From contig ML978121.1 in NCBI GenBank assembly GCA_010015805.1, positions 2,418,001-2,482,000 on the forward strand: a DNA stretch of 64,000 nucleotides. The letters run 5' to 3'. The translations under genes and the position numbers were made by a program. Numbering within the stretch: position 1 is the stretch's first letter; the number at the start of each line of letters is the position of its first letter. Source of the DNA: Rhizodiscina lignyota (Eukaryota). Below the pieces are notes generated by a model that was given only the letters and a program-made list of their open reading frames with translations, ran no database searches and had not been told where the DNA came from. Positions 1 through 64,000 of this stretch are shown here, in pieces.

Positions 1-543
1 AAACGCCTCGTTGACTTCACCCCGAAGGACGAACTGCAAGAGATCGCCGCGAGGATAGCAAAGCTGGGGTGGCACGTCGTGATCTATTTCGAGGCACAGG
101 ACCTCCCCGAGCTGTGGGACTTCTTCACCAGCATCCCGACTACGGTGGTGGTGGACCACATGGGACGGCCGGATGTTAGCAGAGGTGTTGACAGCGAGGA
201 GTTTGCGCTCTTCTTGAAGTTCGTGCGTGAGCATGAGAACGTCATGACGAAGGTGACGTGTCCGGAGCGGCTGACGAAGTCTGGTCCGAGAGCACTGAAT
301 GGGGAGAAGAACGCGTATACGGACGTTGTGCCTTTTGCGCGGAAGCTGGTGGAAGAGTTTCCAGACAGGGTGCTTTGGGGTACGGATTGGCCGCATCCGA
401 ACCTGAAGAGCCATATGCCGGACGACGGGCTGCTCGTCGATTTTATTCCACATATCGCACCAACAGAAGAGCTGCAGCGGAAATTACTCGTTGATAATCC
501 GACGCGGTTATATTGGCCCGAGTTAGCTGGGAAAACATCATAA
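1..543 (+). CDS. 2-pyrone-4,6-dicarboxylate lactonase-like amidohydrolase (LigI/PmdD family), 5'-truncated by the window edge
   Basis: Frame is open from base 1 (KRLVDFTPKDELQEIAARIAKLGWHVVIYFE). Amidohydrolase_2 motifs VVDHMGRP and VLWGTDWPHP are present, with C-terminal LLVDNPTRLYW. No intron in the visible part. Confidence 0.88.
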   Translation, partial: KRLVDFTPKDELQEIAARIAKLGWHVVIYFEAQDLPELWDFFTSIPTTVVVDHMGRPDVSRGVDSEEFALFLKFVREHENVMTKVTCPERLTKSGPRALNGEKNAYTDVVPFARKLVEEFPDRVLWGTDWPHPNLKSHMPDDGLLVDFIPHIAPTEELQRKLLVDNPTRLYWPELAGKTS

Positions 544-631
544 CGCCAAAAATGCTCGAGTGTATTGAGCAGCCTGAACTGTCAAACTCAAAGTGCTTCT
601 AAAGATCGTACTGCGAGTCTTGTCATTCGCA

Positions 632-1678
632 CTAATACGCATACATGCCGCCGTCGACTGCAATGACTTTGTTGTTGACATATGCATTCTTCACCATCCA
701 GACGACCGTCTCCGCGATCTCGGCAGGTCTACCCAGTCGGCCCACAGGTATTTCTGTGAATGTCAGTTTGGGAGAATATATGAGAGCTTTGAGATGAGCA
801 TACTCTTTTCTAGCTCTTCTACTCTCCCCGGCAACATTGTCGTCTCTTGGATAAGAGCAGGCGCGATCCCATTCACTGTAATGCCTTTCTTCGCATATGC
901 CATTGCGAGCCAGTGTACCAATCCGTGCATGGCTGACTTTGAGCTCCTGAAATGCGGTCAAAACTGGATTGATCACGATATTTCGAGCATTGCGGGGTTA
1001 TTGAGAATCCATCACTTGTGTGACTTTGTAGGACATAAGAGTAGACTCACGCGTAATGCGGTCCCACCACTCCTCCTGTAAAAGCCGCGACGCTACTACA
1101 GAAGATGACTCTTCCCCATGCGTTCTTCTCCATCGCTGGGATGCAAAGCTGGGTGAGCAGATATGCCGATCCGCAATTCGCCTTCCACGTGAGCTCAAAT
1201 TGCTCCAGCGAGATTTCGCTGACGTCTTTGACGCCATGCTTGATCGTTATCCCGGCGTTGTTGAACAATATCGTGGGATCACCCAGCGACTCGACGACGT
1301 CCTTGTAGAGCTTCCGGACCTTGATTTGGAATTATAAGAGTCTGACGCTGGAATTTGCGCTGTTTGCTCATTGACACAAAGGCAACCGGAGAATGAATAT
1401 TGTGGACGTGGACAAAATGTATGGCAGGACGCTGTAAACTTCGAGATCTGGCATACCTGATCGTAGTCGCTCATGTCTGCTTGAAATGCCTTCGCCTTGA
1501 TACCTTGTGCTTCGAAATCTTTCAGCATTTCCTCCGCAATGCTCTTCGCCTGATTGTAATGGATGGCAATGGTACATCCCATCTTTGCGAGGGAATAGCA
1601 TGTTGCCTTGCCGATCCCGCCAGTGCCACCTGTTATGAGAGCGATATGCCCGGTTAGATCAGTAGTGATGATCGACAT
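632..1678 (-). CDS. Short-chain dehydrogenase/reductase (FabG/3-oxoacyl-ACP reductase-like), 4 exons
   Basis: TGGTGGIG Rossmann motif, NNAG, catalytic YASSK (spanning intron 2), C-terminal IPVGRLGRPAEIA and IAVDGG. Intron 1 is about 1456-1320 and two further GT-AG introns restore the frame. Confidence 0.88.
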
Positions 1679-2855
1679 GCTTGAGGAATTGAAAGAAAAG
1701 CCCTTCGATGCGTGTATCCAAGAGAGTATTCAATATTCAAATAATGGACATTTGTGTTTAAGTCCGAGATACTTTCTCAGATTAGAAATGGATAAGGGAC
1801 TCGGTGAAATGACCGGGGAATATCTCTAAAAGACTCCAAGACAAGACAATGATAACGTCAGCCTCGACAACTTCGAAGGGACTCCGTGAATTGTATACCT
1901 ATTGAACAACGTGAATTTTGAAAGTATGTATTTCAATCAATGGCATTGGAGAAAGTTGAATGAGTCATGGTAGCCAGTGACTCGGGGCGAAGGGGGACCC
2001 AAGGACGGGGGTTCTCCGCTTTAAATTGACCACTCTCCTTTAAAAGGGAGACAGACTCCTTTGCACTTCTCGTCAGATTTAACTCATGTGTTTCATTTTC
2101 AGAACTTTGCCGAATATTTCTCTCATCTTCCCATCCAAATGTCCCTTTAATGCTGTGCTTCCTCTATATATTTCCTCTACAACAGCACCATTACTCTAAT
2201 TGGTATTTTGCCGTCTCTTCCGATGAAGTGCATGGCTGCCCTTATTTGTCTCCATGCAAGCCACACCACGATGGGATATATTTTAGAGAGAATTTGAGGG
2301 CAGTGACTGCTCTGGCAGACTTAGACGATCTTCCTTGCAGGTGCACAGACGGAAATGCGGGACCATATCCGTTCTTGCCCGTCTCTAAGTTCGATGTCCT
2401 GCTCTCTGCTGTCCACGATTTCAGAAAACTCCTCCGGCTTGGCTCCTATCGCTTGTCAGTGTCTGCACTTTGAATATCTGATGTTTGTAAGAATGTCCCT
2501 GCTCGGTTTGATACTATTAAAGAAAAATCTCTCCTAGATCTATCTACAACTGAAGCAGCTATCTCACGGCGGCAGGTTCCAAGGAAAAATGGTGCTGCAA
2601 ACCCACGAATCGTACATGCAGCTACAACCTGTATGCATCTCAACTCGAATATCAGCCTGCCAATAAGGATCATTTCTCCGCATAATCTCAGCCGTGCGAG
2701 AGTAGGCAAGTAGCTCCAGCCGATTAGTGCGATCACCATATATTTGGCACTTCCAGATCAGCACGAGACTCAGAGCAGCATCAGTCCCGATTCTTTAGAG
2801 ACACTCCTTACTTCCATGCGCCCGTCACAATGTGAGCTGCTCCAATTTTTCCAGG

Positions 2856-3779
2856 ATGCCCTCGACAAATCCCAATTGCAATGGCTTGCACCATCTCTCT
2901 GACCTCCAGTTCGGTTGGACTGTTGTCGTTGTCGTTGGTACCATAGTCAGCAACATACCACAGCAATATCGGCTTGCACGACGGCGGTCGGCGGAGGGAG
3001 TGTCATCGTACTTTCTTTTGACGAGCGTTATGTCGGCGACATGTGGGATGGCAAATATCACGATTCTGAGTTTGGACATCTTCGCGTGCTGTAAGATGGG
3101 TCGGATTACCAAAGCGGAGTGTCTAAGCGCCGTAACGGGCGTCGTCGTGAATTGTACGCAATGGACCTGCATGGCAGCAATGTAAGCGAATCCAACAGAA
3201 CGTGCATCGGTTCCGCTGGCAGAAGTTAACATACGATAATTGCCAAGTCTCGTCATCTGGTCCGTCGTCCTGCCAATAACCAAGTGGGAATTTCCTGACA
3301 AGCCACACGACACAATGGCGCATCTCATTTGGACGAATGTTATTTGTGCCGTGCACCTTGTCTTCACATTTGGCCTCTTCGGCGTCCTGTACCGATTCTC
3401 ATACCACCGCTTGACCGGCTATGCGAATGCCAATGGTGTCATCTCCGCTATAATCGCTGCCCTCCAGTACGCGCCACAAATATGGCGGACTTGGACGCTT
3501 GAGCACATCGGCAGCATCTCGATCCCATGGCTGATTGTACAAACGCCAGGGGGACTAATCGCCATGACGGCTCTTGTCGGCCGGCCAGGCACGAACTGGA
3601 CAACGTGGCTTGGAAGTATTGGAACGTTCATTGGGCAGGTCGTATTGTTGATACTGTGCTGCTTCTACGCATGGCGAGAGCGCAGGAAACGGAAGAAGGA
3701 AGAAGAGGAGATGGGCATTAGAGATGCGTGGACGTGGAGCAATTGGCCGCGGAAACTGGTAAAGTGGATCTTCTCGTAG
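2856..3779 (+). CDS. PQ-loop family membrane transporter, 2 exons
   Basis: Two PQ motifs (SNIPQQY..., QYAPQIW...SISIP) and several hydrophobic helices. Intron about 3182-3247 (gtaagc...ccaag) joins the two ORFs. Confidence 0.85.
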
Positions 3780-4460
3780 ATAACGAGGCATGCGATGAGT
3801 TAATGAGAATGAAAGCTTGTGATATTTCTCGAGGATGATACTCCATGCCATCTTGGAGAGATGGATCGTCCAGTGCGGCCTGTCCACGATTACACGTCGA
3901 TCGGAGGGAGGAGGGTACCGAGCAAGCAGGCGAAGGATACAACTCGGAGCGAAGGATCTAATTATGATGGGAAGTCCGTTGAAGTGGATGGGATTTGACT
4001 TTGACTGAAATACATAATGCAAAGTTATCTCGAGCTTTATAAGTACCTTTTGGAGAGGCATCAAAAGTGAAACCAGTTCGGTCGCCATGATACGCTATTA
4101 ATAGATAAGCACTGCGAATAAAACGAGTTAGGGCGCTGTATGCTCGAGTAACAAAAGATAACTCCCTATTTATGATGAAGGGCTGAGGCTTGCCTTAATA
4201 AGCCCTGATGTAAGGATCCTCAAATCTCACACGAGAGGCTAGTCCACCCAATCAGGTAAGTTATGGATCCTCCAGATTAACTGTCCCAAAGATGTGGTAT
4301 CAATAGGCTTTCGATGAGGGATTTGAAGTTAGGTGCATCGTCCTGTGGGCCATGATAAATAATCCCTCTTCATCTCTTATTGCGCGAAAATCCATATCTG
4401 CTCTTGAGAAAATCAGATTTTCAGGCGCGCTGTACACATCGACAACAGAAAACTTGAACG

Positions 4461-5637
4461 ATGAAATCCATCTTCTTGTATAATAATCCTGCAAAAAGAA
4501 TTCTGGTCGCATTCAACTGACTAGCTGTAGCGTCGGTGCTTCGGGGCATATTGGTTCTGGTGTGCTGAAGTCTCTCAGAGCTTCCCATCCGCAAATCAAG
4601 ATCACAGGACTCTTTCGAAGTAAAGAAATTGGAGAAAAATATGCCGAGAGATATGGAAACCTCAGCCTCATCATCGGGTCGATGGACGACGTTTCCATTA
4701 TCGAGAAGGCCGCAAGCGAAGCTGATCTAGTGATTAGTAGGTTGCCGTGGAATTTGGGATATACTCTTTCCTGACAAGTTGTAGATACTGCACCAGACAT
4801 TGGAAACGAAGATGGTATAGCAGCGATCATCGCAGGATTGAAGAAACGCGAAGAGAAGCCCTCCTACATCCAACTTTCCGGCGCAGCGGTCGTCTGGGAC
4901 AAGCCAACTGGCATGAAGGAGGAGAGAGTATGGGATGATGTTGCAGACCTTGCAGAAATCAGAAAGATTCCCGATCAAGGCGCCCACGCAAAGGCTGACA
5001 AGGCGAGATTCACTCCTTTGCATCAATGTGGACGCCGCTGATGAGACCGTAGCTGCTCATCGGCGCATCATCGTCGATACATGTAGCATTGATCGCTCCC
5101 ACGTTCGTTTATGGGATGTCTCCGTCGATTTATCATCCCACTCCGATGGCGACATCTTGGCTAGTCAACTCAGCAAGAAGCATTGGATCCGCGTTTACCA
5201 TCGGGGAAGGGTCAAACATACAAGGATTCATCCACATTGATGACTTATCCCGGATTTATACGCTCCTGATAAATCAAGCACTTGACGGAACTTCCAGTGT
5301 AAATCCCGTTTTCTGGGGTCCAGACGCATATTACTTCATCGCTGGGGAGGAGCACAACTACGAGGAGTTCATGAAGTCGTTGGCGCCTGTATTGAAAGAG
5401 CACGGCATTGTTAAGACCGAGCAAGTGAGAAGAATGACTGTCGAAGAGGCGGTTGCCGCTTGCAGTTCTGCCAATGATGCCTTTTCGCACCTTGCCAAGT
5501 ACACCGTGGTGCTCTTTGGAGTCAATATGCGCGTAGGGTGTTCGCGAGCAAGGCTACTTGGATGGCAGCCGCAAGGGGCACCAGTAACAGCGACGTTGAA
5601 TGAAATGATAGGAGAATATGTATCTAATACAAAATAG
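4461..5637 (+). CDS. NAD(P)-binding epimerase/dehydratase-like (extended SDR) protein, 4 exons
   Basis: Spliced N-terminus MKSIFFVGASGHIG (Rossmann fold); later motifs YIQLSG, APTFVYG, IHIDDL and SRARLLGWQP. Third intron is predicted GC-AG (5003-5052). Confidence 0.82.
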
Positions 5638-6407
5638 AGGCAGGAAATTGGAATGTTCACACGTTTGATTGAGAGAGATGATAATTGGGCTTACGATGCG
5701 GAGCCACGTAGATGACAGCTGGCCTCGTAAGGAGAAGCTTTTCAAGGCAAGCAATCTTGTAAATGGTGTCTCTAAGGCCTAGTAGAAACTTAAGATAATG
5801 AACGAACTGTGATACCGACAAATCTGTGATTTTGGGAGTAAAAAGTTATTGTCGCTGGAGCTTCCTCATCCTTGAATCTTACTGCCAAGACCTGAAGCTT
5901 TGATCAATCAGGAGGGCCTTTGAGCGAGAAAAGCTCGCAGGCATTCATCGTCTTAATTCAAGAACAACGCAGAAGCAATGCAGCTTCCCCAATTCAGCTT
6001 CGATAGAAAGGCTATTAGCCTCAGTATCCCGTCTCTCGTCCTCCCTCCCCGCCCATGTCGTCAGCGTTTTGGGCTAGCCAACCACCCTGAATCCGGGGTA
6101 CGTCTCTCGATTTGCGGGGAATGACGTCGGTCAACGCACCGATGAGGTGGGCATTCGGCGGGAATCTTGGGATGGGGAAGAGAGACGGATAGTGACCCTC
6201 GACCTCTCACGCCTCTTCCTTCTTAAGCTGCCAACCGACCGCCTCGAGAGTACGTACTGTGGTATTACTCGTCTTATCCCTACCCACGTTCCCCTCTTCC
6301 GACACCTACGCGCAATCGAGTAATATAGGAGGGGAACCTTGAATTACGAAGGATTCTTGGACGTGTCCCACGAGGCATTTATATGTTTAGGAGAAGGTAA
6401 CGTGAAA

Positions 6408-7801
6408 ATGGCATCAAGGGCTGAGCGCGAGAAATTCGAGCTGCGCAGCATGGCGCATCAGTACATCCCAGAGCTCGTAGGACAAGTCTATGCCTGGCAT
6501 GGAACTCTATCTAACGGTTTTTCTAGGACGCATTCGAGCTGTATCACAGAGAACAAGATCCATCCACCGTCCTTGGGGGCCCAGCTCTACCTGCCCTTGG
6601 TCATGCAGCATCGGGAGCAGTGGGTGCAGCAATCAGCAACGCGATCATATACCCCCTAGCTCTCGTCATCACCCGCCTACAAGTCCAGAGACAGCTGCGT
6701 GCAAAATCGTCAGCTGAAGGGACAGAAGCCATCAAGGATGAGGTAGAGGCACAGTACAAGGATATTGTCGATGCGGTTCAGAAGATATACAAGAATGAGG
6801 GAGGCCTAAAAGCATTCTATGCTGGCATCGGGCAAGACGTTGCGAAGAGCGTCGCAGACTCCTTCCTCTTCTTCCTCGCGTACAACTTCTTGCGGGGCAC
6901 CCGCCAACGCACCAAGGGCACCATGAACTTGCCTATTACAGATGAGCTGGGCATTGGAATGGTTGCTGGGGCATTCGCAAAGTTCTTCACGACCCCAGTG
7001 CAGAATGTCGTCACCAGGAAGCAGACGGCTGCAATGCTCGCGAACGACCCCGACTCGAGCGTCAGCCCGCAGTTGAATACGAAGGATATCGCTTTGCAGA
7101 TTCGACATGATAAAGGCATCTTAGGATTCTGGGCTGGATACTCAGCATCTCTGGTCCTTACTCTCAATCCGGGCCTTACCTTTGTTTTACACGAAGCAAT
7201 TCTCAGAGTGTTGCCCAAGGACAAGCGATCTGGGCCTTTGGCCACCTTTGCGGCAGCTGCGGTGAGCAAGGCCATAGCTAGCGCAATCACATATCCGTTC
7301 TCGGTTGCGAAATCGCGAGCTCAGGTTTCGAGCAAGCCACCAACAGAGCGACATGTCGGTGGAGACATTTCCAAGGACGACTCCCTCTCTAGTGCAGAAG
7401 AAAAGGTGGAGCAGAAAGTTGAGCGCAACACTGTTCTAGGCAACGTCCTGAGTATCTCCAAAACAGAGGGTCCTGCGGCGTTGTACCAGGGCTTGGCAGG
7501 AGAAATTCTCAAGGGATTCTTCCAGCATGGCATAACTATGCTCACAAAGGAGCAGGTTAACGTCGTCATAGTTCAGTCTTACTATCTGTTACTGAAGGCC
7601 ATGAGGAAGTATCCGAGCCCAGAGGAGCTAGCGACCATCGCGCGAGAGCGGGCTGATAGAGCAGCGGAGGATGCCAGAATACAAGGAGAGAAGATGGTCG
7701 AGACAGGAAGAAGCGTCATCAGCGAAGCTGCAAGACTGGTCACTAATCCGACTGGAAAGGGCAGCATTCCTGCTGGCGATGTCTACGGTAAAAAATCATG
7801 A
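6408..7801 (+). CDS. ANT1: Peroxisomal adenine nucleotide transporter (mitochondrial carrier family)
   Basis: Three carrier motifs (YPLALVITRLQ, TPVQNVVTRKQ, YPFSVAKSRAQ) and the fungal Ant1-type PALGHAASGAVG. Intron 6477-6526. Confidence 0.8.
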
Positions 7802-8440
7802 GGGTCGGACCTAGGAATAGGTTGAAAATTGTCATGCCTGGAGTTTGGAGTTGAGCGTTTGGAAGCTGTACAGTGATATCGCGCGAATAGTTCCTTGCCT
7901 GTAGTTGGACTATAATGACGCTGTCCGGAAGACGTTTGAAATAATTATTCGCATGCATTTCCGTGAAAGTGAGTGGGGAAACGCGCAAAGACGCGACGAC
8001 GCGCCAATTTGGCCGGCTAGCGCATGTGGGCAGGCATGTGGCCTCCTTAAGTGACTTGTGACCCCTGCAGCGGACGTCAACCAAGACGCCCGTAAACAAC
8101 CCACCCAGCAACACGCAACCCGACAACAACGACCACGACCACGTCGACGACCCGCACGACCCGACGAGAGGAACGAAAGGTATTGGGAAACAAGAGGAGG
8201 ATGATCATTAAAGAGATGCAGCATGCACACGATCTCTAAGAGCGCGATCAAAGTCCAGCAGGTTGGTGAAACAAGATTTATTGGCACCCTCCACACCGCA
8301 ACAACGACCACAACGGCTTTGTAACGAGGCAACGACTTTCGCACGGCTTTCGCACGACATAAAAGACGACGTTAAAGTAAATAATATTCGCGAAAGAGCT
8401 CCGGACCTCCGACTTCATCACACCACAACACTGGAGCACC

Positions 8441-10576
8441 ATGGGGCTAGATAGCATATCCTCTTCTCCGGCGCCTTTGGCCGCCGGCGCAACGCTGCAA
8501 GAGGAGCTGGCGTATTACAAGGAACAATATGAGCAGCTTGAGATCGAGTTGCAAGAGTTTCAAGCGTCATCGAAGGATCTGGAGGCAGAGTTGGAGAAGG
8601 ACATCGAGGCTTCAGAGAAGCGCGAGCGCAGTCTGAAAGAGAAGGTAGAAGGGCTCGGATTTGAGGTGGATGAGTGGAAGGTCAGTCTATTTTGCTTTGT
8701 AGCACTATATGCGCTATAAACAACTCTAAAACTGGTTGCGCCGTTACTGATGTCAATGTGTTTGCAGACAAAGTACAAGCAATCAAAAACCGAAGCTGCA
8801 TCCGCCCAATCCATCTTGCAGAAAGAGATAACGACACTTCGAGATACCAACCGCACTCTGAATCTACGCTTGCGCGACATTGAAGTGGCCAACGACGACT
8901 TTGAGCGCCAGGCACGGAATACAACATCCTCTCTTGAGGATCTCGAGTCGAAATACAATGTTGCCATAGAGCGCGGAGTGATGCTCGAAGAAGAGATAAA
9001 AGTAGGCGAGCAAGAAAGAGAAGGGTTGCGCATTGAAAACCAAAGGATAAGAGATGAATTGAGCGACCTGAAGATTGAAGCCGAAATCGTGCAAGAAAAA
9101 CTGAGATTCGCGGAGGAAGAAGTCAAGAGAATGCACGATCAGCGAATTGCATCAATAACCTCAGCCAGACCAACGAGTTCTGACGGAGAGGTAGTACGTC
9201 CGAGAACTTCTGGGTCGGATGCAAGTACCGAGGCGACGACCCTCTCATCGCCAACAACGTCGACGCCGCCTCTGCAAAAGATTGAGGCCAGTCCCATCAC
9301 AGGCACACCACCATCCCCACCGCTTTCGGATTCAGCACCTGCAAAGGCGGCACTGAATCCAGCACCGTTCACGCCACTTCCGGGCAAGAAAAGGACAGCC
9401 CCAATACCGAAATCTATGCCTCGATCCGCAACGACGACTACTACTATGCCATCAAACAGTGGTTCAACTGTTCGCCCCCACCCGAGACACACACGTGGCC
9501 CATCTGTCCCTATAGCCATGACTAGTACACCTTCATCACGACGACCGACTGGTGTGCCGCCGTCATTGCACAAGGCTAGACCAAGTATCTCAGCTCTACC
9601 CACACCTTCAAGACCTTCAATGGGGCCAGCTCCTGCACCGGCGGATTCATTACCTAGGTCAGGATCTATCTATCAACTTCGTGGCCTCATCACGAAAATG
9701 TCGAAACTCGAAGCTCGAGTGCACAATGCTCGCTCAAAGCTTCCCGCACCCACCACAACTCCTCCGCGAGCCAGTCCAAGACAAGCATCTGGCGCGTACA
9801 GTCACATTGCTACTCCATCTGTGAGCAGCGCAGGTGGAATCCCGGGCAGCGTCACCGTACGAAGGAACGGTCGTGATCGGCGTAGTCGAGTATCGAACTC
9901 TACGACTCAAAGTACAGACTACAGCAGCAGCCGTCCTGTCTCACGGCTGTCATTTGGCATCACATCTGCCGCGCAACAGGAGCGCGAGAAAGACGCACCA
10001 GTTGCTCGTCCTACCTCCGCACTGTCGACTGGTCGACCGCCGTCAGCGACAGGTCACAGACCACCTAGCGCAACTGGCCATCGACCAAGCAGTGTAACAA
10101 GCCATTACAGCCAACCTAACCCAGGAGCTCAGTTTGCGAGACCAAGCAGCAGGAGCAGCACACGCACCCCTCTCGGCAACTATGCTCCCGGCGACAACAG
10201 GAGACCTCCCAGCCGCACAGGCGCAAGAGGAAGTATATCAGGTACGTTCAGCTCCTCCGTCAACGGCGGCGGTTACCCATATGGGCATGGTCACAGCCAC
10301 TCCATGAGTGTGAGCGATGATACTCTCACGACACCTAGGCGCTCGACGTTTGGGAAGAGTGTGGACGCCTCCGCTGGAGGACTGAGCAGCATTCCTACAC
10401 CCCTCGCGCTTCCAAGAAGGAAGAGTGGCGGTGCAGGGCAAACCCTAGGACCTGGAGATGGCAGGAGACAAAGCCTTGGTGGAGAGCCAAGCAGTGCCGG
10501 GGGCAGCTTCGGCAGTGATGGTGGCATGGGTCCGCCTGGGATGAAGACCTTGGATGAGGTGGGCGAGACGTATTGA
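8441..10576 (+). CDS. nudE: Nuclear distribution protein NudE/Ro-11 (dynein-LIS1 regulator)
   Basis: N-terminal coiled coil [21 protein letters not shown]...[21 protein letters not shown] region ([15 protein letters not shown]) and S/P/T-rich tail. Intron 8681-8767. Confidence 0.93.
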
Positions 10577-10943
10577 ATTTCGGCATTTTGCATCTTGGGA
10601 TCTGCGTTACAGCTAAATCGTTCTTACACTGCGTTGCATCGCGATTCGGAGTGTCAAACTTGGTAGCTGGGACTTGGCAGTCAAGGGAGCACAGCTTCGG
10701 TTTCTTGGCCTGTAAGCATTGCACGTGACGACATGAGATGGACGCGACGCCTTAAATTTATACCTATACATAACTGTTTCTCGTTTGATTGATAAAGAGT
10801 TAACTCTCACACTTTTCTTGCCTGTCATAACCTTGTGAGAAGTTACCCGACTCTAAGAGTACTTCTGAAAGAGCTTGGACACGTATGCTAGCAAAACGCT
10901 GCGATCGATAAATTACTATACCCGATCCACATTATCTTTAGCG

Positions 10944-12631
10944 ATGAAAATTTGTCTAAAATTCCTGCTTTTCGTTTTCTCCATCTATACCTGTGTCGCT
11001 ATCTCTCAAGCAGCATCGGATGCCGACGAAGACAATGTTGGTTCGGAAACTCCATCCTGCTCGCCTGATATCTTGACGGCCATAATAAGCGACAGCTGCG
11101 TTCGCATACGCGCTCCTCTCTCCTCTTCTCATTTCTGACAGATATACAGTGTTGTGCACTATCACACCTGCTCCCCTCGAGCATCTCATTCAAAGACTCC
11201 ACAGAGTATGCCGCATCAAGCTCGGACTTTTACTTTGCACAAAACCAGCGTTTCCGACCAGCATGTATCATCCAGCCCAGAGACACACTCGAAACGGCGC
11301 TAGCATTAAAGATCCTCACGTCTCCTGGAAAGGAAGATCACGCTGGCTGTACCTTCGCAATCAAAAGCGGAGGACATGCCCCCACAGGCTTTTCCAATAT
11401 TGAAGACGGCGTTTTGCTCGACCTGTCTCGCATCGACTCTGTGACTCTTTCAGAAGATGAGAAGAAGAAAGAGACCGTTCACGTTGGTGGCGGGGCGACA
11501 TGGAACCAAGTCTACTCTTTGCTCTCTCCTTTGAATCGTACTGTTGCTGGTGGTCGAGTCGGCGACGTAGGCGTGGGAGGCCTGACGACCGGCGGCGGAA
11601 TCTCATTCCACTCCCCAGACTACGGGTTCGTTAGCGATGGCGTCGTGGAATTTGAGGTCGTACTCGCGCAAGGGAGAATCGTGCGTGCTAACAGCAAGGA
11701 TCACACCGAGCTCTTTGCCGTGCTGAAAGGTGGTCAGAACGTTATTGGCATCGTTACGGAATTCACGTTCACCACGAGGGCGATTGGTTATGTGTATGGT
11801 GGAGGGATTCTTGCCCCGTTGACGCCGTCGACGAAGGAGGCGAATGTCAAGGCTCTTGTGGACATGTCTACAGTGTACCAACCTGGCTCCTCAATCGCCA
11901 CAATATTCCTCTATTCTACGGCGGAAGGCATGATGGTGTACAACAACCTCTTCTACCCGTTGCCCGAGGATAGTAGGTTCAAGGAATACCGAGAGATTGA
12001 GCCAGAGACGCAGATCATCAACACAATGCGCGTTACCAAACTCTCGAATCTTGTCCACGAAGCGGCCGGACCTCCAGTGGAAAGACAGCCGAGACGCAGT
12101 CATTACACGGGGACATTTCTTGCTGACCATGGCACTGTTCTCGAGATGGTGGAAGTATACGAACGCTTCGTGTCTTCCGTACAGGACGTTGCGGGCTTGG
12201 CCACCGCTTTGATCTTCGAACCTTTGCCGACCTCCATGCTGTCCTGGTCAGCGCATGCCGGACCGTCGATTATGGGCTGGGATAAAGAGCCGCATGAGAA
12301 CCTGATATGCTTTGCTATCACGTGGGCATGGACGGACGAGGGCGATGATGAGAGGGTGCAGACCTTGGAGCAAGAGCTGTTCCAAGAAATTGACGGTGTT
12401 AGCAAGAAGTACAGGACGTGGAGGAAGTTTGTGTACTTGAATTACGCCAATAGAAAGCAGGATGTCTTTGCGGGTTACGGTGGGGACGCGAAAGAGACTT
12501 TGAGGAAAGTGAGCCAGTTGTATGACGGAGAAGGTCAGTTTTGGAAAAGACGAAAAGGAGGATTTAGCTTTCCAGTAGAGACTGTGAAGCGTGGCCACGA
12601 AGATAAGAAAATTGAGCATGAAGAGCTGTAG
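10944..12631 (+). CDS. Secretory-pathway FAD-linked oxidoreductase (VAO/berberine-bridge-like) with C-terminal HEEL
   Basis: Signal peptide MKICLKFLLFVFSIYTCVA; intron about 11100-11149; FAIKSGGH (covalent-FAD His), VAGGRVGDVGVGGL, LKGGQ and YLNYA motifs. Confidence 0.88.
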
Positions 12632-15256
12632 ACCAAAGGCCTTGGGGAATGACTTTGGCGAGAATGCCAGCCACATTGATTTTCAACAAACAGCAAGGAA
12701 TTGATATGCCTTTCGCCTCGGTTAAATGCATGATTATAGAACACGTTGAGCAGGCAAAAGGATTCAACTGCTAGGCCTTATGTAGGTAGTTAAAGCGAAA
12801 TCTTCTACATTTCTAGAGACAGTCATCGAGCGTGCCTTCTTAATGGGAAACTCCGAAGGGCGCCAAGACTCCATGGAATCAATGTTTGCTCCGTACGCAC
12901 CACATTTAAAGAGTCCGCTCTGGAAAAAGGATAGGAGGGGTCATTTCTTTTGATTTCGACTCTCATAAATCAATCAGAGCGTGGTCTCGCAGTTTTGAAT
13001 ATTCACAACTCAGCAAATTGGAGTGCAACCGCTAACTCAGTGGACGCACTCAGGAAATTTCTTACTTAAGTACTTACTGACGGTCCTGAACATTGTCCCA
13101 TCGGAGGCCAATGCGATCACCGTAATCGTTCACCGCTTACACGCAAACGAGGGAAGGTACTGGGCGAGTCAAGGTTCAACACTGAACCCCTATTCGAGCA
13201 GCACGGATTTGGGCAGCAATTATCCTTGCAGACGAATCGACGATCCTTTCAAAAGTCAAAATCGCGAAATGAGCTTCTTCACGCTGGGTTGTCAAGCGAT
13301 CTCACCATACATAGATGCACGACGGGAGAGGCTGAAAGATCGTCACAGAGCCGCAGTTCCTGACGCACCTTGGCTCGTTTGAGCGGTTTCTGATTCCTCC
13401 CGGTGCCAGGTCCACCGTCCATCTCGGGAGGAACAGGAACGAGCCGCGCTACAAACGATCTAGGCGATGCGAAAGATGCCAGAATGGTCCGGTGGAGTCT
13501 TCGGGAAATCCCCGTGGTGGTGGCTTTCCAAGACAGATACGGGAGCTGGCCAATGAGATGCATTTCTGGTTGTGGTTGGTTAATGTGCATAAGGCTGAGA
13601 GGAGCTCGACAGGCCGGCCCTGGAAAATCGAATCCCACGATCTCTGCGATCTGATGAACGACAATGAGAAGACTTTGGACACGGCGGTGAAAAGAATGAA
13701 AGGCGCTCAAATTCAGCTGGCGATTGCATTCGCATTCCCGCGCCTTCAGATCGAGGCCTCGGTTCTCCTATTCGCATCGCATCGCATCGAAGTTCAAAAT
13801 TGTCAATACGTCGGGTCTCCGCCTCCCTCCTAAAGGTACCGGAGTCCGTGCCGAGCCACAGATCGCATCGAAATTCATGCTGTGCAAATGTCCTGCAAAT
13901 CTTCGTACGAGTAGAAAGAGCAGAAGTTTGCCTACAACGGAGGATGCTTCTGCGACAAGGCATGAAGCGCAGCTCTCTGCGGAGGGAAAGTCATCGCGTT
14001 TGATGCAGAAGAAGAGACGAGGCCTCGGGAGTCCCTGAAATCAAGCGATGGGAAAATGTTCCTGCGGGAAGGGTGCAGGGTGGCGCATCGCTGGCTGCTA
14101 AATATGGCTGGGGTCCGGTCATAGTGCATCGGCCGGCGAAGCTGTCAGATCTGAAAAGAAGGAAGTCCGATACCTGAATTCGAAATACTTCACTGCGCAC
14201 GTCGAGAGGAAGAGGTCAGCGATTAAAAAGGGCGAGAGAGATTTCCTTCTGCCCGGCTAGCAATCGGTATCGCAGCGGCGGGCGAATGCTCGTTGAAATC
14301 GTTTGGGAAGACTGACGTCCCCAACGGCAGGCATCGGCAGGGGTTCGTCGATGCTCCACATCTCAATCGTTCAGCATGGAGAGCATTGAGCTCCTCAACC
14401 TTTGCTTTATCTCCACTGCACCACGCACCTGCAGCTCTGCAGCAGCTCTAACGGCTCGTATACTCCCTACATCTCCCGGAGACAAGCTAGCGGTCCCAGC
14501 GCGTGCGCTCGATTGCTGAGCGAAAATTTATGTGGCATCGACGTAGTGGCGCTGGACTACGGGGTTCCGCAGCGGAGCGCCAAAGCAATGAGATTTACCG
14601 ATCTAAGCCTGTCCGGGCGGTATGCTACAGCTGGGAGTGTCCCTGCGTCGGCAATGTTGAACGGACTATGGGGATGCACAGCGAGCAGACACGGAGGGCT
14701 GAGGCAGCACAGCGCAATACCCATGGCTAATTAAATCAGATAGCGAAACTAGCAAGCCAGAGATAGCTACATGACCGGCCTTCCACAGCCATTTTGCCTG
14801 CTGTTGAAGAATGGACCGTGAAGCTGCATATATACCACATACGCCATCCCCATCGCCATCACTTTTCCTCCTCCCTCTTGCCTCCCTCCCCAAACGTAAT
14901 TCCTCGCCTTAACACGCTCCTTCTCCCTTCCGGACACTCCGTTACTACTTGCATTAATAGATTAATGAGCAATTGAACTCCTCGCATCCGCACGCTTTTT
15001 GGGCAAAAGTTGCGTTGCCTGCCCATCAATACCGGATCGGAGCTAAATCGATCTGTACGAAATTTCGCGGCTCCCTTAATTTTCCCCCGGCGAGCGCGAC
15101 ACAATTACACCTGTCCTTATAGGAGCATCCTCCACCGCTCCTTCCTGTGAAACACCCGGACTCGACTCTCTTCCACACCTCCGCCGAGCCTTCGAATTCT
15201 CGAGTCCGCTTTCTCCATCACTGTCTTACACTGACCACTTCCCATTAACCGCCCCA

Positions 15257-18200
15257 ATGGGCAATCCGGTCAAGGAGAACGGTGCCAACGGTGCCAACGG
15301 CACCCCAAGCTCAAATGCCGCCAAATTCAACCTCGCGCCGCATTTCATCGGTGGCAACCACCTGGGTGCGGCGCCATCAAGCAAGGTTAAGGACTTCGTC
15401 GCGGCTCACGGAGGTCACACCGTGATCACGAATGTGAGTAGGCCGAAACTCGCACTACTAGAGTCATCTCGAAGCAATTTGAGAAGGCTCATGGTGTTTC
15501 GTCTAAAGTTTGTTGGGCACCAGCTGACGATGGTGCTGTGCAGGTCCTCATTGCAAACAACGGTATTGCAGCGGTCAAGGAAATCCGCAGCGTCAGAAAA
15601 TGGGCGTACGAGACCTTTGGCGACGAGCGCGCGATACAGTTCACCGTCATGGCGACGCCAGAAGATCTGGGTGCCAATGCGGATTACATTCGTATGGCGG
15701 ATCAGTACGTTGAGGTACGTCACACGACCACTGGCCAGAATTGAGACGAGGAGCACAGCATGGCTGACAGTAGAATTGCAGGTTCCGGGAGGAACAAATA
15801 ACAACAACTACGCCAACGTAGAACTGATCGTAGATGTTGCGGAGCGAATGGGTGTCCACGCAGTGTGGGCAGGATGGTAGGCAACCGCTATACAGAGGAG
15901 AATGGTAGAATCTAGAGACTGACAACCACAACAGGGGTCACGCCTCAGAAAACCCAAAACTCCCTGAATCCCTCGCCGCATCGCCTCACAAGATCGTTTT
16001 CATCGGCCCTCCGGGCTCTGCCATGCGCTCGCTCGGTGACAAAATCTCCTCCACAATCGTTGCCCAGCATGCTGGTGTACCCTGCATACCATGGTCAGGA
16101 ACGGGCGTCGACCAGGTTCAGGTTGATGAGCATAATATTGTCACAGTCGAGGACCACATATATGACAAGGGTTGCACACACTCGGCGGAGGAGGGTCTTC
16201 AGATGGCCAAGAAGATTGGCTTCCCCGTCATGGTGAAAGCCTCTGAAGGTGGAGGTGGTAAGGGCATCAGAAAAGTTGAGAATGAGGAAGAGTTCGAGAC
16301 CCTCTACCGTGCGGCCGCGAGCGAAATCCCTGGCTCACCGATTTTCATCATGAAGTTGGCAGGAAACGCGCGACACTTGGAGGTCCAACTGCTGGCCGAT
16401 CAGTACGGCAACAACATTTCATTGTTCGGCCGTGACTGTTCCGTCCAACGCCGTCACCAGAAGATTATCGAAGAAGCTCCAGTCACAGTCGCGAATCCTA
16501 AGACTTTCACCGCAATGGAGAAGGCAGCTGTCTCTCTCGGCAGACTCGTTGGCTACGTTTCAGCTGGTACCGTGGAGTACCTGTACTCGCACGCAGAGGA
16601 CAAGTTCTACTTCCTCGAGCTGAACCCTCGTCTTCAGGTCGAGCATCCTACCACTGAGATGGTAAGCGGTGTAAACTTGCCCGCTGCCCAACTCCAGATT
16701 GCCATGGGTCTCCCTCTCCACCGCGTCAGCGACATCCGTCTTCTCTACGGTGTTGACCCCCACACCGACACTGTTATCGACTTCGATTTCTCCAAAGAGG
16801 GTAGCGAGCTGACCCAACGCCGCCCGGCACCAAAAGGCCACACAACCGCTTGTCGTATCACCTCTGAAGATCCTGGTGAAGGCTTCAAACCCTCCAGCGG
16901 TACTATGCACGAGCTGAACTTCCGATCAAGCTCCAATGTCTGGGGTTACTTCTCTGTGAGCTCTGCATCATCCATCCACAATTTCTCCGATTCTCAGTTC
17001 GGTCACATTTTTGCCTATGGCGAGAACCGTGCAGCGTCAAGAAAGCACATGGTTGTTGCTTTGAAGGAACTCAGCATTCGTGGTGACTTCAGGACGACCG
17101 TTGAGTATCTTATTAAGCTGCTCGAGACACCTGCTTTCGAGGACAACACCATTACAACTGGCTGGTTGGATGAGCTTATCTCTAAGAAGCTCACTGCCGA
17201 GCGTCCGGATCCTATGGTCGCAGTTATCTGTGGTGCTGTTACCAAGGCGCACATTGCGGCTGAGCAGTGCATGACCGAGTACAAGACCGGCTTGGAGAAA
17301 GGCCAGGTCCCACCGAAGGAGGTGCTCAAAACTGTCTTCCCCATCGACTTCATCTATGAGGGCAGCAGATACAAGTTCACTGCAACAAGGTCAAGCAGCG
17401 ACTCCTACACGCTCTTCATCAACGGCAGCAGGGCGGGAGTGGGTGTTCGTGCTTTGGCTGACGGTGGCCTTTTGGTCCTGCTCAGCGGCAAGTCTCACAA
17501 TGTGTACTGGAAAGAGGAAGTCGGTGCTATCCGTCTCTCTGTCGACAGCAAGACGTGCTTGCTCGAGCAGGAGAACGATCCGACCCAGCTGCGCACTCCC
17601 TCTCCCGGAAAGCTGGTGAAGTTCACTGTGGAAAACGGCGAGCACGTTAGCAAGGGCCAGGCTTTCGCTGAGGTGGAGGTCATGAAGATGTACATGCCTC
17701 TCATCGCTCAGGAGGACGGTATCGTCAACCTGATTAAGCAGCCGGGTGCCACACTCGAAGCTGGTGACATTCTCGGTATCTTGGCTCTCGATGATCCGTC
17801 GAAAGTCAAGTCTGCGCAGCCTTTCCTCGGCCAGCTCCCAGACCTGGGCCCCCCAACTGTCATGGGTAACAAGCCACCTCAGCGCTTCGCCTACCTCTAC
17901 GGCATCCTCCAGAACATCCTCCAGGGCTTCGACAACCAAGTCATCATGCAGTCCACGCTCAAAGAGCTCATCGATGTCCTTCGTGATCCTGAACTTCCTT
18001 ATGGCGAGTGGAATGCGCAGGCTTCTGCTCTCCATGCCCGCATGCCACAAAAGCTCGACACACAGCTTGGTCAGATCGTTGATCGTGCGCACCAAAGGGG
18101 CATTGAGTTCCCTGCCAGGCAGCTTGGCAAGGCTTTCACTCGTTTCATGGACGAGAATGTTGAGCTTAGTGACCAAGCACTGCTTAAGTCTGGGCTGGCA

Positions 18201-21200
18201 CCGCTCCAGGAGGTCATGGACCGCTATGCCGAAGGCCTGAAGGTCCACGAATATGATGTCATGATCTCTCTTATGAAGCAGTTCTACGATGTCGAGGCTC
18301 AGTTCTCCTCTCGCACTCAACGTGATGAGGAGGTCATCCTTAGGCTTAGGGATGAAAACAAGGAAAAGATCATGAACGTTGTTACTACCGTTCTCAGCCA
18401 CACGCGCGTTACGGCGAAGAGCAATTTGATTGTATCAATCCTTGACAGCTATCGCCCCAATAGGCCGGGCGTCGGCAATGTTGCGAAGTACTTCAAGGCC
18501 GCATTGAAGAATCTCACCGACCTTGAGTCCCGCAGCACTGCCAAGGTTGCGCTTAAGGCTCGTGAGGTGCTCATCCAGTGCGCCATGCCGTCGCTCGAGG
18601 AGCGCATGAGTCAGATGGAGCACATTCTTCGCACATCCGTTGTTGAGTCTCGCTATGGCGAGTCTGGCTGGGACCACCGTGAGCCCAATTACGAGATCAT
18701 CCAGGAGGTTGTCGACAGCAAATATACCGTCTTCGACGTGCTACCATATTTCTTTGGCCACCAGGATCCATGGGTCAGCCTTGCTGCGCTCGAAATCTAT
18801 ACCCGCAGAGCGTACAAGGCATATCAGCTAAAGCAGATTGACTATCATGTCGACTCGGACTATCCCTTCGTGCTCAGCTGGGACTTCGCTCTCCGCAAGA
18901 TTGGTGAGAGCGAATTTGGTCTTCCAGTTGAGAGCAGCCATCCATCTACTCCAGGCACTCCAGGTGTCTTCTCTGATGGCATGTCGAAGAGAATCCATTC
19001 CATCTCTGACATGTCATATCTCAATGCTCGCACTGAGGGAGAACCAACCCGTAAGGGCGCTGTCGTGCCCATCCGTTTCTTGGAGGAGGCGGAGGAGTAC
19101 CTCAGCCGTGCCTTGGAGGTCTTCCCCAGTGCTTCTACTAAGAGCAAGAAGACTGACACTGGCTTGATGGCCGACTTGTCCCGTCGCCGTGGCCCTACGA
19201 CGCCAAAGGCTGAGACTGACGATGAGCTCGCTGCAGTCTGCAACATTGCAGTCCAGGATGCTGAGAGCTTAGATGATAACGTTATCCTCAGCCGCATTGT
19301 ACCAATCGTTAAGGACTTCAAGGAGGAGCTCTACAACCGCCGTGTGCGCCGTCTCACTTTCATCTGCGGTCACAAGGACGGTAGCTACCCTGGCTACTTC
19401 ACCTTCCGTGGGCCCAACTATGATGAGGATGTATCGATCCGTCACATCGAGCCTGCCTTGGCTTTCCAGCTTGAACTTGGACGTCTGAGCAAGTTCAACA
19501 TCAAGCCTGTCTTCACGGAGAACCGCAACATCCACATCTACGAGGCAGTTGGCAAGGGCGCTGAGAATGACAAGCGCTACTTCACCCGTGCAGTGGTCAG
19601 GCCAGGCAGGCTAAGGGAGGAGATTCCGACGGCTGAGTACATGATCTCTGAGGCCGACAGGCTGATGAACGACATTCTGGATGCTCTTGAGATCATTGGC
19701 AACAACAACTCCGACATGAACCACATCTTCATCAACTTCAACACCGTCTTCCCTCTCCAGCCTAAGGAAATCGAGGAGGCCCTCGCAGGCTTCATTGAGC
19801 GCTTCGGCCGTCGCCTGTGGCGCCTACGTGTCACTGGTGCTGAAGTCCGCATCATCTGCACCGACCCTACCACTGGCGCAGCCTACCCACTCCGCGCTAT
19901 CATCACCAACACCTCTGGCTTCATTGTGAAGGTTGAGTTGTATGCTGAGCGCAAGTCTGACAAACCATCGGGCGAGTGGATCTTCCATTCCATTGGTGGC
20001 ACTCAGAAGATTGGTTCTATGCACCTGCAGCCAGTCGGCGCCCCATACAGCACCAAGGGGGCACTTCAGCCGAAGCGGTACAAGGCCCACATTATGGGCA
20101 CGCAATACTGCTACGACTTCCCCGAGCTGTTCCGCCAAGCTATCGAGAATACCTGGGAGCAGGCTGTCTCGAAGCACAGCTTCTTGAGCGAGAAGCAGCC
20201 TATCAAGGGCGAGTGCATTGAGTACAATGAGCTTGTCCTTGACGATCAGGACAACTTGGCTGAAGTCGACCGCGAGCCTGGTTTCAATACCATTGGTATG
20301 GTCGGTTGGATCGTGACGGCCAAGACGCCCGAGTACCCGCGCGGAAGGAGATTCATCATCATCGCCAACGACATCACCTTCAAGATCGGCTCGTTCGGCC
20401 CACTGGAAGACAAGTTCTTCTACAAGTGCAGCGAGCTCGCGCGCAAGCTTGGTATTCCACGCATCTACCTCTCTGCCAACTCTGGTGCTCGCATTGGCAT
20501 GGCTGAGGAACTCATTCCCCACTTCAGCGTTGCCTGGAACGACCCCACTAACCCGGAGAAGGGCTTCAAGTACCTCTACCTCACTCCCGAGAAGAAGAAG
20601 AAGTTCGAGGACGGTAAGAACCGTGATGTTATCACCGAGCCAGTCAAGGACGATGGCGAGCTCAGGCACAAGATCGTCACTATCATTGGTGCTGAGGATG
20701 GCCTGGGTGTCGAGTGTCTGAAGGGATCTGGTCTCATCGCTGGTGAGACTAGCAGGGCGTACGAAGACATTTTCACCATCACTCTCGTTACCTGCCGCTC
20801 TGTCGGTATCGGCGCTTACCTCGTCCGTCTCGGCCAGCGTGCCATCCAGATCGAGGGTCAGCCCATCATCCTCACCGGTGCGCCTGCCATCAACAAGTTG
20901 CTGGGCCGTGAAGTCTACACGAGCAACTTGCAGCTCGGTGGCACTCAGATCATGTACAAGAACGGTGTCTCGCACATGACTGCGGATGACGACTTCGCTG
21001 GTGTCACCAAGATCGTCAACTGGATGAGCTTCGTGCCCGACAAGAAGGGCAACCCGGTCCCAATCTCCCCAAGCGTCGACTCTTGGGACAGAGACGTCAC
21101 TTTCTTCCCGCCCCAGAAGCAGCCGTACGATGTCAGGCACTTGATTGCCGGCAAGGAGGACGACGAGGGCTTCCAGTCCGGTCTCTTTGATCGTGGCTCC

Positions 21201-22395
21201 TTTGAGGAGGCGCTTGGTGGCTGGGCGCGTACTGTTGTTGTTGGTCGTGCAAGACTTGGCGGTATCCCAGTTGGTGTCATTGGCGTTGAGACACGGAGCG
21301 TCGAGAACGTCACCCCTGCCGACCCGGCAAACCCAGACTCGATCGAGCAGGTTACAAGCGAGGCTGGTGGCGTGTGGTACCCCAATAGCGCGTTCAAGAC
21401 TGCCCAGGCAATCAAGGACTTCAACAATGGTGAACAGCTGCCCCTCATGATTCTGGCCAATTGGAGAGGTTTCAGCGGTGGCCAAAGGGATATGTACAAC
21501 GAAGTGCTTAAGTACGGTTCGTACATCGTCGATGCGCTCGTCAAGTATGAGCAGCCGATCTTTGTGTACATTCCACCGTTCGGTGAGCTCAGAGGTGGTT
21601 CTTGGGTGAGTTTTCATACCATATCTAAAATAAGAAAGAAGTGGCGGCTAACAATCATCCCAGGTCGTTGTCGATCCCACCATCAACCCACAATGCATGG
21701 AAATGTACGCCGACGAAGACGCCCGCGGCGGTGTATTGGAGCCGGAAGGTATCGTCGGTATCAAGTTCCGCAAGGACAAGCAGCTAGAGACGATGGCTCG
21801 CCTGGACGAACAGTACGCCGCGCTGAAGGCCAAGCTCGCCGATGCTTCCCTTTCTCGCGAGCAGCAGGCCGATATCAAGGCCAAGATGACCGAGCGCGAA
21901 CAACTTCTCCTTCCCGTCTACACCCAAGTTTCCATTCAGTTCGCAGATCTCCACGACCGTGCCGGCCGCATGCAGGCCAAGGGCGTGATCCGCGCGCCGC
22001 TCCGCTGGCGTGAGGCTAGGCGCTTCTTCTACTGGCGTCTGCGCCGCCGTCTCAATGAGGAGTACATCCTCCGTCGCATGGCGTCTGCCGAGAGCAAGGA
22101 GCTCGCCCCGTCGAGCCCGATCGCCGCGCGTGAGAAGAGACTGCTTGCGCTCAAGGCGTGGAGCGGTATTGAGTCCTTCGACAAAGAGGACATGAAGGTT
22201 GCGCTGTGGTATGAGGAGAACCGCAAGGATGTGCATACTCGCGTTGAGGCGGTGCGCAAGGAGGGCGTCGCCGCTGATATTGCGGGCTTGCTGAGGAAGG
22301 ATAAGGACGCCGGCTTGAGGGGTATCAAGATGGTGCTTGAAATGCTACCGGTTGGCGAGAGGGAGGAGGCGCTTAAGATGCTGAACAAGGCGTAG
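15257..22395 (+). CDS. ACC1: Acetyl-CoA carboxylase (BC-BCCP-CT), 5 exons
   Basis: [22 protein letters not shown] and [11 protein letters not shown]; biotin site EVMKM; central RIHSISDMS (Snf1/AMPK-site-like); CT motifs [10 protein letters not shown] and ELRGGSW. Introns 15434-15543, 15715-15781, 15877-15934 and 21606-21663. Confidence 0.98.
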
Positions 22396-22776
22396 ACGGG
22401 TTTAGGGGCGTAGAATGTAATGCTACGGGTGGAGTGCAAAGGGACTTTTAAAGGGTTGTGCATAATACTCCCACTTTTTTGGATCCAAAGGCGTTTGGGT
22501 CAGAAGCGCTGTGCGTCACTTCTGTCACTTTGGTTTATTTTTATGGCTTATGGGTCTTCAAAGGAACTTTGTCAATTCAGACATAAATAAATAGACAGAT
22601 AGGCTTTTTAATAAGCATTCTTTTCCTTGTAGTTCATACATTGCCAGTCTATACCCCGTCCCAATTTTTAGCGAAAGAGATTGTAATACATGCTCCTGTA
22701 AGATACTTCAAAGGTCCTTTCATCCAATTGTTATTCCCCTGATAGAGTACTCCGTGGGACTCGTTGACAACGCACA

Positions 22777-23439
22777 TCATCTTCCTTCAACCACGATGAT
22801 GTCGCTCAACAGTACTTGAACAGTTTGAGGGCCGGCTTCAGACGTCGAAGTGAGCGCACTGTTCATGCAGTGCAAAGTGACTCGCAGCATGTATACGCCC
22901 GGCGCAGCAATCGACATCCCTGGGAAAGAAATGTATCCAAGTGGGCTGAGCGAGGTGGGTCCTGTCGCATGAGGCGTGTCGCTGTCATCCAACTCATGCA
23001 CAGTATCGAACAGCTGGAGCCCAGAAAGTATGCCTCGAGGAGTCTCTTCGACGTAATCCAGCGCATCAACTGTGAGGAGCGATGCAGCGCCGAAGAGTTG
23101 GCCAGCGGCAAGTGTATCTTGCATCATGTCCGCTTCATAAGCAACCGCAGCAGACACGTGCAGCATGGCGTCGAACGCCTCTCCGACCGCAAGGCGAGAC
23201 GGAATAGTCGTATAACTTCGCAGCTGGAAGCTTGGCTCCGTGTCATCCGGGACTACATCATGAACAGAGCCGGCCTGTTCCTTCTGCAGTCGCTTCCGTC
23301 GCGTTCGTCGGCCGTCTGGCATTGCTCGCTGGTCTACTCGGGTCTCATAAGAGCTTTTGTCCCTGAAAGTGGTAGCTCCTTGTCGGACTTCTTGAGCCCC
23401 AAGTCTCCTGATCGAAGTGTGCCGACCGACGTCCATCAT
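22777..23439 (-). CDS. Divergent velvet-domain-like protein (start codon uncertain)
   Basis: C-terminal half matches the velvet-fold pattern: LSG...DTVH, GYISFPGMSIAAPGVYMLRVTLHCM and LLSDIIVV. Confidence 0.6.
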   Translation of the reverse strand: MMDVGRHTSIRRLGAQEVRQGATTFRDKSSYETRVDQRAMPDGRRTRRKRLQKEQAGSVHDVVPDDTEPSFQLRSYTTIPSRLAVGEAFDAMLHVSAAVAYEADMMQDTLAAGQLFGAASLLTVDALDYVEETPRGILSGLQLFDTVHELDDSDTPHATGPTSLSPLGYISFPGMSIAAPGVYMLRVTLHCMNSALTSTSEAGPQTVQVLLSDIIVVEGR

Positions 23440-25836
23440 TGCTGGAGAATGTGTCGCGGTCCTTTGTGCTATCTGACGAGATGGTCGAGTGGGTATAGAA
23501 ATGTAGGCTGATTCGTAGCATGCGAAGACAGTGCTGCACTGGAGGAAGTTTTGTGATCGTGTCGTAAGACTACAGCCTCTGGACGATCGAATACTAATCG
23601 ACAAGGCTTTTGGCCGTCAGCTTGCTCGCCAGAGTGTTTGATGAAACAGAGCGAAGACTGTGAATCAGCTGTGCCCAAGCTACTCCTAACTGCTTATAGC
23701 CAAACGCAAAGTATCATTTCCTGCTAACATATTGCAAGCTGCTGCGGATGTTACCCTGCCCCTGGAGCTTGAAGCAGATACAGAGCGCGAGTTCGTGAAG
23801 TGTAAGGAGGGCTGAGAGATAAGAAGGCAATGAAAGCGGGGAACTATGATAGTATAAAACTGAATGCAGCTTACTTCTGTAACTGGGCTAATCGCTCAGA
23901 AGCACGAGCAAATCGAGGTTAGAGTCGCATGTAATGGAAGCCGAATGTAGCCTTGATGTTCTTCTGGTGTTCTGGATAACCTGCGATATGGCCCTGAGAC
24001 TGGATTATTAGAGGGGAGGTCTGAAAGCCTGAGAATGTATGACGCTCTAGAACGGGTTCCTTCTTACCTTGCCTGAATACAAGAGGCCGGATTGATGATA
24101 CTCAGCTCTGGACGTGTGACTTCTCAAGTGGAACAGCACACCATCCTCTTGATTTTCAGCTCGGCTCGGCTTTTCCACTGGGCAGCTGGGATCGGTAGTT
24201 GTCCGCACGAAGACAATAGAAACGGGTAAAGGAATCTTGGGCACTCTCGTCCTTCATATAAGAACTCATCAATGATGGTTACGATGCTTTATGCAGTAAC
24301 ATGCCATTACCGTCTTCCCGTACGGATGGAGGCGCTATCGAGTAATTGCACAAGACATCTTTCTCTGACTACAGCTCTATTGGTCGTGAATGTCGGTCAC
24401 AATGACGCCGCGGAGCGGAAGGCAAGTGGACAATGGAAAGCATGCTTCCTCCAATCGAGTTTAGGAGGCATGAGAAGGAACTCGAGATCCGGGTAAATCT
24501 GACGTGCGCCACATTGGATCTAAAGGCGCCACTGTCTTTGTGGTAGTCCAGCGAAGCAGATCTTGACTCAAGATCTGTGGGTCGGTCTTGGGGCGCTCTT
24601 GAGACTTTAAGCCGCTGCAAGTTCCCAGAACAGCGGTATCCAGGCTACCGAATGGTAGGGTACAGTCGATCTCTGTCAAGGTGGGATCTGTGTGACCTGT
24701 CGTATTTAGATTCGTCAGCGCTACGCCACGGCCATGACCCCGGATAACCTTCTTTTCTAGGCGCATCGATTCACGAATAAGCAAAGGCCGCTCGCTAAAG
24801 CCGAGATGCTGTTGGCAGATCCTGTGTCTCATACCGTTCGATTGGATCCTCATGCAGGCAGCCATGTGCTCCGGTTCCTCGAAATACTGTAGCACCGACT
24901 CCTCCGATACTGCAAGTGAGAGATCGAGTAACCAACCCATGGTGGTCTAAGCGCAGGAATAAGCGCAGTCCTTACGCTTCAAGATCAACCGCGACAGCCA
25001 GATTCGGAGCGTGCCAGTACTGAGAGACGCTTCGGGCAACGGTAACCCCAATTAGTTCATCAGTGCAACTCCACTTTCTCTTTCTAAGGATCTGAGACAT
25101 GCGACTTACAAGAAGGGTGCATCTTGCACTGGCTTAGCTCCTGCTTGAGCCTTCGATGCTGGACCCGCCCGACCCGATGGTTAGCTGTCATTGAGATGAC
25201 AAAACGAGCAGCGCCGCGGCTGAGCGGCCGTTCGGGGGAGTGGATGAGAGTATATGAGAAGGCAGCTAAGCGTCCGTAATGATATGCAGAGCGCTCAACC
25301 TGTCAATTTCGCGTTGCACAAAATTACTTTGCTGCCAGTCGCATGACACACGTCAGATGTCTCGGAGGACGTGGCAAAAACTCGAAGAGTCCTGAAAATT
25401 GATGATAGGAAAAGAAATCGGAGCTGAGAGAGACGGCGAAGCTATGTTTTGGCCCTTAGTGAGTAACCGTCACCGAGGCTCAACTCCAAGAGTGACAAAT
25501 GCCTACCCTTCGCAGAAACAGGGATGCCGAGTCCATGGCATCATAGAGATTGCACAGTGGCTTTGGGTATCATCTCACACTGGCTCCCTTCTTTGAGTAA
25601 CACTGTTCTGTCGTCTAAAGGGATGGCTCAGTTCTCAGGGGACAGGAGGTATTTCTCGGGCCAACCTCGGAAATTGGACGGCGTCATACATGAATATTTC
25701 ATCTCCTTCTTCATTCCTCGATATTCATCCATCAACCGAATTCTGTCCTAGTTACGCAGCTCTAATGACAGGGAGCCCTTCCTACTACATTCAATTTCGT
25801 TCTTGAAAGATAACGAAACTAGTCAGCCTCAGTCTT

Positions 25837-26757
25837 TCAAGCTAAACCCTCTCGCTTGTCGACAAAGCCTAATGCAGCCGAAAACCCCACTGCAAGCCTC
25901 TCTGCAATGAGCGGTTGAAACTGCAAAAGCATCGTTAGCAAGGCTGGCGCTTTCTGATATGATCGCACTGTGCAGCACCCACGTTTTTTCGAAACTCTTG
26001 CATGCTCTCACTCGTAGCGTGTACATTCTTGAAGTATGCCTCGGACGAGTATCTCTCGAACAGAATGACCGAGACATCATCTTCCGCACTCTCAAGCACT
26101 AGAAAGCTGTAGGTCTCATCCTCGGTCCGGTACACATTGTCCGTGTGTCGAAGGACAACCTTCATAAAATCGTCTCGCTTCCCTGGGTGCGCTTTGAAGG
26201 TCGCAATCCAGATGAACTGCTCGCCCAGGGGCAATTTCGATGGCTCATCGCGCCAGACCCAACCGCCTTTGGCGTTGCACTTTATGATCTCGACCGGATT
26301 GCTATAGAAATCGGACTTTGCCTCTTCTCTATTGGGGTCAGCTGATCTGAGTTATCAGTCCAGGACTTCTGGCACTTACTCTTTCCACTTCTTGTAGGGC
26401 TCAGAGGTGCGATGGACAGCTGTCACGTAGTCCATACTATCATAGCTAATGCATAGGCATGAGCGCGCGATACTCCGATGGGAACCTTTCAATTTAGGCA
26501 AAGCTCACGTTTCAAATATGGTATAGATGCTCTTGTCCCCCTCAAGAGGTAGCATGGAGCAAAGGGAATCGCATTCCTTTTGCTTGAACTCATATTCAGC
26601 CACAGTCTTATGGAGACCCAACACCTGAATAGACATTAGATGGTGACATCGTCTTTACTTATATACAAGCTGCATGACTGACAGTTTTGGTCGCCTCCGG
26701 CTTTGTGAAAATCCGAGCGACAATACATAGTTGCGGAACAGGGTGCTTCGTCGCCAT
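25837..26757 (-). CDS. Tandem ABM/Dabb (antibiotic biosynthesis monooxygenase-like) domain protein, multi-exon
   Basis: Manual splicing gives MATKHPVPQLCIVARIFTKP... as a first ABM-like unit and IATFKAHPGKRDDF...TEDETYSFLVLES...ILFERYSSEAYFKNVHATS as a second. GT-AG introns have ctaat/ctaac branch sites; internal exon limits are approximate. Confidence 0.7.
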
Positions 26758-27576
26758 GGTGAATATTTTTAGCGCAAGGGCAAGACTTGATAAGGAAGGG
26801 GCAGTGATATCGATTTATAAAGGTGAGTACTCCACTAGAAGGTGGAGGTCGGGTAATGACCATCCGTAACGGGGCCGGATTAGTGGATTCGTGGATTCAG
26901 GTTACAACTTACCGTCATGTGAATGGTAATGGCCAACAGCTATCATATACTACCTACAAAGACTATTTCAATAGGCCGAGCTCTGAGCTCACTACTAACG
27001 CTGGATCAGTCCAGAGGCATATGAGACTTCGCCAAAGTTTGCGACACTGAAATCTCAACGAATTTATGTATGATTTCTTTAGTGACTCTCGCCAGCGTAC
27101 GAAGGAACTATCGGCGAGTTAGCTACACCAACTCGACATTATAACTACTCTCATCACAATAATGGACCCGACGCGCGTATATATATCCTTTCGACACATA
27201 AGACATTCAGCCACAGCACAATCTACACTTGCATTTCATGGGGCACACATTAGACGACCCATTGACAGATTCCTCATTTCCAAGCACGAAGCACAACGAT
27301 ATGAGAGATTGTTCGGAAATCAGGATGGTTTATTGGATTTTCACGGAAACACTCCTTCCAATGAGATGAGCACGTATAGCTCTGTTATCTTCAACTCGGC
27401 CTGATGGGTCGAAGCAGGCCTGTGTATTCGCCATGGAGTCACCCTGATCATGACCAACTTCCCAACATGGCAGCGGCATAATTATCCCGATCTCACATGA
27501 GTCATATTAGAGGTCTGTCACCGTACACGCAATATTGCACACTTTTGTCTTGATTTCAAACTTCTGCATTATTAAA

Positions 27577-28116
27577 ATGGCCTACAAGCTGCGTACTGCC
27601 ACGCTGGATGACCAGCAACGTCTTCACGGTTTGATTGAACGTTCCGTCCGAGAGCTGAGCGCCAACGACTACACACCGGAGCAAATCAAAGAGGCGATTG
27701 GAAACACATTCGGCGTGGACACACAGCTTATCAAGGACGAAACGTATTTCGTCGTCGAGGAGCAGTCATCGGGCCAAATCGTCGGTTGCGGAGGCTGGAG
27801 CTTTCGCAAGACTCTCTTTGGCAGCGACTTTGTCAAGGAGAGAAGCGCTTCTGAGCTCGACCCGGCAAGCGAGGCGGCGAAGATACGAGCCTTTTTTGTC
27901 GACCCTTCAATTACCCGCGCTGGCCTCGGTTCTATGCTCTTATCGCACTGCGAAGCTGAAGCCACTGCGCGTGGATTTCGGAAGCTTGAGCTCATGTCGA
28001 CCTTGCCGGGACAGCGATTCTACGCCGCAAAAGGATACATATATACGGGAGATCACTACCACGAACTGAGCCCTGGCTTAAAAATCAAGTTTATTTCGAT
28101 GCGGAAGAGCCTGTGA
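27577..28116 (+). CDS. GNAT-family N-acetyltransferase, intronless
   Basis: IVGCGGWS, AAKIRAFFVDP, acetyl-CoA motif A (RAGLGSMLL) and motif B (LMSTLPGQRFYAAKGY). Confidence 0.9.
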   Translation: MAYKLRTATLDDQQRLHGLIERSVRELSANDYTPEQIKEAIGNTFGVDTQLIKDETYFVVEEQSSGQIVGCGGWSFRKTLFGSDFVKERSASELDPASEAAKIRAFFVDPSITRAGLGSMLLSHCEAEATARGFRKLELMSTLPGQRFYAAKGYIYTGDHYHELSPGLKIKFISMRKSL

Positions 28117-28390
28117 TCGTGTGTCAATATGTTCGGCATCAGAAGCGGACCACGATTTGCAAGAATGCGCTGAAAATGTTCATGGCGGAAGTTTCTTGTA
28201 TGCTGAATATCGTTTCTTACATCTAATGCCTTGAGTTAGGTCTAACGGTGCTCCTAGGAAAATCCATCGGTTCCATAATCTACCATCAATGCGTCAGCCA
28301 TGCATAGCCTAAGGCGCTCTCACTATGCTCCTTGTAATCAGATAGGAATGACTGCCTCGGCATCCATCCAAGTTCCCAACCATTGCCACT

Positions 28391-29689
28391 CTAATTAAGA
28401 TTCCGCCATCGCCAGATCGTGTAATACACTCTCAGCCCACACCAGATCAGCCATTTCGTACCCCACGGAGCCTCGTCGCTGATTGCGGTGTACATATAAG
28501 TCTCGATATTCTTCTCGGGCCCTCCCGGATCGAAGAACATGGCGTCCATCATGTCCTTTGTCATTTGTTGAACTCTGGTTCCTCGTACAAACATGTCTTC
28601 TTCGAACTTCTTGACGTCTGTTGAGATCGCCAGCGCGCGTTCTTCGGCCGATATTGAAGGCGAGCATTTATTGCAAGCGGAAATGATCGCATCGGCGAGC
28701 TTCATTGCGTCCGCCATCGCTACATTAACACCTTCTCCAGCGAAAGGAGTCATGAGATGAGCGGCGTCGCCGAGGAGTGTGAGGTAAGGTTTGTGCGTCC
28801 ACTTGTGTCCGATCCGGAGCATGTAGAGGTTTCTGGGCACGGCGACATCTTCGTCGGCCTTTTCGAGGAAACTGACGAGCGTTGGATTCCAGCCTTTGTC
28901 TTTCAGTCCGTTTGAAAGTGCAATTTTGGAGGCTTTTGCATCGTTGCAATTATACAAGGCTATCTCCTGCCAGTTTTCCGGTACGAGCATCCAATTCGAG
29001 ACGCTCAATGCAGCATCTGTTGCGAGTTGTTGCGCAGTCAGACCCATACCCAGGCCAAACGAGAAGAGAGATCCTCGATTAACTAAGGTATATAGCTCCG
29101 GTTGTGTCTTTTCGACGTTCTTGATGTGAAAGTTGATCCCCGAGATTCCAGAATAGAAAGGCTTGTCGGGTGACAGGGCGTTACGGACTTTGCTCCAAGC
29201 ACCATCGCCGCCAACGACAAGGTCGAAGCCAGTTTCCACGCCATGATCAAAGTGCAAAGATGGTTTGCCATCCTGATCCAAGGTAACATTTTGAAGCTTG
29301 TGATTCCATTTGATCATATCCGGTGGAAGAGAATCGATCAGAATCTGACGGAGTTGTATTCTATCGATCTCCGGACGTCCTCTCGTCGACTTTTCCTGTG
29401 TGCCTCCAAGGTTGATGAATCTCTTTAGGTCTTTGTTGCACACGATAAATGCTTCGCCATCGAACCTTGCGTGCTCGACGAACTCATCGTAAAGTTGTGC
29501 CTTCTTCAAAGCCGCTAAGCCCGTGTCTGTGTGAAGATCTAACGTGCCACCTTGAGTTCGGGCATCCAGTGATTTTTCGCTCTCGTAGATAATAATGTCG
29601 ACATCAACCTTGGAAACGAGAAGGAGACGAGCAAGAGTGCAGCCCGAAGGCCCAGCACCGATAACGGCAATTCTTGGCTTGCTAGCCAT
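28391..29689 (-). CDS. FAD-dependent monooxygenase, TetX-like, intronless
   Basis: GAGPSG, QGGTLDLH, RPEIDR, DLVVGGDGAWSKVR and LLGDAAHLMTPFAGEGVN. Confidence 0.92.
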   Translation of the reverse strand: MASKPRIAVIGAGPSGCTLARLLLVSKVDVDIIIYESEKSLDARTQGGTLDLHTDTGLAALKKAQLYDEFVEHARFDGEAFIVCNKDLKRFINLGGTQEKSTRGRPEIDRIQLRQILIDSLPPDMIKWNHKLQNVTLDQDGKPSLHFDHGVETGFDLVVGGDGAWSKVRNALSPDKPFYSGISGINFHIKNVEKTQPELYTLVNRGSLFSFGLGMGLTAQQLATDAALSVSNWMLVPENWQEIALYNCNDAKASKIALSNGLKDKGWNPTLVSFLEKADEDVAVPRNLYMLRIGHKWTHKPYLTLLGDAAHLMTPFAGEGVNVAMADAMKLADAIISACNKCSPSISAEERALAISTDVKKFEEDMFVRGTRVQQMTKDMMDAMFFDPGGPEKNIETYMYTAISDEAPWGTKWLIWCGLRVYYTIWRWRNLN

Positions 29690-30320
29690 TCCAGGGATGC
29701 TATGTAGTACTTGATGAAGAGGTCAATAGGTGGGATGTAATATACTGCAATTCAATGTGGTTGGAAATGCTACGAGACTGCTATTGGAGCTTTGCTGACG
29801 CGGGTAAGGGTGGTGATACGTTTGACAGAGAGGGCGCACTCAAAAGGGTAAACGCCCGTTCTTATACCAGTCCTCGGTTCCCAAAACCATCATTGCAACT
29901 CAACGTCAAACAAGCTTGTATGGAGCCGATTGAGTATTTCTTGTTGCCCGTAACCGAATCCTTCGGCCTTGGCTCTTCAGCCACGTTTGTTGTTGTTGGA
30001 CATGGCACCGAGAGCTCTCGGCCTCCGGCACGCACAATGTTTCTCACGCTCCGATTGGTTATTTCACTTCGTACGAATGCTATCTCCTGATCGTCGCAAA
30101 CCTTGCTAAGTGCGGATAGCTCTAATCGTGCGTGCTGAATAACGCTCAAGCCGCAATTAAAATATAGTGCGCAGAGATTCAGTTAGGTGCCGTTCCGCTT
30201 TTCTACTAGCTCTGAAGGGTCGTTGAAGGGTCGTTGAAGTGGTGAGCCGACCGTCATTCAGTTTATGTATTTTCTATTTTCGGGACCTTTGTACAGCTCG
30301 CTCAATCGTCTGATTCAATT

Positions 30321-32204
30321 TCACATCTTAACCTCCGCTGGGACGCTGATTTCCATAGGATCCACTCCCTTCTTCAACTCGCTCTTGGAGGGCATCGCCG
30401 CCCTTCTCATCAGCTCTGCGCACTGTGTCATGTAAGGATCCTTCATCATACTTGCCACCGCGACGACCTCCTCCCCCTTGCAGTAGTATGCTACCCAGCT
30501 CACGCTTTTCTGGGGATCTGTTTCGCCCTTCACGATCAAGTCGTCATATCCGCCAGCCATCGTATTACCGCAATACCGTAGTTGTGCACCCATGGCTGAC
30601 CAGAAGACGGGAATGAACGGCTTTGGTTTCGATGACGGCTTCGCAATAGTCAGGGCTACGCTGCGGCCAGCATTTTGAGCGACGTTCCAGTGCTCAATAC
30701 GCACGGGATGGCCGTTGCCACCAGGGCCGTGATATGGGTATGTTGCTATGTCTCCGATGGCGTAGACATCCTTCAGGCCTTTAACTGCAAAGGACTCGTC
30801 GGTGGTGAGTGACCCATCTCGGTTGAGTTCGACTGCGCTATTGCCTCGGAGATACTCTGTTGCTGGTCCGACGCCCACGCCTTCGATGACAAGGTCCGCT
30901 TCGATCTCAGTGCCATCCTTCAGGAGGACGGCTCCAACCTTGGAGGAATCACTCTTTGACGGTGTTGCTTTGTCGACGGAGGCCTGCATGTAGAATTTTA
31001 CACCGGTCTTCTCGACAAGACCTTGGAAAATCTTGCCAATTTCCTCTCCCATTACGCGCTCCATGGGAACCTTCTCCATACCAACGATAGAAACAGTATT
31101 CCCTTTCTGAGCCAACGCATTGCCGACTTCCATGCCAATAAATGAGCTACCAATGACCACGATCTTCTTGCCATTGTCGCCCACAGCTTGTAAGATTTGC
31201 TGCACATCTGGAATTGTCCTGAGGACGAAAACATTTCCAAGGTCACCTTTCAGGCCAGAGAGGGGCAGCCATCGGGGTGTACCGCCGGTGGCGAGGACAA
31301 GCTTCGAATAGTCGTACGTCTTGCCAGATGCCGATGATACCTTTTTGCCAGAGAAGTCGACTGACTTGACTTCATCTGTAACGAATTCCACTGAAGCGTC
31401 TTGATAAAATGCGTCGTTTCTCCAGGCTGCCGCTTTCGCATCTGCGAGCAATGCCTTGGAGAGCTTCGTGCGGTCGATCGGTAGGTATCCTTCCCTGCTG
31501 ATGACGGTAACTGGCCCTGAAAATCCGTTTTCTCTCAGAGCTTCAATGAGGCCCACAGTGCCAGAGCCACTACAAGCCATTAGCCATGACCATAATTTGC
31601 CCTTTCTATCCTAAAACATACCCGCCAACGATAAGGACTTTGTCCGTGCCCTTCGCGGCACACTTCAAACTCAGCCCTCGTCTCGCTGCTTTGACAACGC
31701 TTTCTTCACCCTTGATGTATACAGCACCATTCTTCTCCACAATCTCGAACTTCGCAAGGGGGTCGAGGGCCGGTGCATCTTCAATCTCCCCGGTCGAGAT
31801 CTTAAAGCAAGCTGCGAAATGGTCAGCGTCGGAGATGCACACAGCATTTGATGCTTGAATAACCAACCTCCATGCCACGGACATGTCAGCCTCCCCGAGC
31901 CCGTGATCACGCCTTTCACCAAAGGCGCGCCATAGTGCGTGCACTTTGGGCTCAGAGCGTGCACCTCATTGTTCACCTTCGCGAGCAGCACCTTTACGTC
32001 CTGCAGCCCTTCAACCTCATATTCCTCTTTTTGACCATTTTTTAGATCAATTGAGCTGATGCCCTTCAACTTAAACTCCTGTGCCATTGTTTGTGCCGCT
32101 GTCGTTTGGAAATATCGGTGTATATGTGGATTGTTTGCGGGACGGCGGGGTACTCGGAGTGATTTGAAGTTGTAGAGAAGGCGACCGGTCCGTGAAGAAC
32201 TCAT
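30321..32204 (-). CDS. AIF-like Rieske [2Fe-2S] / FAD-NAD oxidoreductase, 3 exons
   Basis: Rieske CTHYG...CPWHG, IVGGGSG, IGSSFIGME, YAIGDIA and RIEHWNVA. Introns about 31868-31812 and 31620-31571. The N-terminus resembles a mitochondrial presequence. Confidence 0.92.
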
Positions 32205-32559
32205 ATAAATTATTTCAACGGAAATCAAAGGCTCATGGATCTTACATATGACCCTGCTTCCTGTCAGCCTAAGAGAAGTGGCAGTGATGTTGCTTTGAAA
32301 GCGTGGGGGAGATAGTCTTCTGTTGCCAGGGGAGCTTCAACTTTCGTCGTCATCGAATGTCATCCAATTTTGCCGCGCCGTGATTGGCCGGTCTTATTTC
32401 CGCGTCATCACCTCTATGCCGCATTCCAAATCCGACGGAGCAAAAGAGCATATATCGGGTCAAATATCGCATTCAAAAGCGAGGGGCCATAACTTGAAAC
32501 ACTGACTGGGACAGCCGCGCAAGCTAATTGAAATCCCACAGCAATTGACCCTGATTATT

Positions 32560-33187
32560 ATGGCTCGTGAGCTTCCCTGACAACCTCAATGGACATAGAA
32601 CCGGCAGTAGCTAACGGGAATCTGTAGACACGACGTTTCCCTCAGATCTACCTGTGCCCGTCGACGATGGAGCCACTTCTCATCTCTCAGGCAGTATCAT
32701 GCCATCCGTGTCCCTTCCTGCGACGGACGATTCTTCCATAGACCTCACCACCCTCCCCGGCCTTGTCATCGCGTTCTGCTACCCACGAACCGGCGCGCCG
32801 AAAGAGACCGTGCCCGACTCGTGGAACGCTATACCTGGTGCGCGTGGCTGTACTCCTCAGGCATGCTCCTTCCGCGACCTGTTCTCGGAGCTTGCATCCT
32901 ACAATGTGTCTCGTGTCTTTGGGATCAGCACACAAGACACAGATTATCAGCGGGAGGCTAAGAAGAGATTGAAGCTTCCGTATGAACTGCTGAGCGATGA
33001 GAAGCTTAAGTTCGTGGAGGCATTGAAGCTACCGACGTTCGAGTGGGAGGGCAAGAAGGTCATTAAGAGACTGACACTCGCGATAATGGACGGGAAGATT
33101 GTACATGTGTGGTATCCCGTATTCCCGCCTGATAAGAGCGCAGAACAAGTGCTGGATTGGCTGAAGAACGCACCCAAACTATCATGA
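32560..33187 (+). CDS. Peroxiredoxin (BCP/PrxQ-like redoxin)
   Basis: Micro-exon ATGGCTC plus intron (gtgagc...gctaac...gtag) gives MAHTTFPSDLPVPVDDGA; YPRTG, GARGCTPQACSFRD and VWYPVFPPD motifs. Confidence 0.9.
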
Positions 33188-33628
33188 AAATCATGGACGT
33201 GAGTCAATTATGGCCAAGTTAAGCCCGATTCCGTCAAACCAAGTACAAATCTCCTTTCTGCGACCATAATTCGGCCTTCAACATAACTGGAGCAGAAATG
33301 AGCTCCAGCATTGGACGTGTCGAACGTCCGTGCTAAGAGTTGCGAATATATTGAGCATTGCACCTCCGACGTGCCTCGCTATCACCAACAGCCAGAGAGA
33401 TGTTCACATCTCCACGGGTTCCCTGGACTCCATCACCCCAAAAGAGTGCGCTCTTCCCATGCTTGCATTTCCATTCGAGTCTTTTCAATCTCTGCTTTTG
33501 CATTTCAGGCTACATTTCTATTTCAGTCGATACTGATGTCTAAATCCATTTCCATGGACGCCTCTGGCAAGTTGTCAGTCCTTTGGTGACTCGAGGCCTT
33601 CAAGTGAATTATACAGAAAATCGTATCG

Positions 33629-34268
33629 CTATCTCATTTGCGGAACAGAAGCAACCTGAAGAAGGAGATCACATTGTTCAATACGTTGGAGAATCTGTGC
33701 GGGATCCAGACCTCCCCTGATGAGCGTCAAGACCTCTGTAGAGCCCGCTGAAGACCGATCTCGAAGAAGGTTAAAAATCTGCTCGTAGGGGGATAGCTGC
33801 TGAAGGATTTCTGTATTTTTGCGTTTGAGTGCTTGGGTACGGGTCTCTCCACTAGTAGTCGCATAGGCGCACTCTGTGCCTGCTGAAGCACATCGCTTGC
33901 ATGCAGGGCGTTCTCCCGTACACTCGTTCCAAGTCAGCCAAAAGTGCCGACGCTATGTGAGTTGTTCACACCTTGGATTTTCGCTTTCGGCAAGCTTCAC
34001 ATGCTACCATTTGGTGTTGTCGTATCCTGGGCCTTGGCGCTCTGGGTTCTGAGGCCAGACTCGATTCCGTTCTAGGTCGTAAAGGACGCAATTTTCCATG
34101 GTTGGCATCAGAGGTTACAATTAGTCCCGTTTCAGAGTCAAAAGAATCCAAGGACTTAGAGGAGGTGGTCTGTTCTGATTGTATTTTTGGAGGGCTCGAA
34201 GATATGGATGAGACAATTGGCTTCGGTCGTGGGCTAGCAGTGTTCGAAGACTCAGAATCCCGCTCCAT
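33629..34268 (-). pseudogene. Zn(II)2Cys6 transcription factor, truncated, probable pseudogene
   Basis: ACEACRKRKSK|CTGERPACKRCASAGTEC binuclear cluster followed by a dimerisation region. TAG at 33631-33629 interrupts VPQMR*RYDF, the intron acceptor is an atypical GAG, and no downstream TF domain is visible. Confidence 0.7.
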
Positions 34269-34779
34269 AATTGAGCTGCATGCGATGAAATGAACGAGAT
34301 CTGCAGTTGAGGGCCTGCGTGAATGAGATATATTTTGGAAGGGAGGCTCTGATTAGTTGGCGGCATCGTCTCCGCTGCGGTCTCCTACCTTCAGTTCGTG
34401 ACAATAGCATGTCATCATAGCGCGTCGCTTTCCACCGTTGACCTAGCTAGTTCGTGACACTCTTTCCTGTTTTACTTAAAGGAGAGCTAATTCTCATTTA
34501 ATGGGGGCAGCCACTTTAAGAATGTAATCGTTGCTATCGACTTGCCTTAGAAAATAAATGATTCGCCAAATGTGTCCTCATCGAGTTTGCGGTGTACTGT
34601 ATCTAGCTCTGCGAAGCAGTGAGACGGTATTCGGTACGCTAATGAGACCAATCAAAAAATGGAGATTGCTGATTGGAAACTACGAGATTGCGAATACCGG
34701 TTCTTGTCGAAATAAGAGAATGTCTATTATTGCTCACTTCGCTGACCGATATTTTCATGTCGTACGTATAGAGTAGGTA

Positions 34780-35340
34780 GCACAAGTAGCACCTGGATTA
34801 TGGTACGCCGTACATAGCGCTAGCTTACTTGGGAGGTCAATCGCTCCACAATCTCACCAGAAGAAACCATAAGAAAAAATGCTTTAATCGCAAGAAAATA
34901 TGGGCAATAAACTGAGCGAAAGGATTTTGAAGGTAACCAGCCTCTACATCGGGGGAGAAATCGACCTACCTATTTTGACACCCGGATAGCTACTTTCTAG
35001 CCCCTCTCACGACCGCAATATTACCTAATAATTATAATATTGGTGTATACATGAGCTAGAAGAAATAGTTTGTATAAGTCTCTACTTTAATTTTTAAGAA
35101 AATATTAGTATTCGGAGAAGCTGGCGAACAAGTGCTTATATCGCTAGGCCTGACGTAGAGCCAGCCAGTTCATGCACAGGGACGCTAGAGTATGCGGCTA
35201 GGCGACTTTAGGTTTAAGCTATCCTAAAGCCGCTAGACTTGTGCTGTGACGGTTCCGTGTTTGCAGTGCAACAAACAATTCGAATTATTACTACAACGAA
35301 GTGGAAACTCGTTGTAGGAATAAAACTTAAATTACATGAT
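34780..35340. other. AT/TpA-rich tract, possible RIP-degraded repeat remnant
   Basis: Local AT rise with dense TA/TAG/CTA (e.g. ttacctaataattataatatt, tactttaatttttaagaaaatattagta), lying between two pseudogenes. Confidence 0.35.
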
Positions 35341-36099
35341 GTTTGAATACCTCGATGGCTCGGGTACTTTCGAGGTCTTCAGAAGCACAGCACCCTCAGA
35401 GTTCACTACATGGGAACATGCATAGAGCAAACGCCAATGCTAATGGAGCTCACCACGATGCCGTAGGAATTGACGACATGATCTCTCTTAATGACAACAT
35501 GAACGCTGCGGATCTTGTGGATAGTTTGCATTCCAAGTGATATAAGGCCTTGGGAGCGTAACAGTGGAGCTTCTTCAATTGTCAAGCCCACGAAACCCTT
35601 AGGTCCCTGCTGGAAATGTATTATTTTTGACAGTTGGCTCTTCGAAAAAAAAAGTTTCATGATGTGAAAGGCCGCGATCATCATTGCATTTTCTGATAGA
35701 TCTGGAATCAATCGGCACCACTTCTCCAAACGGGCCATGGTCAAGGCTGAACTTGCTGAGGCGGTGAAAGCATTGAGTACGGCCAGAACCGCAAACTCGA
35801 AGTAGAAATGGTGTGCCGTTGTGAGCGGCATGACCTTCTGGTGACTGAGGGCAGCGAACCAGATCCAGTCCACCTGTGCTCCGCTCTCGCGCTACAGGTC
35901 GTAAAAGAGATTCTGAATACCTTACTGCTTATTGTTCTCATGCTCCTTGCTCCTTTGCCTGAATATCGATTATGTTTTGCCCACGTACAAATATGATACC
36001 TCGCTCTTTAGCCACCCGCAGTACACTCCGCAATCCAAGTCATCGCCCTTCTCAGTTTCGTAGCACTTCATCTTTCGGGCGCCATACGCTCGGCAGTGC

Positions 36100-37118
36100 G
36101 GCACAGGCCAGCCATCCTCCTTCTCTGGGTCCAACAGTTGCAAGAATATCGTCGGTCTTTCCGTCGGGTCCAGTCTGCCCGCTGCCATACGAGCCTTGAC
36201 ATCTTCGGTTTGTTTCACGCCCTCCATCTGCATGCTTGTGACGTGGCCAAGGGGTTCTGAGAGGTATGGCGCAAGCCAGGGCGGCGTCTTCAGCGCGAGA
36301 GACGGAAGGACGGGAATGGCTGGGACACCCACATGGCTGGCCCGACAGCCACGTACCATGCGGAAGAGGTAGGTGCCTAAATCGGAGGAGTCGAGGAGGT
36401 TTTAGGATTTGCCAAATTCAAAGTCCTGCAGAAGACGCATCAGTATCATGTCTTTATCTCCAGCGTCCCAAGTCAAACAGTACCGTAATGGCGTCCACTA
36501 AAACGGAGCGGAACGCATGATGCAAGTCCACTGGCTTGTTTCCCTCAATGCCATTCTCCATGAGCTTCACAAGCTTCCGCGTTTTATCCTATACAAACTT
36601 CCTCCAGCTTAAGGGCCATCCTGCGGGAAAAGAAGGGATTCAGCAAGCTTCTTCTGTGCTTACGGAGATCGTTCGGTAGAGTGTCGAAAGTACTGTGTGG
36701 GGCATTCACGGCATTGTACAATCTTGGTGATTTCCAGAACCTTGCTCCAATAAAGTATATCCTGTCATAGTTCTCGAGATCGCAGAGGTGGGCTTGATCT
36801 GGTGGGATCCGCACGACGGGGCCTGTCTTGATGTTAACCGCATTGAAGTGAGGTGAAGCGTATTGATGGAGTGCTGGAGTCGTTAGGTGTACTATACGGA
36901 TATCTCTCATGGAGTTTCTCAATCTGGAGGTAGTATCGCCAATTGAAACTTGACTGATAGAGAAACGTTACAGCAGCAAGAGACGCCCCCAAAACTTTGG
37001 CCAGAGGGTGGAAGAAGCGTCTGTACACTGCAACGTACGTAGCATAGTTGGTCGCTAGTAGGGCAATGCTATACCAGAAATAAGGATGCGCAATGGTGGA
37101 TGTAACCGAAGGACCCAT
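36100..37118 (-). pseudogene. Cytochrome P450 pseudogene (trichodiene-oxygenase-like N-terminal half)
   Basis: TM anchor, YRRFFHPLAK, GPVVRI, RRSLLNPFFSRR, VDLHHAFRSV and PTIFLQLL motifs. Frameshift plus TAG near 36590, further stops, and no I-helix, ExxR or heme-Cys region. Confidence 0.85.
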
Positions 37119-38259
37119 GGCTATCTCCTCGTCTTATTCGCTTTCGCCAGCAGCTTTCCGCAGGGCGAGACTCTGCGCTCAATTGCAGCGTCCGACGAGA
37201 CGCTTATCCTTTCACACGTGCATAGATCGGTGCATCTTAAACAGAAGCGACATTGAGCATTGCCCTCTGATGATACCTACCTAAACTCTCAACGGATGGC
37301 ATTCAACGTTTGCTGTTGCACTTCCCCACCGTCACTGAAGGCAAGCACCTGGATCGGGATTTAAAAAGCAGCTCCATGGTGGATGCCTACAACGAACTGT
37401 ACTTTACTGGATGATATAGCAAGAGAGATCTGCATGCACTTTAGAAGTGAGCATCGGATGGGGAGAGGAAGTCCGATGGAATGGAACGATTCTGCATGGA
37501 AATGGAAGTCGGCTACGCCATGATTCAAGAAACGGAAGCGCGGAACGGGGCGACAAATACGCTTGCGTCGTTTAGCGCAACGCGCAGGGTCTCCTAGTTT
37601 ATCCGCCTGAAGAAACGACATCGTGGGCATGCAGTGGTGTGGGTCGCGATTGGAGCGCTTAACTGTGCGAATGCTCCCCTGCCTGCAAGAAATTCAGGAG
37701 GCGATACCCCGAACATACACATAGGAGGTGTGGGTTGTTCAGGTCAGACAGTTTGCGGAGGAGAAGTGTCCACGAGACGTGGCATGACTCGCAAGAAGTG
37801 CATAAACGACGTGAATCAGGCAATGGAGCTACTCAATTTTGAGGAGATATGCCATGAAACCTCTCGACGATCAGGCTACTGCATCGGGATCTCGGGACGC
37901 TGAAAGCGGGAGGCCAGAGGGAGAGCCAGATCTGCCGTTACCATGAGTCGCTCCCTAGGGGCCATGCGCTGCCTGTCCCTCTGAAATACGCTGTGCGGCC
38001 GTATTGCTGCGTCTTGCGCGTTATTTTATCTTTTCTTTCTCTCTCTCCCTCTCACTGTCGCAAGTTCGCTGCACGAATTTCTTTTGCCGGGCGGCACTTT
38101 GAGCGCATTTCGATTTCTGGCACGTAGTGGAACGGATCGACAGGCGCACGTTGCTAAACTCTTACCCCTTTCTTTGGATGCGGGGGTCCAGCGGTCTGGA
38201 ATTCCGGGGCGCCCTCACGAAACTGGCGGAGTGCGCTCCGACGCCGGCGAGGAATTCCT

Positions 38260-39444
38260 ATGGTGAACGAGACTGGAGCCGCGCAGCAAGATGATGGAGG
38301 GCAAGAATGGATACACATACCTGTTGTACTACTCTCATCTTGCAATAAGTCAAGTTTGACGCCGTAGCTAATAAGTCACGGCGCAGTCCGATGCCGCGGC
38401 GATAGAGGTAGACGAAGCGTATGGTGATGAACTCTTGGACGACACCACCAGCGTCGCATCGACAATATATCGACATCGCTACGAGCATGGCCGACGATAT
38501 TCAAAGTTCCGCGAGAACTCGTACTGGGGACCCAACGACGACATCCAAAACGATCAACTCGACATCGCGCATCATATGGTCCGAGTCTTGCTTGACGACA
38601 AGCTCTATCTGTGCCCGATAAAAGAGCCGCAAAGAGTCCTCGATCTAGGTTGCGGCACCGGCATATGGTGTATCGACTTCGCAGACGAACACCCTGGAGC
38701 CGAAGTTATAGGCGTCGACATCTCCCCAATCCAACCGGAATTCGTGCCACCGAATTGCAAGTTCGAGCTTGATGACATATGTGACCCATGGACATACCCT
38801 GAGAACCATTTCGATTTTATCCACATAGGAAGCTTGTTGGGCTCCATAGCCGATTGGCCGAAATTGTACGAAGAGATATACAACCACCTGGCACCGGGCG
38901 GGTATCTCTGCCAACTCGAAATGGACATCCGGTTCAAGAGCGATGACGGCACGGTACCAGATGACCATATCATGGCAATATGGTCGAAAACATTTATCGA
39001 AGCAGGTGAAAAGTTTGGGAAGACATTCAAGATTGCGGAGAAATGTAAGCAGTATATCATCGACGCTGGCTTCGAGGACGTGCACCAGGTCAAATACAAG
39101 CTGCCTTGCGGAGGTTGGAGTTCAGATCCGAAGATGAAAGAAGTGGGAAGGTGGAATTTTCTGCATTGTTATCAGGGCGCCGAAGGTTGGGCCTTATTTC
39201 TGTGCACACATGTTCTGGAGGTAAGAACAATCTGCACTCGACTGGAACCTGGCTGACTGGGCACAGTGGAAAATAGAAGAAGCAAGAGTATTCATTGCAC
39301 AGTTTAGAAAGGCGGTTAAGGATCGAAATACCCATTCATACTTTGAAGTGTAAGTACTGACTGTGATTGAAGATGTTACAAGGTACTTGACTTTACTAAC
39401 ACTGTGGTAGTGTCTCTGTATACGGCAGGAAGCCGCTTGAGTGA
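38260..39444 (+). CDS. SAM-dependent methyltransferase (LaeA-like/TAM family), 4 exons
   Basis: YEHGRRY, YWGPND, VLDLGCGTGIW, GVDISPIQP, FDFIH and terminal VYGRKP. First exon is inferred from a gtacta...gctaat...cag intron. Confidence 0.9.
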
Positions 39445-40229
39445 GAAAGTGTTCCAATATCAGGAACTACATGTAATTTCTTGATGCTGGAATGATACCA
39501 CGAGCACACCACGAGCGGGAGCGGAGTGAAGGCCATTTGAAGTTGGGGCAGGCCGCACAGACATTGGCATAAAGCCAGTCTGTCATTCGCGTACAGATGT
39601 TCGATACAAGGCTCCTCAAAACTCGATAGGAACGAGTTTCTTGTGGCCTCGATGCTGAGTGCGCATCAGTTCATAGGACGCGGCTGCGAAGCCAGTCAAG
39701 CGTCCCGAACTCTTGGGAAGAGTTCTGGGCTGTAAAAATGCACGGCGTGGCAGCGCCAAGCCCAGTGACATCTCCGCACAAATTTAGCAATCCGCCAGCA
39801 TTGTGCCATAAAGCATCCCAACGTAATTTAATACGTCTGTGAGCCTTTCCTGTGACGACGTGGCCTATTGCATCAGACATGCATTTGAATACCTAGATTG
39901 TTCTGGATGCCGTGTCTCGTCCTTCATCCAGGACAGTTTCACAAACTCGTCAACGCCATCACTGGCTTTCTCTCTAAATATTTGAAATTTTCACGTATTA
40001 TTCAATTTTCTAATAGCATCGTAGACTTTGGAGTACGTACACATGGGTTGTTCTGGTCGCGATGACATCCACACCCCTGCCCTGACTGATCCCCTCAACT
40101 TCAAGGCCATAGATTCGTCAGTGACTTCTGAACTCTTTGTCTATATATTTGGTCCGTTTTCCTTGCGTTTCCAATATTCGAAGTACTCAAGTCCTGACGG
40201 GTTTCATTGCCAATTGACAAGCTCTCAAA

Positions 40230-40513
40230 ATGAAATTTCTTACTTCTCTTCTGCTGCTAGCTGTTGCCGTAGCAGCCAACCCTCTCATTTTTGATGCTAG
40301 ATCGCCACAAGGAGGGGCCGGCGGCGGAGGTGGTGGTGGTGGAGGCACAGGAGGAGGGAAAGGAGGAACGGGAGGAGTAAGTCCTATGTGCAAACACTGA
40401 ATAACTGAACTGTGTTAATTTGGCCCACTGAATTTTAGGGAGGCGGAGGCAAAGACGGCAATGAAGGCATAACAGTCACGGCAACTCCGCTTCCTTTGCC
40501 AACTGCGGTTTAA
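40230..40513 (+). CDS. Small secreted glycine-rich peptide (73 aa), 2 exons; absent from the ORF track
   Basis: Exon 40230-40376, intron 40377-40438 (gtaagt...ttttag), exon 40439-40513: MKFLTSLLLLAVAVAANPLIFDARSPQGGAGGGGGGGGGTGGGKGGTGG|GGGGKDGNEGITVTATPLPLPTAV. Confidence 0.75.
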
Positions 40514-40819
40514 GCGGTCATCGCATCGAGTGCTGATGGTGGAAATCCGACCTTCTGGAGAGCATGGTGCACCCGCGGCCTGGCTGGACCCTTTCCTGTC
40601 GACAACATTACTCTCTTGAGATTGAAACATCTCTGTCAGCAGAGAGGCCAGACGGGTTATGAGAACTGTCTTTCTTCATGGAACGCACAAGGACGGAAAA
40701 AGCCGCATTCATATCGGTCAGCGTGCCATTAATCGGAGGGCGTTCTTGGATTCTATATGAAGTACTGCCTTAATGATCCATCTATCCAAAATACGAGAGT
40801 CTATACTTCTCCGTGCACT

Positions 40820-41689
40820 CTACTCCGTCTCTGTCGGAAGAGCCATGCCAATCCATATTGCAGGATCGTCAATGTCGTGCTTTTGATAACTTGAAATCAT
40901 TCAGTTTCCATTCAAGCTTTAAGAAGCCTGAGGACTTACCTGAGGACCCCAATCGCGCCTGGTGGCATCATCATGGAGAAGTCAAAGTCCATAGGATACT
41001 TCAGCCATCTTTTGGTGAATGCGCGCAAGATATGCCCGTGTGCAACGAGGACGACATCAGCCGGCTTTTCGCCATACATACAAGGCCGTTGGATGCCGTG
41101 TATCTTCTTAATCAGTGCATCTAGACGATCACTGACCTCTTGCGCACTTCTGGTAATGACGCTTAGCTCTGATCGTACTACGACAGGGAGGAGTAGTTAT
41201 TACTCTCCGCCTTCGCATCCGTCTCTCCATATATCCCAAGGGCGCTCCTGATCGAGCCCTCGTTTCTTGCGAAGTGCTCGGATCTCATCGGTCATGAGTC
41301 CCTCGTAGTCACCATAGCCCCATTCCGCGATCATTTCTTCCGTCGACACTTTGCCACTGCTGGTTAAGTTTGACGTCCCATCATCGCCGAATAGCAGCCG
41401 GAAAGTCGACTGAGCCCTCTGTCGCGGACTTATAAAGACGTGTCCGACTTTCGCTGGCTCGATAAGCTTTCCGGGACCGACGAGGCGCTTTCCTGTTCCT
41501 AAGACCTGCTTCTCTCCATCCTCCAAAAGCGGGAGATCCGTGACGCCAGTATATCGGCCATTCCTCGACCACTCGGTCTCTCCTATTGATTGATGAGATT
41601 TCCAAGTCGTCCCATCAAGAGGAAGATCGGTGATACGAACCGTGGCGCGCAATGAACACCCGTGGTGTACTAGATTCAGCCGCCGACAT
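40820..41689 (-). CDS. SHB17: Histidine phosphatase, sedoheptulose-1,7-bisphosphatase-like
   Basis: RVFIARHGETEWS...GRYTG, SPRQRA, EWGYGDYEG, WDIWRDGCEGGE and VAHGHILRAF; three introns. Confidence 0.85.
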
Positions 41690-42739
41690 GGTTTTCTTCC
41701 GACGTTTCGTCTTCTTTGTTCAACTCAAGAACAAATATTGTCACTGAGTGCTATCATCCTGTCAATGTATTTTCCGGTGATTCCACCGAGACCGATCTTG
41801 TTGCGGGCGTTTCGGACAGCCATCCAGCACGGCTGCTTTTTAAATGTGGCACCCCGTCCCAACGCCCGTCAACCGCGCGGGTCAAACGCTTACGGATGTT
41901 GATTCATCAGCTTCTATTTGCCTCAACTCCCCAGGTGCCTTTAGCCTCTATATCTTGACAACTCGATAGGTGGTCTATTAGTTCCATTCGCTCACAGACT
42001 ATCCTGAAAAATGGTGATATCGGTTCGATGTATCTGCATTCCGCATTGTTCCCGACCGCCCTTCTTGAACGTGGCCATAGCTGCAACACTTTCATTTTAT
42101 CAGTTTCCTGCAAATAGGACATCGCTATTTGGAGTGTATTCGTTTGGCTTTGGCAATAAATGGGGTATGGCAGCGTTTTTACTCGCAAAGATGACTTGAC
42201 GAGGCACCAGAGGAAGCCCCACCGACAGCCCAAAAGAAGTGTCGATATCGAGCGATCGAGCAAAGTCCTCTGACTAGATGATCATAAGAGACTGAAGGCG
42301 CTAATCTTCATTATCGCTTCCCATCGACGACGTGTACCATTACTTGCACTGAATGATGATTAGGGAAAGACAGCTTCCCCCCTGATTAGCCAGGCCCCAT
42401 CGTCTGGATATCGACCTTACCTTCACGCCAATAGTGATTCTCGGAGCTGTATGAGTAGGGAGGCGTTTTTATAGTTTACTCCCTCGCTAATTTATTTCGC
42501 ATCGGCATTCAGCTTTTGTTCTCATTTGGCGAATTCCGTCCTGTATATTGATGCATTACGTTGTTTCTTTCATGTCATTGAACAATGTCTTTGTTCACGA
42601 GCTCCGTCATGTAACATGTTCACGATCCTTACTAAGTTGCTAGTTCCACATCATGACTTTGAGTCTAAAACTTGATAAACGCTATCTTTTGCTTCCCCTT
42701 TCTTCATTCTGTCTTCTTCCAGGCTTTCTTACGTGGAGC

Positions 42740-43378
42740 ATGGGCGAGTCGTCTGTTCTGCCCTCCACAATGGCGCTTCTGCCACGAAGCATCAGAAGCA
42801 TGATCTACAGCTATCTGCCGTACGATGGTCCAGGAGCGACTGAAGAAGGCACAAGCTTAATGCAGCTTACTCTTCCCAACAAGGAGATGGTTCTCATCAG
42901 CTTCACCGGAATGCCCAATTCTAACATATTGCAGGTCTGTCGTGCTGTCCGTGCTGAGCTGATTGAGGAATTACAGGCTTTCGCTGGTGCAACCATCGTG
43001 CTCGACAAAATCTACTCCATTGGGCCTGGCCAAACAGCAGCTGACCAGCCAACCATTCTCACGTACACACGGTATCTGGAAATCACGTCCAAGCAGGAGA
43101 GCGCTCCGGACCTTGCGCGAAGCAACATTCCGCTGATCCACTATCTCTTACGATGCGTTTTTACAAATCTGACGACGCTGTTCATATCTGCAGAGAGCAA
43201 GGCGCTCGAGATATGTGAGGGCTTCCAAGCGCTTGGAATGCGCGAACTTGGTGATGAAGAGATAGATTACGATGGGAGCCCGATGGACGAAGACTTGCTG
43301 AAAATAACCATCTCGGGAACTTTCGAGGCCTTTGAGCTGATCGGGCCTCGTAAGAATGTCTTGATGATATGGGGATAA
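42740..43378 (+). CDS. Hypothetical protein (N-terminal LPRSIRSMIYSYL, F-box/2EXR-like)
   Basis: 212-codon ORF with LPxEIRxxIY-like and ILQVCRAVRAE motifs seen in fungal F-box-like orphans. Confidence 0.55.
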   Translation: MGESSVLPSTMALLPRSIRSMIYSYLPYDGPGATEEGTSLMQLTLPNKEMVLISFTGMPNSNILQVCRAVRAELIEELQAFAGATIVLDKIYSIGPGQTAADQPTILTYTRYLEITSKQESAPDLARSNIPLIHYLLRCVFTNLTTLFISAESKALEICEGFQALGMRELGDEEIDYDGSPMDEDLLKITISGTFEAFELIGPRKNVLMIWG

Positions 43379-44119
43379 TAATCACGGCCTGAGATATATT
43401 TTTTTGGGTTTTGATTGGGGCCAGGCACTGTCTCTGATTTGCATAAAAGTTAGAGGGCTCAAATAGTGTTCCTAGGACATTCAATTAGGTAAGTAAATGA
43501 ATCGGGTTATATTCGCAAAACGACGTCTCTTTCGTTGGGGTCTTTTGACCTTGAATGTGCTTCGACCTAACTGTGTCCCCGTGAGTCGTTTGGTACCAAC
43601 CAAATTTGGGTGCCCCTGTACCGCACTCCACCCTGGCCTGGCACCCGATGCTCCTGGCCTTTCCCAACCCTACCAAACTTCAACCAAATACCTAGCTATC
43701 TTCACCTCAGTAATGGAGCCGTACCCATCGCGCATCACAAGTATCTGTAACTAGAGACACGTGCTAAGTCGCAAGCTAACGAACGGCGTTGGGGTGCTTG
43801 ACGAGCGATACCCCAATCCGCAGCGCAAGTTTTGGCCCCTGGAACTGCGGTCGTGGCGGAGGAGGACGCTGTTGGCTGTGCACATTTGAGCGCCCTGTGA
43901 AGGAATGAGTAAGATTATCGCCATCAGGCTTAGCAGACCAAGTTAGCAATGTTAAAAGGCGTTAATTTTCCAAATCCCGCCTTTCTATTCCATTCAGTTG
44001 CCATCACTTCCAGTTTCAAGTATATTTCAATTCCTGCCAACTTTCATCAAATTGTCCCGATTAGAACAGTCTTTGCTCAGATCAGACTTCCTACAACCTC
44101 TCACATATCTATTTCAAAC

Positions 44120-44968
44120 ATGTTCTTTCATAAATCGTCCAAAGAGAAAGAGAAAGGGAAGGAGAGCGCGTCCAATGTCACCCCTCCGGCTCCATCCAAC
44201 GAGAAACCATCTCATTCCACACGACCGCCTCCGCGATATGCTGAAATGCACGAGCACGCCTTCCAGAGCCGTCTCGCTGTTGTAACGCTGCACATGTCCG
44301 ATAAACTACGCCTAATGGACTTCCCACCTGAGATGATCGACTTGACTCGCTCCATCATCCGCAACTTCTGGCCGCTCGGGATCCAAGAAGAGCGCCCCTA
44401 CGAAGAGTTCTATGAATTCAAAATGTGCGGGTACCCCTGGACCGGCGGGCCCTCTGGACTGTTGGCCCGGCGTCTCATGCGGTGTCTCTTCGAGGCCTTT
44501 TACAATTTCGGATGGGTACTGGCGACGTCGACGAATGTTTACATAAAGGAGAGTGCAAAAGACACTTTGATCTTCAGGCAGCAGGATCCGAAACCGGCGA
44601 AGCGCGAGTGGACGTCCATATCCTTCGCACACAGCGACTCGATTCGTGTTATCGATGCGCCGCCGGAGCTGATCCATTCAATCGAAGCCTATCTCGGTCC
44701 CGCTGTTAAGCATCTTGTAGACAACGAGATACCGGGCGTGTGGGAGGCGAAGCTACATGGAAGCCCCTTCTGGCGTACAAGCGGAGAGACGATGCTGGCG
44801 CCGAGACTGCTAATGTTCTTGACGGCGTGCCTCGAGAGGCATGGTTACACAGTGTATGCGAGTATTCAGCAGAAGACGAACCAGTCTGATCATAGAACGG
44901 AGACGGATACGTGGCATTGTTGTCGGCCGGTTGGGTGGATCCCTGGAGCGCCGGTGTATCATGCTTAA
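44120..44968 (+). CDS. Uncharacterised fungal protein with an internally duplicated domain
   Basis: Two similar units: SDKLRLMDFP...EFKMCGYPW...GWVLATS and SDSIRVIDAP...EAKLHGSPFW...GYTVYAS. Confidence 0.75.
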   Translation: MFFHKSSKEKEKGKESASNVTPPAPSNEKPSHSTRPPPRYAEMHEHAFQSRLAVVTLHMSDKLRLMDFPPEMIDLTRSIIRNFWPLGIQEERPYEEFYEFKMCGYPWTGGPSGLLARRLMRCLFEAFYNFGWVLATSTNVYIKESAKDTLIFRQQDPKPAKREWTSISFAHSDSIRVIDAPPELIHSIEAYLGPAVKHLVDNEIPGVWEAKLHGSPFWRTSGETMLAPRLLMFLTACLERHGYTVYASIQQKTNQSDHRTETDTWHCCRPVGWIPGAPVYHA

Positions 44969-45247
44969 CTTTGTTCGATCGGTATCCAGAAATGCAAGAT
45001 TCTCTAAGACTCAAGGGAAAGAAATTTGGAAAACGTACGAAGAAAATTATGGCTTTCTTCAATGTCTCCCAGAAGCTATGTCCTGAATAACTCCACGCAC
45101 CAATCATGTACACAGCACATGCTTTCCCAATATCCTACAAGGAAATTGCACTTTTGGATTCCCTCCCGCTCCCACGAAGTGATACGGAAGACCATTGTAA
45201 AACCAGCACACAAGATGGTATCATCCTCTTCCTTCTAATCATGCAAC

Positions 45248-46776
45248 TCATTGCGTCTTCTTCGCTCCTTGCGGTTTAGGTGGCTCGCTATATAGCCAGA
45301 CCGCGCAGAAGACTATCCAGCCCACAACCGTGACACCAATGCCCGCAATCCATACCCATGCACCACTAATCGCCCAACTGCGTGGGTACTCGTCATGTGC
45401 AAAGTGTCTCACTGTAACCTGGTTCTTTTCATCCACTGTCATATAAAATGGACGCTTATAGTTTACACGGAAGTTGAAGATGCCGTGTTGGTCAGGGAGG
45501 GTGAACGAAGTAGAGAAGAGGGTCGAGTTCGCGGTTTGCGAGACTGGTGTGAGAGGAAGGCGGTGGAACGGCGAAAGCATGGTGAATTCGAGCTGGAGAG
45601 CGTCGTTTTCTGGGACTTCGAAGGGAGTGAGGTGTGTGTGGGAGTATTCAGATAGCTCGATAGTGTAGGTCTGTAAGAGTATTAGCATGTTGCCCTCTCA
45701 AAGAGATGATATGAGACATACGACATCGTTCTTGATTCTATAAATCTTGGGATTCAGTTCAGATTGGCTCACGGCTGTACTGTTGGAGCCAGCCTCCCCG
45801 GTACCCTCATTCAGGTGGTGGAACAGTCGTCCGACCTTTAGCACACCGACCTCCTTGAAGGTCCACTCTGTGAGCTGCTTTGCAAATTCGCGATTCGCCG
45901 TCTTGGCATTTTGGCCCTTGCTTCTGACTTTCGCGTCGAACCATGTATCCTCAAGCATCTCCACGGAGCCCAGAACAGTGAGCCTCGCCGAGTTACGCGC
46001 CTGGATGGCGGTGACGAGAGCAATTTGCTCCCCAGAAGCGAACAGATCCTCAAGACCTTCCGAATCATCTTTGGGATTGTAGCTATAAGCGGTGCCTGGT
46101 GCACGTAGGATCGGCGCAAGAAGTGGGCTTCCATTTCCAAGCGTCTGACCGACCGCGCGAGGGACTGCAATAATGCCGTCACCCCCGAAGAAATTCTTCA
46201 CGTCCGGTCGCAGCTGTTTCGGTGATGGAAGCAGCAAAACATCATGCTTCTCCGACGCCGAATTCGAGTCGTAGTTGAAGTGGTCAACGACCAACGCATT
46301 GCGGTCGTTAGGGAGGTGGATGTCGAGTTCGAGGAGAAGGGAGCTGATTTGATTCGGTGTCGGGGAGTTTCCTGAGAGTGCGAGGAGGATATTGCCCTCT
46401 GCTTTCATGTAGTCGAGGATGAGATTCGGAGTAAGGCTTGGCCCATATGCTTTCGATGTTGGGGGAAAGAGGATGACATGGTCGTATGCCCGTTCGCCGT
46501 GTTGAAATAGTGAGAGTTTGTCATTCTTTGGCGACTCGAAAGATATTTTGAATCCTCGTGCTGTTTGAACCCTTTATTAGCATTAGATCCCTAATTGAGG
46601 ACTTGAGCTTGGGCTTGATTATTCCAAAACTGACATTCTAAATCTCCCCAGAAGCTTGAATACTGGTCTTTCGAGCCTGCATCCTCCAGAACAACCAGCA
46701 ATCGGCTCCCCGTGAAGCTCACAGCAGAGACCAAGCTCCAGAATAGAGCCAAAAACGAGAATAAAAGCCAGCGCAT
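45248..46776 (-). CDS. WBP1: Oligosaccharyltransferase beta subunit (OST48)
   Basis: Signal peptide MRWLLFSFLALFWSLVSA, RLLVVLED, QARNSAR, LEFTMLSPF, LPDQHGIFNF, C-terminal TM and KKTQ ER-retrieval signal; two introns. Confidence 0.95.
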
Positions 46777-47066
46777 TTTGTGGAATGAGCGATTGGAAAA
46801 TGCGCCAGTCCAGCACTTCTGGACACGATGGAGCTTCAAGCAACGTAGCGCCAAGACGCGCGTTTGCCGGAGTTGCGGCGAACATAAATCCGAGCTTCGA
46901 GCTTCCGTCCGACTTCAAGCTCCCACGAGAAGCAGCTTGTTGCCGGAGCTGTAGCTATTGGAAGGATTGGAATTCCGAGTTTGGGGGTAATTTGAACTCA
47001 ATTGGCGTATATGAAGCTCGATCTAACACTTATTTCTCCAGTCAAGCCTCCATCCATCTCTCCACC

Positions 47067-47361
47067 ATGTCGAACCTCCGCTTCGTCAACTCACCCCTCC
47101 GCTACCTCCGATACCACTTCCACGCCAATCCCGCAATAGCGTGGTCCATTTCAGTCGGGCTTGTGGGGCCCGTACTGATGGTCGTTGTCCCTCCAATTCG
47201 ATTACGCTACTTCAATGACGGTCCGAGAGCGAGAGTACCATCAACATATCCGCGTATGTGGTTATTCATGGCTAAGTCTTGAAAATACACAAATACTGAC
47301 TGGATGTATAGTACCTCCAGGCCCACGGAAGATACCTCAAGGCTATGATGATCCTGAATAA
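47067..47361 (+). CDS. NADH:ubiquinone oxidoreductase 9.5-kDa subunit (NI9M/NDUFA3-like)
   Basis: PLRYLRYHFHANPAIAWSISVGLVGP...VPSTYP|LPPGPRKIPQGYDD; intron about 47254-47311. Divergent from WBP1 across about 290 bp. Confidence 0.88.
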
Positions 47362-47736
47362 GAGCACATGCAAAGGTGGAAATGAATACGGAGCGTGGGA
47401 GACTGTTGAAGTGGGAAGATAGGCGTGGGCGAGACTTGCACAATTGCACATATCAAGGCGTTCTTTATGAGAGGAGATCGTCAATTCCACTACCACTGTA
47501 TATCCATCAAGGTCAAGGTCAATCTTCCTTCAGGTATCGCCTGAGAAACAAGGTTTTTCCAAGTCCCCCTAACTCCAAACTTTTGCACACCAGTTCCAAT
47601 CACGTTGTATCAATCAATCAGAAGCCAAGTCCCAGAAACCAATCAATGCAGAAAAAGACATTCTCGCCAATCTTGATCCTTTAGGAAAACAAGCGCCAGA
47701 GAAGACAGCTTTGGCTCGATGCTAACATGCCGCGGC

Positions 47737-49319
47737 TTAATGAGTGTGCTTGATGCGCTTCGGCATCGGCTCCGGCTCATCGTCGTACAGGTCTTCATTG
47801 TCGTACTCCTCCTCGTAGTACTGCATGCCCTGTATGCCTTCGTCGAATCCACCGTTGTTAGAGGGCTGGCCACCGAAAGGAGTCGTGTCACGAACGTACC
47901 AAGGCAGGTCGTGCTTGTTAACCTCGGTACAGGTCAGGTACTTGACGCCCTCCGCCTTCACGTCCAGCTGACTGTGGTTGACAAGGAGCGGCTCCACATA
48001 CTGCTTGACCCCCTCCTTCATGCACGACAGGTGGTGCGCGAAGACCTGGCCGCCTTTAACGCTCATCGGGAAGCGCTTATGGAAGGCGCCTTGATCCACA
48101 TTCGTCAGATACGCATCGCCGCCTTCGGCGATGACCTTGTAGAGCCAGAAGCCTCCGTCCTTTGCATGGCGATTCTTGTCCCCGACGAGCGCGGCCGCGT
48201 ACCAGTGCTTGAACAGAGTCACCGCGAGCCAGTTCAGAATGTCGTTGCCATAGTTCTGGCGGTTGTAGGCACGAGTGCCGTCGTCTGCACAGCGCTCCAG
48301 CTCTGGTGGATAGTGCTTGACGATATCATGCTCGATCTGAGCCTTGGCCTGGTCCAGGATGGTGTGCTTGCGCTCACACACCTCATGCGCCGCTGCAGGC
48401 AGCGATGCCTTCTCCTGGTCGCTAAGAGCGTTCCACTTGCCGACAATGTGGATCACTCCCTCGCGGAACACAATCTCGCTCTGAACACGCATGGACAAGG
48501 ATAGCCACGCCACGGGGTTGCCAGAGATGCTACGGTAGAGCGTGACACCTTGCGAGACGAGGGCGAGATCGATGGTGCGGGCGATCATGGGCACACAGCC
48601 AATATACTCTCCGACTTCAATGAGGCCAAGCACGTCGCGCAATACTTCAGTGATATCGTCAGCCGCGACGTCGAAGGTGAAGGCGTAGAGGGCGCCAAGG
48701 ACGCGGCGGTAGTGATCGTAGATTGGGTTTGGCATCTTGCCATTCTCGACATCTGGAGGGCAGCGCCTGCTATGGGGAACAGTGTGGCCCTTGTCATTGA
48801 GCTCCTAAGGAAGAGAAGGATGTCAGCGGTGTACAAACATAAAACGAGGAAAAACACGTAAGACGCGTTGCATATGTTCTTCGAACACGTTGCAAACCAG
48901 ATCGTTAACAATTTGAACAGCGACAGGTTACTGCGTCAGCAAAAGCCGCAGCGACAAGAGAGATCAACAGAGGTGAAGCAAATGCTGCACAAACTGCGTG
49001 ATGCTTCTCTGTCGATCTAGCAATGCCGACTGATCACGTTCTAGGAAAACACAGTACTCACCAGCATCTCCAGAACACCTGGACCAGTATCATCGGCCGC
49101 CGGGCGCTCGACGAGCTCGAACCTCCAACGAATGCGCTGCACGTCCTTGCCCTTCTTGGCCGGCACAGGAGTTTGATCCTCCGTGAGGCGCTCCGCGAAG
49201 AACTTGGAGCCACGACGAAGGGTCTCGGCGTGAAGCACGTAGCGCTGGCCTGCACCGAGGTTGATCGCCACGTCACCGTTTGCGAAGGTCGGGAAATCAG
49301 ATTCGGTCTGGTACGCCAT
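47737..49319 (-). CDS. BTB/POZ-domain protein, 2 exons
   Basis: FPTFANGDVAI...YVLHAETLRRGSKFF BTB-like start. Intron 49061-48805 joins it in frame to the 332-aa ORF (IFREGVIHIVG). Confidence 0.8.
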
Positions 49320-50711
49320 CTCTGTTGATTTGCAAAATAAGAGGCGTGAAGTGACTGAACCGCCAAAGAGGTTGTGGTTTGGGAAGAGGTCAAGTGTGGT
49401 GTTCCTTGTTGTTTGTTTGGAGAAGGAGGAATCCGAAGAGAAGAGGGAAGTTTTTATGCCAGCGGTGGCAAAGAGTGGGGGTTAGAGTGCGAAATTGGAG
49501 GGTGACTTTTGAGGCTTGTGTAACACTACCGAAATGAGGTTCACGTGTTAGGAGCGGGTTCGGCTGCAGGAGAAGACGGTATTAGAGCCGAATACCAGTG
49601 TCAGGTGTCGGCATAAACACGCTCGGCTCGGGGTGATCGCTTTCGTAGAACTGCGGAGAAGTGTGATGGAGCTCCCGATGGTGTTGTTAATGACGCTTGG
49701 AAACTTGGCCGGAGGGGATACTCAAACGCACTGTTTACGACTTGAAGGGCACGGTCGAAGGTGGGGAAGCACTTCAAGCTGTACGTGTTTATTCTGAAGG
49801 AGATTTCACTAAGTGAGAAGAACCATCAAACGGACTCTAGTGATGTTCGTTGTGATGCTCGAAATCTATGAGGGATCTGGCTACTTCAAGAAATCTCAGA
49901 GGCTAACCCAATATCTGGGGTTCAGTTCAGGTATCGCCAGAGTGATTTAGAGGATAGCAATTCAAGCCTTCAGCTTCTTGTTCAACAACAGAGAAGGCTA
50001 TCGTGAACCGTAGCCGAGTAGAGTCTACTCAATGCGGAGAAGTAGTACGCACCTCCCAGCCATGTTCTCATCGAAGCCGGGAATTCCACAAGGTCTTTTT
50101 ACTCAAACTAGTCCTCTAACTCGACATGATGATTCAGAAGCAGTTTAGGCTCTACGAGAGTGAATTTGAGGCTACCTCCTGGATCCTCCAATCTAGTCAT
50201 CGAATATGCATAGCATGGAACTCACTCAAATCAGCGACCGTACGCTCCATAGCCCGACTTTGGTCTAGACTGCTGCGTATACTACGACGAATCAGCAGTT
50301 ACCATATTCTGCCAAGTTCTACAAAGCTGCACACTGAAGAAGAGATAATGCATCGAGAGGAGATTTGAAATTGTGCGGAATACTGAAAGGTGGTTTGAAT
50401 ATAGTGGGAATGTCGCAGGTATTGACAGATTGGCGGCTTGACTTTAACATTAGCGCTCAATAAAGACAGCTTATAGTCAGTGCACGTTGGGGTTGAGTTT
50501 GACAAGCGTGTCATTCTGTGTGTATACACGCTATTTATGCCCTATTGTCGGGCAACAATTGCGAAGTCGTAAAGGCCACCACTCCAGAGGAGCGCGCCGA
50601 CGGGTATCATGCGTTAAAACCAAACCAGAACCCCCTTCAAGCTGTGAAACCTCCTCCCAAAAAGCCAACCAACCAACCCCCCGACATACCACCACCCCAC
50701 CCCCGCCAGCC

Positions 50712-51159
50712 TCAAAACGTCGACCATTCGTACTGGTTGCGGAACTCCGGGGTCTGCCACGGTGGCAGGGACCGCAGAGTTCCGCCCGGCTGCTGCGCGG
50801 CCTCCTCGTTCTCGTCTCGCCCTGCAGGCGGCGTCTGGGTTGCTGCGGGATCTTCTTCGGCCGCTTGCGCACCCTTGCGAAGGGCCAACAGTCTGATCTT
50901 TGCGCACACGGCGCGGACACGGGCACCGACACGGTCGAACAGGGAGCGGAGCGGCGCGGCGTAGTCGCCTAGGCAGGCGCTGAAGGCGGAACAGCCGCCT
51001 TGCTCTTCATCTTCCCCCTGCGAGTTAATAAGAGGAATCGTGTGAGGTCGGAGAGTATAACTATACAAGAGCGCGCGGGAGATCGAGCATTATGTCCCAA
51101 GGTGGGTCATCATACTCGCCGCTCTCCAGGAGCGGCGTCTCCTCCGTCGCGGACGGCAT
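50712..51159 (-). CDS. Hypothetical small protein starting MPSATEETPLL
   Basis: ATG in CAA-rich leader context. A short gtatga...gtatag intron (about 51115-51061) joins it to the GC-rich 50712-51068 frame; the branch site is weak. Confidence 0.4.
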
Positions 51160-51593
51160 GGTTTGTTCTTGTTGTGGCATTGTTTGGTGTTGGTGTTGGT
51201 GAGGTTGGAAGATGGTAGTGAAAGTGATTGAAGGAAGGAGAGTGTCGAGAGGGGAGAAGATTTAATTTAAGGAAGATTGCGGTAGTGACGTAGCCAAAAA
51301 TTGTCTGCCTGACGTCGCACGGCAGTTAGGCAAACACGATTGCGCCCGTGATGGGAGTCCACCAGACCATTTCGTGTTTCGCAATGCGGCAGAACCGGCA
51401 TGTGATTGAGCCCGCGTCCTGGAGTGCGCGCTCTGTTGCGGTGACCGTGGAGAGACGCGTGCAATGATGAAGCGATGCGGCAGGTAGAGATGGAAGCCCG
51501 AATCGAGAAATAGAAGCTCTGCTAAGACTTACCGTAGAGAGTATTGACTCTAGCAAATAGAGAGAAAATTGAAAAACAAAAAAACAAAAAAGA

Positions 51594-51720
51594 GAGTAGG
51601 TTCTATCCCCGCGGGATTCGAACCTACTCCCCATACCTAACAGCCCTAACTATATCCGGTATAGCTAGAGGTGTTCAGGAGGAAGAATGCTCCAGGGCGT
51701 GACCGCCGAGCTATTCCACC
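51594..51720 (-). ncRNA. tRNA-like / Pol III-type structured element (pseudo-tRNA, SINE head or novel ncRNA)
   Basis: Minus strand reads GGTGGAA-TA-GCTC...GAGC (D-arm and A-box), a long hairpin, GGTTCGAATCC (B-box) and a T-tract. The acceptor stem cannot close. Confidence 0.55.
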
Positions 51721-52925
51721 TTTCCGATCCGTTAGCTACAAATTAAAATTTTGTATAAATATGCATAGTTGCTATCAATCAGTTTAATCGGCCGCCGCTT
51801 GGTCCTTGGATCGCTCTCAGTTTTGCATTGCCAACGTGATATTCTACTCCGAAAGGCCAAAATAATAATAATAATAAATAGGATTTTAAAAATGAAAGAG
51901 AAAATCCTTACCGCCGTAGTAAAAGTAAAAGTCAATAGGTTTCGGTTCGATTCTCACGGCCAGACTGATCGGTCATGCATCTTCGCCTTTCCTGGTCTGC
52001 TGTTGTAATTTTCTTTGGCCTCTAGCACTCTCTACAGTTCGTGCAGTCTATTGAAATTATATACGACTTTATTCCGCGATAGATCGTTTTGTTTGTGGAG
52101 GGCCTTGTACGCGTGCGGCGTGGCACAACGCATTTCTAACGTTGGTTTGGGCATCCTGATTGTTTGGAGCCGTTTCCTTGTCCTCACATTTGTTCGCTCG
52201 GCAACAGGCAAGAAACTGTCCAAAGGCTCAAATGGCGCGCCACCGGGGCACATCGTTCTCAAAACGGACGCATGCCGAAGGACAGCCCGGGACCTCTATC
52301 GAAACGCTCTACCATCTACGGCCAAGAGGCCAATGTGACGACTAAAGGAGTCTCATTAGTATCATCTCCAAGCTCTTTCAAGTGACACTTTGAAGAGAAG
52401 TTCTGTTGTGAGGGACAAAGGAGATGGTCGAGCTGAAGATCGTGGTCATGATTTGCCTCCGATTCTGCACACCACGTATGAATTGAGCGAGATTGTACAG
52501 ATCAGAAGAGAAATATATTAAGAATCACTCGTAAAGCCATTTTAATGCTTATATAACTGCTGTTGGTGCACTGATGGGTTATTAAGATGGGCCATATTCA
52601 GCTTGACATGAGACGAAGTCGTCTCGTCTCGGACTTTACCGACCGTTGCGAAAAGTGGAGACAAGTCTCACCCAATCATCCAAAGACCAGTTCTTGAGAT
52701 TTGGAAAATGCTGCCCTGGTTGAATCGAAGATTCTGTATAGATACTTTTAATTCTCCGTTGGTGTATCACAGTCTCATGAGCAATGCTTCGTCTCTCAGT
52801 GTCTTCTTCCCCTTTACGCCGCGCTATGCATGTCCCGAGCCCCATCCTTCAATCCGAAATCAAATGTTCTCGAAATCATGCCTTGACAATAATGCCAAGC
52901 AAATGCCAGTTTTATACAAAGACTT

Positions 52926-55501
52926 CTATGATCCCATTGCATCTCTGATCTCCTTGACGACGTTCTTGATCCTTGGCTCCTTACCAGTGGCCTCCGCCTT
53001 ACCAAGTGCCTTCTCAACCTCAAATACCTCTCTCGCAGCGCTCCTGAAATCTTCGCCGAGGCTCAAGAGCGTACCCACGCCGACTAGCACGCGATACAGC
53101 CCCTCTGAATCCCCCACGCTAGCCGCCATTCTGATCAACTCATCAAGTAGAGTCAGCGCACGGTCCGCATCATGGTTCGGCGCCGACTTGGTCAACAGCA
53201 CCGCGTAGTTGATATACAACGTGCTAATTGCAACGACCAAGTTGCGGTTCGCTGCACTGCCGGCTCCAATAGCAGCATCGACATGCGGCTTGATGAGATC
53301 ATGAATCTTATCGAACTCGCCGTCCGCAATGAGACGGCCCTCCTCGGTGGTGAAGAGGTTTGCGAGTGCACGGATCGAGAGCATGGTATTATTGACTGGA
53401 GAGTCCGTTCTGAAGACGCCAGAAAGTGCGAGAAGATCGACGAGAGTCTTGTCCCCATCGCTCGTTCGAGTCGCAGTCGCAGGTGAAGCTGCGGTGAGGA
53501 GACGGAGCAGATCGAGACCAGGGAGACGTTTATCTTGCGGCCACTGCGTCGCGAGCTTGACAGCGAGATCGATACCTTCGTTGAGTGCCGGTGAGTTGCC
53601 AACGCTAGCACTCGAGCTCGAAGCTATAGGCTCTAGCTGCTTCGCTAATGCTCCTAGAACAGCAATCTCGGGGCTGCTAAGAGTCAGGTCTCCTGAGCCA
53701 GAGTCGAGCAGTTGTTTGTTCAATTCCTGCACCTTTTTATTTATGGTAGCAAGATTGGCAGAGGTAATAGTGAGGTATTGCGTTTGCGGGAGCATCTTTG
53801 GCCTGGATGCTGGAGCTGGTTGCTGAGGCGCTGCTGCCCCTGCATCACCTGGCCGATATCGTGACTCCGTTCCCCATGGATCTGAACCTGGGGTCTGCGT
53901 TTGTCCAGCTTGACCAATCGTTGCACCTTGGGTGTTGGTGACGATGAAATTCGCGACCTGGTCGAGATAGGATATTGGAAGCTCATTGTCCTCGATGAAT
54001 TTGCGCGCAGTTTCGTATGGATTCGATGAAAGGTTGTAAGGTAACTTCAACGGCGGCTTTCCATCCTCAATGTCCACGTCAAAGACGTAGTCGTAGTCTT
54101 TTCCTTGGTAAGTAATCTTCCGTCCACTACTACCAGCTGCATCGACGACGGTTCCCACATTGATCCATTGATTTGCGGCAGTTGACCACTGATGAGCGGA
54201 AACATTGCCATTTGCTTCTCGGATCATCTGCACCTGGCCTTCTTTCGTGCCCGATCGTTGCTGGAGGAACTCCGGACCCGGCAGGTTTTCCTTGTTGATG
54301 TCACCTACTGACTGTTGAGGGATCGAGGAGGCTTTCACCGACTCCTCGAACGCCCCTATCGCTGCCGCATCGGCTTGCCTCTCAGGAGATCTACTGAAGA
54401 CACGCACGATCTTGTCACTAGCTCCAGTGACGATGTCTCCATTCTCTTTGCATGCTGCGACTGACCACACGGAGATTGCAGGATGAGTGATCGTCTGAAC
54501 GCAGTCTGTGCCTTTCCATATCCGGACCGTTCGATCTTCAGAGGAGCTGGCGATCTCACCACTTGGTAGTGCAGCTAAACTGTAGATGAAGTTTTCGTGC
54601 CCGTAGAGTTGCGCCACTGGATGTCCATCGAGCGTCCAGAGACGGACTACGGAGTCGTTTCCGGCCGATGCGAATGCTGCTCCGGATGGGTGGTTCGGTG
54701 GAAGGCGACACAACGCCCGTACGACATCGTCACTCCCTTTTATTTGCCGTATTAACTTTCCAGATATATGGAACACACGTATTATCTTGTCGGCGCAGCC
54801 TATACAAGTTAGCTCGAGCTCTTTTACGCGTTACACATGACGCCACAGCTTGCAGAAAATGCTAGCGTGGTACATACCTGTAATTACTGTCTCTTTGTCA
54901 AACGCAAGGACAGCCCAAACGCTACCTTCGTGTCCCCTCAGTACGGCTGCAGTGTCCCATTTGCCAACCACCCAAACTCGAGCTTCAGAGTCCCACGAGC
55001 CTGACACGATGAAGCTGCCATCCTCACTGACGTCCAGCGCGCATACGTTGCCGGCGTGCCCCAATAGTAGAGCGTCTGCGTTATCCTGCGGCGTCTTGCC
55101 AGGCTGCCGTACTTCTATAATTGCATCTCGATCGCCAGACACTATTAGGCCTTCACTGTGGCCGGAGGAGGGTGGGAGGTAGGTTAGGGCGTTGACGAAC
55201 GCGTTGCCATGGGATGTGAGTGTGTCATCATATGTCGGCGGGTTTTGTTTGACTAGCTTCCATAATCGTACAGTAGCATCTCGCGAGGCAGACAGAATCG
55301 CCGATGGATTGGGGAAGACTACGCCGCGAACCTATGAGCGAATGGTAAACGATATCAGCCGCCGAAGAGGAAGGAAAGCCACATGGAGCTCAGAGACATG
55401 CAGCTGTCACTGACAGCCTAAAGCAAGGCAGATGCAATACGAGAGTTACTCACATCGTCTTCGTGGCCTGCCAACGAGGCCGACAGCCTGTAGTCACCCA
55501 T
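52926..55501 (-). CDS. DOA1: Ubiquitin homeostasis protein Doa1/Ufd3/Lub1 (WD40-PFU-PUL)
   Basis: MGDYRLSASLAGHEDD|VRGV, WD40 repeats, PFU motif YDYVFDVDIEDGKPPLKLPYN and PUL motif RLPGLDLLRL; introns about 55453-55332 and 54877-54801. Confidence 0.95.
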
Positions 55502-57451
55502 GACGCAGTGAGAGGAAGCTCTGTAGGTCCGTTTTCGGTCCCAGGTGGTGTGGATTAGGTGCGGGCAGGGACCCGGTCAGGAGCGTTGGGGGCGGGCGGT
55601 AGCGATGCGGGTGGTGGATAGGCTGAGTATGTGAAGAAGAGGCATGCAAAACCCACGGCAGGCATGCATCGGCGTGTTTTGAATGCGGGTGAAGGCTGAA
55701 GTGAAAAAAATCGGCATCAAACTCGATTTTTTCCCGATCTTTGACCACGTGATGTCAAAAGCATCGTTCCCCGGATATAATCATTCCCTTTCACGATCGC
55801 AAGCCACCAATTGGAACAGGCAGGTGGTGTTGAAGCTGGCCTTGCAAGACATACATCTCCTCATTTCGTTGATTTGGCCCAGTCACCTAGGGAGATCTCA
55901 AGAGACATATGTCTGTGCTAGGCATCATGTGGCTAACAAGGCATCTACAGTTACTCAAATCCTGTGACAGCATAACGCCCGAGGTTGTTTGTTCGCTTGC
56001 AGCTTCGCGTAGAAAAACAACGTGCAGACATTGCAGCGCATGGCCATGACGCCGCTCCAGCAACGTCCTATACCGGCGCCATCCGGGCTATGTCAAACTA
56101 ACTGACTCGAATGACTCGCCGCGGCATCCAGATCACGAGCGCCTGAGGAAGAAGAAAACGAGGTTGGTAGTTTGGTTCACCATTCCGCGAGCGCTCACGT
56201 AACCATGGCTTGCTTCGGCGGCTCTTACACACCGTTCGATGACTGTGCCACGCAGTCTAGTACGTTCGGAGTCTAACAAAGGCGTTTTCACAGTTGGTTG
56301 CCAGACAGCGACTGGCCTGTCTACGAGATGCTATTGTTGTCACAGAAACTATCGACAGTCAGCTCGATTAATTGTTGTAATACTGAGGCGTCTTTTCCTG
56401 GAAAACGATCAAGTTCCAAACTTCCAGATCTCAGATTCCAATTCAGAGTTTGATTCTGTGGAACGGTGAACTGCGACAGTCATCAAACTGTTCAGCTCAA
56501 TTGGCATTCTGGACAAGCGAGAGAGATACAATTTTTTCACCAGCGGTTTGAAGTGATTGGTGGTCTCGATAGCCAGAGCCAGCCACAGTTGTACGCAACC
56601 ACGGCACAGCTAGGCACATAACCACCATACGTACACCCTTCTGTTAGCCCAAGCTCCAGCACGCCAAGAGAGCGAAAGGTTACGATTGTACTCGACGGTG
56701 CGAATGCTTAGGTATCACAAGTACCGCTGTATCAAACCGAACGTTCGCTCCACTGACCACGCGTCTTCCCGCGTAACTCGTGCTTTCCGCACTGCTTCGC
56801 AAGCACCGCAGGCACCGCAAGCGGCAGAAGTGCGAAGAGATCGAAAAAGCACCGAGAGCGAAGCTTCTGACACAAGCACGCATTCGCGAATCTCAAGTGG
56901 CGAATGATGCCACAGGCTGAGTAGTACTACCCTTTCCGGTACCGCGCTGGAAGGCGTGGGAGTATGACAGCTGCACCCTGGTGCTTGTGACCTTGACCTC
57001 TGCGCTCAAACTTTGACAGGCATGCGCCAGCAGCTCCCCATTCGTGCTGCCCTGGGCCGATGTAATGCGACTGGGATGTCCATTCAGCCATTAAAATCGG
57101 TGCGCGCTACTCCGCTGAGCAACGGAGACAAAGGAACAGCTTGAATAAAGGTCTCCCGTCATCCATGCCCAACTGGAGTGTGATCCTCTAATCTAGACCT
57201 CAAACTGCACACTATCGGCGCTTGCAATCGCCGGCCGTGGCCTCGAACCATCATTGCACCAACCCATTCATATATCTTCCGCCTCCCCTCTACCTGCCAC
57301 TGCTATTATTTGAGCTAAGCAGGTCTTTATACTCTTTTATTATCCTTAGCGCGCCTCGAAGGTCTCTTTTCTCTCCATTCTCCAAGCCTACCTTTTTGAT
57401 ACTGCCTTTCCATTTCTCAAGGACCGAAGCAACACACGACCAGATTTCAAG

Positions 57452-59155
57452 ATGGCATTGAATACCACGACTGCCCCAAATGTCGAGCTCATGTCTGCTC
57501 TTTCGACGTTAGTGTCCAAATATCTTATGAATGACCGAACCATTTGCTGACTGGTTTTGCACAGGTTGCTTGAGGCAGGGAAATACTCAGACCTGACTAT
57601 CAAATGCGGCGCGCGTAAATTTGCGGTTCACAGAGCTCTCATCTGCTCACGATCCGGATTCTTCGACGGAGCTTGCAGCAACGCGTTCAGAGAAGCCCAG
57701 TCTGGAATAATTGACTTGAGCGAGGACGACGAGGAAGCCGTGGAGCACATGGTCAATTATTTCTACCATCTGGACTATCTATCACCACCAAAGTCGAAGA
57801 GGCGCTCGCGCGGATATTCTACTGCCACGAACCCGATGTCACCAACATCGCCAACCGAGTTCCGACCATACGATGCTGTATTTCCTCGCAAGAAGCTCAA
57901 CCTGGCATTCGTAGAAGATCCTCTCCTCGCAACAGCGGCAGCAAATATCCTCACTCCCACTCAGCCAACTGCTGATCCATTTCCTGACGCCTCTCAAACG
58001 ACTCCAGCAGCCTCTGTTCCATCGTCTGCATTTCACTCACGCAACATCTCCTTGGCGTCGACCATATCGACCGCATCGAGTATGTCGAGGCCACTTACGC
58101 CTCCAAACGACGGAAGCCCACTCGATCTCCGCCTGAAAATTCCTCCTTCGGTAGACTCGGCAGTAGGCGATCTTGAAGCGGATCGACTCGAAGAAACCAT
58201 CGACGAGGTGGAACCAGACACGCAGCACCCATACCTGGTGACACACTGCAAGGTCTACGCAATCGCAGAGAAGTGAGTACCCACGTTTCACATATCATTA
58301 TCGCCCTGCACTTCCCCACGCCGCATCAATTTCTTCTGTTCTTCGTTATCTCCAACACGTGCTGTGTTCCATTCCAAATTCCCCTCTATCCACATTCCTG
58401 TTTCACAACACAACTCCACAAAATTCCGCAGTGGGCGGCGCCAAACGCACGCAAGGCTGCTTGCAGATGCAACAGTGCCGAAAGGTGTCACTACAGCGCC
58501 AGGGAAGCGTCTCCCTGCGCAGTGCATGAACTCATGCTGGGACATGCCTGCGACGCCTTTGCGGCGGCAAATCCGCGATTCCAGAGCCCTGGTCTTTTCG
58601 CACCCCGCCTCTCGTCGCGTGTTTGAGAGTGGCACGTCGGGACTTGCAGGGATCAGAGCACCGAGCCCTCAGCTGGCCCCGGCAGGAATAAGCGCGCCAA
58701 TCAGCGCGCTGCTCCCGCCAACTGCCACTGTTGTTCGAGAGGTCTCACCTCAGCCTGGGCAAAACAGTTTCCTCAGCTCTAAGAGATGCAGTCCTGAATA
58801 CTCGTCCAGTCATCGCTGTTTATTTTCGCCTCGCTAAAATGAGCATTGTTGTCGAGAGCTTACGCTAACCACTTACCTCTTCAGGTATGGCATCGCTGGC
58901 CTCAAGTCGCTTGCTCGCGCCAAGTTCGGCTCGCAAATGGCTGTTCACTTCAACTCGCACGAGTTCGCAGACGCCATTCAGGACGTATACGATACCACTG
59001 TCGATGGAGATCGTGGCCTTAGGGATGTCGTGATCCAGACATTCCGCGAGCATCCTGAGCTTGCACATCGCAAGGACGTCGAGTACGCTGTGAAGGATAC
59101 CCCAGGCCTCGCATGGGAGCTGTTCCGCGTTGGCTGGGGCCTCCCCATCGTTTGA
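57452..59155 (+). CDS. BTB/POZ-domain protein, 3 exons, with a 612-nt second intron
   Basis: YSDLTIKCG...VHRALICSRSGFF...FREAQSGIIDL...YFYHLDY and KVYAIAEK|YGIAGLKSLA...DRGLRDVV. Introns about 57509-57565 and 58273-58884. Confidence 0.9.
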
Positions 59156-62100
59156 TCTGCATCTAGAATCAGGAACAAGAACGAAATTGAGATGTTGATG
59201 GTACCAGCACGTGCCAGCCCTGAATGGGCTTACGTGTGCCAATGATCGCTCGGAGATATACAGCTCGATCAGTTCGACGAATGAAGCGAAGAAACATGGC
59301 TTCAATTTTATTAAGATGATGGAACGAACGTGCGGACCTTCTAGCCCAACACGCGGGCCTCACAACATCGCGAAGATGCCACGATATCAGCAATTTGATT
59401 TCCTTATGTCGCTATGGGATATGCGATGACACGGACACGAACTCGATTCGCACACGGAACACATTCTCTCTCGCTTTTTCGACCAAAAGTCTCATCAAAA
59501 GATTCTCACCATCGCTTGCACCGCTGGGCATTTACAGTCTGGATTGGGGTGTAAGATTAGACTCGGGCATGGCACGGCGTTTCTGAATTTTACGATCCGT
59601 ATGGATAGCATACTGTCGCTACCTTTTGCCTGGAGCAACAAGATTTCACTTGCTGGGCTGGGCTAAGCTTATGGCGGCGTCTGCAAAAGGGCAAATGGCG
59701 ATATTTATTTCTGCATATCTTTTGACTTAGGAGATGTTGGAGTTCAGACAGATACCTATGTACCTTGAGCATGGCTCGGTGCTCTTTTCTCCTTATTTTA
59801 GAACAAGAACACATTATTTGGTACTCTACTCCAAAGTTCTTACTTTCTGCACTCGTGTCTGACAACATAGTGTCTCTCTGAGCTGTTCGACTGGTTTGTT
59901 TAGCTCAAACTTATCTACAGCATGATCATGTAAGCTCATCGAGTCCGCGGACTGTCCCACAGTCCGTATTAGCGGATACAGCAGGCGAGAAGCTGGGAAC
60001 TACCCTCAACGGCCCGCATCCGCATCCGCCGGTACCTGCTTTTTCTCTTACACATCGTTCCCTTGTCTTGATCGCTTGATGGGTTTGATACAGAATGACG
60101 ATATATTATGGGCTCGCCAAGGCCAGGATTACTCCGCCCACCGTCGCCATGAGACTGTCTCTCGTCTAGAAAAAAGCAATAGAGCGATTGACGTAAGTTT
60201 CTAATGCAGGAGAGACAGCTTTAGGCCCGTTGCTTCCGGAGTGATGAGGTTCCTAATGACGTATAGTGCGAGTGAGCACGATTCGTGCCCCACGTCGTGA
60301 TGAATCCTTCTGCAAAGGCCATGTCGCCGAATCACAGCCTTTCCCCTCGTCTGTCTTTTGAAGTCGGCATTTCACAGCTCCGTCTGGAGATCGTTTCTCG
60401 CCACGCCTCTCTGGGACCCAGGCGCGCGTCTAAGTGGTTCCTCCTTCCTGGCGCATGAAATCTTTAAATCGCGACAATCAAAACACCCCGGGCCGCAGAT
60501 CATTAGCACAATCAAACGCTTAAACCAACCACAGTTCGCCACTTCCTTGGAGGCGACGAGAATGCTTCCTGGCCACGGCCCTGATGATCATTTCGTTCTG
60601 GCAAGCTGATCGCTGCTTTAGCTGAAGCTGTTTCCAACATGCTTTCGGGAGATGAACAGGTTTTCCCAACTGTCCCTTTCCGTTGATCGTTGAAATGGAC
60701 GACGTCTAGGCGCTGATCGCTTACCTCCAGTAGACCCTCAGGGTCCAATCGTCCCGCCAGGTCCACTGTGGGTCTGGGCTGCGATACTTATCGATACGCC
60801 CGACTCGGCGGGTTTGAAAAGTGGAGGAGGCGAGTTTCACGATTCTAGCGGAGGCGCCGTTAGATACTCGAAATCCACGGGACCGGTTCTCCTCTCCTGA
60901 CAGCCGCATCTTGGGACCTACATTTATGGTGTGGCGGCCACGTCGTCGAGCCTGTTCTCCCGCCGACTAGCTCAGCTAAAGCTCAGCTCAAGCGCCTTGG
61001 GAGCTCGGGCGTTGAGATCTGGACTTGAAGCCACTCGCTTCGGTTGACACCTGTCAAGCGAGGTGCAGCGTATCGTGGGGTAGGACAGCCTTTTGTTCGA
61101 AATTGCGAATTGTGACAGCGCGCTAAGTTCTGGAGAGTCTGGAGATGCAGGGCGAGCATGAGGAGGCGAGCTGCAGAGCTCTGGATCCCGCGTGGCTTGC
61201 TACAGCGGAATCGTTGCTAGATATACCTCACTACATCTAGATATTTCATCCCATGAGGCTCTTTCTTGTCCACTTGGCTATGTCTCCTAGTTCTCTCCTC
61301 CGGGGCGCTCGAGAAGTTCTATTCGTCCTGTTGGGTTTCCTCAACGGCCCTCATTATTGTGGCTGGTCCAGATCTTTTTGGATTTCGCAGAACGATAACC
61401 GGTGAGCCTGTATGCGTACATCTGGCCGGTATGCGGCCAATTGCATCTATGAAACGAAGAAGACGCGTCCTCAAACGACTGTGTCTTGTCGAAAGGCTTA
61501 CTTGCTTCGTTCGTACCAATATCCTTTTCAGACTCGAGCTCTTTGGTGTTTCTGGGCATCAGACTTCGACTTTTCTTCACATCGGTTTCTTCAATCTTAC
61601 CCCATGAATCTGGCTGAGGCTGGAATTCATTGTCCTGCTGTCATCAACGACGATTTTCCCGTCATGATCCCAATGTATTCAATAACATGAAAGAGAAAGT
61701 CATAATATTATAAACTGATCAAATTCTATAAATTTACCTCAGAGCTCCGTTTCCTTGTGATCACTCGCTCACAGGACGAGAGCAAGTCCAGACAGATCTC
61801 TCCGTTTATTGATTTTCTTTCTCAGATTGCTCCACAACATCTAAAAATCCTCAAGACATGCTATTTAGCATCGAGACTCGGACAGAGTGGAGGAACCCAT
61901 CGCAGTCGGGTGGAGGTGGCGGACCTTCGTGCACTTATTAGCGTGCTGGATGGTCGAAGCATATCTCTTGAGGAAGACGAGGATGTCATCATCTCTTCTT
62001 CTCATTGTCCATCATCACCGTTATTAGGTGACCAAGGCCGATCAATAGTCGGCTTGAATTTTGCCGAAGTTGTGATTCAGAAGGTGGTTTGCATCTAGAC

Positions 62101-62861
62101 GCTCTTTCTTTGTCCAGACGCTCTTCTTTGTCCATAATGCTCATACATACGACATTGAGAGACCGAGATGAGGCTGAGTATGTCTGATAAATACGGCCGT
62201 GGAGCCGAATCATCGCGCAACCCTTCCGAGAAGTCAATCGTCTTGCTTACGTTCGTCTCCTGTTGCTTTATTACTCCCCATTAGGTGTTCCTCGAGTTCT
62301 CGGTCTTGCCGTAACTACTAAACACTCAGATGCAGCTGGAATGTAACGGCAAAGTCTATTGAGGGATTCACACATCGAAGCGGGATGGTCATTCAATGGA
62401 ACCGCTTGCAGCATGGGGACTTCTCTTCGTCTGCCAATGGAAATCAAATTCCCTTATGATCCAATGACCTTCTTAAATCTCTATCTCTGATCTTGTCATG
62501 GGAAGCAGATTCTCGAAACTATCGAGCCGAGTGTATCCAAACGCCAATGCGAAGTCATTAACCTGCGACATTTGCCCCTCAATTTCTCCATTGCGCTTCT
62601 GCGAGACTCGATTCTAAGATGCGCTGACGAGCATCGCAGAGAGCAGTATCCCCTGGTCGAATTCACCACATTCAGTGTATTGGTTCGTGAGCGCGCGGAT
62701 GGGGTGTGGAGGGTGGTTTCCGCGTTAGCGTTTTGAAGAAAAGGCTCGTCGCCGAGGAGAGTATTCTTCCCCGGTTCTACAGTGTCGACTTTCAGCCACG
62801 ATCCCAGCGATCCTATCGACATTCTCTACCTTGGGTAATGAGGAAGACAAGCCTTGCATCC

Positions 62862-64000
62862 TTACTCCCTCAGCAAGACCTGCGCCCTGATCAGTGTCTG
62901 CAACATGGTCCCTCTCTTCGCAATCTCTCTGTACTCAATGATCGGTGTAATCTGCAACGACACCAGTCTGCCCCTGAATGCCGACTCGGGCTGCCCTGGG
63001 TGCAGATTGCGCGCCACCATCTGGTCCTGGTAGAACAACAGATCCTTATATTTGGGATTGTCCATTTCCGGATCCATGTACGGCTTCCAAATGAATAGCC
63101 AAATCCGTGCGAGACTGTTGATGCGGCAGAAGAGGTCGATCATTCTAAGGACGAGAGGTCGAAGTTGGATGAACGCGTCTCTCTGCAGATCTTGGGGAAT
63201 GGCAGGGCGGAGGAGGGCCTCGAGTCCCATCGGTCCGTTCAGAATTCGACTCGAGAATGCGTTCCTGAACTTTTCAAAGTCATTGTGCATTTGGATCTTC
63301 TTGAAGATGTAGGCGCGCGAAGACTCTCGCGCAGCAATGTCCTTGTCTCTGTTCCTGTTCCTGTTGACGGCTTTTCCCTGATTTAGCACTTCCTCCCAAT
63401 CGCGCAGAGTGTATATCAGTTCCGAAATGTCTTTTGCGTTTTTATACCATTCATCCAGAACATGCTCCTCGGTGAGATCGTCGAAGATCTCATGTATAAT
63501 GAGCGCGACGATGATGAAGGGCTTCATCGCCGCATTTTGAAGGAGCACGACAGCGAATCCAGGTCGAGTGTACTGCTCGCAGGCGTTGTAGAGCGACATC
63601 ATTGCCGGCTGCTGCTGGTCATTCAAGATGGCCAGCAATGGAAACCTCTTCGCCCAGTTCTCGATGAGGCTGTAGAGTTGGTTAAGGTTATTGATCAGCT
63701 CTCGATTTGTCGGTGCGTCGAATCCGGGCAGTGTTGACTTATACGACGGCCTTTGCATGGGAGGGCCATCAGACTGATGCGGTTGCTGGGATTTTGGACG
63801 CGGCGGTGGCTGGGTCTGCTGTTGCAGAATCTGAGGATCAGACACTGAAATAGGCACTTGGTGGGGTGGAGGGTGCACTGTGGGTTGCCTCGCTACCTTC
63901 AGTTGTGCCTCCAACTCTCTGGTTCTGTTATTCGCGCCTCGTAACTCCTGCTGTAGCTCTTGGTAATCATGTCGGTACTCATCGACTTCTTTCAGAAGCT
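62862..64000 (-). CDS. Hypothetical protein, 5'-truncated by the window edge
   Basis: More than 350 codons open to the window end: coiled-coil-like segment, Q/P-rich linker and a globular C-terminal domain (LQITPIIEYRE). No family recognised. Confidence 0.7.
   Translation of the reverse strand, partial: LLKEVDEYRHDYQELQQELRGANNRTRELEAQLKVARQPTVHPPPHQVPISVSDPQILQQQTQPPPRPKSQQPHQSDGPPMQRPSYKSTLPGFDAPTNRELINNLNQLYSLIENWAKRFPLLAILNDQQQPAMMSLYNACEQYTRPGFAVVLLQNAAMKPFIIVALIIHEIFDDLTEEHVLDEWYKNAKDISELIYTLRDWEEVLNQGKAVNRNRNRDKDIAARESSRAYIFKKIQMHNDFEKFRNAFSSRILNGPMGLEALLRPAIPQDLQRDAFIQLRPLVLRMIDLFCRINSLARIWLFIWKPYMDPEMDNPKYKDLLFYQDQMVARNLHPGQPESAFRGRLVSLQITPIIEYREIAKRGTMLQTLIRAQVLLRE

Follow-up and report, generated by a model that had tools for sequence, protein, structure and literature searches.

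The minus strand of the 64-kb window (the whole stretch of DNA that was analysed) carries a 130-nt unit at 51720-51591 with an A-box-like motif, an exact B-box and T6, T7 and T5 runs, and this unit is a repeat with at least eight distinct copies in a data set of approximately 35 Mb. Our main reading, to which we give about an even chance, is that the copies are self-contained RNA polymerase III (Pol III) units of tRNA origin, which form a small family scattered over the genome and represent a selfish or neutral short interspersed element. A selfish or neutral nature is more likely than that of a gene family with a cellular job, and the main reading can be pictured as a "retired tRNA gene" that multiplied. 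A tRNA-derived, Pol III-type identity is suggested by the motifs, with which it agrees. In the predicted structure the cloverleaf is lost. Separate complementary strands pair with the 5' acceptor strand, with what was the anticodon region and with the T-arm, which turns these arms into three hairpins, and the B-box lies inside the one next to the terminator.

tRNA-derived repeats confuse tRNA annotation, and in fungi they are poorly catalogued beyond a few model species. Judged from its motifs, the family described here would represent a compact route from a tRNA gene to a unit that is no longer a tRNA yet is still a complete Pol III unit.

Sequence organization of the unit

Positions within the unit are numbered along the minus strand, with i=1 at 51720. 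The features of the unit and of its upstream region are as follows.

51782..51789, minus strand: upstream block GATTAAAC, at about -69 to -62 from base 1, found by comparing loose ends of contigs by eye
51754..51761, minus strand: TATA-like TATTTATA, at -41 to -34 from base 1, from the sequence
51681..51720, minus strand: hairpin 1, -18.1 kcal/mol when folded alone
51703..51713, minus strand: A-box-like TAGCTCGGCGG, in agreement with the A-box consensus at 7 of 9 specified positions
51636..51679, minus strand: hairpin 2, about 19 pairs with a CCGGA loop, -17.3 kcal/mol when folded alone
51591..51632, minus strand: hairpin 3, 13 + 5 pairs, -26.9 kcal/mol when folded alone; also inverted repeat I1
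51614..51624, minus strand: B-box GGTTCGAATCC, exact match, 78 nt after the A-box
51572..51591, minus strand: T6, T7 and T5 runs, putative Pol III terminator

An earlier note on this DNA had described a tRNA-like start followed by a rewired body, and all the elements that it listed on the minus strand are present in the sequence. The tRNA-style start GGTGGAA-TA-GCTC...GAGC-A occupies i=1-33 and holds the D-loop hairpin GGCG-GTCA-CGCC at i=14-25. The two arms AACACCTCTAGCTATA and TATAGTTAGGGCTGTT, of 16 nt each (i=46-61 and 67-82), pair at 15 of 16 positions, two G-U pairs included. The B-box claimed to match the consensus is indeed exact (51624-51614), GAGTAGGTTC pairs with GAACCTACTC around the inner ATCCC/GGGAT stem, and the T-tract consists of the three runs at 51591-51572.

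The A-box-like motif was scored against the A-box consensus TRGCNNAGTGG. Together with the B-box and the downstream T-run it gives the unit the motif layout of a type-2 Pol III gene, with an internal A-box and B-box. The spacing of 78 nt between the boxes is longer than in intron-less tRNA genes, and the body of the unit has no internal T4 run. The B-box alone is not significant, as one match with at most one mismatch was found and 1.19 were expected. A B-box-like word, GGTTCGATTCT, is located in inverted repeat I2 (51944-51954). It lies on the plus strand, opposite to the unit, and 220 nt upstream of it. It was considered as a second copy nearby and rejected, since its alignment to the unit was at chance level; local alignment of the unit with the 400 nt on either side gave scores of 9-10 (null mean 9.8).

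If the unit is expressed as these motifs suggest, TFIIIC would bind the A and B boxes, TFIIIB would sit on the TATA-like motif, and Pol III would start at 51720 or a few bases before it and stop in the T6 run at 51591-51586. The predicted product is an RNA of 130-135 nt with a U tail. The TATA-like TATTTATA would be placed at about -30 if transcription begins a few bases upstream of base 1, and the block GATTAAAC may be either a promoter element or a piece of the repeated unit.

Relationship to tRNA genes

The earlier note had stated that the unit is not a standard tRNA and that its acceptor stem cannot form. Both statements agree with the searches of the standard tools. ARAGORN found no tRNA genes over the 64-kb window. 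With introns allowed, neither the default threshold nor the 95 setting produced a call, and the 80 setting returned a very poor pseudo-call with a mostly unpaired acceptor stem. No Rfam family matched at gathering scores, and at E ≤ 10 there was no tRNA match in either 701 nt or 161 nt of sequence. The canonical tRNA call that the note had named as evidence against its reading was therefore returned by neither ARAGORN nor Rfam. The low Rfam scorers (E 0.4-8), which comprised bacterial terminator-like motifs and miRNA hairpins, stayed far short of their gathering scores; as a true identity they were rejected and read as generic matches to a hairpin followed by U.

A working tRNA gene of non-canonical layout, interrupted by several introns or rearranged in its order and missed by the standard finders, is a very improbable explanation. 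The first 33 nt do resemble an acceptor strand plus D-arm, and the B-box is perfect. However, no strand complementary to GGTGGAA is found 3' of the T-arm relic, so that no 7-bp acceptor stem is available, and the would-be anticodon loop counted from the D-stem reads CCTCCTG, with C rather than U33 at position 33. The D-loop is 15 nt long. The intron-aware ARAGORN results speak against this explanation as well, and so does the absence of any match to the Rfam tRNA model (RF00005) at E ≤ 10. One of the identities offered in the earlier note, a rearranged intron-containing tRNA, was not borne out, given the missing 3' acceptor strand and the blank ARAGORN runs at the default and 95 settings. tRNA-derived repeats with non-canonical cloverleaves occur in a subset of fungal genomes, as stated in the available text by the tRNAscan-SE authors (PMC8450103).

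Predicted fold

The minus-strand RNA of 133 nt showed a minimum free energy (MFE) of -64.7 kcal/mol, compared to -42.4 +/- 3.8 kcal/mol for 200 shuffled sequences (z -5.89), and none of the 200 shuffles folded as well. In a scan of both strands of the 64-kb window with 133-nt windows at a step of 25 (5110 windows), the unit ranked second lowest, with just one other window as stable, which had a G+C content of 65% against 53% for the unit. The extensive pairing asserted in the earlier note is thus beyond chance. The most stable 133-nt folds of the 64-kb window (-55 to -65 kcal/mol) are located at 58476-58783 on the minus strand and at 50676-50858 on both strands, in DNA with 61-70% G+C.

The MFE structure comprises three independent hairpins (i=1-40, 42-85 and 89-130) with 51 pairs, six of them G-U, and a mean pair probability of 0.96. 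In hairpin 1 the relic of the 5' acceptor strand is predicted to pair with i=33-40 and not with a 3' acceptor strand, enclosing the D-stem GCTC/GAGC and the nested GGCG/CGCC hairpin. Hairpin 2 fills the space between the A and B boxes, and hairpin 3 combines the T-arm relic with its near-perfect inverted copy and ends at the T-run. The tRNA-style layout proposed earlier, in which TTCTTC/GGGGAG extends the middle stem, does not hold up as the preferred fold: it reached -50.0 kcal/mol, 14.7 kcal/mol worse than the MFE. A simple terminator scan did not flag hairpin 3, because its internal loop is barred by the rule of that scan.

The plus strand of the unit folds at -51.3 kcal/mol, so that the minus strand is better by 13.4 kcal/mol. 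This advantage is consistent with the six G-U pairs and with a minus-strand RNA. A much better minus-strand fold is also one of the points in favour of a functional RNA gene. That alternative, which we regard as possible but doubtful, holds that the unit belongs to a functional multi-copy family of Pol III non-coding RNA (ncRNA) genes with a hybrid promoter made of the upstream TATA-like motif, distal blocks and tRNA-type A and B boxes. The absence of a T4 run within the body points the same way. No known RNA family in Rfam matches the unit, which counts against it.

Copies in the genome

Contigs of one public run (X1, 35 million letters), which contains the locus (0.97 of sampled words), were aligned to 51300-52000 at a likeness of at least 80%; the alignment passed over 51852-51886 as repeat. 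Twenty-one contig pieces fell on this stretch, six at 99% identity or more, five at 95-99%, seven at 90-95% and three below 90%. Eight different contigs covered position 51627. The window's own flanks are represented by two contigs with depths of 151 and 152, one of which ends and the other begins inside the unit (51626 and 51694). Two long contigs from elsewhere also end inside the unit: one of 74,336 letters (depth 153.1), aligned over 51593-51697 (105 nt) with nine substitutions, and one of 76,037 letters (depth 152.5), aligned over 51603-51689 (87 nt) with nine substitutions and eight gap letters. The summed contig depth along the stretch was as follows.

Outside the unit: 151
51564-51587: 212
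51588-51611: 1673
51612-51635 (the bin of the B-box): 2555, the highest value
51636-51707: 1450-1503
51708-51731: 1243
51732-51755: 686
51756-51779: 331
Beyond 51779: 152

The rise is confined to 51588-51779. Summed contig depth is not a copy number, and the 8- to 11-fold rise is a rough guide; the copy estimate therefore rests on the distinct contigs, of which there are at least eight. True tRNA genes may contribute to the depth peak at the B-box. The copy-number check suggested in the earlier note thus showed a multi-copy unit, and the single copy that would have spoken against the note's reading was not what the eight contigs over one site revealed. Within the 64-kb window BLAST of the unit found the unit itself alone and no second copy. 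As a dispersed repeat (21 pieces, eight contigs, long contigs ending inside it) with a putative internal Pol III promoter, the unit resembles a SINE.

These data also bear on the possibility that the unit is a chance mix of box-like motifs and palindromes in intergenic DNA, which we consider the least credible of the readings and already contradicted. In its favour, the B-box alone is at chance level, and so is the second B-box-like word at 51944-51954. Against it stand the fold, with its z of -5.89, no shuffle out of 200 as stable and a rank of second among 5110 windows, and the presence of the repeat with sharp edges in at least eight contigs.

Edges of the repeat

On the 3' side the repeat stops sharply at the start of the T-run, where the contigs have loose ends at 51587 and 51593 and the depth drops from 1673 to 212 between adjacent bins (51588-51611 and 51564-51587). 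Read on the minus strand, two other copies continue for no more than about 12 nt before T7 and T7+T9 runs of their own, the sequence there being otherwise unrelated. Likeness among copies that stops exactly at the terminator, with both of the other 3' ends having T-runs of their own, speaks for an ncRNA gene family.

On the 5' side there is no such sharp edge. One contig could be aligned over 51710-51770, differing at five of 61 positions. About half of the additional summed depth ends near 51720-51731, and several copies remain alike to 51751-51770 and beyond. The 30-letter loose ends were compared by eye. The loose end at 51751 is identical to the window at 25 of 30 positions after a shift of one base (by eye, not by tool alignment). 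In the loose end at 51770 the likeness resumes, after an unlike patch of 10 bases, at the 8-mer GATTAAAC (51782-51789), shifted by one base in that copy, and the loose end at 51767 has a version matching at seven of eight positions and lying seven bases further out. By this comparison the TATA-like region appears to be common to several copies and the block near -65 to some, with 30-50 nt of upstream sequence shared among several copies.

A repeat that ends sharply at the terminator but is patchy at its 5' end resembles a selected gene family, and the recurrence of the TATA-like motif (-41 to -34) and of the 8-mer (about -65) at slightly different spacing, as seen by eye, would suit promoter elements. 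For Pol III genes of fungi, at least those of fission yeast, a TATA upstream is normal: in fission-yeast tRNA genes a TATA element at -30 recruits TFIIIB, according to the available text of PMC2040200. However, the upstream 50 nt of one copy are about as similar to the window as the body is (5 differences in 61), which is like copied DNA rather than like separate promoter blocks.

The extension of the repeat past the 130-nt body, to about 51770-51800 in several copies, raises a further alternative, that the unit is a fragment of a larger mobile element with a tRNA-like Pol III cassette, either a solo LTR of the Helenus type (TRIMp3) or a DNA-level repeat of about 200 nt. We judge this improbable. 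Helenus LTRs of 120-323 bp do have tRNA-like A and B boxes, occur in fungi and are often solo, as the available text of PMC10886601 describes. However, neither strand of the unit has TG...CA termini with a flanking duplication of 4-12 bp, and there are no terminal inverted repeats. No second copy and no PBS or PPT partner was found nearby (BLAST against the window, and scores of 9-10 against 9.8 in the 400-nt flanks). Moreover, the available text of PMC10886601 reports fungal Helenus from Pucciniales and a few Agaricomycetes, and not from ascomycetes.

Variation among copies

Divergence among copies reaches 10-20%. Six substitution sites are listed at 10% or more, and hairpin 2 is the most variable part.

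i=87: substitution outside any pair, in a linker
i=54 with i=74: compensatory change, T-A replaced by C-G, with both bases assigned to the contig of depth 153.1 through its depth value
i=52: G instead of T in a short contig with a depth of 359, about two copies; G-U pair broken
i=68: substitution in the copy with eight gap letters around the apex of hairpin 2; degenerate copy
i=94 (51627): A in all eight of eight contigs, G in the window; pair with C125 of hairpin 3 broken

Position 51627 reads C on the plus strand of the window and T in all eight covering X1 contigs. The X1 locus seems to differ from the window at this position, either by a strain difference or by an assembly choice within the repeat.

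Two aspects of this variation speak for a family of RNA genes. The variants listed at 10% or more include none within the first 50 nt of the unit and none in hairpin 1. The compensatory change in hairpin 2 (T54-A74 to C54-G74) hints at structural constraint. On the opposite side are the differences of up to 10-20% between copies, the eight gap letters that one copy has at the hairpin 2 apex, and several pair-breaking changes; working multi-copy small-RNA genes are usually near-identical. The same divergence, the gap letters and the broken pairs at i=52 and i=94 are visible drift, and they favour the main reading of a selfish or neutral element. The variation provides one point for structural constraint and several against it, which is too little to decide.

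Origin and spread

The earlier note had offered a tRNA-derived SINE head as one identity of the unit, and part of this proposal stands, as the sequence has tRNA-type promoter motifs and is a repeat. The notion of a head does not: the unit is complete within 130 nt and has its own terminator, with no body, no LINE-like tail and no supported duplication. A tRNA-unrelated body or LINE-like tail is absent from the unit, which ends in the hairpin of its own T-arm relic followed by the T-runs, and its 3' tail is T-rich, not A-rich. The best direct repeat flanking the one copy examined is 6 nt long (AATTTT). Direct repeats of at least 6 nt were found in 80% of 300 random placements, and since repeats of this length are so common by chance, no target-site duplication is supported.

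The 30-50 nt shared upstream of the expected start are contrary to a retrocopy of a Pol III transcript. Also against retrocopying are the depths of 686 and 331 upstream of the start, compared to 151 outside, and the alignment over 51710-51770 with five differences in 61. The marks examined for a classic SINE and for a Helenus-type LTR are thus absent from the unit. Judging by its motifs, it still appears to behave like a tRNA-derived Pol III element, and one ascomycete is known to have tRNA-derived elements that are low in copy number and cannot be folded as cloverleaves (AfuSINE2; available text of PMC5063351).

Sequence collections beyond this genome were also searched. In metagenomes, the pattern of the 3' hairpin gave no matches, and an A-box...B-box pattern with long spacing gave 60 loci, none of which resembled the unit (blastn, E ≤ 1e-3); few fungal sequences are present in that collection. 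ARAGORN assigned 68 tRNA genes to 49 of the 60 loci, including adjacent tRNA genes and intron-bearing tRNAs, and none to the other 11. A scan of a prokaryote genome collection with 18-mers found 19 bacterial loci sharing little beyond the word itself, and a scan of viral contigs, again a collection with few fungal sequences, found no matches. A literature search with 18-letter words of the unit found no papers, and keywords brought up comparators and nothing on the family. The lack of a relative outside this genome counts against an ncRNA gene family, with the qualification that the collections contain few fungi; these blanks say little because the collections searched are poor in fungi.

Genomic setting

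The unit is located about 1.2 kb beyond the stop of a minus-strand frame with PUL, PFU and WD40 domains (Doa1/Lub1, 52926-54776), and a minus-strand OST48 frame is present at 45698-46408. Both frames begin inside their Pfam profiles, which indicates at least one more upstream exon for each and, consequently, introns in this genome. The closest relatives of the Doa1 frame share 87% and 80% identity; the best named one is from Coniosporium apollinis (71%), and Botryosphaeriales come next (68-69%). The genome is accordingly read as that of an ascomycete, probably a Dothideomycete, and an atlas look-up likewise pointed to Ascomycota. A fungal Doa1/Lub1 protein with 79% identity is filed in NCBI under the bacterial MAG Terriglobus roseus, on a contig of 4.4 kb, and this entry is probably a fungal contamination of the bin.

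The stretch from 47.7 to 53.2 kb has 15 stop-to-stop frames that are 70 aa or longer. None of them scored above the Pfam cut-off, and a coding reading of the unit's surroundings was rejected for this reason. Overlapping open frames on both strands at 50.5-51.0 kb likewise have no Pfam match. An (AAT)n/(ATT)n microsatellite lies at 51861-51877, between the unit and the Doa1 gene.

Significance of the family

Should the copies be transcribed and conserved in sister genera, they would represent a new family of fungal genes for small RNAs, driven by a hybrid promoter. Such an undescribed Pol III ncRNA family would have kept the tRNA promoter and rebuilt the body as three hairpins, with hybrid-promoter expression and a structured RNA or small-RNA precursor as its product; this is a tentative proposal. 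If the copies are not transcribed and conserved, the family would be a modest addition to the low-copy SINE-like elements of fungi.

Comparison with known systems

Ordinary fungal tRNA genes share with the unit the A and B boxes, a T-run terminator, dispersed multi-copy occurrence with unrelated 3' flanks and an upstream TATA of the kind found at fission-yeast tDNAs (available text of PMC2040200). In contrast to them, the unit has no acceptor stem, no anticodon loop and no cloverleaf, its boxes are 78 nt apart, and it is not called by tRNA finders or models.

Several Pol III transcription units combine a tRNA-type promoter with hairpins. The TMERs of murine gammaherpesvirus 68 and the Pol III-made microRNA-like RNAs of Neurospora have a tRNA-type promoter, a tRNA-like start, hairpins and a T-run. 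In the TMERs both boxes reside in an intact tRNA-like cloverleaf ahead of the hairpins, whereas the boxes of our unit lie in hairpins 1 and 3 and no cloverleaf is predicted. BC1 RNA and the ID elements of rodents are also tRNA-derived Pol III units whose tRNA-like part refolds into a stable hairpin, like the unit, and this family contains both a working RNA gene and selfish copies. Unlike the unit, BC1 is mammalian and has an A-rich middle, a separate 3' domain and LINE-dependent, A-tailed copies, and the two have no sequence relation.

Among fungal repeats, Helenus (TRIMp3) resembles the unit in its short repeated part (LTR of 120-323 bp), in its tRNA-like A and B boxes and in the frequency of solo copies, and its tRNA-like part is predicted not to encode a working tRNA, as far as the available text of PMC10886601 describes it. 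The unit differs from Helenus in having no TG...CA ends, no 5-bp duplication, no partner LTR and no PBS or PPT. By analogy, AfuSINE2 of Aspergillus fumigatus appears to be the nearest published ascomycete parallel. It has tRNA-derived A and B boxes with a 5' part that cannot be folded as a cloverleaf, and it is present in low copy (from one to at least four) at lengths of 140-493 bp, the smallest being 140 bp, as given in the available text of PMC5063351. AfuSINE2 exhibits duplications and a tRNA-unrelated region according to the same text, whereas our unit has neither a supported duplication nor an unrelated region. Compared to AfuSINE2 as it is described, the unit is distinguished by its exact B-box, its T-run tail and the upstream sequence common to its copies.
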